Sequence record: NC_025447.1
Length of the DNA stretch: 64,000 bases
Direction: 5' to 3' (one strand)
The position numbers and the translations under genes are program-made. A model generated the notes under the pieces. That model was not told where the DNA came from. It saw nothing but the letters and a program-made list of their open reading frames with translations, and searched no databases. The stretch's first letter is position 1; each line of letters begins with the position of its first letter. This document shows positions 1-64,000 of this stretch, one piece after another.

Positions 1-5252
<5,252 letters not shown>

Positions 5253-5263
5253 TTAAAAAATAT

Positions 5264-5291
5264 GGGACAGTATAAAAACCTGTGCTATAAT
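5264..5291 (+). promoter_or_regulatory. middle-type promoter GGGACA-N16-TATAAT (second upstream of ssb)
   Basis: GGGACA 5264-5269, spacer ending TGC, TATAAT 5286-5291. Confidence 0.65.
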
Positions 5292-5378
5292 GTAAAACGT
5301 TGAAGGAACAATGAAGTTTCTGAAACATTGAAGCCAATTAACAAATAACAAAGAAACCCAAAATCAAGGAAGATATAT

Positions 5379-6431
5379 ATGAAATCTCTAGCTGAAATTC
5401 GTGCACACCTAAAAGCAGAACAAGAAAAAGCAGAAGCTCAAAAGAATGGTACATTTACTGGCGAGCGTAAAGCTGATTCGTTCTTAGCTTTCTGGAACGT
5501 ACCTTATAACGAACCACTAAACCTACGTTTTCTACCAGATGCAGATGAGTCTAACCCATTCTTCTGGCGTGAACGTGACATGATTAACCTAACTTTCAAT
5601 GGTGTAGTCGGTATGCACACTGATAAAGTTACCGTTCAAGTACCTTGTAACGAAATGTGGGTTCCTAAATCCTGTCCGGTTCTGAAAGAAGTACGTCAAT
5701 GGTTCCAAAGTGCGAATGAAACAGGGAACGAAGAACTAAAAGCAATGGCTGGTCGTTACTGGAAGAAGAAAACCTATCTAATGCAATGTTTTATTGCTCC
5801 TGATAGCGTTGCAGTAAAAGACGACATTGCACCAGAAAATCCAATTCGTCGTATTCTGGCTAACAAAGATATCTTTGATAAAGTTAAATCCATCCTGCTA
5901 AACCCAGGAATCAAAGAGTCTCCAACTCACTACGTTCAAGGTCGTGATTTTGGTATTGTTAAAACTAAGAATGGTGGTGGTTATAATAGCTACGACATGT
6001 CTCAATTCTCCATGTCTGAGCGTCCACTAAACGAAGAAGAACTAGCAGCAATTGAAAAATATGGCCTATACAATCTAAATGATTTTATGCCAAAACAACC
6101 AACTCCAGAAGAGTTGAAAGCAATTGAAGAAATGTTCGAAGCATCAGTAAATGGTGAAGCATATGATCCAGCACGTTGGGCATTTGCATATCGTCCAGCA
6201 GGTGTACCAAAACCTAACTCTGGAACTGTTACTGAATCAAAACCAACTCCTGCTCCAGTACAACAAGAGTCAGCACCTGCACCAGTAGCACCTACTGCTC
6301 CAGTTACTCCAGCCCCACAAGCTGCTCCAGTAACTCCAGTCGCTACCCCAGCAGCAACCACTCCTGAAGCACCAAAAGAACAACTATCTGCATCTGCACT
6401 AGTTGCTCGTTTGAAACAACAAGGTAAGTAA
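5379..6431 (+). CDS. ssb: single-stranded DNA-binding protein (T4 gp32-like)
   Basis: LRFLPD, VPCNEMW..SCPV, RYWKKKTY, GRDFGIVKT..GGYNSYD motifs; Pro/Ala-rich linker; directly upstream of uvsX. Confidence 0.9.
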   Translation: MKSLAEIRAHLKAEQEKAEAQKNGTFTGERKADSFLAFWNVPYNEPLNLRFLPDADESNPFFWRERDMINLTFNGVVGMHTDKVTVQVPCNEMWVPKSCPVLKEVRQWFQSANETGNEELKAMAGRYWKKKTYLMQCFIAPDSVAVKDDIAPENPIRRILANKDIFDKVKSILLNPGIKESPTHYVQGRDFGIVKTKNGGGYNSYDMSQFSMSERPLNEEELAAIEKYGLYNLNDFMPKQPTPEELKAIEEMFEASVNGEAYDPARWAFAYRPAGVPKPNSGTVTESKPTPAPVQQESAPAPVAPTAPVTPAPQAAPVTPVATPAATTPEAPKEQLSASALVARLKQQGK

Positions 6432-6449
6432 TAGTTTTTGAAAAGTTAA

Positions 6450-6478
6450 GGGGCAACGGAGTTTGCCCCGTTTTATTT
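6450..6478 (+). terminator. rho-independent terminator
   Basis: GGGGCAA-loop-TTGCCCC followed by a T tract. Confidence 0.7.
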
Positions 6479-6500
6479 CATGAAATTCAAGGAGCGAATT

Positions 6501-7619
6501 ATGAAAATGACAAGTGGTTTTGCGAACATTCTTAAAAACAGTACTGGTAGTGTTAAAAAGAATACTGGTGTTAGTGTTGGTTTTCATGATCCAGATACAT
6601 GGGTTAGTACTGGTAACTACGCACTAAATTATCGCATCAGTGGCTATTTTGACCGTGGTATCCCACTAGGCAAAGTAACGATGTTTGCTGGTGAATCAGG
6701 TAGTGGTAAATCTTTTATCGTATCTGGTAATATTGCACGTGAAGCTCAAAAACAAGGCATCTTTGTTGTTATGATTGACTCAGAGAACGCATTGGATTCA
6801 GATTGGCTTCAAGCACTTGGTGTTGACACTTCTGAAGAAAAACTTTTGAAAGTCAATATGGGTATGATTGGTGACGTTGCAAAATTCACCTATGAGTTCA
6901 TTGAAGGATATCGTAAAGAATACGAAAATACACCTAAAGATGAACGTCAAAAAGTATTGTTTATTATTGATTCAATTGGTATGCTAAACACTGAAGTAGC
7001 CAATGATCAAATGAAAGCGGGTAACCTTAAAGGTGACATGGGTCATAAACCCAAACAGCTTAAAGCATATATCACAAACTGTGTAAACTCTATTGGTTCA
7101 TTGAACATTGGTATGGTTTGCGTTAACCACAGTTATGAATCTCAGGACATGTTTAACCCAGATCCTAAAGTTTCAGGTGGTAGTGGCTTGATTTATGCTT
7201 CATCTATGGTTATCGCAATGGGTAAATTAAAACTTAAAGAAGATGAAGACGGAAATAAAACTTCCGAAGTAAATGGTATTCGTGCTAAATGTAAAGTCAT
7301 GAAGACTCGTTACAACAAGCCGTTCGAAGATGTAGAAATTAAAATTCCTTGGGATAAAGGTATGGACCCACGCAGTGGTCTACTAGATATGTTTGAAAAA
7401 TACGGTCTAATCACTAAATCAGGTAACCGTCTATTGTATGTTGATATTGTAACTGGCGAACAGATTCTAAAATATCGCAAAGAGTGGATGCGTAATGAAG
7501 ATTCATGTCTTGATTTGGTAATGCATCAATTTAAAAATCATCCTTTGATTGAAGAAGTTAAAGAAGAAGAAAAAGGTGATGAAACTTTTGGTACTGATGT
7601 GGATATTAGTGAGGAATAA
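6501..7619 (+). CDS. uvsX: RecA/UvsX recombinase
   Basis: STGNYALN, GESGSGKS Walker A, MIDSE, IIDSIG, VSGGSG, KTRYNKPF; start 6501 follows AAGGAG. Confidence 0.95.
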   Translation: MKMTSGFANILKNSTGSVKKNTGVSVGFHDPDTWVSTGNYALNYRISGYFDRGIPLGKVTMFAGESGSGKSFIVSGNIAREAQKQGIFVVMIDSENALDSDWLQALGVDTSEEKLLKVNMGMIGDVAKFTYEFIEGYRKEYENTPKDERQKVLFIIDSIGMLNTEVANDQMKAGNLKGDMGHKPKQLKAYITNCVNSIGSLNIGMVCVNHSYESQDMFNPDPKVSGGSGLIYASSMVIAMGKLKLKEDEDGNKTSEVNGIRAKCKVMKTRYNKPFEDVEIKIPWDKGMDPRSGLLDMFEKYGLITKSGNRLLYVDIVTGEQILKYRKEWMRNEDSCLDLVMHQFKNHPLIEEVKEEEKGDETFGTDVDISEE

Positions 7620-8080
7620 TGAAACCTTGGCATTGGATTATCAAAGATGATAAATCTAAAATTATTGAAATGATTGAGTTCTTTAACAAAGAAGTTGAAG
7701 AAGCTCGTCGTGAAGTAAAGAAGATTGGCATCATTGAAAAAATTGCTCAAGAGATTCCTGGCTGGCATGAGACGCGTCTAAGCCAGCTTCAAGAACTTGA
7801 AGCAGTATTGGAAATGTTAGAAATTGAAATGCGTCAGGTACAAGCCGAGAAGTTCAAATACTTTCTCGAAGGATACCGCCGTGCACTATCTTCATCTGAC
7901 TGTAAAAAGTATGTTGAAGGTGATAAAGATGTTTGTGAGTTAGCAGAACTTATAAACGAGGTATCTTATATAAGAAATACATATTCAAGTATTGTTAAAT
8001 CCTTAGAGATGAAAGCTTTTCAGTTAAACAATATTGTGAGACTACGTGCCGCTGGTATTGAGGATGCACGTTTAGAATAA
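7619..8080 (+). CDS. uvsY: UvsY-like recombination mediator
   Basis: Helical protein ending KAFQLNNIVRLRAAG, typical of UvsY; follows uvsX. Confidence 0.8.
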   Translation: MKPWHWIIKDDKSKIIEMIEFFNKEVEEARREVKKIGIIEKIAQEIPGWHETRLSQLQELEAVLEMLEIEMRQVQAEKFKYFLEGYRRALSSSDCKKYVEGDKDVCELAELINEVSYIRNTYSSIVKSLEMKAFQLNNIVRLRAAGIEDARLE

Positions 8081-8088
8081 TTATCATT

Positions 8089-8113
8089 AAGGACGCATAT
8101 CGCGTCCTTTTTC
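8089..8113 (+). terminator. rho-independent terminator
   Basis: AAGGACGC-loop-GCGTCCTT plus T tract. Confidence 0.7.
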
Positions 8114-8127
8114 TATGCGAGAATAAA

Positions 8128-8946
8128 ATGACAAAATTAAATGAGTTTTTATCAAATGTAGCAGTTCTAGATACTGAAACTACTGGGGTTGAGAGTGAAG
8201 ATGATATTATTGAATTTAGTATCTCGTATCCACATACTTCACATGAAAACATTGATACTATTGATAACTATACATTGAGATACAAACCCTTGAAAGATAT
8301 TCCACCAGAGGCATCTGCTGTGCACTTTATCAGTACTGAGGATGTAGCTAATTGTGTTGGGTATAAAGATGATTTAGATAACATTGATGCACTTATGGGA
8401 TGCCGTAAGTATTTTGTTGGTCATAATGTACAATTTGACCGTAGAATGATGGTAGATAACGAATATAAATATCGTAACTCAATTTCACAGTACTTACTTG
8501 ATGAAAATAAATGGATTTGTACCCTTCGTCTTGCTAAGAAAATGTTCGCAGAAGATATTGAATTTAAAAACTTAACTCTAAGTTATTTGTGGTATAAGTT
8601 TGGATGTTATCGTGATGTTCATCGACCTGTTAATGCACACGCAGCAAAAGACGATGTGTTCATGTGTTATCAGGTTCTAATCAAATTAGTTGAAATTGCA
8701 ATCGAACGTGGACATATTGAACCTAATGGTGATATTGGTGAGCAAATTGTAACTTTCTGCAACACACCAATGCGTTATCAATTCATGCCATTTGGTAAAC
8801 ACAAAGGTGAGCCAATGAGTACAGTTCCATTGAATTACATTGAATGGATGATTACTAATAGTGACATTTTAGATGCAAGTAACCCTAACTGTGATAAAGA
8901 TTTAGTATATACATTTGAGTACGAATATAATACTCGAACTAATTAA
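8128..8946 (+). CDS. DEDDh 3'-5' exonuclease (ExoX / Pol III epsilon-like) with C-terminal FGKHKG domain
   Basis: LDTETTG, GHNVQFD, CTLRLA, AHAAKDD, MPFGKHKG. Confidence 0.9.
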   Translation: MTKLNEFLSNVAVLDTETTGVESEDDIIEFSISYPHTSHENIDTIDNYTLRYKPLKDIPPEASAVHFISTEDVANCVGYKDDLDNIDALMGCRKYFVGHNVQFDRRMMVDNEYKYRNSISQYLLDENKWICTLRLAKKMFAEDIEFKNLTLSYLWYKFGCYRDVHRPVNAHAAKDDVFMCYQVLIKLVEIAIERGHIEPNGDIGEQIVTFCNTPMRYQFMPFGKHKGEPMSTVPLNYIEWMITNSDILDASNPNCDKDLVYTFEYEYNTRTN

Positions 8947-8961
8947 TAAAGGTAATCATGG

Positions 8962-10446
8962 ATGAAAACTTGTAAGTTAACCTTATTGGATGAGGTGAAT
9001 TGTAAATTTGAGGGACTTGATCCCTCAATTAGACAAAAGATGATTCGTGCAACTGAATATGTGTTGCCATATGCAAAGTTCACACCAGCAGGACGTATTG
9101 GACGTTGGGATGGTAAAGTTCAGTTTATGAATTTAGGCGGGACAACTTATTATCATATGTTAGATAAGTTATTGCCTATTCTTGATGAAGCTAAGATTGA
9201 CATTGAATTAGTAGATCATAGGGTAGATTATGGATTTAAATTTGACCCTATTGATGAAGATATTTTTAGTGATGTTGTATTCGGTGCAGGACACCACATG
9301 GAAGGTAAATCCATAAAACTGCGTGAACATCAAGTTAATGCGGTTAATGCATGTTTGGCTAATCCACACGGACTACTATTGGCAGCTACTGGTGCAGGTA
9401 AAACTCTCATTACTGCTGCATTGTCAAAGAAAGTGCAAGAGTATGGACGTTCTGTTATAATAGTACCAAGTACTGATTTAGTACAACAAACATATGATGA
9501 CTATATTATGTGTGGCTTGGACACTGGTATGTTCTATGGTTCACAAAAAGATTTCGGTCACCAACATACAATCACGACTTGGCAATCTTTTAACTCTCTT
9601 TGGAAGAAAACCAAAAAAGGTGAAATAGAATTAACAGAACAAGACGTGAATGATTTTATTGATGGTGTAGTTTGTGTTATAGTTGATGAGTGTCAAGGTG
9701 CTGGTGGTGATGCATTAGTTCAAGTACTATCTAAGGTTATGAACAACGTACCATTGCGTTGGGGTCTTACTGGTACAATTCCAAAAGATCCAGTGGTTGC
9801 AGCTAAAATTAAATGTAATGTTGGTGATGTTATATTCAAAATAACTGCCAAAGAATTACAAGATAAACAGATACTAAGTACATGTAATGTGAATTGTATT
9901 AAACTAAAAAGTAGTATGAAGTTTGCATCATATGCTGAAGAGTTGAAATACTTAGTAACTGACAGAGATAGGATGGCATATGTAGCGTCATTGATATCTG
10001 CGTTATCTGAATCAGGAAACACTTTAGTTTTAGTAGATAGACTTGAAGCAGGTGAGTTGCTATGTGAATTTTTAGGTATTCCAAAATCAGAATTCGTTCG
10101 TGGAGAAACCAAAAAGAAAGATCGAGAATCATCTTATGGTGAAATTCGTTGGGCTGATAATAAAATACTTATTGCGACATACGGCGTTGCCAGTACTGGT
10201 ATTAGTATTTCAAGGTTATATAATGTAGTATTGATTGAGCCAGGAAAAAGTTTTGTAAGAACTATACAGTCAATTGGACGTGGATTACGCCGAGCAGAAG
10301 ATAAAGATCACGTAGAAATATATGATATTAGTGGTTCTAATAAGTATAGTGCAAAGCATTTACGAGAACGTTTAGCTTACTATAAGGAAGCACAATATCC
10401 TCATAGTATTATAGATGTTAAAGATTGGGAAAACACAGCGGGATAA
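8962..10446 (+). CDS. uvsW: UvsW-like SF2 helicase
   Basis: LREHQ, ATGAGKT, VDECQ, GLTGT, TGISI, QSIGRGLR. Confidence 0.93.
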   Translation: MKTCKLTLLDEVNCKFEGLDPSIRQKMIRATEYVLPYAKFTPAGRIGRWDGKVQFMNLGGTTYYHMLDKLLPILDEAKIDIELVDHRVDYGFKFDPIDEDIFSDVVFGAGHHMEGKSIKLREHQVNAVNACLANPHGLLLAATGAGKTLITAALSKKVQEYGRSVIIVPSTDLVQQTYDDYIMCGLDTGMFYGSQKDFGHQHTITTWQSFNSLWKKTKKGEIELTEQDVNDFIDGVVCVIVDECQGAGGDALVQVLSKVMNNVPLRWGLTGTIPKDPVVAAKIKCNVGDVIFKITAKELQDKQILSTCNVNCIKLKSSMKFASYAEELKYLVTDRDRMAYVASLISALSESGNTLVLVDRLEAGELLCEFLGIPKSEFVRGETKKKDRESSYGEIRWADNKILIATYGVASTGISISRLYNVVLIEPGKSFVRTIQSIGRGLRRAEDKDHVEIYDISGSNKYSAKHLRERLAYYKEAQYPHSIIDVKDWENTAG

Positions 10447-10467
10447 ACCCGCTGTTTGTGATATAAT
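10440..10467 (+). promoter_or_regulatory. middle-type promoter GGGATA-N16-TATAAT overlapping a terminator hairpin
   Basis: GGGATA 10440-10445, TATAAT 10462-10467; hairpin ACAGCGGG/CCCGCTGT. Confidence 0.55.
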
Positions 10468-10501
10468 GTGTCATATGACAACAACAAGGATGTAAAATAA
10501 A

Positions 10502-10930
10502 ATGGAATTGAGATCTAGTATTGCTTTTATCTGTGACCAAGAAACTTTAGAAGTTATGGATGTATTGTTGAACGATGATGGTATTATGGATGACATGGTA
10601 TCTTCTCTTGACTATATACCTGAGCTAGAAACGGATGACACTAACGTATGGAGATGTAATATTGATAGTGATTCTTGGATTAATATCTATGAATTACAAA
10701 CACGAATTGATTCTAAAGTAGAATCATTGAAATATGATATCATCTATGCAAGTACTGACACGAAAACTTTTATTGATGTAGTAAGTCTAAGTGGTAATTT
10801 TGATTCATATCTGGATACTGATGTAGATAAAATTCAAGAGATGTGTGAAACTTATGGACTTGAATTTTATGGTGTAGAAGACCAAGATGATGAAGAATAT
10901 TATGATGACGAAGAAGATTCGCAGTACTAA
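10502..10930 (+). CDS. highly acidic hypothetical protein
   Basis: 142 aa, D/E rich, tail DQDDEEYYDDEEDSQY. Confidence 0.75.
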   Translation: MELRSSIAFICDQETLEVMDVLLNDDGIMDDMVSSLDYIPELETDDTNVWRCNIDSDSWINIYELQTRIDSKVESLKYDIIYASTDTKTFIDVVSLSGNFDSYLDTDVDKIQEMCETYGLEFYGVEDQDDEEYYDDEEDSQY

Positions 10931-10939
10931 GGAGATGAC

Positions 10940-11437
10940 ATGAACGTATTAACACCTGAAAATAATTCTTTTGACATGGATTTAGTAACAGAACATATTC
11001 CTGAAGAAATGTATTGTGTTTTGGATCTAAGCCCAAATGGTGAATCTGATTTTTATTTTAGACATATTCTAAACACCGTATCATTTAATAGTATTAGTGC
11101 TGATCTTCAAATTGGTGAAAAGATTATTCAAGTGCCTCTCGGATGGCAAATTATGTTAGGTGATGAAGAAACTGGTATGGTTGAGATGTGTACAATTGAA
11201 AACATTCTTAACATGAAAGAACCAAAAGCTTTTGTTTACAATCCTATCCGTTCAATGTATCCTAAGTTTGAACCAGTCAAAGTACTACGTGTATTTGCAT
11301 TAACTACAAAGTGGCAGATACCAATGTTACCTAAAAAGAATTTACTATGTGTCCCACTACATAGTGGTGAAAATCCACCATGTGTGTACTTTGCCGATGA
11401 AAACGAAAAAATTCAAGATTTGTATCTAGGAGTATAA
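10940..11437 (+). CDS. hypothetical protein
   Basis: 165 aa ORF with SD AAGGAG. Confidence 0.75.
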   Translation: MNVLTPENNSFDMDLVTEHIPEEMYCVLDLSPNGESDFYFRHILNTVSFNSISADLQIGEKIIQVPLGWQIMLGDEETGMVEMCTIENILNMKEPKAFVYNPIRSMYPKFEPVKVLRVFALTTKWQIPMLPKKNLLCVPLHSGENPPCVYFADENEKIQDLYLGV

Positions 11438-11441
11438 AATA

Positions 11442-12287
11442 GTGTTTGATTTCAGTGATATTAAAAATAAGTCGGTCGATGATGATGAAAAACCAACACA
11501 GCATTCTTTTTCTATTGCTGAATTTCTAAAACACATTGACCGTGCTGATTATAAGTACTATAATGACATGACCGAAAAAGAACGAAAAGAGTTTACTCCA
11601 TATACTGTTTTGCGATGGGTAAGCTCTTTAGATGATTCGTTACAAGTAACCTACCCTAGTAGTAAAGTTGAAAGTGTATTTGGAAAATGGAAATCAGGTG
11701 GTAAAGAAGCACTGACTGAACTAGTTACTGAATTAAAGTCTTCAGGGACAAATGTTTCATCAGTAACTAAGTACTGTCATAGTGATTATGATTGGCGTAT
11801 TAAATTTGCAGTCCAATCAAAAGATGACGCACAAAAATTAATATCATCAATGGTCGAATTTGGTGTATCAGGTTCCGAAATTGTTTCATTGGTAGATACT
11901 GAAGTTGTCAAATACCAACTTATTATGCTAAATGATATGGTTAATGATGGATTTTGGGATATGAAAGAACATCCAGAATTAGTATATCAGCTTATGTGTT
12001 CAGTGCATGATATGATTGGTGGACAAGAAATGCCACGTAACTGGTTAAACTTTTCTAAGAATTTCAAAAAAGCAAATAATGAATTATTTGAGTTAATTAA
12101 AAGCTCACAACCTGATACTATATCTACTCAAATGAATGAAGATGAGTACAAAATTGTTCTATTACAGTATGATAAAAAAACATTTGAGACATTTCTTGAC
12201 AATAATGGTTTTCAAGATAATGAAAAGAAATCTATGATGAAATTGTTTAAAGAAGAATGTAAAAAATATGGCAAAGAAATCAAGTAA
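11442..12287 (+). CDS. clamp-loader small subunit-like (gp62-like) protein with an insertion
   Basis: YYNDMTEKERKEFTPYTVLRWVSS and LNDMVNDGFWDMKEHPELVYQL motifs; GTG start after AGGAG. Confidence 0.5.
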   Translation: MFDFSDIKNKSVDDDEKPTQHSFSIAEFLKHIDRADYKYYNDMTEKERKEFTPYTVLRWVSSLDDSLQVTYPSSKVESVFGKWKSGGKEALTELVTELKSSGTNVSSVTKYCHSDYDWRIKFAVQSKDDAQKLISSMVEFGVSGSEIVSLVDTEVVKYQLIMLNDMVNDGFWDMKEHPELVYQLMCSVHDMIGGQEMPRNWLNFSKNFKKANNELFELIKSSQPDTISTQMNEDEYKIVLLQYDKKTFETFLDNNGFQDNEKKSMMKLFKEECKKYGKEIK

Positions 12288-12978
12288 CCAAGTATATACC
12301 TGTAGATTTTGTGATCGTGAATTTAAACGTGAAGAAACTGTAAACACACATAAATGTATAAAACGTGACCGATACGAAGATCGCCAAAGCCGCCAGATGA
12401 TGGAGGCTTTTCGTATATATATGCAATTTATGGAATTGAATAAGTTCCCATTTAAAAAAGGCGTAGAGCCTTTTATTGCTTTTATAAAGTCAAAGTACTT
12501 TAATGATTTTTATAATTTTGCCGAATACTATTTGAATAATAGAGATATTATTAATGTGGACGAGTTTGTAAAGTACTTGATTATCAATAACAAACCAATC
12601 ACGGAATGGAGTACATATAAAGCAAAAGATGAATGGATATTAAAAACGATTCGTGCCGAGCACCCAAAAGAAGCAATTGCAAGAAGTGTTATCTCACTGG
12701 TTGAATGGGCTGAAAATTTGAATGTACAATGGAATACTTTCTTTGAAAATGTAAGTTCTGCTCGTGCAATTGCATGGATAGAGAGTGGTAAAATTTCACC
12801 TTGGATTATCTGGCTTGCTCCTAAAAAAAGTACTAATAAGTTTTTTAAAAAACTATCAAACTCAGAAATTGAATATATACTTAAATACATCGATCCAAGT
12901 TATTTTGAAATCAAAACTATAAAATACAAAAAGGATTGTGATGAAATTAAGATTATGCTATGTGAGGCAGGATTATGA
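12268..12978 (+). CDS. hypothetical protein with N-terminal C2HC/C2H2 zinc finger
   Basis: YTCRFCDREFKREETVNTHKC. Confidence 0.75.
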   Translation: MAKKSSNQVYTCRFCDREFKREETVNTHKCIKRDRYEDRQSRQMMEAFRIYMQFMELNKFPFKKGVEPFIAFIKSKYFNDFYNFAEYYLNNRDIINVDEFVKYLIINNKPITEWSTYKAKDEWILKTIRAEHPKEAIARSVISLVEWAENLNVQWNTFFENVSSARAIAWIESGKISPWIIWLAPKKSTNKFFKKLSNSEIEYILKYIDPSYFEIKTIKYKKDCDEIKIMLCEAGL

Positions 12979-13304
12979 ATGGAAAAAGTATATATAATAA
13001 AATACCAGAAGGGTATGTACCTGTACCTAAAGAACAAAAATCAAAACAAATATCTCTACTTAGACAAGGATCTATTACTGAAATAACTTTAGATGGTAAA
13101 ACATTTCAAGTTCATGATCCTGCTCGTATTGAAAAAATTATTTCTTTGGTAGAAAGACACGAAGAACGATTTTTCAGTTTAAGTCAAGAGTTGGCAAAGA
13201 CAAAACAAAATTGTAGACTATTAGAGAATCAAATATCAACTTTGACTAATACAGTTAAACAGTTACAGGAGCAAATAAAAAATGCAGGATTCGACCGATT
13301 CTAA
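12975..13304 (+). CDS. coiled-coil hypothetical protein
   Basis: ATGA overlap with the upstream gene; heptad-like C-terminus. Confidence 0.7.
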   Translation: MNGKSIYNKIPEGYVPVPKEQKSKQISLLRQGSITEITLDGKTFQVHDPARIEKIISLVERHEERFFSLSQELAKTKQNCRLLENQISTLTNTVKQLQEQIKNAGFDRF

Positions 13305-13920
13305 ACATTATAGAAAAGCCCGAACTGATATTGACATTGACTTCAAGGATAGTAAAAGCGTAATTGCAAAACTTCCTTGCGTGCGAAGTACTGAAAAAAT
13401 TACGGAGGATGGTTTAATCCCCCATAATAGTGGTGTTCATTTTGATAATATACCAATTGATCCAATAACCGGATTGGCAAGTATACAATATAAAGAAGCT
13501 GAAAGTCTAGGATATCAAAAAGTTGATATTCTTTCACAGTCAGCTTACATGTATGTTCGTGATAGAGAGCATTTAAAAGAACTAATGAATCAGGAACCAA
13601 ATTGGGATCTATTATTAGAACCGGAAATTGTAGAACATCTTTCGCAAATTAAAAAACATGTAACTTTATTAAATGTATGGAAACCTAAATCCATAGACGA
13701 ACTTGCAATGTTTATTGCAATGATACGCCCTGGAAAAAGGCAGTGCCAAAGTATGAACACATGGGACGAAGTTAAAGCCACCATATGGGATTATAGTACT
13801 ATCGGCACTGACCAAGCAGGAAATAAATTACGATATTTCAAAAAGCCACATGCTTATGCATATAGCTTAATGATTGTTGTACAACTAAATGCTTTAGTTG
13901 AACATCTTACTTCTTCTTAA
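13282..13920 (+). CDS. dnaE: DNA polymerase III alpha (DnaE) catalytic C-part of a split gene
   Basis: TDIDIDF (PDIDIDF), HNSGV (HAAGV), YQKVDIL (KFDFL), KPKSIDELAMFIAMIRPG, FKKPHAYAY (FNKSHAAAY). Confidence 0.85.
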   Translation: MQDSTDSKHYRKARTDIDIDFKDSKSVIAKLPCVRSTEKITEDGLIPHNSGVHFDNIPIDPITGLASIQYKEAESLGYQKVDILSQSAYMYVRDREHLKELMNQEPNWDLLLEPEIVEHLSQIKKHVTLLNVWKPKSIDELAMFIAMIRPGKRQCQSMNTWDEVKATIWDYSTIGTDQAGNKLRYFKKPHAYAYSLMIVVQLNALVEHLTSS

Positions 13921-14260
13921 GAGCCACATTACGACGCTTGATGCGTTTTTGTGGCAAATTGCTTAAAGAAACTACTGGACCACATACGAAATTCACCGAC
14001 GGTGTATCGAATCTCTGTGTGTACGGTTCAAATTTCTCCATCTCTTCTTGAAAGAATAGACAAACTGGAATGGTTCTATTACTTTGCCACCACCAATCGT
14101 GTGCTATACCTAACAATTCGTCTTGCATTGAATCATCCATATCATCGAAACAGTAAAGAGTTGTATACTGTTTGCTTTTGATTTTGATGATACCAACAAA
14201 CGTTTTACCATCATACTGGATTACAGTAATGAATGGTGGAATAGTGTTATATTGATTCAT
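13907..14260 (-). CDS. hypothetical protein (WWWQSNR motif)
   Basis: Minus-strand ORF filling the gap between + genes, with its own late-type TAAATA promoter; convergent overlap with the dnaE-C stop. Confidence 0.75.
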   Translation of the reverse strand: MNQYNTIPPFITVIQYDGKTFVGIIKIKSKQYTTLYCFDDMDDSMQDELLGIAHDWWWQSNRTIPVCLFFQEEMEKFEPYTQRFDTPSVNFVCGPVVSLSNLPQKRIKRRNVALKKK

Positions 14261-14267
14261 ATTAGTT

Positions 14268-14306
14268 CCATAAATATTAGTATAAATTTATACCTATTAT
14301 TTATGG
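14268..14306. promoter_or_regulatory. divergent late promoter pair in an inverted repeat
   Basis: TAAATA on + (14271-14276) and on - (14298-14303), flanking the palindrome TATAAATTTATA. Confidence 0.55.
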
Positions 14307-14317
14307 AAGGAAAAACT

Positions 14318-15295
14318 ATGGCTCATCACGGCGTGTTTATGTACCCTTATAATCAGGAAGTATCATTGGGCAATTTTAATATGCCATATAGCAATGAAAA
14401 ACTAACTATATATAGAGGGGCAAATAATAATTTATCTTTTACTGTTCACAACGCTGATGGAAAATATACTTTATTGAAAGATAATGAATATCTTACATTT
14501 ATGATTTTTGATGCACGAAATAATACTAAACTATTTGATGTTGTATTAGAAAAACAAGAACCCAGTTGGTTATCAGAAAGTGGACAAGCAAGACAAACAT
14601 TAGGAAATAAAAAGAAAGTATATTATGGATGTATTGTTCCAGCAGGAGTTATTCAAGATACCAGTCCTGGTTCAAAATATAGATGGAGCATTACTAAAGT
14701 AACAATGGATGGTTCACTTATAGAACCAACACAATATCTATACACAGGAATGAACTTTGAAGCATCAGCAGAGCTAATAATTTCAGACCAAGCAGCACCT
14801 GTATTTGTCCCCAGTACTGAAATATCAGTTAATAAAAATCCAGCATGGACAACTATAAAGCGTTTATATCATGAACCAATTGGAAATGGTATGATTGGTG
14901 AATATGATATTCTCGCATCAACTCCATTACCAGCACAAATGCAGTTTGGATTGGTAGATGGATTAAGTAGTATTGCAATCTATTTTGATAAATTCATTGG
15001 TAGAATACAGCTACAAGGGTGCTTGTGTAACAACGTACCTAATGATAATGAAAACTATAAATGGTTTATTATTAAATTAGATGGAAAGGATTATATTGAA
15101 AATGGAATTGATTCAGACGGTTTTCCAAAAGAACTTGATGGAATACAAGCATTTAATTTTAAAGGAAATTATATGTGGTTACGTTTGGTGGTTGCTATTC
15201 ATCCCAAAATTGTTCCAGTACCATATGACTATGCTGCTGTCCGAAAAGTGTATGACCCTTTCCTAACAGTACCTAAAATTTTGATACGTAGATGA
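14318..15295 (+). CDS. putative virion structural protein (beta-rich)
   Basis: Late promoter; ATG 14318 after GGAAGG; LTIYRGANNNLSFTV-type N-terminus. Confidence 0.55.
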   Translation: MAHHGVFMYPYNQEVSLGNFNMPYSNEKLTIYRGANNNLSFTVHNADGKYTLLKDNEYLTFMIFDARNNTKLFDVVLEKQEPSWLSESGQARQTLGNKKKVYYGCIVPAGVIQDTSPGSKYRWSITKVTMDGSLIEPTQYLYTGMNFEASAELIISDQAAPVFVPSTEISVNKNPAWTTIKRLYHEPIGNGMIGEYDILASTPLPAQMQFGLVDGLSSIAIYFDKFIGRIQLQGCLCNNVPNDNENYKWFIIKLDGKDYIENGIDSDGFPKELDGIQAFNFKGNYMWLRLVVAIHPKIVPVPYDYAAVRKVYDPFLTVPKILIRR

Positions 15296-15321
15296 GACAA
15301 AACTGGAAGGTGTGCTATAAT
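15294..15321 (+). promoter_or_regulatory. middle-type promoter GAGACA-N16-TATAAT
   Basis: GAGACA 15294-15299, TGC, TATAAT 15316-15321; upstream of primase. Confidence 0.65.
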
Positions 15322-15350
15322 CATTTGTAAGAAAAGACAAGGATTAACTT

Positions 15351-16406
15351 ATGAACGCTGTACAAAACATAATGGCACAAATTATGAATGATCCAGTACC
15401 TGCGATGGGTACATGGTCACATCACAACTGTCCAGCTTGTGTGTTCAGAGGACATTCAAGGCCGGATACAAAGCACCGTGGTAATCATATGTTCAATGCA
15501 GATGGTTCCGTTTCATATAACTGCTTTAACTGTAGTTTAAAAACTGGTTGGCAACCAGGAAAATATATGAGCAAAGATATGGAGTCTTTGCTCATTTCTT
15601 TTGGTGCACAAGATAAAGAAATAGAATTAGTAAAGTTTTATATTAAAGAAATGGTTGACAGCGGTGATTTTGCTGCACAAGAAACTGTTGCATCAAAATT
15701 GTATGACCGAGTAACAGTACGTGATTTGCCATCAAATGCAAAAACATTTTGGGAATGGGCTTCTTTACCTGAAGATAAAATTCCACAAGAATTTATAAGT
15801 GTTTTGCATAATGTCAATGAAAGAAACCCATATCTGTTAGACTTAGAATTATATTGGTCACCTAATAAAGAACATAAAATGTATGACAGATTTATTATTC
15901 CATATTTCATGAATGGTAAAATTATTGGTTATACTGCACGACATAAATTAAAAGATCCTGGAAGTACATACAGGTTTATAAATCAAGTAAGTACTAATAT
16001 ACTATATAACTATGATTTATTAAAAGATGAACGAATAAAAACAATTTTAGTATGTGAGGGTCCGTTAGACGCAGCATTAATGGGTGGTGTATCTGCTAAT
16101 AACTTTAAATTATCAAACGTACAGATTGATGTATTAAAAGATGCACAGCAAAAAGGTAAAAAAATAGTTATTGTTCCAGATAGAGATAAAGATGGATTAA
16201 TAACTATAGACCAAGCACTTGAAAATGGATTCAGTGTTTCCTTCCCAGACTTTGGTGCTGTAAGAGAAGGTAGTACAATACGTCATATCAAGGACTTTGA
16301 AGAAGCTTGTGCACGATTTGGTAGGTTATTTTGTTTACAATTAATACATGATAGTATAGTAGATGAGCCATTTTATATTAAAGCTCAAACGGATAAATGG
16401 ATGTAA
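15351..16406 (+). CDS. DNA primase (T4 gp61 / DnaG-like)
   Basis: Zn finger CPAC...YNCFNC; TOPRIM LVCEGPLDA and VPDRDKDG. Confidence 0.9.
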   Translation: MNAVQNIMAQIMNDPVPAMGTWSHHNCPACVFRGHSRPDTKHRGNHMFNADGSVSYNCFNCSLKTGWQPGKYMSKDMESLLISFGAQDKEIELVKFYIKEMVDSGDFAAQETVASKLYDRVTVRDLPSNAKTFWEWASLPEDKIPQEFISVLHNVNERNPYLLDLELYWSPNKEHKMYDRFIIPYFMNGKIIGYTARHKLKDPGSTYRFINQVSTNILYNYDLLKDERIKTILVCEGPLDAALMGGVSANNFKLSNVQIDVLKDAQQKGKKIVIVPDRDKDGLITIDQALENGFSVSFPDFGAVREGSTIRHIKDFEEACARFGRLFCLQLIHDSIVDEPFYIKAQTDKWM

Positions 16407-16428
16407 TACATATAATGAGGGAACATAG

Positions 16429-17949
16429 ATGATTCAAAGCACAGTGGATGTGAAACAATATGGGATTAATGCACAACAATACTTATTATCTCAGATTTTC
16501 AGTAATCCTGATTTATATGTACGTTGTAAAAATATCCTTAAACCAGAATATTTTGATAAAACATTTCATGAAAGTATTCAATACGTGCATGATTATGCTG
16601 CAAAATATAGTTCATCACCTACTTTAAAAGATATTGAAGTTAAAGGTGGTTATCAATACGATCAATATGAAGTTCAAGAATTACATAAACAATCAGTACT
16701 TGATACATGTGGTGAATTTTGTCGCCATAAAGCATTAGCTTTAGCCGTTGAAAAAGGAATGGAACTTGTCCATCAGAAAAAATATGGTGGAATCGAAGAA
16801 CTAATCCGAGAAGCAATGTTGGTAACGGTACAGAATGAGTTAGGTTTGGATATTTTTGAAAACCCTGAAGATACAATCCGCTCACTCAGTACAATGCAAG
16901 GGTCATTTAAGAGTGGTTGGGAAACTCTTGATTACAAACTTTTCGGTGGATTTGGGCGTAGAGAGTTAGAGATCTTTGCTGCTGCATCAGGTGGTGGTAA
17001 ATCAGTAGTACTGCAAAATTTAGCAGTTAACTTTGCGAAAGCTGGTATGAATGGTGCATACATTTCACTTGAACTAGCTGAAGAGTTGGTTGCTGTTCGT
17101 ATCTATGGTATGATGACTGAATCAAAACTCAGTAACGTAAAAAATGAAGCTGAAAAGATTGGATTTGCTGTTAAAGTTGAAGGTAAAAACAGTGGTATGT
17201 TGCGTATTAAACGCTTACCTGAATCTGTAACAACCACTGACGATATTGAAAGTTATCTACGTGAATTACAAATTAAGATGGAAATCAAACTTGATTATGT
17301 ATGCGTGGACTATTTGGATCTATTAACTTCTAATCGTCTTGGACCAAATGATAAATCCAATACATTTACTAAAGATAAGTTTGTATCAGAAGAATTACGT
17401 GCACTTGCAACCAAAATGGATTTAACTGTTTTCACTGCATCTCAGTTTAACCGTAGTGGTATGGACGAAGATAAGAAAAGTCAAAGTCAGATTGCTGGTG
17501 GTATTTCGAAAATTTATACTGCTGATAACGTAATTTATATTGAGGCACGAAAAGAAACTGGCGAACTATGGTTTGATTTCCAAAAAACACGTAACAGTAG
17601 TGCAGTAGGTTCCCGTTTGCGTATGTCATATGATATTGATTCATTGAGAGTTCTTGACCACGCAACTACAGTACAACAAATGGAAACCGAAGGTAATGGA
17701 TTCCGTCACAGCGGTGTTTCTAAGATTGGTGGAGGGAATATGGCGTTACCACCCAGCACTATGCAAACATTACGTCATACGCTTTCTGGTGCAGCTAAAT
17801 CACCATCTGTGCAACCTGACAATACAGTAACACTAAATACTGATAGTGCTCCTAACTCTACGACACAAAACGAAATACAGAATCCACAGACACATGCTGG
17901 TACTGATCGTGTTCATGCAATGAAGCAATGGTTAAATCAAAGGAAATGA
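16429..17949 (+). CDS. replicative DNA helicase (T4 gp41 / DnaB-like)
   Basis: AASGGGKS, YISLEL, VDYLDL, TASQFNR, FQKTRN. Confidence 0.93.
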   Translation: MIQSTVDVKQYGINAQQYLLSQIFSNPDLYVRCKNILKPEYFDKTFHESIQYVHDYAAKYSSSPTLKDIEVKGGYQYDQYEVQELHKQSVLDTCGEFCRHKALALAVEKGMELVHQKKYGGIEELIREAMLVTVQNELGLDIFENPEDTIRSLSTMQGSFKSGWETLDYKLFGGFGRRELEIFAAASGGGKSVVLQNLAVNFAKAGMNGAYISLELAEELVAVRIYGMMTESKLSNVKNEAEKIGFAVKVEGKNSGMLRIKRLPESVTTTDDIESYLRELQIKMEIKLDYVCVDYLDLLTSNRLGPNDKSNTFTKDKFVSEELRALATKMDLTVFTASQFNRSGMDEDKKSQSQIAGGISKIYTADNVIYIEARKETGELWFDFQKTRNSSAVGSRLRMSYDIDSLRVLDHATTVQQMETEGNGFRHSGVSKIGGGNMALPPSTMQTLRHTLSGAAKSPSVQPDNTVTLNTDSAPNSTTQNEIQNPQTHAGTDRVHAMKQWLNQRK

Positions 17950-17952
17950 TAA

Positions 17953-18225
17953 ATGTCTAGTAAATCCAATAAAAAGAATCTACTTGATAGTATAGTTGAC
18001 TATACGCCAGAGAAAGATACATTACAGAGTTTTAGTAATCGTGCCGACCACGCAATAAACTCTGTGATTCATTTATTGGAGAGCATTGAAGATGAGTTTA
18101 ACCAAACTGATGCTGAAGATTTAAAAAAACGCTTATTTCTAAGTATAAAAAACCGAGATTATAAAAAGTTTCAAAAAGGGTTAGAGAATATAGCACTTGA
18201 TGAAAAACGTAATAAAGGAAATTAA
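17953..18225 (+). CDS. hypothetical protein
   Basis: 90 aa ORF in the operon. Confidence 0.7.
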   Translation: MSSKSNKKNLLDSIVDYTPEKDTLQSFSNRADHAINSVIHLLESIEDEFNQTDAEDLKKRLFLSIKNRDYKKFQKGLENIALDEKRNKGN

Positions 18226-18226
18226 T

Positions 18227-18391
18227 ATGAAGAAAAAGAATATCAAAGAAAATGCATCTTCTGGAGCTACTTCAGCAGGTGCTATTGCATCAGTCAGTAC
18301 TGGTTTACATTATCCATTACATCGTAGATTGCCTCCTACTAACTTCTTTGGATACAAAGTCGTAGAGAAAAAAGATAAGGACAAAGAATGA
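18227..18391 (+). CDS. small putative head-associated protein
   Basis: ATG 18227 after AAGGA; IKENASSGATSAG motif. Confidence 0.55.
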   Translation: MKKKNIKENASSGATSAGAIASVSTGLHYPLHRRLPPTNFFGYKVVEKKDKDKE

Positions 18392-18780
18392 AACCATATA
18401 CATTCTACACAATTCACACTGTAGTAGATATTGGTGATGGTAAAACCCCAACAATCATAGATTCTAAGTTCACTGGTGCTATGAACTTATCTAGGTTGTT
18501 GGAAGCTATTATGGTATATGACTATCCAATGATGGTAAGCGTTGTTAAAAATGAAGTCGATTTATATAAAGATAATAATTCATCTTTTTATAACATGCCA
18601 ATTTCTTGGGGAAAATGTACCATAAGCACATTCAAATTCGCATTACCAATGGATGTCGAACTTCGTTTGAATGGTATACCATTGGTTCTACCAACCGAAT
18701 TAAATGGAAAACGAATAACAAAATTTATCACATCTGGTGATGATATTAACATTAGCATCAGCAAACAGACCTTTTCTTAA
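18388..18780 (+). CDS. hypothetical protein
   Basis: ATGA overlap, 130 aa. Confidence 0.7.
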   Translation: MKPYTFYTIHTVVDIGDGKTPTIIDSKFTGAMNLSRLLEAIMVYDYPMMVSVVKNEVDLYKDNNSSFYNMPISWGKCTISTFKFALPMDVELRLNGIPLVLPTELNGKRITKFITSGDDINISISKQTFS

Positions 18781-18836
18781 TTGTGATAAATATCATAAAG
18801 CAAGACAGAGGTCTTTTTATTTTATATGGAGAAATT

Positions 18837-19781
18837 ATGGATATAAACCAAACAGCAACTGAACTTCAAAAGTTCGCAGATGCACATAATTTGAATGTTG
18901 ATGTTTCTGTTATTCTTGATAATATGGATGCAGGTGATTTTATCACTTTAAATTCTGCGATTGATAATTCTGACAATCGTGAAATATTCCAAATTTTACA
19001 AAAATACAAAGCACAGATGAGTGAATGTTATAATTATTTTAGTACTAAAAATGTTAACAAACATATTAATGAAAGTACTGAACTTCATAGTATTGTTGAT
19101 TCAATGTCACTAAAGCAATTAGCAGAAGAGTATCATAAAAATTATACATATTCAGATATAACAAAACTAACCACACAAGAATTAAAAGCAATTGTATTTG
19201 AAGATTTACAAAATCAAGCCACACAAATGCAAGCAAAACAAATTGCTAAAATGAATGTTTCTCAGGGTCAACAACAAGTCAATCCACAAACTCAAGCTAA
19301 AATGAAACAAGCTGAGTTGCAAAGAAATGCTAATAATATGAAAGTTAGTGTTCCTGGTACACAAAGCGGGACAGATTCGGTTGAACCTGTAGTTGGTGTT
19401 GACCCAGGACAAACACCGGAGCAATCATTAGTTATTACTAAAAGTGGGACCAAGCCAAATGAGTTGAACGTTTTTCCTTTGAGTGATGTTAATCCTATTG
19501 ATAATCAAAATAATCCAATTCGTGAAGAAAAATCTCCACAAGAAATTAACAGTGAACTTATGGCTAATTCCAGTTTAGAACCTGATAGTAATCCTGATAC
19601 ACCATCACCATTGTCACATCATGCACCTGGTATGGGCGAAATGATACATGCAATTTCTGATATTGAAAAAGAAGATGATATCTATGGTGATGAAAGTGTT
19701 ATGGCAAACACATCACAATCTGATAATGATGACATGGTAGACCAAATTATCGATTTCTGTCATCGTATGCGAGGTCGTTAA
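18837..19781 (+). CDS. putative head or internal protein (Gln/Asn rich)
   Basis: ATG 18837 after GGAG; HINES and IREE motifs. Confidence 0.55.
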   Translation: MDINQTATELQKFADAHNLNVDVSVILDNMDAGDFITLNSAIDNSDNREIFQILQKYKAQMSECYNYFSTKNVNKHINESTELHSIVDSMSLKQLAEEYHKNYTYSDITKLTTQELKAIVFEDLQNQATQMQAKQIAKMNVSQGQQQVNPQTQAKMKQAELQRNANNMKVSVPGTQSGTDSVEPVVGVDPGQTPEQSLVITKSGTKPNELNVFPLSDVNPIDNQNNPIREEKSPQEINSELMANSSLEPDSNPDTPSPLSHHAPGMGEMIHAISDIEKEDDIYGDESVMANTSQSDNDDMVDQIIDFCHRMRGR

Positions 19782-19999
19782 TGAGAACAGTACTAAATGT
19801 GCATGGTCACAATACAATGGTTTCTAATGAAGAATATAAACTATTACAAAAGATAAAAGCACGCGGTACTGTTCCAGTTGAAAAGGTAAATGAATATTAT
19901 CAGGAATTAGCTGATAAGATGGTATCACGTGGTGTTCTAAATAAAATAGAAAATGATGACGGTACTGAATCTTACCAAACAGTTAGGAGTAGTAAATGA
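19781..19999 (+). CDS. hypothetical protein
   Basis: TAATG coupling, 72 aa. Confidence 0.7.
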   Translation: MRTVLNVHGHNTMVSNEEYKLLQKIKARGTVPVEKVNEYYQELADKMVSRGVLNKIENDDGTESYQTVRSSK

Positions 20000-20667
20000 A
20001 TTACGAATATGATCAACAATCAGTTAATCAGATGGCTGATTTGTTAAGTGGATTGAATGACATTGAAGCTGGTGAAACACATAACGCATCGGGGGTTCCA
20101 TATAAAACTGGTGGTGATATCGGTGCTATGGCTTCTATTTTAACTTCATTAAATGAAGCAGGTATGGATTATGGTGAACCACAACATCCACATATGGTTC
20201 AATATAATTCTCCGTATAATGAACATTTATCAGGGAATTCACCAGTACCTTCGCCACGACCATCACAAGCACCTATCAAACCAAAAACTAATTGGAGTTT
20301 AGTGGAAGAAAAAGTACAAGGTACTAAATCTACTAAAGTTTATAGCATTAAGTGTAATCATAGTTCACAAATTATCATGAATAATATTATGATGTATGAA
20401 GCAGCACTTACATTAGTTAATCTTCTCAATGAAGGAAGAATGTTGACAGATGCAAAAGTACTTGGTATAATCAGTTCGGGTCTTCAATATACGAATGTGA
20501 TTAGTGAAGCATTGAAAGCAGCCCAGAAACGTCAACGCGTACTTAATGAATCTAAGTATGATGAAGCAAAAGATTTAGATATAATTATTGCAGAAAAGAA
20601 AGCTGAAGCGTATAAATTAAAAGAGCGTGTATTAAACTTTCTAAAAGGCGAAGGTTATATAAAGTAA
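19996..20667 (+). CDS. putative head-associated protein
   Basis: SD AGGAG; SLNEA and VLNES motifs. Confidence 0.55.
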   Translation: MNYEYDQQSVNQMADLLSGLNDIEAGETHNASGVPYKTGGDIGAMASILTSLNEAGMDYGEPQHPHMVQYNSPYNEHLSGNSPVPSPRPSQAPIKPKTNWSLVEEKVQGTKSTKVYSIKCNHSSQIIMNNIMMYEAALTLVNLLNEGRMLTDAKVLGIISSGLQYTNVISEALKAAQKRQRVLNESKYDEAKDLDIIIAEKKAEAYKLKERVLNFLKGEGYIK

Positions 20668-20700
20668 ATAAAATGAGTGATATTTTATAAGGAAATACAA

Positions 20701-21333
20701 ATGTCAAAATATAAAAAACTAATGGAAGCAGCTTCTCGTGCAGAAGCTATGAAGTTTATTCAATTAAATGAATCTAATATTGAAAAAGCAGAAATTGTTC
20801 TTTCAGTAAAAGGTGAGATTGTTGATAAACTCCAACGTCAATCTGAGGTTATTAACAACATGGGTGTTGACGTACTAGGCCCACTACTTGACCGTATTAA
20901 AGCCGAGCAAGGTCTAGATGCTGCACAAAATTTTAGTGATAATGTTCGCCATCTACTACAACATGCAGTTACTACCTTAATGGATGTAAAAGACAAAATC
21001 AGTACTGAAACACTTAAACTAACTGGTGATATCACTGACGGTCCAGATGTTTCTGATATTGGAAGTGAAGATGTTGATATTGATATTGCAGCAGATACCC
21101 CAACTTTTGATATGGATGCAGACGCAGACTTTGAAGAAGACATTATCTCTGAACCAGTACCAACTGAACGTGAAATGAAAGAATCTGTTAAACCAAGTAA
21201 AGTTGGTGTAAAAATGGAAAGTATTCGCGGAACTGTGGGTACTAAATACTTTAGTTCAAAAGAAGAAATGAAAACATGGCTTTCTGAGAATGAAAAGAAA
21301 GTTAAACGTGTTCTAGGATACGTTAAAAAATAA
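20701..21333 (+). CDS. putative prohead core / scaffold-like protein
   Basis: TAAATA at 20665; ATG 20701 after AAGGA; helical with an acidic linker; QLNES, MKES, KMES motifs. Confidence 0.5.
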   Translation: MSKYKKLMEAASRAEAMKFIQLNESNIEKAEIVLSVKGEIVDKLQRQSEVINNMGVDVLGPLLDRIKAEQGLDAAQNFSDNVRHLLQHAVTTLMDVKDKISTETLKLTGDITDGPDVSDIGSEDVDIDIAADTPTFDMDADADFEEDIISEPVPTEREMKESVKPSKVGVKMESIRGTVGTKYFSSKEEMKTWLSENEKKVKRVLGYVKK

Positions 21334-21349
21334 TTAAGGACAATTCTAC

Positions 21350-21685
21350 ATGAGATTTCGTGATCTTACTGAAGAGGCTCCTGGTAAAGATATACGCAAT
21401 ATGATTACTACTATTGCGTTGTCTTTAGTGTCCACGGGTCGAGAAGAAGTAAATGTTCAATCTTTGATTTCTGAAATTAAAAAGAGAACCAACATCGATG
21501 TTCCATACAATGTAATGATGGACATTTTGAATTCCCTTCCTTTTGTACAGGATGCTAATTCTGATGTTGTAACTTTTGCAGGAAATTCAGCAGAAGGTTC
21601 AGAAGAAGTCGAGCAAGATTCTGAAGAGCAAGTTGAAGATTGGGCCACAAAAGCTGCTGTGACAGCTAATAAACAAAAAAACTGA
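21350..21685 (+). CDS. hypothetical late protein
   Basis: MRFRDLTEE N-terminus; SD AAGGA. Confidence 0.65.
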   Translation: MRFRDLTEEAPGKDIRNMITTIALSLVSTGREEVNVQSLISEIKKRTNIDVPYNVMMDILNSLPFVQDANSDVVTFAGNSAEGSEEVEQDSEEQVEDWATKAAVTANKQKN

Positions 21686-21711
21686 GACAAATTAAAATAT
21701 AATGCTATAAT
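21684..21711 (+). promoter_or_regulatory. middle-type promoter GAGACA-N16-TATAAT
   Basis: GAGACA 21684-21689, TGC, TATAAT 21706-21711. Confidence 0.65.
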
Positions 21712-21724
21712 TAGGAGTACACGG

Positions 21725-22444
21725 ATGTACACACCACCAATTGTTAGCAGATATACATATGTTGGTTACAATAGAATTGAAGGCGGCCCAGAAGGTCGCC
21801 TTTATTCAACTCCAACTGGTAATCTGCCGTCAGTAACAACAATTCTAAGTGCGACCTCGAATGACGAAGGTTTAAAGAAATGGAGAGAATTTGTTGGTGA
21901 AGAAAAGGCTAATGAGATTACATTAGAAGCATGTACAGTTGGTACTTTTATGCATGAGAACTTGGAATTTAGATTGGAAGGAAAGCCAGACCATGAAGGT
22001 GGTATGCCAATTCGAGTTCTTGCACGTAGAATGGCTGACAAAATTCAGCAAGAAGCATGGCCTAGAATTAATGAAGTATGGGGACAGGAAGTCCCATTGT
22101 ACTATGAAGGTTTATGGGCCGGAACAACTGATTTAGTAGGTGTTCATGATGGAATCCCAACCATTATGGATTATAAAAATTCCCGTAAAGTTAAGAAGTG
22201 GGGACAAATAGAAAATTATCGTATGCAAATTGCAGCATATGCATTAGCCCATAATCAAATGTTTGGAACTAATATAGAACGTGGTGTGATTTTCATCTGT
22301 GTAAGAAAAGATCCTAACAATCTACAATATCAAGAGTTTGTCATAGAAGGACAAGACTTCAAAGATGCAGTCAATATGTGGATTGAACGTGTAGAACAAT
22401 ACTATATTTTACGTGGAGAAATTGAATCAAATGGAGCAGCATAA
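21725..22444 (+). CDS. PD-(D/E)XK exonuclease (Cas4/RecB-like phage family)
   Basis: LPSVTTIL, GTFMH, AGTTDLV, IMDYKNS, QIAAYALA. Confidence 0.88.
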   Translation: MYTPPIVSRYTYVGYNRIEGGPEGRLYSTPTGNLPSVTTILSATSNDEGLKKWREFVGEEKANEITLEACTVGTFMHENLEFRLEGKPDHEGGMPIRVLARRMADKIQQEAWPRINEVWGQEVPLYYEGLWAGTTDLVGVHDGIPTIMDYKNSRKVKKWGQIENYRMQIAAYALAHNQMFGTNIERGVIFICVRKDPNNLQYQEFVIEGQDFKDAVNMWIERVEQYYILRGEIESNGAA

Positions 22445-22985
22445 AAAAATGAAACAAGATCTATATACAATTCGTGCACTAGTAAGTAAAGGTTATGATT
22501 TAGAAGAAGTAATTAAACTTAGTGAAGAAGAGATTGATAAACTGGATTTATCAAATAAGCTAATTCTAAATATCAAAGATTATAAACAACGTGGTGCTAA
22601 ACCTGTTGAAGAAATTAAAGAACAAATTGCACAAGATATTAGTGTTGATGAAGTATCACGCAATGTACCACCAGAAGTTATTCAAGAGTATGTTGTTGAT
22701 AGTGAAGAACAAGTTAAAGTTTCTGAAGAAGTAGAAATTATTGCAGAAGAACTTGCTCCTGAATTGGAAGAAGATGAAGTTGTTATTGAGCGTGTTGTTT
22801 CATCTAAAGAAGATTTGGACATTATCAAAGAAGCATTGCAAACTAAAGAATTAAAAAGTGTTTCCAATTATGTTAAACATTTAAAATCTTTAGTACCAGA
22901 ACAAATTCTATCTTCTGTAGATAGCTCAGTTGTATCTCAACTAATTAATGAGCGTATTGCGGAAGTTAAAGAAAAAGCTAAATAA
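22413..22985 (+). CDS. acidic hypothetical protein
   Basis: Glu-rich ORF; true start probably 22431 or 22449. Confidence 0.7.
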   Translation: MEKLNQMEQHKKMKQDLYTIRALVSKGYDLEEVIKLSEEEIDKLDLSNKLILNIKDYKQRGAKPVEEIKEQIAQDISVDEVSRNVPPEVIQEYVVDSEEQVKVSEEVEIIAEELAPELEEDEVVIERVVSSKEDLDIIKEALQTKELKSVSNYVKHLKSLVPEQILSSVDSSVVSQLINERIAEVKEKAK

Positions 22986-23013
22986 TCCTATAATACTATA
23001 GGAGATAGTTTTT

Positions 23014-23595
23014 ATGGCACAACAACAAATTGCTTTACAACAAGTAAGAACTGGTAAACAGAGAGACTTACCTGATGCATTAGAAAAAGGTCAGATAGGA
23101 TTCAGTACTGATGTGGGTCGTGTTTTTATTGGCCTTCCATCATCATCTGACCCAGCCAGCTTAGTCGCTGGAAGAACTTGGACTACTGATCCAAATTCAG
23201 GTAAAGAAAACGTAGAAATAATTACAGAATTTTCACCGTGGAGAACGGTATCAAAAATAATTAATAGACCGTTTAAAGTTGATCTTCCACAAAATCAAGA
23301 AAGTATAGAAGTTATTCTTGAAAGTGAAAGTAGAGTATTCATCGATTATATTGCATATGATGATACAGAAACGGTTTTAGAATCAGGAACTATTCAACTA
23401 GTAGCCGCTGGTTCAAACACAATGATTGCACAGTCTAATAACACAAATCGTACTGATGCAATTATATCTATCTCATTTGAAGATCCTGCATATGATTCAA
23501 TAACTGGAAATATGCAATTTAACATAGTTAACTCGGATTATTTAAATTCAGGATATCATATAGAATTTGTATATCGTGGGTGGGACAAACCTTAA
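23014..23595 (+). CDS. putative virion structural protein with Mtd_N-like N-terminal motif
   Basis: QVRTG...LEKGQIGFSTDVGRVFIG; TAAATA at 22979. Confidence 0.55.
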   Translation: MAQQQIALQQVRTGKQRDLPDALEKGQIGFSTDVGRVFIGLPSSSDPASLVAGRTWTTDPNSGKENVEIITEFSPWRTVSKIINRPFKVDLPQNQESIEVILESESRVFIDYIAYDDTETVLESGTIQLVAAGSNTMIAQSNNTNRTDAIISISFEDPAYDSITGNMQFNIVNSDYLNSGYHIEFVYRGWDKP

Positions 23596-23614
23596 AAGGC
23601 GTCCCGCCTTTTTC
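23594..23614 (+). terminator. rho-independent terminator
   Basis: AAAAGGCG-loop-CGCCTTTT. Confidence 0.55.
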
Positions 23615-23658
23615 TTCCACTAAAAAAAGAAATTTATATCAATAAACAAGGATGACAC

Positions 23659-25977
23659 ATGATTAACGTAACCAAGCGTAATGGAATGAAAGAGCCGTTA
23701 TCATTGGATAAGATCCATCAAATTTTATTTTTCGCTGCTGAAGGGTTAAGTGGTATTTCCGTTTCTGAAATTGAAATCCGTGCACAGCTTCAGTTTTATG
23801 AAGGTATAGAAACCAGTACTATTCATGATATTCTAATAAAAGCAGCAGCAGAACTTATTTCTGAAGATACGCCGAACTATCAATACGTTGCTGGAAGATT
23901 ATTAAACTATAGTATTCGTAAGCAAGTATATGGACAGTATGACCCAATTAAGTATACTGCTCATCTTCAAGAAATGGTAGATACTAAAATATATGATCCT
24001 GAAATTTTGGAGAAATATACTCTTCAAGAAATAGAAGAGCTTGGGCGTTATATCAAACATAAGCGTGACGACAAATTTACTTATGTTGCTATGCGTCAGT
24101 GGGAAGGAAAGTATCTTTATAAAAACCGAGTCACTAAGAAAATTTATGAAACCCCACAAATGGCATATATGACTATTGCAGCAATCATCTTTATGGAGTA
24201 TGATCGTTCTGTACGTATGTCATATGTTAAAAAGTTTTATGACGCAGTAAGTAATTTTGACATCAGTCTTCCAACACCTATTATGGCAGGTCTACGTACT
24301 AACACACGTCAGTTTAGTTCTTGTGTAGTACTGAACGTTGGTGATAGTTTAGATAGTATTGGTTCATCAAATCACGCCATTCTACGCTATATCTCACGTA
24401 AAGCTGGACTAGGTATTAATATGGGCCGTATTCGTGCTCTAGACTCTGAGATTCGTTCAGGTGATGCAGTACATACTGGGTTGATTCCTTTTATCGCAGC
24501 AACTGCTAAGACCGTTAAAAGCTGCTCACAGGGTGGTGTGCGTGGTGGTGCAGCAACTGTTCACTTCCCATTGTGGCATTTGGAGTTTGATAACCTAGTA
24601 GTACTTAAAAATAACAAAGGTACAGAGTTTAACCGTGTACGTCAACTAGACTATTGTTTCCAAGTAAACAAAACTTTATATCAACGTTTGGTTGATGGAA
24701 AGAACATTACATTCTTTAGTCCTAATGAAGTTCCTGGGCTATATGAAGCATTCTGTTCTGACCAAAAAGAATTTGAAAAACTATATAAAAAATACGAAGC
24801 TGACCAAAGCATCCGTAAAAAATCCGTACCTGCTGTTGAAGTATTCAGCACTCTAATGACTGAACGTGCAGAAACTGGTCGTATCTATATTCAAAATATT
24901 GACCATGCAAACACTCACTCAACATTTATTGAATCAATTGCTCCTATCGAACAATCCAACTTGTGTCAAGAAATCGCACTACCATCTGTGCCATTTGATG
25001 ATATTAATACTGGTGAAGGTTTGATTAGCCTATGTACGTTGAGTGCAATTAACTGGGGTAACTTTGATAAACCAGAAGATATGGAAACTGCATGTGATCT
25101 TTCTGTTCGTGCTCTTGATTCACTATTGGACTATCAAGACTACCCAGTAGTTCATGCGGACCGAGCAACAAAAATGTATCGTCCACTAGGTGTTGGTATT
25201 ATTAACTTTGCATACTTCCTTGCTAAACGTGGTTTACGTTATAATGAAGCAGCACTGGAAACAGTTAACGAGTGGGCTGAAGCATGGTCGTACTATCTAA
25301 TTAAATCTTCTGTACAGCTTGCTAAAGAGAAAGGTAAGTGTGAAGGATTTGATAATCTAAAATATGCCAAAGGTATTCTTCCAATTGATACTTATAAATC
25401 TGACATTGATGAATTAGTAACTAAAGAACTAAAACAAGATTGGGAATCCTTACGTGAAGATATCAAAGAATATGGTATTCGTAACGCAACAACAATGGCA
25501 TTAATGCCAGCAGAAACAAGTGCACAAATCAGTAACAGTACTAATGGTATTGAAAAGCCACGTTCTCTTGTAACTAAGAAACTATCTAAGGATGGTATTC
25601 TTAAACAAGTAGTTCCAGAAATCAATAAGTTGAAAAACAAATATGATTTACTATGGGATCAGAAAGATAACATTGGTTATCTACAAATCTGTGGTGTTCT
25701 ACAAAAATACATTGACCAAAGTATCAGTGTTAATACTAGCTATAACCCAATACACTTCCCTGATGGTAAGTTGCCAATGTCAACTCTTCTAACTGAACTT
25801 ATGTATGCATATAAGGTTGGTTTGAAAAATCTTTATTATCATAATACCAATGATGGTTCTGATGAAGTTGACGTTGAAAAAGTACTGAAAGAAGCTGCCA
25901 AACCAGAATCTGGACAATTTGTATTACCATCACTTCCTGATTTAGATGAAGGTGATTGTGATAGTTGTAAAATCTAA
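23659..25977 (+). CDS. nrdA: ribonucleotide reductase class Ia alpha subunit
   Basis: ATP cone (VTKRNG), FSSCV, SNLCQEI, ALMPAETSA, LYYHNT, C-terminal CDSCKI. Confidence 0.97.
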   Translation: MINVTKRNGMKEPLSLDKIHQILFFAAEGLSGISVSEIEIRAQLQFYEGIETSTIHDILIKAAAELISEDTPNYQYVAGRLLNYSIRKQVYGQYDPIKYTAHLQEMVDTKIYDPEILEKYTLQEIEELGRYIKHKRDDKFTYVAMRQWEGKYLYKNRVTKKIYETPQMAYMTIAAIIFMEYDRSVRMSYVKKFYDAVSNFDISLPTPIMAGLRTNTRQFSSCVVLNVGDSLDSIGSSNHAILRYISRKAGLGINMGRIRALDSEIRSGDAVHTGLIPFIAATAKTVKSCSQGGVRGGAATVHFPLWHLEFDNLVVLKNNKGTEFNRVRQLDYCFQVNKTLYQRLVDGKNITFFSPNEVPGLYEAFCSDQKEFEKLYKKYEADQSIRKKSVPAVEVFSTLMTERAETGRIYIQNIDHANTHSTFIESIAPIEQSNLCQEIALPSVPFDDINTGEGLISLCTLSAINWGNFDKPEDMETACDLSVRALDSLLDYQDYPVVHADRATKMYRPLGVGIINFAYFLAKRGLRYNEAALETVNEWAEAWSYYLIKSSVQLAKEKGKCEGFDNLKYAKGILPIDTYKSDIDELVTKELKQDWESLREDIKEYGIRNATTMALMPAETSAQISNSTNGIEKPRSLVTKKLSKDGILKQVVPEINKLKNKYDLLWDQKDNIGYLQICGVLQKYIDQSISVNTSYNPIHFPDGKLPMSTLLTELMYAYKVGLKNLYYHNTNDGSDEVDVEKVLKEAAKPESGQFVLPSLPDLDEGDCDSCKI

Positions 25978-25983
25978 TTTAAG

Positions 25984-26009
25984 ATCCCGCTTCGGCGGGA
26001 TTATTATTT
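25984..26009 (+). terminator. rho-independent terminator with UUCG loop
   Basis: ATCCCGC-TTCG-GCGGGAT. Confidence 0.7.
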
Positions 26010-26031
26010 CAAAATATATAAAGGAATATAT

Positions 26032-27156
26032 ATGTCAGTTTTCAAAATTAACGAGAAGTCTCACCTAGAAAAAAATATGTTTTTTGATGAAAGTGTTGAT
26101 ATCCAACGCTTTGAAAGTAACAAATACTCTACACTTGAAAAACTAACAGAGCAACAGAAAAGTTTCTTCTGGACTCCTGGTGAAGTTGACGTATCTAAAG
26201 ATAAAATTGATTTTGCCAACCTTAATGATTCCGAGAAGCACATTTTTACCTCTAACTTGAAACGTCAAATTCTTCTTGATTCCGTACAAGGTCGTGGTCC
26301 TAACTTAATGCTACTTCCCTATGCATCTCTCCCAGAACTAGAGAACTTCATTGAGACATGGGCATTCTTCGAAGGTGCGATTCATAGTAAATCATACACT
26401 CATATTATTCGTAACATTTATCCTAATCCTTCTGAAGTATTTGATACTATGTTGGACATTCCAGAAATCACTGATTGTGCTGCTGATGTTTCCAAATACT
26501 ATGATGATCTTGATGTACTAGGTACTCTATACCGTGCATTAGGTGTTGGTACACATACAATCAATGGTGAAACAGTCGAAATTAGTTTATACGAACTAAA
26601 GAAAAAACTTTGGTTGTGCCTGAATAGTATTAACATTCTTGAAGGTGTTCGTTTTTATGCAAGCTTTGCGTGTTCTTGGGCGTTTGCTGAAAACAATCTA
26701 ATGGAAGGTAATGCTAAGATTATCCGTCTAATCTGTCGTGATGAAAACCTACACCTAGCAGCAACCCAAATGATTCTACGTCTTCTCAAAAAAGAAGATC
26801 CAGATATGGTAAAAATAGCAGAAGAGTGTTATGATGAAGTACTGGAAATGTTTATGTCTGCTATCCGTCAAGAAGAAGCTTGGGCAGACTTCCTCTTTAA
26901 AGATGGTTCAATCATTGGACTGAATGCAGAAATTCTAAAACAATATGTTCGTTGGATTGGTTCTAAGCGTATGACTGCACTAGGAATTAAATGTCCATAT
27001 ACCGTATCTAAGAGTAACCCCCTACCTTGGACTGAGCATTGGGTTAGTGGTGGTTCAGTACAAGTTGCACCACAAGAAACTGAAATAAGTTCTTACATCA
27101 TTGGTGGTATTGTGAATGATATCCAAGTAGATACATTCTCACCATTCAAACTATAA
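26032..27156 (+). CDS. nrdB: ribonucleotide reductase class Ia beta subunit
   Basis: FFWTPGEV, ILLDSVQGR, IHSKSY, LEGVRFY, RDENLH, VAPQETEISSY. Confidence 0.97.
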   Translation: MSVFKINEKSHLEKNMFFDESVDIQRFESNKYSTLEKLTEQQKSFFWTPGEVDVSKDKIDFANLNDSEKHIFTSNLKRQILLDSVQGRGPNLMLLPYASLPELENFIETWAFFEGAIHSKSYTHIIRNIYPNPSEVFDTMLDIPEITDCAADVSKYYDDLDVLGTLYRALGVGTHTINGETVEISLYELKKKLWLCLNSINILEGVRFYASFACSWAFAENNLMEGNAKIIRLICRDENLHLAATQMILRLLKKEDPDMVKIAEECYDEVLEMFMSAIRQEEAWADFLFKDGSIIGLNAEILKQYVRWIGSKRMTALGIKCPYTVSKSNPLPWTEHWVSGGSVQVAPQETEISSYIIGGIVNDIQVDTFSPFKL

Positions 27157-27168
27157 ATTCAAACTATC

Positions 27169-27192
27169 AGGGATTCTATGAATCCCTTTTCT
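27169..27192 (+). terminator. rho-independent terminator
   Basis: AGGGATTC-loop-GAATCCCT plus T tract. Confidence 0.65.
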
Positions 27193-27206
27193 TATGGGTA
27201 TAATGT

Positions 27207-30247
<3,041 letters not shown>

Positions 30248-30282
30248 TGTTAATCTCCAATCTTATTGTTATTTTTATAAAG

Positions 30283-30288
30283 TATTTA
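30283..30288 (-). promoter_or_regulatory. putative late promoter TAAATA for the holin-like operon
   Basis: TATTTA on + at 30283-30288, about 40 nt upstream of ATG 30242. Confidence 0.5.
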
Positions 30289-30332
30289 CCCAATTTTACG
30301 TTTTACATAGTTTATATGGAGAAAGAAGTAAT

Positions 30333-31635
<1,303 letters not shown>

Positions 31636-31662
31636 CTTGAAATGTAAAAATCAGTCGAGGGA

Positions 31663-33006
31663 ATGATGAGTAAAATTAAGCTTACGGATAAGCAACAAGA
31701 AATCTTTGATGATTTTATAGATCGTGTTTACAACTATGCAGGTAAGACAATTTCGGTTTTATCTGCTCCAGCAGGAACTGGAAAAACATTCACTACTGCT
31801 GAGATTGTAAAAGCACTATGTAAAAACTATAATATTGCAGTAACTTCACCTACACATAAAGCCAATGCTGTTATTCGTAATATGCTAATCAATAATGCTG
31901 GTCTTACTAAGGAAGATGCACAAGTTAGTACAATACACTCTTTTTTAGGACTAAAATTAGTATATGAAAAGAATCGTCAAGTACTGAAGCATGATCCACA
32001 AAGTAAAGTTAGTAATACTAACGTTGACATTCTTATTGTTGATGAGTGTAGTATGATTTCAGATGAACTATTCCAGCACATACAAGACCAATTGTGGCGT
32101 GTCCGTCGAGCAGTTTTATTCATTGGTGATCGTTGTCAATTGCCTCCAGTTGAGTCTGAAGGAACAATGGGCGAGACTAAATTGTCTCCTACGTTTGATG
32201 TACCTGTTCAATATGAGTTAACTGAGGTTTTACGACAAGCATTAGATAATCCGATTCTGGCAGTTGCAACTGCTATTCGTGAGTGTATTGGAACTAGTAA
32301 AAATCCATTTGATATTATGCACCAAACATATGGTTTAAGCACTATTACACCTATTGATGATGAAGATTTGTTTTTGAATGTTTATCGTGAATTCATTATG
32401 GAAAACAAGGGGTCATCTAAAAAAATATTTGATTTCGTAAATGAAAATAAAATCTTAGCATATACTAACTATAGAGTTAATTTGGCTAATATCTACATTA
32501 GAAGTCAACTATTTGAAGTACCAGATGAATTTACTAAAGGTGAGCCAATTGTTTTTGAAAGCATAACTGAGAATAGTCCATATGTAGTACAACAAATTAT
32601 ACAATGTCCTGAAGTAAAACGTGAAAGTTTCATGGGAATAGATTGTTGGCAATTCCGTTTACCTAATGGTAGTTATATTTTAGGTGTAGGGCCAGAAACA
32701 AGAATTGCAATGGACGAAAAACTTGATAAACTTGTTAAGGATATTGAGAAAAAAGAAATAAATCCATTGACAAAGAAACCATATATGTGGCAGGATTACT
32801 ATGTAATTAAGAACAAATTACATATCATCAATTATCCTTATGCAACCACTGTTCATAAATCACAAGGAAGTACTTTTGATAACATTTGGTTTGATACTGA
32901 TTTTATTGAACGTATTGGTACAAATGATACTAAGTGTAGAATTTTATACACTGCCATGACACGCCCACGCTATAGTGTTATGTTGAGGCAAAATGCACGA
33001 TTCTAA
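31663..33006 (+). CDS. dda: Dda / RecD-like SF1B helicase
   Basis: APAGTGKT, TSPTHKA, IVDECSM, GDRCQLPPV, TVHKSQGSTF, YTAMTR. Confidence 0.9.
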   Translation: MMSKIKLTDKQQEIFDDFIDRVYNYAGKTISVLSAPAGTGKTFTTAEIVKALCKNYNIAVTSPTHKANAVIRNMLINNAGLTKEDAQVSTIHSFLGLKLVYEKNRQVLKHDPQSKVSNTNVDILIVDECSMISDELFQHIQDQLWRVRRAVLFIGDRCQLPPVESEGTMGETKLSPTFDVPVQYELTEVLRQALDNPILAVATAIRECIGTSKNPFDIMHQTYGLSTITPIDDEDLFLNVYREFIMENKGSSKKIFDFVNENKILAYTNYRVNLANIYIRSQLFEVPDEFTKGEPIVFESITENSPYVVQQIIQCPEVKRESFMGIDCWQFRLPNGSYILGVGPETRIAMDEKLDKLVKDIEKKEINPLTKKPYMWQDYYVIKNKLHIINYPYATTVHKSQGSTFDNIWFDTDFIERIGTNDTKCRILYTAMTRPRYSVMLRQNARF

Positions 33007-33089
33007 AAGACTAAATGTTATACGTAAATATTTTTGATTTTTAATAATAAATAATCAAAAGTGTTTTGTATTATGGAGAAGAATATACA

Positions 33090-33656
33090 ATGAACAATTT
33101 ACTACAAGTATTTAAAATTGAAGTTGCAGGGACGAACCTAGATAATATCCCATATTATATGTATGGTGATTATGATTCATCTTCCCCAACAACCGCACCG
33201 ACTGACCAGCAAACTATTGATAAGTCAATTGCACTTTTGCGTTACCTACAACTTTCTCGTTTGCTTTCAACTTATTCAGTACCAGTTTATAGCAATGTTG
33301 AATTTGCTACACCTGGAACTGCAAAAACTATCCCAACTGGTGCAACAATTACAGTTGGTTATATTAGTTATCAACCGTTTATTAACACACTAAGTGTTGC
33401 TGACCAAGCTGCACTAACTACTGAAGATATGAAAACTGCAAAAGCTGCTGAAATAATTCAAAAACTAATCAATGATTCATTGAAAGGTGACGGTACTAAT
33501 GCTATCGTAAATGAAGAAATAACTGTACAAAAAACCATTCAGAGAATCAAGAACGCACTTACTACAAGTACTGTTGATTTTATTGAATATGAGAACGTGT
33601 ATCTTAATGTTCCTTCAGTTACTGATGCATCAGTAGTATCTTACGTTAAATTATAA
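33090..33656 (+). CDS. putative late or structural protein
   Basis: TAAATA at 33025 and 33048; ATG 33090 after GGAG. Confidence 0.6.
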   Translation: MNNLLQVFKIEVAGTNLDNIPYYMYGDYDSSSPTTAPTDQQTIDKSIALLRYLQLSRLLSTYSVPVYSNVEFATPGTAKTIPTGATITVGYISYQPFINTLSVADQAALTTEDMKTAKAAEIIQKLINDSLKGDGTNAIVNEEITVQKTIQRIKNALTTSTVDFIEYENVYLNVPSVTDASVVSYVKL

Positions 33657-33679
33657 TTTTATAACATGGAGTTCTTGAC

Positions 33680-33874
33680 ATGACTGACAAAACATTTTAT
33701 GATCGTATTATTGAAGACAAGGGAGTTTTTGATAAGGTAGTTTATGACCTAGAACTTATGATCAAAGACGCACCAAACCCACGTGTGCGAACCCAAGCAG
33801 AATTTGCAAAAACTTATCTTGTTCAAGTTCAAGCAATCTGTGAAGCAATTAAAAAACACAATGATAGTGCTTGA
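33680..33874 (+). CDS. hypothetical protein
   Basis: 64 aa, SD GGAG. Confidence 0.7.
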   Translation: MTDKTFYDRIIEDKGVFDKVVYDLELMIKDAPNPRVRTQAEFAKTYLVQVQAICEAIKKHNDSA

Positions 33875-33899
33875 CAGAACTAATGTTCTATCCTATAAT
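33871..33899 (+). promoter_or_regulatory. sigma70-type early promoter
   Basis: TTGACA-N17-TATAAT, perfect consensus, upstream of infC. Confidence 0.8.
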
Positions 33900-33943
33900 T
33901 ACTATCGAACAAAACATTAAAATCATATTGGAGCTTTTATTAC

Positions 33944-35006
<1,063 letters not shown>

Positions 35007-35017
35007 AATATAGACTT

Positions 35018-37183
<2,166 letters not shown>

Positions 37184-37184
<1 letters not shown>

Positions 37185-37975
37185 TGCCAAGTAAAAGTAA
37201 AAGTCAAGCCAAATTCTTTGCCGCAGCAGCACATAATCCAGAATTTGCAAAAAAAGCTGGAATTTCCCAAAGTGCAGCGAAAGAGTGGAATGCCGCTGAT
37301 GAAAAGGAAGGTAATCTTAAAAAAAGTTCTAAACTTCCTAATAAAGTAAAAGAAGCAAGTATGCGTAGTTTAGTTGATATTGTTCAAGATGCAGAATTAG
37401 CTGATACTGAAGACCGAACTTGTGATATAATGGATTCTTGTGAAGACGATAAAGATAAATTGAATGAAATGCCACAACGTTTCGATAGTTTTCAAGGTCA
37501 AAATAGAGATGAGTTTGTTGATAAAACTGCTGAAATGACTGGTAAACACAATATGGTTAAGTTCGCTGAACACAAAGATTATGATGTGTATATGAATAAA
37601 AATGGTACTGGTTTTATTGCTTACGATAAGGCTGGTAAACAGCTTGCTATCGTCAGTGGGCATTTATCTAATGATGCAGTACTTGGAGTTCAAAACGTCT
37701 TCGAGATTGCTGCTACTGCCTCTAAAACAGGCACTAAAGGTATAATTTATAATATCTTTATGGATATGGTATCACATGGTATTAAAGTGCTTAGTGATAG
37801 TCTTCATACTGATGATGCAATTAAATTCTGGACCCGTTTAATTGGTTCACACCAAGTTTATATTGTTGGTGGTGGTGAAGTTCTTGCTAAGGCGAGTCCA
37901 GATAAAGTTCATAAGTACTGGAGTGATGATGAATCAAGTCCGAGTGCTGAACTTCAACTTATGTTAGTAAAATAA
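37184..37975 (+). CDS. putative virion protein with a GNAT-like C-terminal domain
   Basis: MPSKSKSQAKFFAAAAHNP N-terminus; LNEM; KGIIYNIF...VLSDSLHTDDAIKFWTRL. Confidence 0.5.
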
Positions 37976-37980
37976 TAATA

Positions 37981-38012
37981 TATCGGGACAAATCGTTCCG
38001 ATATTTTTTTTT
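37981..38012 (+). terminator. rho-independent terminator
   Basis: ATCGGGAC-loop-GTTCCGAT plus long T tract. Confidence 0.7.
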
Positions 38013-38040
38013 GAGACAAACAAAACATTGGTGATACAAT
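38013..38040 (+). promoter_or_regulatory. middle-type promoter GAGACA-N16-TACAAT
   Basis: GAGACA 38013-38018, TGA, TACAAT 38035-38040; upstream of topoisomerase. Confidence 0.6.
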
Positions 38041-38074
38041 GTTTTATGACAAAGAGACATGATAAGGAATTCAA

Positions 38075-40039
38075 ATGGCTAAGAAAGAAAGTGCTGTTCT
38101 ACAGGAACATGATGTTCAACGACTTAATGATTATCAACATGCTCGTTTGCGTACAGAGATGTACCTTGGTTCTCGTTCAGTACATGAAAGTCAAGTACTG
38201 ATTTTTGGCGAATCAGGATATGAGGTTAAGAACGTAGAATGGGTTCCTGCAATTCTTACTGCTACACGTGAAATTATTGATAACAGCTTAGATGAATTTA
38301 AAAAAGCTGGAACTAAAGAACCTGTATTGAAAGTTGATTTCAATGAAGAAGAACTATCATTTGAGATTAGTGATAATGGTCGTGGTATTCCAATTGATTA
38401 TGTACCAGAGTATCAAAAAAACCTATGTACTATGGTAATGACCGAAACAAAAACTGGTCGAAACTTTGATGATTCAAAACGTGATGAAACTATTGGTCAG
38501 AATGGATTGGGTGGTTCAGTTGCGATGATTGTTAGTTCTAAGGCAGAATTGGAAATTCATCGCCAAGGTCGTCCATATAAAACACAAAGCAGTAATGATG
38601 GTTATGATGGGTTTTATAAGTTCAATCAGAAGTTTGAGGAAGGAACTATTATGTTCCCTGAACTTCATGTACATGAGCCTACCATTCGAAAGGTACAAAC
38701 AGATAAGACTGGAACAACAATTCGTTTTACATTGAGTAAAGAAGTTTTTCCAAATAGAAAATTACCTACTGAATTACTTTACAGTATTCTTAAAGAAATG
38801 GCAGCCGCCAACCTAACTTATAAAATATTTTTGAATGGTAAACGTATTGTTATTAAAGGTAACACCGAGAAAGCATTGTTCAATGCATCTAAATTGATGC
38901 AGTTGAATGTTAAAGATGATTCTTTCAATTTTAACAGTACTTTTTATATTGTTCCAAATGCAGTATCTGGAATGAATACAAACTTCCATATGCATGGATT
39001 GGTTAATAATGCTCCTGCATTTGATGGTGGTACACATCTTGACACCTTCAAGAAATTCTTTTCATTGGGTGTAGGAACTGCATTGGAGAAAGAATCGAAG
39101 AAACGTAGGATGAAACCTAATCGTTCTGATATTGAAGAAGGTTTGTTGATTTACAATGTCACAACTATGAAAGCACCTTCATTCAACTCACAGATTAAAT
39201 CTAAACTAACTAATGAAAACGTAATTCGACCAATTCAACAAGCAATGAATACAGAATGGTTTGATGAATTAGTTAAGAAAAACAAAGAATGGGTTGATGA
39301 AATATTTGAACGTTGTGCTGCACGTACCAATAAGAAAGATGCAGAAGAAGACCGTCGCCTCGCTAAGAAACTACTGAAAGGTAAAGTTGCAAAGCTACTT
39401 GATAGTACTGGTACAGACCGTTCACAGTGTATTTTATTGATTGCAGAAGGTGACTCTGCAATTTCCAACATGGCTAGTGCTCGTATACCAAGTATTCATG
39501 GTATTCTACCATTGCGTGGGAAAATTATGAACGTCAGTGGTACTGAGAAAACCAAAGAATTAATGGATTCAATGGCGTTGCATGATATAATGGCTAGTAT
39601 CAACTTAGTTCCAGGTGTTAAAGCAGAACGTTCTGAACTAAACTATGGTAAGCTTTACATCTGTGCTGATGAAGATGAAGATGGGAAGAACATTGGTGCT
39701 CTAGTGTGTAACTTCTTATTTAAATTCTGGCCTGAATTGTTTCAAGACCCAGAAAATCCATTTGTGTATGTATTCAAAACACCATTTATCATTCTTGAGA
39801 AAGGTAAAGAATCAAAATACTACTATGGTCATAATGTGCATGAATATAACCCAGATGATTGGAAAGGCTGGAAAGCAACCCGTGCTAAAGGATTGGGTAC
39901 GTTAGAAAAAGCAAACTTCCGTGATGCATTCACTAACAGTGTTGCAGTAGCGATCACCGATGATGGACGTCTTGGTGAAACTCTTGATTTGATTTTCAAC
40001 AAGAAACGTGCAGATGATCGTAAGAACTGGATGGAATAA
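38075..40039 (+). CDS. type II topoisomerase ATPase/TOPRIM subunit (T4 gp39+60, GyrB-like)
   Basis: EIIDNS, DNGRGIP, GQNGLG, AEGDSA, PLRGKIMN, ADEDEDG, KGLGTL. Confidence 0.95.
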   Translation: MAKKESAVLQEHDVQRLNDYQHARLRTEMYLGSRSVHESQVLIFGESGYEVKNVEWVPAILTATREIIDNSLDEFKKAGTKEPVLKVDFNEEELSFEISDNGRGIPIDYVPEYQKNLCTMVMTETKTGRNFDDSKRDETIGQNGLGGSVAMIVSSKAELEIHRQGRPYKTQSSNDGYDGFYKFNQKFEEGTIMFPELHVHEPTIRKVQTDKTGTTIRFTLSKEVFPNRKLPTELLYSILKEMAAANLTYKIFLNGKRIVIKGNTEKALFNASKLMQLNVKDDSFNFNSTFYIVPNAVSGMNTNFHMHGLVNNAPAFDGGTHLDTFKKFFSLGVGTALEKESKKRRMKPNRSDIEEGLLIYNVTTMKAPSFNSQIKSKLTNENVIRPIQQAMNTEWFDELVKKNKEWVDEIFERCAARTNKKDAEEDRRLAKKLLKGKVAKLLDSTGTDRSQCILLIAEGDSAISNMASARIPSIHGILPLRGKIMNVSGTEKTKELMDSMALHDIMASINLVPGVKAERSELNYGKLYICADEDEDGKNIGALVCNFLFKFWPELFQDPENPFVYVFKTPFIILEKGKESKYYYGHNVHEYNPDDWKGWKATRAKGLGTLEKANFRDAFTNSVAVAITDDGRLGETLDLIFNKKRADDRKNWME

Positions 40040-40089
40040 TATAGACTAATGGGGAACATGGTGTTCCCCTTTTACCAAGAGACAATGGA

Positions 40090-41502
40090 ATGGCTAAAAG
40101 TAAAAAAACAGAAAATCATAATATCGATAACCAAACACTAACTCTACTAGATTATAACAGTTCTGATTATGTGAATACAACATCACTAGAATATTCGATG
40201 TATACACTAGACCGTGCTATTCCTGGAATTGATGGTCTAAAGAGTTCACAACGTAAAGCAATCTTCACATTATCTAAAATTAGTGGGGAAATTAAAACAG
40301 TATCATGTGCTGGAAAAATGATTAGTGATGGAATCTATCTTCATGGGGACACGTCAGCATCTGGAACACTTCAGAATCTAGCATCTCCAGTAGCCAACAA
40401 CTATCCTCTTATTGGAAAACGTGGTGGTTTTGGTACACAAGTAAACAGCACCCCAGCATCTGCTCGTTACACTTATGTTAAAAAGAATAAGAGTACTGAA
40501 ATGCTCGTTTTACGTGATGCTGACATTATCCCAATGAAAGAGAACTATGACGGGACCACATTTGAACCTGTTCACTTTTTACCTATTATCCCACTGTCAT
40601 TATTTGGTAATGATAGTATGTCAGTAGGGTATAAGAGTACAATTCTACCACATAAAATTGAAGATATTATTGATAATTGTATTCGTGCTATTGATAAAAA
40701 ACCACTAAAAGAAATGACACCATATTATGTATCATGTGGGGCAAGTGATGTAGTAACAAAACTAGATGAAAATAAGTATGAGTTTTATGGTAAAGCTGAA
40801 GTAATCGATGCAAGTACGGTTAAGGTGACAGGTTTACCACCTAATTATAGTATTGAGAAATTCATCGAAAAACTCATTAAAATGAGTGATGATGGTGAGA
40901 TTCGTGACTATGACAATGACAGTACTGATGTAATTGATATCACCATTAAACTTCCTCGTGGTACATCAGCTAAATGGTCAGAAATGGATGTTATTGAGTA
41001 TTTTGGTATTAACAAAAAAATGACTCAACATTTAACGGTTCTTGGAGAAAATGGTAAAGTAAAAGTTTACGATACAACAATGGATTTGATTAAAGACTTC
41101 GTTGATTTTCGTTTCAAGTATTACATCAAGCGTTATGAAAAGAAACTTGATGATTGTGCGGCTGAGGTTCGATACAAAATTCTAATCAAGGAATGCTTTG
41201 ATAATGATATGATTGCTAAGGTGAAAGGGTTTGCAAACCGTGCAGAAATGGTGGAATTTGTTAAATCATTAAATGCAGAAATTGAAGCAACTGACGAGAA
41301 TATTCAAAGCATTGTAAACTTCCCATCATATCGCTGGACACAAGATAATTATCAATCAGTACTACAAGATATTCAATATAATCTTGATTTGATGGATAAG
41401 TATAATGAACTATTATCTAATCATGACCTAATTTGGGACATTTATAAATCTGAACTTAAAGAACTAAGAAAGATTGATTTTACTCCTAAATCAGACAATT
41501 GA
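40090..41502 (+). CDS. type II topoisomerase breakage-reunion subunit (T4 gp52, GyrA/ParC-like)
   Basis: DGLKSSQRK, YLHGDTS, catalytic ASARYT. Confidence 0.93.
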   Translation: MAKSKKTENHNIDNQTLTLLDYNSSDYVNTTSLEYSMYTLDRAIPGIDGLKSSQRKAIFTLSKISGEIKTVSCAGKMISDGIYLHGDTSASGTLQNLASPVANNYPLIGKRGGFGTQVNSTPASARYTYVKKNKSTEMLVLRDADIIPMKENYDGTTFEPVHFLPIIPLSLFGNDSMSVGYKSTILPHKIEDIIDNCIRAIDKKPLKEMTPYYVSCGASDVVTKLDENKYEFYGKAEVIDASTVKVTGLPPNYSIEKFIEKLIKMSDDGEIRDYDNDSTDVIDITIKLPRGTSAKWSEMDVIEYFGINKKMTQHLTVLGENGKVKVYDTTMDLIKDFVDFRFKYYIKRYEKKLDDCAAEVRYKILIKECFDNDMIAKVKGFANRAEMVEFVKSLNAEIEATDENIQSIVNFPSYRWTQDNYQSVLQDIQYNLDLMDKYNELLSNHDLIWDIYKSELKELRKIDFTPKSDN

Positions 41503-41544
41503 TATATTTTATGGAAGACCTTACTGGGTCTTCCTTGTCCTTTA

Positions 41545-41552
41545 TATAAATA
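41545..41552 (+). promoter_or_regulatory. T4 late promoter consensus TATAAATA
   Basis: Exact T4 late consensus after the hairpin GGAAGACC/GGTCTTCC, upstream of a large structural gene. Confidence 0.65.
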
Positions 41553-41590
41553 ATCTATAGATAATGGCAGCTTGGCTATGGAGAATTATA

Positions 41591-43984
41591 ATGACAACTT
41601 TTACCCCACGTTGGGATATAAAAGCCGATGCTCGATATATACAAGAAGGACAAGACATTCTTGTGCGTTTGAGTATCAATAAAGAAAGCACAACGGATGA
41701 TAGCTATGTATTAAACGAAGATGAATACTTAGAGATGATTCTTAATATACAATGCTTGGATAGTTCAGGTGCTGTATTTGATCCAGAACCACATTATACT
41801 TTTTATGTTGGTAATGACGAAAATAGTTTTATTCCTATTTCAGATGGAACAACTGGTAATAAATTAGTAAATGGTAAGCATAAGTGTAAGATTAGCAAAA
41901 CAGAATTTAACTTATCATCAAGTACTAATACTGAAGATGTTTATTTTATAAAAATTCATTGTAAAAATGACGGAACATATAATAATACTGAAAATATAAA
42001 TTTTTATTTACAAGCAGTAAATGTTATGTATTTTGGGAATATTTCACCAAGTGGAGTTTTAGGATTAACAGATACTTCAATAACATATGATAGTCAGGAA
42101 GTTTGGGTTACACCTGGAGTTGAGATTGGTGATGACAAAAAACTTTATTGTATTGGTGATGTTGAGTATGGTTCAAACAGTACATTGTTTGTTCAAGGGT
42201 TTGGGAGAAGAAGACCTTTTATACTCGGTACTGACATGACTACCGATATTACCCCTCGTGTATTCTTTCCTGCATATCGTTTGATTGACATGGATATATC
42301 TGAAGTTCCAGATAAACATATTACTAATGATTATGCCGTATTTAAACCAGCACAACCAACATGGCCTATTTCTGGCATAAACAAAGAAGTAAAAGTTAAT
42401 ATTCAAAATAGAAATGGTAATTTAATTGATTCAGGTATGGTTTTTAACCCTAATGGACAATTACTACAAACATTTTTATATGATTCAGATGCGTGTGATG
42501 CATATTTCAAAGTTGAAATTGTTGATATATTAAGTACATACACAGAAGAAAGCGAAAGGTTTGCTATCAATCAAAGATATAAGGCATATCAAATGTGGGT
42601 TTGTCCTGAAGATATTGACACTATATATTCTATAGCTGACAAACCACTACCGAATCATTTATATCAATTAAAAGATAACGTTGTATATCCCTATGTGATT
42701 AGTGGTGAGTACGACAATGGGTCAATTAAACCAGTTTATGATAGTAGTGATTGGATTGATTTGGGATATTATGACTCTACTCTTGGTGATAATATCATTG
42801 GTATGCAGAAAATGTTCAGGGTTTTGATTAACGCTGAAGAAGGTAATAATATAAACTTTGTTACTGATAGTGATTTGGGAACTATACATGTTGGTGAATA
42901 TTTTGGAGACAGTACCTATCCTAGAATAGAAACTGATAGTTCAAATCAGGTTTCGTATGTTTTGGATGGTGGTGATGATATTAGGAAGTATGGAATAGAT
43001 TTGACACCTGACGGATATCTTGTTGGAACTGCATATGCCAAAAGTATTGACTTTAGTGAAAACGATGACATTAAACTATCGTTTTATGTTAAAGCATTTA
43101 GTACTGAAGGTGGCGAAGCAAGGAAAATATTTAACCTTAAGATTGTAAGAGGGTTCGGTCAGAATTATTTGAGTGCACATGTACTACCGTCTGTTGCATT
43201 TGAGCGAGAGTGGTTTAAATGTATCAGTACTTCATCATTTACTAATCAACTTTTTTTCCGTCAATCTGATAATAGGTATGGTCTTCAGAAAGTTCCTAGG
43301 ATGTTATTGAAAGAAAACTTTCTAAGTCAAACGTACCCATATACTAATCTTTCGGATATCAAAAAAGTATTACGAAATAGTATCATTAATCCAAATGGCT
43401 CTACTATACCAAATGGAAAATTTAAAATGGTAATGGGTAATTATAAATTGATATCAGCACTTGACAATCAAGGCAATTTGCAATATGATTTATTATATAG
43501 AGAAGTTTTACCTGAAGGTTCTTTAGTATCTGTATCCAAAAATCCTCGTATGTATACTCAAATAGATAATGGTCAGCTTGGTGAACTGTTTGGTCTACGT
43601 CAAAATATCTTTCAAGCTATTGGTGAAGACACAACAAACTTGGTAAAAGATCCAACTGATTTACAAAATCGTGGTCTATACGTTGATGCTATACCAAGTA
43701 TCAGCGATGAAATGCTTGATACCGTTCCAAGATTTATGAATCACCCATACATTGAAGATGGTATACAGAAAAAATTCATGCCTATTATCCCAGTCGCATT
43801 TTGTCAGCCAGGTAAAGGTGAAGCATTTTTCAACACTTTACTTCAGAATAATGAACATGGTACAATGGTAGGTCTAGAGTTTGAAATCACATCTGTCGAA
43901 TTTGGGTACTTTTCACATGAATCAGTAAATTATGTACCAGATACATTTGTGATTACATTGCAAAACAATAACATAGGAGGTTAA
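41591..43984 (+). CDS. putative baseplate wedge / large virion structural protein
   Basis: About 800 aa, beta-rich, late promoter, ATG 41591 after GGAG; INFVTDSDLGTI and PIAFCQPG segments. Confidence 0.55.
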   Translation: MTTFTPRWDIKADARYIQEGQDILVRLSINKESTTDDSYVLNEDEYLEMILNIQCLDSSGAVFDPEPHYTFYVGNDENSFIPISDGTTGNKLVNGKHKCKISKTEFNLSSSTNTEDVYFIKIHCKNDGTYNNTENINFYLQAVNVMYFGNISPSGVLGLTDTSITYDSQEVWVTPGVEIGDDKKLYCIGDVEYGSNSTLFVQGFGRRRPFILGTDMTTDITPRVFFPAYRLIDMDISEVPDKHITNDYAVFKPAQPTWPISGINKEVKVNIQNRNGNLIDSGMVFNPNGQLLQTFLYDSDACDAYFKVEIVDILSTYTEESERFAINQRYKAYQMWVCPEDIDTIYSIADKPLPNHLYQLKDNVVYPYVISGEYDNGSIKPVYDSSDWIDLGYYDSTLGDNIIGMQKMFRVLINAEEGNNINFVTDSDLGTIHVGEYFGDSTYPRIETDSSNQVSYVLDGGDDIRKYGIDLTPDGYLVGTAYAKSIDFSENDDIKLSFYVKAFSTEGGEARKIFNLKIVRGFGQNYLSAHVLPSVAFEREWFKCISTSSFTNQLFFRQSDNRYGLQKVPRMLLKENFLSQTYPYTNLSDIKKVLRNSIINPNGSTIPNGKFKMVMGNYKLISALDNQGNLQYDLLYREVLPEGSLVSVSKNPRMYTQIDNGQLGELFGLRQNIFQAIGEDTTNLVKDPTDLQNRGLYVDAIPSISDEMLDTVPRFMNHPYIEDGIQKKFMPIIPVAFCQPGKGEAFFNTLLQNNEHGTMVGLEFEITSVEFGYFSHESVNYVPDTFVITLQNNNIGG

Positions 43985-43985
43985 T

Positions 43986-44297
43986 ATGTTTAATCCGTTT
44001 TTTGACCCGTCTGGGATGACGGAGAAAGAACTACAGTTGAAAATTAATGAACAGTCAATGCGTATAACTTCAGCCCGTGCCGCTGGTATGAGTGATATGA
44101 TTATTGGTAATATGCAAACTGTGTTAAATCAATGTTATGCTGAACTAGAACTTCGTCAAGGACAAAAAGAAAAATCTGTTTATGATGAAGAAGACTCATG
44201 TATCTTCGACATGGATTCTTATCTAACTGACAATGAAGAGGCCCAGAAAAAGAAAAATGAAAGTACAAGGAAACAGATTTATAAGTCCCAATGGTGA
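43986..44297 (+). CDS. hypothetical protein
   Basis: SD GGAGG, 103 aa. Confidence 0.7.
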   Translation: MFNPFFDPSGMTEKELQLKINEQSMRITSARAAGMSDMIIGNMQTVLNQCYAELELRQGQKEKSVYDEEDSCIFDMDSYLTDNEEAQKKKNESTRKQIYKSQW

Positions 44298-44775
44298 TGT
44301 AAAATGTAATCTTAACGCAGTAGTTTATGCAATCAATTGCGGTGCGGATATCCAGTACTTACAATTGCAGGAAATTGATGAACCTGAAAGGTTGAAATTC
44401 AATGATAACTGTAAAAAATTTGGCTTAGAACAACGTATGCTGGATTATACTATCGAGCATGATAAAAATCATGAACTTTGGCGTTATGATCCAGTATACG
44501 ACAATATAAATCTACGTGACTTTTTCTTACAAAAATGTACATCAGATGAAGCACGAAAGCGTGTTGAGTATGAACTAGATTTATATGAATATTATAATAT
44601 GACAAAGCTATTAAGATGTATGATATGGCTTGTTGATTATATGGAAGAAAATGAGATCTTTTGGGGTCTAGGGCGTGGAAGCTCGGTTGCATCATACTGT
44701 TTGTTTTTGATTGGTCTACACATGGTAGATTCATTGAAATACGAACTCGATGTTAATGAATTTTTGAAATGGTAG
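44257..44775 (+). CDS. dnaE: DNA polymerase III alpha (DnaE) N-part of a split gene
   Basis: RVEYELDL...WGLGRGSSVASYCLFLIGLHMVDSLKYELDVNEFL matches DnaE RLEYEL...GPGRGSAAGSL...VDPLKYDLLFERFL. Confidence 0.85.
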   Translation: MKVQGNRFISPNGDVKCNLNAVVYAINCGADIQYLQLQEIDEPERLKFNDNCKKFGLEQRMLDYTIEHDKNHELWRYDPVYDNINLRDFFLQKCTSDEARKRVEYELDLYEYYNMTKLLRCMIWLVDYMEENEIFWGLGRGSSVASYCLFLIGLHMVDSLKYELDVNEFLKW

Positions 44776-44838
44776 CAAAACATGTGATATAATGTTTATT
44801 GTAGGCTTATATCACACATACAATAAAAGGATTTTGAT

Positions 44839-45183
44839 ATGTCTAAACATACAACTTATCGTGGTACAACAATTGACATGGATATGCTCAAGTACCAAAA
44901 TCAACATCAGGTAGCATTGGGTAATGCTAATCTAAACGCACGTGGTGATAAAATTGGTTCAGGTGGAACAATTATCAAAACTCGTGAAGAGTTGATACAA
45001 GAAAAAGAAAGAGAAATGCAAATTCCTGATTATATCCCTGAACACCAACTTCATAGTACTGAACATAGTTCTGAGGAAGTATGGGATGATGAAAGTTTTG
45101 AAGTTAAGCCCGAAGCACAAGAAGCTGAGGTTTCTGAAGAGAAGAAAGCCCCACGTCGAGCAAAAACTAAAGATCAGGAGTAA
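44839..45183 (+). CDS. hypothetical protein
   Basis: ALGNANLNARGDKIGSGG motif; upstream of groES. Confidence 0.75.
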   Translation: MSKHTTYRGTTIDMDMLKYQNQHQVALGNANLNARGDKIGSGGTIIKTREELIQEKEREMQIPDYIPEHQLHSTEHSSEEVWDDESFEVKPEAQEAEVSEEKKAPRRAKTKDQE

Positions 45184-45191
45184 TGTATTAA

Positions 45192-45518
45192 ATGTCTAAT
45201 AAAGTAATGACTGCATGTAAAGGTAAAGTACTAGTCACTGAACTGGAACATGGTGAACGCAAAACAGCAGGTGGAATCGTTTTAACAAACGATGACGGTA
45301 AAATTAGAGGTATTCGTTCTCGCTGGGCTAAAGTATATTCAGTAGGCGAAGACATTACTGATATTAAAGAAGGTCAATGGATTTTAATTGATCATGGTCG
45401 TTGGTCAAGAACGATTGAGGTTGATGGTATTGAACTAAACCTAGTTGATTACCCTGCCGCTGTTAGTTTAGTATCTGATGAAGACCCACGCACTAAAATG
45501 CTAACCTTTGGACGTTGA
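45192..45518 (+). CDS. groES: co-chaperonin GroES-like
   Basis: KVLV...RKTAGGIVL...KVYSVG...IKEGQWIL. Confidence 0.85.
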   Translation: MSNKVMTACKGKVLVTELEHGERKTAGGIVLTNDDGKIRGIRSRWAKVYSVGEDITDIKEGQWILIDHGRWSRTIEVDGIELNLVDYPAAVSLVSDEDPRTKMLTFGR

Positions 45519-45571
45519 TAAAATATAATTAAAGCTCGGATTAATATCTGGGCTTTTTATTTGGACACATT

Positions 45572-45844
45572 TTGATGATAACGGATGATGGAAAATTTAG
45601 TTTCAAAGATGTAACATTAGTATCAAAAAACGGAAGATTCATGTTTGAAGATAGAAAAAATACAAAATATGTATATGAAGTTTCACATGATATGTTTAAA
45701 GTTTTATTAGTTGCATCGGCCCAAGCTGAAAGTACTGGGATTAAAAATAAGGCAAATTCTTTTAATTTTTTATTAAATCAATTGGAAATGACAGAAGAAC
45801 TTTTCACGGCTTTATTATATAATTCAGCCGATTGGATTCTATAA
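45572..45844 (+). CDS. hypothetical protein
   Basis: 90 aa after a hairpin. Confidence 0.6.
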   Translation: MMITDDGKFSFKDVTLVSKNGRFMFEDRKNTKYVYEVSHDMFKVLLVASAQAESTGIKNKANSFNFLLNQLEMTEELFTALLYNSADWIL

Positions 45845-45867
45845 CACGTACACATAAGGAAATAAAA

Positions 45868-46821
45868 ATGACCACACTATGGACTGAAAAATATCGCCCA
45901 CAATCAATGGAAGATTATGTATCAAAAAATGATGCACTACGCCAGAAAATGGAAGAATGGATTAAAACTGGTGACATTCCACATATTGGGTTTTTTGGCC
46001 CAGCAGGAACTGGTAAAACATCTGCGATCAAAGTACTCATTAATGGATTGGTACAGAATGGACACCTTGACCCAAGTGATGTGACTACGCTTAACATGTC
46101 GGATGAGGGTATTGATGCAGTTCGTGATAAAATCGATGCCGCAGCAAAGCTATCATGTTTTGGTAGGTATCGTATCTTTGTTCTTGAAGAAATGGAGCAG
46201 ATGAACCATAAAGCACAAGGTAGTTTGAAACGTGTAATGGAAGACTATCATGAAAATGCTCGCTTTATTTTAACAAGTAACGAACCACATAAAATTCAAA
46301 AACCTATCATTTCTCGTGTTCAAGTTATTACAATCGAAAAGCATGATATGGAACAATTCATGACTCGAATTTATAATATTCTTCTAGCAGAAGGTGTTGA
46401 TTTGAGTAGTGATGATAGTGTTGAACAAGTTCAAAAGTATATCAATGCTTCCTATCCTGATTTCCGTAAAACACTAAACGTATTGCAAAGTTCAGTTGTT
46501 GATGGTAAGCTAGTAAAACTTGAAGATAGTATTGAAAATTCAGCAGGGTATCGTACTGCAATTGTTGAAGCATTAAAGGCAGGAAACATTCGCCAAATGC
46601 GTGAACAAATTGTACAAAATATCCCTGATGATGAGATGGATGCATTCTTTTCTTATCTGTATCGTAATGCTGAAATGTTCAGTACTGATGAAATTACTCT
46701 TATGAAAATCAAGGTTAAGATTCGTGATGCTGTTGTAAAACAAGCAACTGTATCTGACCGTGAAATGAATCTCAGTGCACTTCTGTGCGAGATTGACCTA
46801 ATTTGTTCGGGGAACATGTAA
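45868..46821 (+). CDS. clamp loader large subunit (T4 gp44 / RFC-like AAA+)
   Basis: WTEKYRP, GPAGTGKTS, VLEEMEQM, FILTSN, SRV, YPDFRK. Confidence 0.93.
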   Translation: MTTLWTEKYRPQSMEDYVSKNDALRQKMEEWIKTGDIPHIGFFGPAGTGKTSAIKVLINGLVQNGHLDPSDVTTLNMSDEGIDAVRDKIDAAAKLSCFGRYRIFVLEEMEQMNHKAQGSLKRVMEDYHENARFILTSNEPHKIQKPIISRVQVITIEKHDMEQFMTRIYNILLAEGVDLSSDDSVEQVQKYINASYPDFRKTLNVLQSSVVDGKLVKLEDSIENSAGYRTAIVEALKAGNIRQMREQIVQNIPDDEMDAFFSYLYRNAEMFSTDEITLMKIKVKIRDAVVKQATVSDREMNLSALLCEIDLICSGNM

Positions 46822-47447
46822 TGAAACCACGTTGTATAGTTTTTGATTGTGATGAAGTTCTATTGGACCATATGGGTATGCTTTCTGAGTTCGTAAAACA
46901 AACTTATAATATCACACCATCAACACCATACCCATTAGAATATGATTTATCCGATTGGTTGGGTGTCCCCCAACAAGAAGTTAAAAAAATTCTTGAACAA
47001 TTCAACCAACAATCATATTTGTTTGGGTTGTTAAAACCAGTCGAACCTAATACAGTTGATATTGTACAAGAGCTACGTGATCGTTTTCATAAAGAAAAAT
47101 TTGTAGTACTAACAAAATGTGGCAAAAAAGGTTATGGAGAAGTTTTACGTAATGTAAACCTAATGCGTGAATTTGGTGAAAACTGTTTTGATGAGATTAT
47201 TATTATTGAAATGAACGAATCAAAGAAACAAGCACTAGAGGATTTACAGTCTAGATATGATGTAAAACTTATGATTGATGATTATATCAATAATATTGAA
47301 ACTGCAATGGGACTTGGTATTCCGTCAGTTATGATGGGATGTTCTCATAATTCAATGTATAAGAACACTGGTAATTTTGAATACATTGAGAATTGGACAG
47401 ATCTTAGATTGAAAATTTATTCAGTACTAGGTAAATATTACAAATAA
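46821..47447 (+). CDS. HAD-family 5'-nucleotidase-like protein
   Basis: VFDCDEVLLD, VLTKC, SKK, MIDDYINN. Confidence 0.8.
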   Translation: MKPRCIVFDCDEVLLDHMGMLSEFVKQTYNITPSTPYPLEYDLSDWLGVPQQEVKKILEQFNQQSYLFGLLKPVEPNTVDIVQELRDRFHKEKFVVLTKCGKKGYGEVLRNVNLMREFGENCFDEIIIIEMNESKKQALEDLQSRYDVKLMIDDYINNIETAMGLGIPSVMMGCSHNSMYKNTGNFEYIENWTDLRLKIYSVLGKYYK

Positions 47448-47545
47448 AACTTTTAAATTGGGGGGTTTGAATCAAACCCCTTTTGTTGTTTTTTAAAAGT
47501 AGTAAATAGTATTATATGTGCTAGTTTTTAAGGATAATATAAAAT

Positions 47546-48109
47546 ATGGACGATTTAGATTATACAGATAATGCTATTCAGCAGTTGTATGATAACAGTG
47601 GTATGTTAGATATACTTCTTGCTGTAGAAAAATATTTCGATGATAATGATTTGTATGCGTATAAAGGAATTATTGAGGGTGAGTTGGTAGAGGGACCAAT
47701 TGTAAGTAAGTATTGGTGTACTGTAACATTTAAATACTATCGTGAAAATTTCCCTGATCCTACAGCATTCTCTATTTTGGAGAAGCATGGTACTAAAGTG
47801 TATGTTAAAGCTGATTATGAAATAACTCCTATCAAAGAACCTAATCGACAAGCTGATATGAAAAGTGTTGCGACACAATCAGGATCGGTACGTATACCAA
47901 AAAATGAAAGAATCCCAGTACTATTGGTTAGAGTGCAGATTCCACGAAACTTAATTAATCCAGAAAGTTTTGATGAATATAAACTAATGGCAGCAGAATT
48001 CAATAGTAATCCAATGAATTCACCAGAAAATTTTGAAGAACCTGTAACTGGTGATGATGTAGATTTGGATGTGGAAGTAACGGATGAGACACAAGAAGGT
48101 GGAATGTAA
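47546..48109 (+). CDS. hypothetical late protein
   Basis: TAAATA at 47503; SD AAGGA. Confidence 0.7.
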   Translation: MDDLDYTDNAIQQLYDNSGMLDILLAVEKYFDDNDLYAYKGIIEGELVEGPIVSKYWCTVTFKYYRENFPDPTAFSILEKHGTKVYVKADYEITPIKEPNRQADMKSVATQSGSVRIPKNERIPVLLVRVQIPRNLINPESFDEYKLMAAEFNSNPMNSPENFEEPVTGDDVDLDVEVTDETQEGGM

Positions 48110-48789
48110 TGAAAAAGAAATTAAATGAACAAGGCTTACGTCCGCAAGTTCTCAAAGATTTGATTCATCCTATAATTAGTGTTGATGAATATACTCCTAA
48201 AATTGAAGATAGTAATATTGTTATTATGTTTCAGGTTCTTAACAATTTTGATGCAGCATATGATTTATCTTCTTTTATTGAAAAATCACCTATTGATGTA
48301 GTTGATACAGAAGCAGCAGAAACACCAAATTTAGATGGTCGATATCAAGTTTATGTGGAAATGGAACGAAATGCTGAATTCCCTGAAAAACTTTTACGTT
48401 TAATTAAAACTATTGAAAATATTTGTCCAGACCCAGGTTGGAAAATACAACTATATGGTGTTAATGACCCAATCGATGTTGATTTTGAAGAAATACAGCA
48501 GAGAATTGATTTGGGCATTCCTAGTTCAATTAGTGAGTTCCTTGATTATGCTGGTGTTTCAGTAATCAAAGAAGGAAACATGTTGACATTAAAAACAGCA
48601 TATGGTAAATTACACTACAGTACTGGAAGCGGTTTTGTTTCAGAAACATATGTGAAAAAGTTATTAAAGAATGATACACAATTAGACACTTCGCGTCTTA
48701 GTTCCATACTAGGGGAAAGCTATACAGTACTACGAAGTGGTGATCAATATGTAATTGGAAGAAACGGGAAATATTTGGTGTTGCGATGA
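48109..48789 (+). CDS. hypothetical late protein
   Basis: TAATG coupling; KLNEQG N-terminus. Confidence 0.7.
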   Translation: MKKKLNEQGLRPQVLKDLIHPIISVDEYTPKIEDSNIVIMFQVLNNFDAAYDLSSFIEKSPIDVVDTEAAETPNLDGRYQVYVEMERNAEFPEKLLRLIKTIENICPDPGWKIQLYGVNDPIDVDFEEIQQRIDLGIPSSISEFLDYAGVSVIKEGNMLTLKTAYGKLHYSTGSGFVSETYVKKLLKNDTQLDTSRLSSILGESYTVLRSGDQYVIGRNGKYLVLR

Positions 48790-49604
48790 GAATTTTAAAT
48801 ATGCTTAAATCTCTTCACGAAACAACCAAATTACATCAGGATGAAAAGTATCGTCGCAGCCTTACTAAAGATTTAGCATGTCGTATGTATATGCGTAGAT
48901 TTGAAATTTCAAGAATTGGTAAAGGCTGGGATGATGTAAATCGTGAAGACATTGATCCAGATGCAATTTTTAAAGCATACATGGCTAGAAAAGTTTTCAT
49001 AAATGAAAAAACTTTTTATATTGATAGTGATAGAGAATTAGAAAATAAATTTACAAAAGGTTTATGGAAGATATGGTGTGTTGAAGTATTCGGTGAAGTA
49101 TTACCTGAGCCACCTGTTCCAGAAACTTATAAAGATTTAAAAAGTATTTTTGATAATGAACATATACATTCAAATTTCTCATTATATGATACTGTGTCAG
49201 AAGCTGTATTTTATGGTGAGTTACATGGTCATAACAAATACTTTGATAGTATGGTTAGTTTTGATTTGTTTTGTCACTTGCCTGGTGTATCAAGTTGGAC
49301 ATGTGACCAACACAGAGCAAGTAAGATTGATAAGCGAAAATTCTCGGCCCAAAGATTTATGCAAGTTGCTATGAGTATGTATAAACTTGATTATCTTGGT
49401 TGTCCAGAACCATATAAACATTTTTGGAAAGAAAGAGCACAAAAATGTTTAAACTATTGTATAATCCGTTTAATGGACACATACATTCTTAAGTTTAGAA
49501 ATGCAACTGTATACGACATGCCTGAACCACCAAAGAATGAAAAATATCCACCTGTCAAGACATTTGTATGGTACAAGGATAAAAGTAACAAAAGGATGCA
49601 CTAA
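48786..49604 (+). CDS. hypothetical protein
   Basis: ATGA overlap, 272 aa. Confidence 0.7.
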   Translation: MRILNMLKSLHETTKLHQDEKYRRSLTKDLACRMYMRRFEISRIGKGWDDVNREDIDPDAIFKAYMARKVFINEKTFYIDSDRELENKFTKGLWKIWCVEVFGEVLPEPPVPETYKDLKSIFDNEHIHSNFSLYDTVSEAVFYGELHGHNKYFDSMVSFDLFCHLPGVSSWTCDQHRASKIDKRKFSAQRFMQVAMSMYKLDYLGCPEPYKHFWKERAQKCLNYCIIRLMDTYILKFRNATVYDMPEPPKNEKYPPVKTFVWYKDKSNKRMH

Positions 49605-49631
49605 GGTGCGTCCTTTTTTTCTTTTCAGGTG

Positions 49632-49660
49632 TTGACATGTGTAGTCGAAGTATGTACAAT
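49632..49660 (+). promoter_or_regulatory. sigma70-type early promoter
   Basis: TTGACA-N17-TACAAT after the terminator AAAAGGATGCAC/GTGCGTCCTTTT. Confidence 0.75.
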
Positions 49661-49701
49661 ATCACCATCGCGTAAATTTTAATTGATTATGAGGTTTTAT
49701 A

Positions 49702-50829
49702 ATGAAAGGTAAATATTTTTTCATTGAAAATGGCAAAGAAGTTGAGATTCAAGAATTTAACTATAATTATGTACTGAACTCTTTATTGAAACAATATGAC
49801 CGTTCATCAAACAAAAAATACATTTATAATGTAATTGTTCGCCGCACCTATGACTCATTGGGTAATCCGTTATTTGATGTAAAAACTCTGTCATTAGATG
49901 AAATCTATTTTGATAATAAACGTCTGAAAGTTCTTGATTTAATGAAGGATAAAATTCATTTTAGTAATATTAGAATTGATCCTAACATGCCAGTACCGCC
50001 ATTAGAGCGTGAATATCGTGAATGGAAAGAAGGTCGTGCCAAACCACGTTTAGACTTGGTACAAACATCACCAGATGTACCTGCACCTATTGTTCTTAAG
50101 AAAAAACCTATCAACCCAGACGATAGCAGAATTGATGACATTGAAAGATGGGTTGAATTCCCTAGTACTATTGAAAAGAATTCAGTAAAAGTACTAGACT
50201 GGTTTGTAAACTTACCAGTTTGTGCACAAGAAATTGGAACTAAGATTCAACAAATTTCAGAACGTCAATTGGATCTTAACTCAGCATTACAACAGCATAG
50301 TGATTATATTAGAATGCTTATGAATAACCTTACTGTTGCGTTGGAAACGTTGTTCCCATTGAAGCCGACCTTTACACAGAAATTGTTTGGTAAAACTGAT
50401 ATCAAAGTGCAACCATCAGATTTGCCAAAAGTGATGAAAGCACTAAATGAAGCAGTTAAATATGACACTAATAAGTTTAGTGGTCTTAGTACGATGTTTT
50501 CAGAACTTAGAAACGAAGTTAATGAAATCAAAAATGAACTTGAATATGGTAAGTTGGGTTGTGAATACGCACTACGTTGTGTGGATGATGCGTTTGAATA
50601 TGAATTAACATTAGAACGTATTATGAAAATGGGAATCACCACCTCCATGACTGAAACGAGCATTATTGCAACAAGTAAGCAATATCAAGTTGATATGAAT
50701 CGTATGGTAGATATTCAAACTATTACTATTCCTTTGATTATCAATCGTTTACAATCACAGACAGGTAAAGCCGTAGATGAGAGTACTGTAGAGATTATTC
50801 GTAATCTGGCATATGGTAACAAAGAGTAA
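49702..50829 (+). CDS. divergent TelA-like coiled-coil protein
   Basis: C-terminal half resembles the neighbouring TelA (RMVDIQTITIPLIINRL vs KFEDLKSVVIPAWKSQL). Confidence 0.45.
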   Translation: MKGKYFFIENGKEVEIQEFNYNYVLNSLLKQYDRSSNKKYIYNVIVRRTYDSLGNPLFDVKTLSLDEIYFDNKRLKVLDLMKDKIHFSNIRIDPNMPVPPLEREYREWKEGRAKPRLDLVQTSPDVPAPIVLKKKPINPDDSRIDDIERWVEFPSTIEKNSVKVLDWFVNLPVCAQEIGTKIQQISERQLDLNSALQQHSDYIRMLMNNLTVALETLFPLKPTFTQKLFGKTDIKVQPSDLPKVMKALNEAVKYDTNKFSGLSTMFSELRNEVNEIKNELEYGKLGCEYALRCVDDAFEYELTLERIMKMGITTSMTETSIIATSKQYQVDMNRMVDIQTITIPLIINRLQSQTGKAVDESTVEIIRNLAYGNKE

Positions 50830-50837
50830 AAAAATAC

Positions 50838-50866
50838 TTGACTATCATACGTGCTGCCCGTATAAT
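50838..50866 (+). promoter_or_regulatory. sigma70-type early promoter
   Basis: TTGACT-N17-TATAAT. Confidence 0.75.
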
Positions 50867-50914
50867 GTTTATCACAGAGCAGCACATCATATTAAATTAA
50901 ACGAGGAATACTAA

Positions 50915-52051
50915 ATGTCCGAGAAAGAAATCAATCCTAAAAAAGCATCCACCGCAGCTAAATCAGCAAAACGTACTACTAAAACTGCGACTAAAGGTCA
51001 TACAATTGATGCAAGTGATATTTTTAACCAAACTACAAAATCACTACCAGTACTGAAAGATGTTAAGGGAAATACTATGTCTCTAACAGTTCAAAACATC
51101 AATACTGTTGGTACAACTGCTGGTGCTGCTGTTGGGCGTTTGGCTGATGAAATTATGTCTAAAGTTAATGTAACGGATGACAATACCGAGTTTGGTAAAT
51201 CAATCACCACAATTCTTACGTTGACTCGTGCAGTTGATATTGATAGTCTTCAAGAAGATAAATCAATTGTTGGTCGTATTAAGAAATTCTTTGTTAATGC
51301 TCAACAGAAAGTAGGTGATCAGTACAAAAACAGTAAAGAGCAAATTGACGAAATTATGAAAACTCTTCAAACTGGTATTAATCGCCAGCACGGAGAATGT
51401 GAATGGCTTGATAAAGCATATAATGAAAACAAAGAATATTTGTTTGAATTGCGTGATACATTAGTTGGTTTAGAAGAAGTGACTAAAACACAAGATGCAT
51501 TATTAGTAGAAATGCAAGCAGACAAAAATGTAGACTCTTTTGCTATTCAAGAGCAAAAGATGATTTGTGAAGCACTTTCTAAACAAGAAGATAAGATTCG
51601 TCGTCTTATCATGATGTGCGAGCTAAGTGGTCCACGTTTGATGAGTATGAAAAAAGTAAACTTAAACACTGTTTCTAAGTTTGAAGATTTAAAATCTGTT
51701 GTTATTCCAGCATGGAAGTCTCAATTGGCTGAACAGTTAATTTCCGAGCGTCAACGTAAGGATAATGAACTAGGCAATCTGATTGATAATGAGACAAACC
51801 GTCTTTTGGAAACTAACTCTAAAATGGTTGCAGCAAATATGTTGGACGCAGCAAAGGCAAACAACCGTGGTATTGTGGATATTAAAACCTTGCGTAATGT
51901 ACATAAAACGATGATTGACAGTATTGAAGCAGTTATTGAAGAAGAGAAAAAAGGTAAATTGGAACGTGAACGTGCTAAACAGGAAATTGCACAACTTTCC
52001 TATGAACTGGAAGACACTCTTCGTGAAATTGCCGAAAAAGCTAACAAGTAA
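50915..52051 (+). CDS. telA: TelA / KlaA toxic anion resistance family protein
   Basis: IVGRIKKFF...QYKNSKEQIDEI...VIPAWKSQL...DNETNRLLETNSKMV...GIVDIKTLRNV. Confidence 0.8.
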   Translation: MSEKEINPKKASTAAKSAKRTTKTATKGHTIDASDIFNQTTKSLPVLKDVKGNTMSLTVQNINTVGTTAGAAVGRLADEIMSKVNVTDDNTEFGKSITTILTLTRAVDIDSLQEDKSIVGRIKKFFVNAQQKVGDQYKNSKEQIDEIMKTLQTGINRQHGECEWLDKAYNENKEYLFELRDTLVGLEEVTKTQDALLVEMQADKNVDSFAIQEQKMICEALSKQEDKIRRLIMMCELSGPRLMSMKKVNLNTVSKFEDLKSVVIPAWKSQLAEQLISERQRKDNELGNLIDNETNRLLETNSKMVAANMLDAAKANNRGIVDIKTLRNVHKTMIDSIEAVIEEEKKGKLERERAKQEIAQLSYELEDTLREIAEKANK

Positions 52052-52054
52052 TAG

Positions 52055-52083
52055 TTGACATATGAGTGCGTTTTTAATATAAT
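52055..52083 (+). promoter_or_regulatory. sigma70-type early promoter
   Basis: TTGACA-N17-TATAAT. Confidence 0.8.
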
Positions 52084-52130
52084 CTTATTGAAAACGCACT
52101 CTTTTTAATGTACAGATAAGGAACTAACTT

Positions 52131-52820
52131 ATGAAACGTCGTCATATTAGTGTTGATATTGAAGCTCTTGGAACACCTGAACTTTCCGGTTATGATATTA
52201 TTATCCCAAATTACGCAGCAGTAGTAGTTCCAAGTAAACCTGAAAATGACATTCGTCAGTTCTTATATATTAAATTACCATACCAGGATCAAGTTGCTAC
52301 TGGTTTAAAATCAGACGCAGGTGCAATGGATTTTTGGATGAATACATGTCAGAAAGAATACCCTAATGCATATTCTGAAGTTGCCAGTACTATGAAACTC
52401 AAAGCACCTGAACTGTATGGACCGAATGGTCAATCACGACGATTTTTTGCATACAGTAGTATTGTTGATTTCTGGAAAGAATTACGTTACAATGATTATG
52501 GTGAAGAAGTTCCTCATTCAGTCTGGGGTAATGGATGTAACTTCGATTGTAGTATTTTACAAGCAAACCATTTAAAACTAATGAACGCTGGTGAGTTGTG
52601 GAAGTATGATGCACCTGAAAATGCACGCACATTGAAACGTTTATTGAATGAAGAAGCTCGTATTGAAATGGATGAAATCGTTTCGGTACAGTTGGATAAA
52701 TTTATCACATATGCAAATACGTGTGGGATTAATGGGTTGGAGTTACATCATCCACTATTTGATGCAGCACGTGAAGCAATCCAGATTTCATTCTGTCTAA
52801 ACAAGCTTAAAATGGATTAA
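52131..52820 (+). CDS. DEDDh 3'-5' exonuclease (Rv2179c-like exoribonuclease family)
   Basis: HISVDIEALGT, VWGNGCNFDCSIL, HHPLFDA. Confidence 0.8.
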   Translation: MKRRHISVDIEALGTPELSGYDIIIPNYAAVVVPSKPENDIRQFLYIKLPYQDQVATGLKSDAGAMDFWMNTCQKEYPNAYSEVASTMKLKAPELYGPNGQSRRFFAYSSIVDFWKELRYNDYGEEVPHSVWGNGCNFDCSILQANHLKLMNAGELWKYDAPENARTLKRLLNEEARIEMDEIVSVQLDKFITYANTCGINGLELHHPLFDAAREAIQISFCLNKLKMD

Positions 52821-52823
52821 TAC

Positions 52824-53918
52824 ATGAATTTCATTATTCTGTTAATACCTGCTCTTATCGTTGTATTCGTTATGAAATACATGTACGATAAGCATATCAG
52901 TACTAAAGAACTATTGATTCATATTGGTTGTTGTCTGGTTGGTGCGGCTCTTGTTCTTGGTATTTCATACGCAATCAACTATAGCCAGCTTTATGATGTT
53001 GAGATTCTGAATGGTCAAGTAACTTCAAAATACAGCCACAAAGAATATTGCACACAATCTAGTTCATGTAAGCACTATACATGGCATGAGAAGTGCCATA
53101 CGCGATATGATAGTAAAGGTAAATCACATCGTGAGTGTGAATCATATAAGGTTTTTGATTACTCATATGAAGTTGATTGGTATGTGAAAAGTACAGTAGG
53201 TGAGTTTGAGATTGAACGTGTGAACCGTCAAGGTACAATGACACCACCACGATGGCAGCAAGTTATGATTGGTGACTATGCCGCAGCAGAGAGTTCATAT
53301 ATCAACTATCTATTTGCTGATAAGAACTCATTGTTTAGTCCTGAAGAACTACACAACATGTATGATGAAAAGTATCTTAGTACTATTCCAGAATACCCAA
53401 GTGTAGTTGATTATTACAAAACACATCACGTAATTAACACTACAAATTACAACGTTGATGGTTACGATGAATACCTTCGTAATGAGCTAAAAACGATGGG
53501 TGCACGTAAGCAGGTAAACATCCAAGTACTAGTATATGATTACAAAGATGTGGATTTTGTTGATGCTACCCTTGCATCGTGGCGTGGTGGTAAGAAGAAT
53601 GATGTTATTATGTTCTTTGGTATTGACAATGATGGTAACGTTGTTAAATTCAACAGTACATCATTTGCACAAGGAATGAAGAATGAAGATTTACATGCAA
53701 AGATGCGTATTGATGCATTAAATGAAAAATTAACTCTTGACTTACTAGTTAAAGAAGTACATAATATTGACGCACAGTTTGAGAGACTCTCTAATAAAGA
53801 GTTTGAGTACTTGTCAGTAAAAATGGAACCTAGAAAAGATGTTCTTATCGGTGCTTCCATTGTTTTGTTGATTCTGTCTATTTTCATTGGCCTTTATATG
53901 AGGGATAACGATTTATGA
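52824..53918 (+). CDS. membrane protein with Cys/His cluster and TPM-like domain
   Basis: Two N-terminal TMs and one C-terminal TM; WRGGKKNDVIMFFG; HKEYC...CKH...CH...C. Confidence 0.55.
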   Translation: MNFIILLIPALIVVFVMKYMYDKHISTKELLIHIGCCLVGAALVLGISYAINYSQLYDVEILNGQVTSKYSHKEYCTQSSSCKHYTWHEKCHTRYDSKGKSHRECESYKVFDYSYEVDWYVKSTVGEFEIERVNRQGTMTPPRWQQVMIGDYAAAESSYINYLFADKNSLFSPEELHNMYDEKYLSTIPEYPSVVDYYKTHHVINTTNYNVDGYDEYLRNELKTMGARKQVNIQVLVYDYKDVDFVDATLASWRGGKKNDVIMFFGIDNDGNVVKFNSTSFAQGMKNEDLHAKMRIDALNEKLTLDLLVKEVHNIDAQFERLSNKEFEYLSVKMEPRKDVLIGASIVLLILSIFIGLYMRDNDL

Positions 53919-54469
53919 ATGGTAAACTCCTTGCGTTAATTGGTATTTTGGTAGTTATCGTACTAATGGTGTTTGGTTCTATTAGTATGTATGTTGGTAC
54001 ACATGATCGTGCAGTTGAGTTTGAAGGAAACATTAAAAAGTACTATGATGCATCTGAAAGTCAACTTAGCAATTATAATCTTACTATTCAAGATAAGGTT
54101 CAAGTAGCAGATAAGTACAAAGATGCGTTGAAAGAAACGATTGAATCATACTTTAAAGGGCGTGAAGGTGTTGACCAGAAGTTTGTAATGTCACAGATTC
54201 AACAACAGGTTCCAAATCTTGATCCTAAAATTTATCAGGAATTGATGGTGACAATTGAAGCAGGACGTACAAAGTTCAACAATCTTCAGAAAATGAAAAT
54301 TGACCAGTGTACTGATTATGCTAAGTTCCGCAAAGGCTTCTGGAATTCCAAAATTCTTGATTCGAATACGTTTCCAAGTGAAAATATTGAACACCTTTGT
54401 ACAGTAGTATCTGATACGCGTACCAAGAAAGCAATGGATACTGGTATTCAAGAATCAATTAAACTATAA
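53915..54469 (+). CDS. LemA-like membrane-anchored protein
   Basis: N-terminal TM followed by coiled coil; IEAGRTKFNNLQKMKID. Confidence 0.5.
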   Translation: MNGKLLALIGILVVIVLMVFGSISMYVGTHDRAVEFEGNIKKYYDASESQLSNYNLTIQDKVQVADKYKDALKETIESYFKGREGVDQKFVMSQIQQQVPNLDPKIYQELMVTIEAGRTKFNNLQKMKIDQCTDYAKFRKGFWNSKILDSNTFPSENIEHLCTVVSDTRTKKAMDTGIQESIKL

Positions 54470-54478
54470 TTAAATGTT

Positions 54479-54502
54479 GGGAGTACTTTGTACTCCCCTT
54501 TT
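54479..54502 (+). terminator. rho-independent terminator
   Basis: GGGAGTAC-TTT-GTACTCCC plus T tract. Confidence 0.7.
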
Positions 54503-54516
54503 CTATGGGGTGTACT

Positions 54517-55092
54517 ATGTTTTTAAAAAATACTTATGAATTAATTAAAATGCTTCAAAATATGAATTCAGGTGGATTGTTTCCCTATTACTCTGAGGAT
54601 GAAACTCATCGTTTAGTCCTTAAATTGGATGAAACTGGACGTATTATATCACTAAGAACAACAGTTCCCAGTGTAGAACCAGTAATTACCAAATCGACTC
54701 AAAATTCAGGAACTGCTGTTCAAACACCACAAATGTACACGATTAGCACTCCACCTATTAAACGAGTTGCTTGTATTGTGAATATAAAAGTATCTAAGGA
54801 CTATCGTGACTTAATATCAGTAGAATGGTCAGAACTAACATCATCATTAGCAGGAAATGGATTTGTAGTATCTAATGGATTTGTTACTACAAATCCAAGT
54901 CCAGCACAAAATGTGAAAGAAGGACAACAGATCATGAGTGCATTGTATCTTAGTAATGGTTGTGTTATCATCAATGGTAAGTTGTATAGCGATTCCGACC
55001 CCACAGCATTCACTGAAGATTTGATTGGTGATAAAGAATACAGCATTCTTGAAATTATGAATTTTAAAAAGGTATATGAAAACCATGACTAG
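54517..55092 (+). CDS. hypothetical protein
   Basis: ATG 54517; about 191 aa. Confidence 0.65.
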   Translation: MFLKNTYELIKMLQNMNSGGLFPYYSEDETHRLVLKLDETGRIISLRTTVPSVEPVITKSTQNSGTAVQTPQMYTISTPPIKRVACIVNIKVSKDYRDLISVEWSELTSSLAGNGFVVSNGFVTTNPSPAQNVKEGQQIMSALYLSNGCVIINGKLYSDSDPTAFTEDLIGDKEYSILEIMNFKKVYENHD

Positions 55093-55657
55093 ATTTCATC
55101 AAGATGATTTGCCATTTATACAAGAACTAGAAGAACTGGTGATAAGTATTATGGATGAAATTAGTACTTGGGATATAACAGTTTTTCGAAATGTATATGA
55201 TAAAGTGGTGAATTTTAAAAATGTTAATATTGAAGTAAAACATAATAATTTTTACTTAACAAAACAATTCATTCTAACTCGTCCTGGAACAAAGCCAGTT
55301 AAACGTAATTTGTCATTCGGACACCTGGTTGGTGCAGAAAATGTACATGATGAATGGGTTGATTCAATCTATTCGTATACAAAAGCACTTATTCCTGATA
55401 TTGAGAAAAAATATTATCTTAGTATAACATTAGATGAAAACGGAAATCTTAATGCATATTCAATAAATTCTTCTTCAAATGTTCCATTACATTCAGTGAC
55501 GATTGGTGATAAAAAAATGCTAATAAATTCTGAAACATGGTATAATAGAGAAAATTTCGCAGCAGAATCATTTCAGTACTCAGTATCTGAACCAAAGTCA
55601 CCTTTTGATTTAGTGTTTGTTAATAATATTATTTTACGTTTTGGTGTAGGAGTGTAA
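55076..55657 (+). CDS. hypothetical protein, weak member of the EExxFQxS family
   Basis: AAESFQYSV near the C-terminus. Confidence 0.65.
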   Translation: MKTMTRFHQDDLPFIQELEELVISIMDEISTWDITVFRNVYDKVVNFKNVNIEVKHNNFYLTKQFILTRPGTKPVKRNLSFGHLVGAENVHDEWVDSIYSYTKALIPDIEKKYYLSITLDENGNLNAYSINSSSNVPLHSVTIGDKKMLINSETWYNRENFAAESFQYSVSEPKSPFDLVFVNNIILRFGVGV

Positions 55658-55660
55658 TTT

Positions 55661-56014
55661 ATGCTAATTTATTTAAGTGTTATTGTAATTTCGTTACTGG
55701 TATCATTCGCTGTTCTTAAAATTGTTGCTATTTGTAGAAGTAAGATTGATAGTTCTGAAACTAGATCAGTACTTGACTTGATTATGGATCATCCTAAAAT
55801 CTGTGGTATTATTGTATTATTCGTTGTACTGATTAATACATATATTGTCAGGGAACATTTATATAATATGTATGATTGTAGTGTACGTTCTATTTCACAA
55901 GGTGTTGAAACAGACTATAGTTGGTACTATGAGAAATGTCGATTTAAAAACCAGCATGGTATTTGGGTTGATTTTGATAAACTACGTGGAACTCCTTCAG
56001 GAGAAGAAGAATAA
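55661..56014 (+). CDS. membrane protein
   Basis: Two hydrophobic segments; SD AGGAG. Confidence 0.7.
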   Translation: MLIYLSVIVISLLVSFAVLKIVAICRSKIDSSETRSVLDLIMDHPKICGIIVLFVVLINTYIVREHLYNMYDCSVRSISQGVETDYSWYYEKCRFKNQHGIWVDFDKLRGTPSGEEE

Positions 56015-56016
56015 TT

Positions 56017-56508
56017 ATGTTTGAATTCCCAGAAGAGTCATTTAACTTCATTGACCCTACTGATGATGGATACCGACATATTAACATTTATAGTAAAGCC
56101 AGAACGAAGTTAGGTAGAGATCTATCTAACTTTTCTTCGCACAGCTTCAAACTTGAACCATATGGATGGTTCCCATCAGTTGAAACATTTTACTTTTGGT
56201 TTTTAACTGGTCAAAAACATGATGACCTTAGAAAAGTATCTGGGGCAGCAGCAAAGGCCGCCGCTAACAAATATATGCATGATCGAATTGAAATGACAGA
56301 TGATTGTATCTCAATAATCCAAGATGCTATTTGTGCTAAGATAATTCAAAATCCAGAGTTAGCCGAAAGATTAAGAAAAAGTAAATTGCCTTTTTACCAT
56401 TACTATGTATATGGTGGTAAAGTTGTAGATGTATCCGACGAACATGATTGGTTTGTTAAAACATTCGAATATATAAGAACGGTGTTAAAGGAAAACTATA
56501 ATGGGTAA
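56017..56508 (+). CDS. NADAR-family protein (T4 gp30.3-like)
   Basis: INIYSK...LGRDLSNF...FPSVETFY...LPFYHYYVYGG. Confidence 0.65.
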   Translation: MFEFPEESFNFIDPTDDGYRHINIYSKARTKLGRDLSNFSSHSFKLEPYGWFPSVETFYFWFLTGQKHDDLRKVSGAAAKAAANKYMHDRIEMTDDCISIIQDAICAKIIQNPELAERLRKSKLPFYHYYVYGGKVVDVSDEHDWFVKTFEYIRTVLKENYNG

Positions 56509-56779
56509 ATGTTGGGTATGTGTCAAGGTGTTTGATGAAGAATATGAAATAATATTAGATGTATTACCACAGCAGTACATGGTGTGTAATGAAAAATACA
56601 AATTGGACACCTACCCGACCCCCATGTACATGGGAATATGTCCTTTGTGTGATTCAAATGGTGTGTCCAATAGTGAGATTTCATTCACTAACCAAGCCAC
56701 AACTAACTGTGTATCTGGGTATATAAGAGAGAATCGAGAATATTTTATTAGGAGATTATATGAACGACAAAATCTTTGA
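56501..56779 (+). CDS. hypothetical protein
   Basis: 92 aa with CxxC. Confidence 0.6.
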   Translation: MGKCWVCVKVFDEEYEIILDVLPQQYMVCNEKYKLDTYPTPMYMGICPLCDSNGVSNSEISFTNQATTNCVSGYIRENREYFIRRLYERQNL

Positions 56780-56990
56780 TACATATGACATCGATACTTT
56801 ACTAACACCATCTGATAACAGTACTGTTAAAATGGACATGTACTGGATTGTCGTTGATAAAAAAGTATTTAGACATAAAATTACTAAAGTTTGGCAATGT
56901 AATAAAAACAAATCTATTGTTGAGGGATTGGCACAATGCATTCCTAATGCAGAGGTTTTATTTTTACCATACGCATATACAAAGGAATAA
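56760..56990 (+). CDS. hypothetical protein
   Basis: SD AGGAG, 76 aa. Confidence 0.7.
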   Translation: MNDKIFDTYDIDTLLTPSDNSTVKMDMYWIVVDKKVFRHKITKVWQCNKNKSIVEGLAQCIPNAEVLFLPYAYTKE

Positions 56991-56991
56991 A

Positions 56992-57153
56992 ATGAAAAAA
57001 ACTTGGAAAATATTCACAATACCTGCTATAATGTTGTTATTGGCACTTTTCACACCGCAGAGTCATGTATTGTCTCTTAATATTGTGGAAATAATTCTTC
57101 TTGTAATTCACTGTGTCGTGTGTTATAATTATGTAAAAGGTGATAAAGAATGA
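56992..57153 (+). CDS. small membrane protein
   Basis: ATG 56992 after AAGGA; hydrophobic. Confidence 0.6.
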   Translation: MKKTWKIFTIPAIMLLLALFTPQSHVLSLNIVEIILLVIHCVVCYNYVKGDKE

Positions 57154-57572
57154 AGTTCTTTAAAATTCGAATTGGTGTAAGTTCTGGTTTATCTCATTGG
57201 GTATTTTATGATTTACCTGATAGTTATACTATTGATGATGTAATTGATTTATATACCGAAGATCAACAATGGGTGTTAGATACCGAAACACATAGAATTG
57301 ATTGTCAAGAGATTAGTGAAGAAGATTACAAGCACGGAAAGCAAGCCATGAAGTATTTTGAAACAAATATCAAAATGCTGTCTGAAAACGTATTTCCTGT
57401 AAAAGAATGGGCAATTTTACTTGCTAATCCTAAAAAACCTGTTAGAATTGGTTATCCAAATTTTCATATGGTGTATCGTATGAATGATAAGCGAGAGCTT
57501 AACTATCAATACGATTACGATTCATCTAAGTTTGGAGTTCTTAAACAATTTTTAAAGGCTTATCCAGTATGA
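57150..57572 (+). CDS. hypothetical protein
   Basis: ATGA overlap. Confidence 0.7.
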   Translation: MKFFKIRIGVSSGLSHWVFYDLPDSYTIDDVIDLYTEDQQWVLDTETHRIDCQEISEEDYKHGKQAMKYFETNIKMLSENVFPVKEWAILLANPKKPVRIGYPNFHMVYRMNDKRELNYQYDYDSSKFGVLKQFLKAYPV

Positions 57573-57904
57573 GTGAAGATAGTAAAGAGTATATTTTACG
57601 TTGTTCTTGTGGCGATAAAATGGAGCATTGCGTTCACATTGCACAATTTGACTTGACAGAGGAATATGGAGATGATAAACTTGGTCAATGTCTGATAAGT
57701 ATGCGTTTAAATCCTTTTTTAAAATGGTATAACCGTGTATGGGTTGCAGTAAAGTATGTTTTTGGTGTAAACGACTATCAATATGTAGAAGCAACAATTG
57801 ATGTTGACATTCTAAAAGAAGTTGTGTTACAATTAGAAGATACTAGAACTGATGAGGTTAAAAAAGAACAAAGAGAAAAACGTACTGATGTGAAGGTTTT
57901 ATGA
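57569..57904 (+). CDS. hypothetical protein
   Basis: ATGA overlap; RCSCG...HC. Confidence 0.7.
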   Translation: MSEDSKEYILRCSCGDKMEHCVHIAQFDLTEEYGDDKLGQCLISMRLNPFLKWYNRVWVAVKYVFGVNDYQYVEATIDVDILKEVVLQLEDTRTDEVKKEQREKRTDVKVL

Positions 57905-58095
57905 GTACTGAACTTTATGAAAAAAAGTACTGTACAAATTGCTCAACTGAGTATACAATACAAGGTATGTTGATTTGTACAATATGTCAGTCAAAGAAAT
58001 CAGCAACTTTCATCGTTGATGATAGATTTGGTGATTTGAAACAGTTTAAAGCAAACCGCAATCTTCGTATTTTTAGCAATCTAAATAAGGAATAA
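57901..58095 (+). CDS. small zinc-ribbon protein
   Basis: CTNC...CTIC. Confidence 0.65.
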   Translation: MSTELYEKKYCTNCSTEYTIQGMLICTICQSKKSATFIVDDRFGDLKQFKANRNLRIFSNLNKE

Positions 58096-58098
58096 TAT

Positions 58099-58527
58099 AT
58101 GAATATCGAACAAACTATCCGTGAACATTCTTTCTTCGCTCCAGAAACTGGTCGTGTTATTGAGAGCGTCAAAATCGAAGAACTAATGGTCAATGTTAAA
58201 TACAAAGAACCAAATGATGAGATTAGCAGTACTTTTTGTGCTCTACGTGCACCATTCCGTAATGAAAAAGCTAAGAAACCAGCATATGTTCTTGCCATTG
58301 CACTGGGTTGTGTTGTAAAACTTGCAGTTGATGAAAATCTTCTGAATATTAAAGTTGCACCAAGCAATGACGATGAAAACATTGATTTGAACTTTGATGG
58401 TTCTCTTGATGAAGATGTATTTTTCCAACAGTCACTTGTTTACGACTTCCGTACAGTGACACATTCTCACATCAAGTTCATTAATGAAATGGTTGAGATT
58501 GTTGCTGAATACGAAGAATCTCTCTAA
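58099..58527 (+). CDS. EExxFQxS-family hypothetical protein
   Basis: DEDVFFQQSLVYDF. Confidence 0.7.
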   Translation: MNIEQTIREHSFFAPETGRVIESVKIEELMVNVKYKEPNDEISSTFCALRAPFRNEKAKKPAYVLAIALGCVVKLAVDENLLNIKVAPSNDDENIDLNFDGSLDEDVFFQQSLVYDFRTVTHSHIKFINEMVEIVAEYEESL

Positions 58528-58580
58528 GTAAATACAAAAGCCTCCATTATGGAGGCTTTTATCACATAAGGAAATGAAAT

Positions 58581-59132
58581 ATGATAGACCAAATTAAAAT
58601 CCTTACAAAGCAAATCACTGATTTTCTTTCTGATAAAGATGGATTTAATACAGAAGTAAAAATGCACGGTGTTAGTGTTGATGTAATTGCACCAAATGGT
58701 AATGTAACAAGTTACGACATGTATGAATTACTTCTTTATACTCTAGCAGTACGTAAACTAGGTAGTGATATTGAACTCAATATCAATACTGATGAAAGTG
58801 GGAATAAAATTTTTGCAATCAACACCAGTGCTAAATTCGATATCAGTACTGAAATTAAAAAAATAAATGAAAGTTTTATTGGCTTTAAGCATGAATCAAT
58901 TCAAAGTGTTTTTATTGGAAAGCAAACTTCTAATAGTGAATGCCCATATTGTGTAATGACTTTATATAAAGATGGAAACTGGATGCGTCAAGATTTAGTA
59001 TTTGCTGAACTTCTGTATGCATTTACACATGAACTTAAAATCGAATTGGACGATAGTGTTTATTGCTTTAAGAAAATTCGAAATATAACTAAAGATATAC
59101 AAACCCAACTTAAAGAATTAAATGATAAATAA
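58581..59132 (+). CDS. hypothetical protein
   Basis: 183 aa after the terminator AAAGCCTCCA/TGGAGGCTTT. Confidence 0.7.
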   Translation: MIDQIKILTKQITDFLSDKDGFNTEVKMHGVSVDVIAPNGNVTSYDMYELLLYTLAVRKLGSDIELNINTDESGNKIFAINTSAKFDISTEIKKINESFIGFKHESIQSVFIGKQTSNSECPYCVMTLYKDGNWMRQDLVFAELLYAFTHELKIELDDSVYCFKKIRNITKDIQTQLKELNDK

Positions 59133-59292
59133 ATATACCAGAAATGGTTAACATATCATGTTACTTTCCTCCCTTACATAATAATGATGCGTTATTATAT
59201 TTTCATTTTGTTCTTATTCCCCTTTTGGTACAAAATCATTTTAGTACTGCCCCGATCTTCGGGGCATTTTTCTTATCTAAAATTGAGGATAT

Positions 59293-59688
59293 ATGAAGAA
59301 CAATATTGGAACTTCAATAATTAAACCACTTTCTTATTACCTTGAAAAATTTAGAAGCACAAATGGTAATAAATTTAATAATATATTTCAGTTCTCTCAT
59401 AAAGAATATATTACAATTGATCATTTTTCAAAGAAACTAATGTATGTAAATGATAATAGTCATATTATTAAATTATCATTCGATATTGAGTTAGATAAAT
59501 TAACATTTACGGAATACATTAATCAAAAAACTTCTTTTTTATGTCAATACAATAGGAAAGTATATAGTAATATTTCTATGTATCTAAATGATGAATATCA
59601 CTTTCAACAATCTACAATAGAAGAAGTATTGTTCAGTACTGAAGAATTAAAAGAACTATATTACTGGTATAATTATTTCACATCTTGA
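59293..59688 (+). CDS. EExxFQxS-family hypothetical protein
   Basis: NDEYHFQQSTIEE. Confidence 0.7.
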   Translation: MKNNIGTSIIKPLSYYLEKFRSTNGNKFNNIFQFSHKEYITIDHFSKKLMYVNDNSHIIKLSFDIELDKLTFTEYINQKTSFLCQYNRKVYSNISMYLNDEYHFQQSTIEEVLFSTEELKELYYWYNYFTS

Positions 59689-59713
59689 CATTATTGTGGG
59701 TTTATCCTACAAT
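59685..59713 (+). promoter_or_regulatory. sigma70-type early promoter
   Basis: TTGACA-N17-TACAAT upstream of the paralog run. Confidence 0.7.
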
Positions 59714-59743
59714 ATATGATGATGCTGCATTGAGGATAAATTT

Positions 59744-60154
59744 ATGAGTTTAGATTTACACAATGAACTAAAATATTTTTTAGATTTGGACATATCAGAA
59801 TTGAACCACCACGTCAATCATATGACTAGTACTGTATGGTGGTCTAATGATCAAGACGACCCAATTATCCAACTAAGTGATGAATCGTCAATTATGCGAT
59901 TTTATAAGATTAATTATAAAAAGAACATCAAGATCACATATGTACCATACAAAAACATACTACTAGTCGAAACACTTAATCCAAGTTCTTTATTAAAAAT
60001 CACCGATTTAGATACATTACAAACAAGTGAATCTTTATTCCAACGTTCATTAGTTGATGATCTTGGTGGTATTACTTTTGAAGATATATTACAATTGAAG
60101 AATATGTATAGTGAATTGTTGGAGATTAAAAACACTTTAGTAATGGGGAATTGA
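59744..60154 (+). CDS. EExxFQxS-family hypothetical protein
   Basis: TSESLFQRSLVDDLG. Confidence 0.7.
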   Translation: MSLDLHNELKYFLDLDISELNHHVNHMTSTVWWSNDQDDPIIQLSDESSIMRFYKINYKKNIKITYVPYKNILLVETLNPSSLLKITDLDTLQTSESLFQRSLVDDLGGITFEDILQLKNMYSELLEIKNTLVMGN

Positions 60155-60155
60155 T

Positions 60156-60560
60156 ATGGTAAGTTTACTAGATATTGATAATACCAGTTTAGTGCTGGTG
60201 AAAAAAGGTTTAATTCCAAATTCTAAAAAAATTGATTATGCTGTTATTGAAACAAATATTGGAAATATCTGGTACGACTCTGAAAGGGATATTGTGTTTA
60301 GCTGTGTAGACAGTGATCGTTCTGAATGTTGTAGAGTCGGTCATGACGGACAATTTGTTTTTGAATTTCGTTATTGGAAGGACGCAAAATTTCACCAAGA
60401 ACTGGTTGCTTTGTCAAATGAACTATATACAGAAGAATCGTTCTTCATGGCTAGTACTATTAATGATTTTGGTTCAGTTACATTTGAGTACTATAAAAAA
60501 ATATACGCACTATCCAGAGAAGTTATGAAAATTATCAGAACTGCTGAAGGTAAAGAATAA
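60156..60560 (+). CDS. EExxFQxS-family hypothetical protein
   Basis: TEESFFMASTINDFG. Confidence 0.7.
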   Translation: MVSLLDIDNTSLVLVKKGLIPNSKKIDYAVIETNIGNIWYDSERDIVFSCVDSDRSECCRVGHDGQFVFEFRYWKDAKFHQELVALSNELYTEESFFMASTINDFGSVTFEYYKKIYALSREVMKIIRTAEGKE

Positions 60561-60561
60561 C

Positions 60562-60939
60562 ATGACTACTATATATGATATTTTGGGTGTTCTGAGTAGA
60601 AATATAGATGATGATTTTGTTATTGTTCAAGATACTAGAAATACATTTCAACTACCAATAGGTTCACCAGATAGGTTAATTTTTAATAGATACTCAAATG
60701 AACTAACTTACATCCATGATGGGATTGCAATTGTATCAGTTTCTATAAACGACTATACAATACGATATGTATATGACTTCAACGATTATTGTACAAGAAT
60801 CCACAGTATTGATATTTCCGAAGAGGAACTATTCCAATTGTCATTGATTGAGAAAAATGTAATAGGAATTACAGAAATTGGTATTATTAAAAAAGCATTA
60901 AACTATACAAATATAAGAATTAATGGTGGGTGCAGATGA
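60562..60939 (+). CDS. EExxFQxS-family hypothetical protein
   Basis: SEEELFQLSLIEK. Confidence 0.7.
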   Translation: MTTIYDILGVLSRNIDDDFVIVQDTRNTFQLPIGSPDRLIFNRYSNELTYIHDGIAIVSVSINDYTIRYVYDFNDYCTRIHSIDISEEELFQLSLIEKNVIGITEIGIIKKALNYTNIRINGGCR

Positions 60940-61391
60940 ATGTTGACGAAATAAAAAATCATTTTGAAATTGCAATGTCATGTGAATTTGACACACAACG
61001 TGTTCATGACCCGAAAGAACATATACGCATTTGTTGTGAATTGTCAGATGATTGTAATATTTTTATTGGAAAAACCTATGACATGATCGATCTTTCATGT
61101 ATAGATCCATTGGAAAGAAAAACAAAATATTTATATCTGTACAACACAACATCAGATACGATTGCAATACAACTAATATCAACCACAACATCCCACAGTT
61201 ATTATAACATAACTGAGGTTAGTAGTTTAACGTTAACCGAAGAAGGATTCTTTCAACAATCGCTTATTCGTGAAATTGGTGTTAGTTATGATGAGTTAAA
61301 TGTATTAGTAGATTGTTTCGAAAAATTGAGTACTTTTGTATTATCCCTTTTTAATATACAGTCGCAAAATCCAATGGTGGTGAAATGCTAA
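60930..61391 (+). CDS. EExxFQxS-family hypothetical protein
   Basis: TEEGFFQQSLIREIG. Confidence 0.7.
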   Translation: MQMNVDEIKNHFEIAMSCEFDTQRVHDPKEHIRICCELSDDCNIFIGKTYDMIDLSCIDPLERKTKYLYLYNTTSDTIAIQLISTTTSHSYYNITEVSSLTLTEEGFFQQSLIREIGVSYDELNVLVDCFEKLSTFVLSLFNIQSQNPMVVKC

Positions 61392-61825
61392 ATCCAAGTA
61401 AATTTCTCCACTTACTTTCGATAACATCAATACCGGATCTTACCAGTGAAACTAATGAATATCGTGAAGCTGGGGTGGTGTCTATGGAACTCGATACATT
61501 TGACCACAAATGCTATGTGACATATGACCCACCGCGTTATGGTAAAGAACATTCTTCTTTTATTTTTGTATTCGTATACACGGTATATGATAATACAACA
61601 CTTGATGATGTTTGTATTGACACATACGAAATTTGTGATAATATCATAACTGATGACAACAATAACTCATTTGATATGTCACTATATAACACAGAAGAAT
61701 CGTTGTTTCAACTTAGTACTGTTATTGATGCACCATCATTAGAAGATATAAAACAATTTCAAGAACATCTTGACGCAGTTCGTGAGATGTTCTATAATCA
61801 TTATCCAGAAGTAGAGTTCAATTAA
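61385..61825 (+). CDS. EExxFQxS-family hypothetical protein
   Basis: TEESLFQLSTVID. Confidence 0.7.
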   Translation: MLNPSKFLHLLSITSIPDLTSETNEYREAGVVSMELDTFDHKCYVTYDPPRYGKEHSSFIFVFVYTVYDNTTLDDVCIDTYEICDNIITDDNNNSFDMSLYNTEESLFQLSTVIDAPSLEDIKQFQEHLDAVREMFYNHYPEVEFN

Positions 61826-61839
61826 CTAAAGGTAATAAG

Positions 61840-62100
61840 ATGACTAAAGTAGTTCGTAAACGCCACATGATGAACATGGATGAATTTCGCACATTTGACA
61901 AATATCGTACTATGTTTCGTATGCTTTCACAGGGCCGTCCAATCGTCATTGTAACAGAGAATTACATGTCACCTGAGATTATGTTTGGTAATTATGAAAA
62001 GGTCTTCATGTTGTACGTGAAGCGTGGATTACTTGCAATCAAGACATTAACTGAAGCAACTGATGAAGATATGGATGGTGATAATACCTTTACCATGTGA
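61840..62100 (+). CDS. hypothetical protein
   Basis: 86 aa, SD AAGG. Confidence 0.65.
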   Translation: MTKVVRKRHMMNMDEFRTFDKYRTMFRMLSQGRPIVIVTENYMSPEIMFGNYEKVFMLYVKRGLLAIKTLTEATDEDMDGDNTFTM

Positions 62101-62108
62101 GGAAATAT

Positions 62109-62186
62109 ATGTCTGAAAAGCCAAAAGAACCATTAGATCGTGATGATGATTTTTATGACGAACGATATGGAGATGATGATGAGTGA
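62109..62186 (+). CDS. 25-aa acidic micropeptide (not in the ORF track)
   Basis: SD GAGGA, then MSEKPKEPLDRDDDFYDERYGDDDE; its stop overlaps the next gene's start. Confidence 0.45.
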   Translation: MSEKPKEPLDRDDDFYDERYGDDDE

Positions 62187-62430
62187 ACATAGTGCTGTGC
62201 TTAAAAAGATTTTAAAGGAACTTGATGGTGAGTTTAATGTCACAGAAGAAGAATATCAGCATTGGAAGAAAGGTTTTGAACAACTAACCGAGTATGATAA
62301 AGTGTTCAATATGATTGGCGTAATTAGCCAGTACTTACTCGGTGGAGGACGTGCAAGTGCTTCAATTCTGGCATCTGCAATCATCTGTACATCACGATGG
62401 TGTGATGAAAAAAGTTTGGAAGATTTCTAA
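62179..62430 (+). CDS. hypothetical protein
   Basis: ATG 62179 after GGAG. Confidence 0.65.
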   Translation: MSEHSAVLKKILKELDGEFNVTEEEYQHWKKGFEQLTEYDKVFNMIGVISQYLLGGGRASASILASAIICTSRWCDEKSLEDF

Positions 62431-62482
62431 ATAAGATGCTATAATATATTATAGTACCTTAACAATATAAAAAGGATTTTAT

Positions 62483-63343
62483 ATGAAACCTATCCGAGTA
62501 CTTTCTCTTTTTAATGGAATGAGTGTGGGATATATGGCATTGCAAGATGCTGGTATCCCAGTTGAAAAATATTATTCATCCGAAATTGATAAGTACGCAA
62601 TAGCTGAATCTCAATCTAACTTTCCTGATATTATCCAATTGGGTGATGTAACTAAGTGGAGAGAATGGGATATTGAGTGGGACAAAATAGATTTATTAAT
62701 GGGTGGTTTCCCATGCCAAGCCTGGTCAGTTGCAGGTAAACAGGGTGGTTTAAATGATATACGTGGGCAGTTATTTTTAGTAATGGTTGAAATTTTTGAT
62801 CATATCAAAAGTCTCAATCCTAACTTGAAATTTCTGTTTGAAAATGTTAAAATGAAGGAAGATTTCAAAGAATACATTAATAGTATTTTAGGAATCACGC
62901 CAGTACTGATAAACTCCCAGCATTATACGCCTCACTTCAGGCAGAGATATTACTGGTACAGTACTGATAAGCTTTTTATACCACCTGCATTATCCAATGC
63001 ACCTAAACTTCAAGATATTATTGAAGATGGTTGGTACACTGACAGAACCGCTTCGTACTGTATAGATGCTAACTATTTTAAAGGTGGTGATTGTAACCAG
63101 TACTTTAATAAATCCAGACGACAATTGGTGTTTCGTGATCCAGTGATTAATCGTCAATATCTATTAGAGAATGGCAAAAGAAATATTGACTATAGACACT
63201 TAAGTGTAGTAGAATGTTGTAAATTACAGGGTGTTCCTGAAGATTTCTTTAAAGTGTCTAGTAAGACACAAGCATACAAAATGCTTGGGAATGGATGGAC
63301 TATGCCAGTTATATCACATTTACTAAGAGAGATATTCTTTTGA
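62483..63343 (+). CDS. DNA (cytosine-5) methyltransferase, orphan
   Basis: LSLFNG (motif I), SEID, GDV, GGFPCQ (motif IV), FENV (motif VI), RQR, LGNGW (motif X). Confidence 0.92.
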   Translation: MKPIRVLSLFNGMSVGYMALQDAGIPVEKYYSSEIDKYAIAESQSNFPDIIQLGDVTKWREWDIEWDKIDLLMGGFPCQAWSVAGKQGGLNDIRGQLFLVMVEIFDHIKSLNPNLKFLFENVKMKEDFKEYINSILGITPVLINSQHYTPHFRQRYYWYSTDKLFIPPALSNAPKLQDIIEDGWYTDRTASYCIDANYFKGGDCNQYFNKSRRQLVFRDPVINRQYLLENGKRNIDYRHLSVVECCKLQGVPEDFFKVSSKTQAYKMLGNGWTMPVISHLLREIFF

Positions 63344-63825
63344 ACATAAACAAATACCAAACTTATATAAAACGTACAGAAAGTTTCAAACGGCTGGCTG
63401 TAAAATCTGAATTAGAATTTAATTTGTATTATCCTAATATTGGTGATGAGGTATTTTATTGCTCTCATTCAAAGAATGGAACTTTACTTAAATCGGGTAA
63501 AGGAACTATTGTTGATATGACCGCAAATTTCAGAGGTAAACTTAATGTAATGTACAAAGTACAAGATTCAAGTACTGAGTGTATTCATGAAGTGATGCAT
63601 AACATACCTGCATATCCAAAAGATTTTGTTCAGCTAATATCTCGAAGGGAGAAACCTATGTTTTATTGTGGTTATGACAAATTAACCAAACAAATTATTC
63701 CTAATACTATGGGAAAATTTAAAAGTGATGTGAAATCTGAACTTGAAAAGAAATTTGGCACGTCATGGGAAACTGAAAACGAGTTTATCGAAATTCGTTT
63801 AATTGAAATTACTATACTTGAATAA
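63295..63825 (+). CDS. hypothetical protein
   Basis: 176 aa ORF followed by the terminator ATCCACGC/GCGTGGAT. Confidence 0.65.
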   Translation: MDYASYITFTKRDILLNINKYQTYIKRTESFKRLAVKSELEFNLYYPNIGDEVFYCSHSKNGTLLKSGKGTIVDMTANFRGKLNVMYKVQDSSTECIHEVMHNIPAYPKDFVQLISRREKPMFYCGYDKLTKQIIPNTMGKFKSDVKSELEKKFGTSWETENEFIEIRLIEITILE

Positions 63826-63867
63826 TTACAAATCCACGCATTGCGTGGATTTTTCATAGGTGCATAT

Positions 63868-64000
63868 ATGCCAATTCCTTATGTTAAAATTATTAATAAT
63901 ATTCTCGATTCATGGGAAGATGTTATTACTGGTAAAAAGCAACCATCACCAGTACATGCTTTATCTGGGAAACTTCAATTCAGAATGTCAAACCAAACTG
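63868..64000 (+). CDS. partial hypothetical protein running off the window
   Basis: ATG 63868, open to the window end (MPIPYVKIINNILDSWEDV...). Confidence 0.5.
   Translation, partial: MPIPYVKIINNILDSWEDVITGKKQPSPVHALSGKLQFRMSNQT

Follow-up and report, generated by a model that had tools for sequence, protein, structure and literature searches.

The array of small genes at 55-62 kb of 121Q

The window analysed here (64,000 nt) corresponds to bases 1-64000 of the Escherichia jumbo phage 121Q. The small genes that it carries at 55-62 kb, all on the + strand, are old copies of a single family, each conserved in its own right; the seven clear members in the window encode proteins of 125-153 aa. 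The array starts with a block syntenic with RaK2 ORF177-181 (55076..57572), the first ORF of which (55076-55657, 193 aa) is a decayed member (see below). A sigma-70-like promoter match (57804..57833; TTGACA-18-TACAAT, 11 of 12 consensus positions) lies upstream of gp79 and gp80. The gp80 gene (58099..58527; 142 aa; motif D-E-D-V-F-F-Q-Q-S-L-V; 32.6 bits with the module HMM described below) is followed by a GC-rich terminator-like hairpin (58534..58562), listed on the - strand and formed by a palindromic stem, at a site equivalent to that of a terminator annotated in G17. The gp81 gene does not belong to the family; it is followed by an intrinsic-terminator-like hairpin with a T run (59248..59266), where a terminator is annotated in both G17 and UE-S1, and then by gp83 (59293..59688; 131 aa; D-E-Y-H-F-Q-Q-S-T-I; 27.7 bits).

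The other five clear members form a contiguous block (59744-61825), in which neighbouring genes abut or overlap each other, behind a second sigma-70-like promoter match (59685..59713; TTGACA-17-TACAAT). This promoter, already pointed out in the preliminary description, matches the consensus at 11 of 12 positions, and ph0011 and UE-S1 retain both of its hexamers (with TAAAAT in UE-S1). The block comprises gp84 (59744..60154; 136 aa; S-E-S-L-F-Q-R-S-L-V; 36.5 bits), gp85 (60156..60560; 134 aa; E-E-S-F-F-M-A-S-T-I; 43.6 bits), which was selected for modelling, gp86 (60562..60939; 125 aa; E-E-E-L-F-Q-L-S-L-I; 27.2 bits), gp87 (60936..61391; 151 aa; E-E-G-F-F-Q-Q-S-L-I; 33.2 bits) and gp88 (61385..61825; 146 aa; net charge -21; E-E-S-L-F-Q-L-S-T-V; 24.6 bits). 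The start of gp87 is taken as the ATG at 60936 (151 aa), versus the GTG at 60930 in the ORF listing; the G17 annotation has 456 nt. The 5' part of a further member lies at the end of the window (63841..64000), the complete gene extending from 63841 to 64383 (180 aa).

A constant C-terminal module and divergent N-terminal bodies

The module shared by these proteins has the consensus [ST]-E-E-x-x-F-Q-x-S-[TL]-[IV] and then an amphipathic helix predicted with high confidence; it is highly significant in the seven ORFs spanning 58099-61825. All seven motif strings initially reported are present, 31-49 aa before the C-terminus, and an HMM of the module (43 positions) scored the seven ORFs at 24.6-43.6 bits (E 2e-8 to 2e-14) and the neighbouring non-members at less than 2 bits. 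Applied to the whole of 121Q, this HMM detected 55 ORFs at E<=1e-3, every one on the + strand; a fivefold set of shuffled ORFs gave no match and the reversed ORFs gave one (E 0.064). The DNA likeness noticed at about 60430 and 61691 turned out to be a 14-mer, ACAGAAGAATCGTT, which codes for T-E-E-S and occurs exactly at 60429 and 61691 (0.03 matches expected by chance). Among about 150 cluster representatives, the residues E, E, Q and S of the motif are near-invariant (91%, 84%, 93% and 92%, respectively).

The array had been counted as at least eight motif-bearing paralogs. Seven ORFs are clear, but the one at 55076, flagged as weak from the outset, fails the HMM (-0.6 bits). It pairs by phmmer (E 7e-11) with the syntenic RaK2_177 (ORF177), the module of which is intact (E-E-F-S-F-Q-N-S-L-I; 14 bits) and aligns to the 121Q remnant A-A-E-S-F-Q-Y-S-V-S. 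Since the RaK2 orthologue keeps an intact motif aligned to this remnant, we regard 55076 as a decayed member.

The N-terminal bodies had been described as unrelated-looking, and at the sequence level this was borne out by three kinds of comparisons. Pairwise phmmer searches between bodies gave no matches, except for two recent groups located elsewhere in the 121Q genome; a PHROG scan using the bodies alone found, for each protein, nothing beyond its own family; and a leave-one-out body HMM performed better than shuffled sequences for one of the seven window members and was negative for the other six. Orthologues are conserved to about the same degree in the body and in the module, with similar identity. 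Judging from these sequence comparisons, the pattern is real: about 45 aa at the C-terminus form a constant module, attached to bodies without detectable shared sequence.

An ancient multigene family of RaK2-like jumbo phages

The array is a small part of a family of 55-61 copies in 121Q and is neither local nor recent. Large, ancient and confined to RaK2-like jumbo phages, this multigene family consists of mostly acidic proteins of about 100-220 aa (median pI 4.8; median net charge -9). It represents about one tenth of the genes of 121Q and about 40-60 genes each in RaK2 and ph0011 (41 copies in the Klebsiella phage RaK2; 59 in ph0011). Among 1.84 billion public proteins we found 176 sequence clusters, originating from RaK2, the Salmonella phages Munch and 7t3, and metagenome contigs of at most 366 kb; their representatives are 62-210 aa long, with no fusions, and outside the motif 152 of them are less than 25% identical.

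The gene order of the array is kept with RaK2 ORF176-196, though 121Q and RaK2 belong to different genera; therefore, the copies are ancient and their order is older than the split between the two phages. Orthologous pairs were found for gp80 (RaK2_184; E 1e-42), gp84 (RaK2_186; E 6e-15), gp85 (RaK2_187; 30% identity) and gp87 (RaK2_191; E 6e-9), and RaK2_189 is a module-bearing gene occupying roughly the place of gp86. The dN/dS ratios across the tested copies are 0.08-0.32 (gp80, 0.08-0.10; gp83, 0.08-0.24), hence these copies are maintained by purifying selection. The fastest-evolving member is gp87 (47-51% identity to ph0011 and UE-S1), and gp83 is shortened in ph0011.

The family has no name or earlier description, no Pfam model and no solved relative. 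The literature searched, including PMC3622015 and PMC7824862, names neither the family nor its motif, fold or extent. A Pfam scan of 150 members and of the longest members revealed no recurrent family (the CARM1 N-terminal domain occurred in 2 of the 150 at E 0.06, which is too weak); a PHROG search gave no functional match for the members; a PDB sequence profile search returned a single match at noise level (E 0.71), and the top score of the protein-atlas look-alikes (0.84) is also at noise level.

Predicted structure

The AlphaFold (AF2) model of gp85 (pLDDT 86.8; pTM 0.79) is a single compact domain, in which seven antiparallel strands (residues 13-87) precede two helices (93-102 and 110-130), the motif forming the first of these C-terminal helices (pLDDT >90). 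The BFVD model of the orthologue RaK2_187 agrees with it (TM 0.87), and BFVD models, built independently, of paralogues from RaK2, GAP32, CBB and fHe-Yen9-03, with 12-17% identity, superpose on the whole of gp85 (TM 0.5-0.6 over 120-140 columns). The models suggest a fold shared among members, gp85 being the sole confident AF2 model obtained here. In the gp88 AF2 model the module (residues 100-146) is confident (pLDDT 84-89) and the body is at pLDDT 36-57; because of this low-confidence body, we do not extend the shared fold to every member. A Foldseek search of the PDB gave nothing usable (best E 0.04), and a homodimer prediction for gp85 (score 0.01) was a 'no answer' that counts neither for nor against dimerization.

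These models bear on the proposal of a constant module with variable heads made in the preliminary description. The constant module and the bodies without sequence likeness stand, but in gp85 the body and the module form one compact domain; as modelled, the module looks unlike a detachable tag fused to heads unrelated to one another. The shared fold that the models suggest (TM 0.5-0.6 between the paralogues and gp85) comes close to the outcome named as adverse to that proposal, one ordinary fold common to the members with the motif buried in it.

Expression signals and absence from the virion

Strong sigma-70-like matches are oriented mostly with the family genes (116 on the + strand versus 22 on the - strand). 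They are common near the array and sparse in the main family cluster at 160-190 kb, so we do not claim that the whole family is early. Wastewater metatranscriptome runs yielded only isolated contigs, 150-300 nt long, with low depth on both strands; these do not show transcription. The virion proteome of phAPEC6 comprises 62 proteins (PMC7247149), and the orthologues of the array in this phage (gp127c-132c and gp134c) are absent from it (PMC7247149); for the members outside the window, absence from the virion rests on an approximate mapping of positions only.

Proposed role and alternative explanations

We propose, with a probability of about one half, that these genes form an ancient non-virion family, in which a constant helical pair carries about 60 diverged sheet surfaces, and that the proteins are early stoichiometric binders for host takeover or counter-defence. 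Each protein would be one compact domain, in which a predicted antiparallel sheet of seven strands precedes two helices. The first of these helices, N-capped, is predicted to be formed by the motif (with [ST] as the cap, E-E in the first turn and an invariant F) and to pair with the second, amphipathic helix. This helical pair would be the constant keystone of the fold, and the sheet would have diverged into about 60 surfaces, each of them maintained individually. The proteins, presumably synthesized early from host-type promoters, may then bind stoichiometrically to different host or phage targets, thereby leading to host takeover or counter-defence; an early, non-structural binding function is our best guess. 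It is worth noting against this explanation that near-invariant E, E, Q and S residues usually exceed the needs of a purely structural role, and that their conservation across about 150 clusters possibly leaves room for a common partner. Also to be set against it are the lack of sequence homology between the bodies, even by profile, the low-confidence body of gp88 and the paucity of strong sigma-70-like matches at 160-190 kb.

Such a partner is central to the reading given in the preliminary description, namely that an exposed docking helix plugs about 60 bodies into one phage or host partner, thereby constituting an adaptor library, to which we give tentative credit. It is in line with E-E, Q and S being nearly invariant over the 152 otherwise dissimilar cluster representatives, with the position of E(-4), E(-3), F(0), S(+3) and [LT](+4), which geometry would place on one face of a helical wheel, and with the confident prediction of the module even where the gp88 body is not. 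However, the motif helix (pLDDT >90) is part of a single compact domain in the gp85 model, no candidate partner was found, and acidic residues in the first turn together with a buried F are equally expected from plain helix capping and packing. We consider it rather doubtful that the near-invariant helix plugs the roughly 60 beta-sheet bodies into one machine, e.g., a host protease, a chaperone or a phage hub; were it true, RaK2-like jumbo phages would own an adaptor library, in which each member hands over its own host protein to a fate common to all. It is unlikely that the helical pair is instead a homo- or hetero-oligomerization interface, by which the members would join one another in mixed complexes or in a larger structure inside the cell. 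A common interface would account for the one element that is constant across paralogues, and the closest structural analogues, Plk4 polo boxes and p32/Mam33, are oligomerizing modules (Plk4 polo boxes dimerize and p32/Mam33 forms trimers), but these matches are weak (Z 5-7) and nothing positive speaks for assembly.

It is highly improbable that a TEV/3C-like protease processes the proteins at the motif, a cleavage that would free the C-terminal helix. The TEV site is E-x-x-Y-x-Q followed by G or S, and the string E-E-x-[YFL]-F-Q-x-S resembles it as a string of residues, e.g., E-E-Y-Y-F-Q-Q-S and E-E-N-Y-F-Q-L-S outside the window. However, the residue directly after Q is variable, S coming one position further; the motif forms a well-ordered helix in the models (pLDDT >90); Peptidase_C4 and Trypsin_2 matches are absent from the phage genome; and the virion, in which maturation proteases of phages act, has none of the window members in its proteome. 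In view of the helical motif, the variable post-Q residue and a genome without a chymotrypsin-fold protease, this idea was rejected.

A phage that maintains so much coding capacity must derive some important benefit from it during infection, and the family offers a defined and tractable way to learn what the additional genes of giant phages are for. Several RaK2-like jumbo phages have been proposed for therapy (e.g., PMC11895373 and PMC12648861); therefore, the role of a tenth of their proteome matters for safety.

Comparison with known systems

In a search of PDB representatives with the gp85 model, polo boxes (the PBD of Plk1, Plk2 and Cdc5, the PB3 and cryptic polo box of Plk4, ZYG-1 and KKT3) accounted for eight of the ten best rows. 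Like the gp85 model, these protein-binding, dimerizing modules of eukaryotic kinases consist of a beta-meander of antiparallel strands across which a C-terminal helix packs, but they comprise six strands and one helix, whereas gp85 has seven strands and two helices. The matches (Z 5.7-6.9 over about 80 residues at 2.8-4.0 A, with 6-11% identity) are all below Z 8, as is typical of chance architecture, and POLO_box gave no match among the Pfam families listed for the 150 members scanned at E<=1. The p32/gC1qR/Mam33 (MAM33) proteins have the same order of elements as the gp85 model, i.e., seven consecutive antiparallel strands and then two C-terminal helices, and they are strongly acidic, like the 121Q family. 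Their matches cover residues 8-134 of the model and are weak (Z 4.8-5.5; 92-100 residues; rmsd 4.2-4.8 A), with no MAM33 signal in the Pfam or PDB-sequence searches; moreover, MAM33 proteins are eukaryotic and mitochondrial. They form a doughnut-shaped trimer.

As for function, the Ocr- and ArdA-type DNA mimics and the early 'monkey-wrench' proteins of T4 are small, acidic, early phage inhibitors. Searches of the PDB and BFVD gave no sequence or fold match to them; the 121Q family resembles them in general terms, being small, acidic, non-structural and located behind host-type promoters. In its extent, the family is similar to the paralogue expansions of other jumbo phages, where a small protein likewise occurs in dozens of copies: about 10% of the RaK2 products have been noted as paralogues (PMC3622015), and the Bacillus phage G possesses about 35 copies of a zinc ribbon (PMC7824862).

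Motif and family size

The window corresponds to bases 1-64000 of the genome of Escherichia phage 121Q (KM507819), a RaK2-like jumbo myovirus of the genus Asteriusvirus; its bases 58000-62000 match that record with 100% identity and unchanged coordinates. The motif strings quoted in the preliminary description were found exactly, 31-49 residues before the C-terminus, in the ORFs at 58099 (gp80), 59293 (gp83), 59744 (gp84), 60156 (gp85), 60562 (gp86), 60930 (gp87; 60936 with the ATG start) and 61385 (gp88). We designate as the module this motif ([ST]-E-E-x-x-F-Q-x-S-[TL]-[IV]) and the helix that follows it, and as the body the rest of the protein, on its N-terminal side. A regular expression retrieved 39 motif ORFs across the 348,532 bp genome (KM507819), all on the + strand, and a 43-position module HMM, iterated until it converged, retrieved 55 ORFs at E ≤ 1e-3. 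This HMM matched none of the five-fold shuffled ORFs and a single reversed ORF (E 0.064), and the significance of the motif was borne out by the scores of the seven window members (24.6-43.6 bits) as compared to the adjoining non-members (<2 bits). The 14-mer said to be shared by two members occurs exactly at 60429 and 61691 (chance expectation, 0.03 matches) and codes for T-E-E-S. A broader profile, made from 150 family members, matched 121Q at 61 places, phage ph0011 at 59 and Klebsiella phage RaK2 at 41; since related Asteriusviruses have 551-593 ORFs, the family accounts for roughly one-tenth of the genes. The motif, in the form [LMY]-[TS]-E-E-x-[YLF]-F-Q-x-S-[LT]-[VI], is present in 152 of the 156 retrieved sequences (cluster representatives and close gp85 homologues), where the F is invariant and the Q, the S and the two E positions are conserved at 93%, 92%, 91% and 84%, respectively.

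Pfam returned no significant family for any window member and none recurrent among the 150 members. Each member has its own PHROG family of unknown function; the cross-matches between PHROGs occur mostly via the module, and the bodies alone matched only their own PHROG. Searches with a profile yielded no match among all PDB sequences and 176 clusters among 1.84 billion cluster representatives (E ≤ 1e-3; 62-210 aa each), none with a fusion to other domains. The distant clusters sampled come from RaK2, phiKp_21, the Salmonella phages Munch, 7t3 and SE_PL, and contigs of up to 366 kb. According to the RaK2 paper, nearly 10% of the phage's products are paralogues, with no family described (PMC3622015); the CBB paper gives 22 paralogous ORFs, and the jumbo-phage comparative review covers other expansions, the EExxFQxS family being absent from it and unmentioned in the other literature checked.

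Orthologues, age and selection

The entire 54505-63825 block of 121Q is collinear with RaK2 ORF176-196. The ORFs 58099, 59744, 60156 and 60936 are orthologous to RaK2 ORF184 (E 1e-42), ORF186 (E 6e-15), ORF187 (E 2e-15) and ORF191 (E 6e-9), respectively, and the module also occurs in ORF189 and ORF196 of the same RaK2 stretch, which indicates that the duplications are older than the split between the 121Q and RaK2 genera. ORF 55076 scored -0.6 bits, below HMM detection, and pairs with RaK2 ORF177 (E 7e-11), in which the motif is intact (E-E-F-S-F-Q-N-S-L-I) and aligned to a 121Q remnant (A-A-E-S-F-Q-Y-S-V-S). Hence, ORF 55076 had been rightly called weak and is, judging from this alignment, a family member with a decayed motif. 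A further member, the ninth, begins at 63841 and extends beyond the window end.

The dN/dS values of the members versus ph0011 and UE-S1 are 0.08-0.32, similar to those of neighbouring genes, the fastest members being 60930 and 61385 (47-67% identity). When orthologues are compared, body and module show similar levels of conservation, so that the bodies lack the hypervariability of a current arms race; between paralogues, conservation is confined to the module. The divergence of the bodies is thus ancient, each having been retained since. The ph0011 counterpart of gp83 (5941-6189 of its stretch), annotated as 249 nt only with 85 aligned residues, could be a truncated or decaying copy. The G17 orthologue of gp80 (4725-5306 of its stretch; 582 nt versus 429 nt for 58099-58527), annotated as only 'partially similar', gave a megablast match in two separate pieces, which points to an insertion or replacement within this family member.

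Among the neighbouring genes, 56017-56508 (163 aa; E 1e-80 to RaK2 ORF179; dN/dS 0.04) is by a wide margin the most conserved of the block; it has no Pfam match, and is noted in the RaK2 annotation as resembling a protein of Shigella phage AG3. Gp81 (58581-59132, 183 aa), located between family members and flanked by terminator-like hairpins, has a well-conserved RaK2 counterpart (ORF185, E 7e-55), does not carry the motif and belongs to no known family. RaK2 ORF188 (5401-5814 of its stretch), a peptidyl-tRNA-hydrolase-like gene, lies inside the array between the gp85 and gp86 orthologues, where 121Q has no counterpart. At 62483-63825, 121Q has a C-5 cytosine DNA methylase ORF (286 aa) followed by an overlapping 176-aa ORF; RaK2 has two separate genes at this place (ORF194 and ORF195), and ph0011 and UE-S1 have one annotated methyltransferase gene of 1881 nt (626 aa). 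The difference may reflect a gene fusion, a split or a different enzyme.

Expression context

The proposed sigma70 promoter, TTGACA-17-TACAAT (59685-59713), is located between gp83 and gp84. Both it and the GAGGA ribosome-binding site are kept in ph0011, and also in UE-S1, where the promoter has one change. As described, five contiguous genes follow it (59744-61825), with one-base gaps or overlaps. Terminator-like hairpins occur after gp80 and gp81. The whole 121Q genome has 116 strong sigma-70-like matches on the + strand versus 22 on the - strand. They are few in the main family cluster (160-190 kb) and concentrated at 140-160 kb (22 matches), immediately upstream of it. The literature searched yielded no transcriptome for any 121Q-like phage, and contigs from wastewater RNA libraries were uninformative on the expression of the family. 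The members are acidic (median pI 4.8, median net charge -9), and the phage phAPEC6 orthologues of those in the window (gp127c-132c and gp134c) are absent from its virion proteome (62 proteins, mass spectrometry).

Predicted structure and interpretation

The AlphaFold2 model of gp85 (pLDDT 86.8, pTM 0.79; 60 family sequences as input) has seven consecutive strands (residues 13-87), a helix corresponding to the motif (93-102) and a second helix (110-130). For gp88 (150 sequences), confidence was limited to the module (pLDDT 84-89; helices 104-113 and 119-139), the body having a pLDDT of 36-57. In BFVD, the models of which were built independently, the RaK2 orthologue matched the gp85 model with a TM of 0.87; paralogues of RaK2, GAP32, CBB and Yersinia phage fHe-Yen9-03, and several other entries, matched with TM 0.5-0.6 over 120-140 columns at 12-17% identity, which supports a single predicted fold common to many members.

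The [ST]-E-E residues resemble a helix N-cap followed by acidic residues in the first turn, and the F would be the obvious packing residue. That the motif is a docking site carrying variable bodies, as earlier proposed, seems to us rather unlikely; it stays in contention in view of the polar motif residues, whose invariance exceeds what packing alone would require. A protease site is also unlikely, since the motif is helical in the model, the residue after the Q varies and no chymotrypsin-fold protease was found in the 121Q genome. We regard as quite improbable that the helical pair is an oligomerisation interface. Most safely stated, the array belongs to a lineage-restricted family of small, acidic proteins outside the virion, a family that is ancient and has been maintained, and that the models suggest is built upon one compact beta-sheet-plus-two-helix domain with the conserved helical pair as its constant element. 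We propose that the members could be binding proteins with specialised sheet surfaces, probably acting early in infection.

Foldseek found no match to the gp85 model in the PDB. In the full structural search, polo boxes occupied eight of the ten top rows (Z 5.7-6.9, about 80 residues), followed by p32/Mam33 (Z 4.8-5.5), which matched along the whole gp85 model and have their structural elements in the order seen there. All these matches being under the Z 8 guide, we consider polo boxes and p32/Mam33 as analogues, not relatives, of the family.
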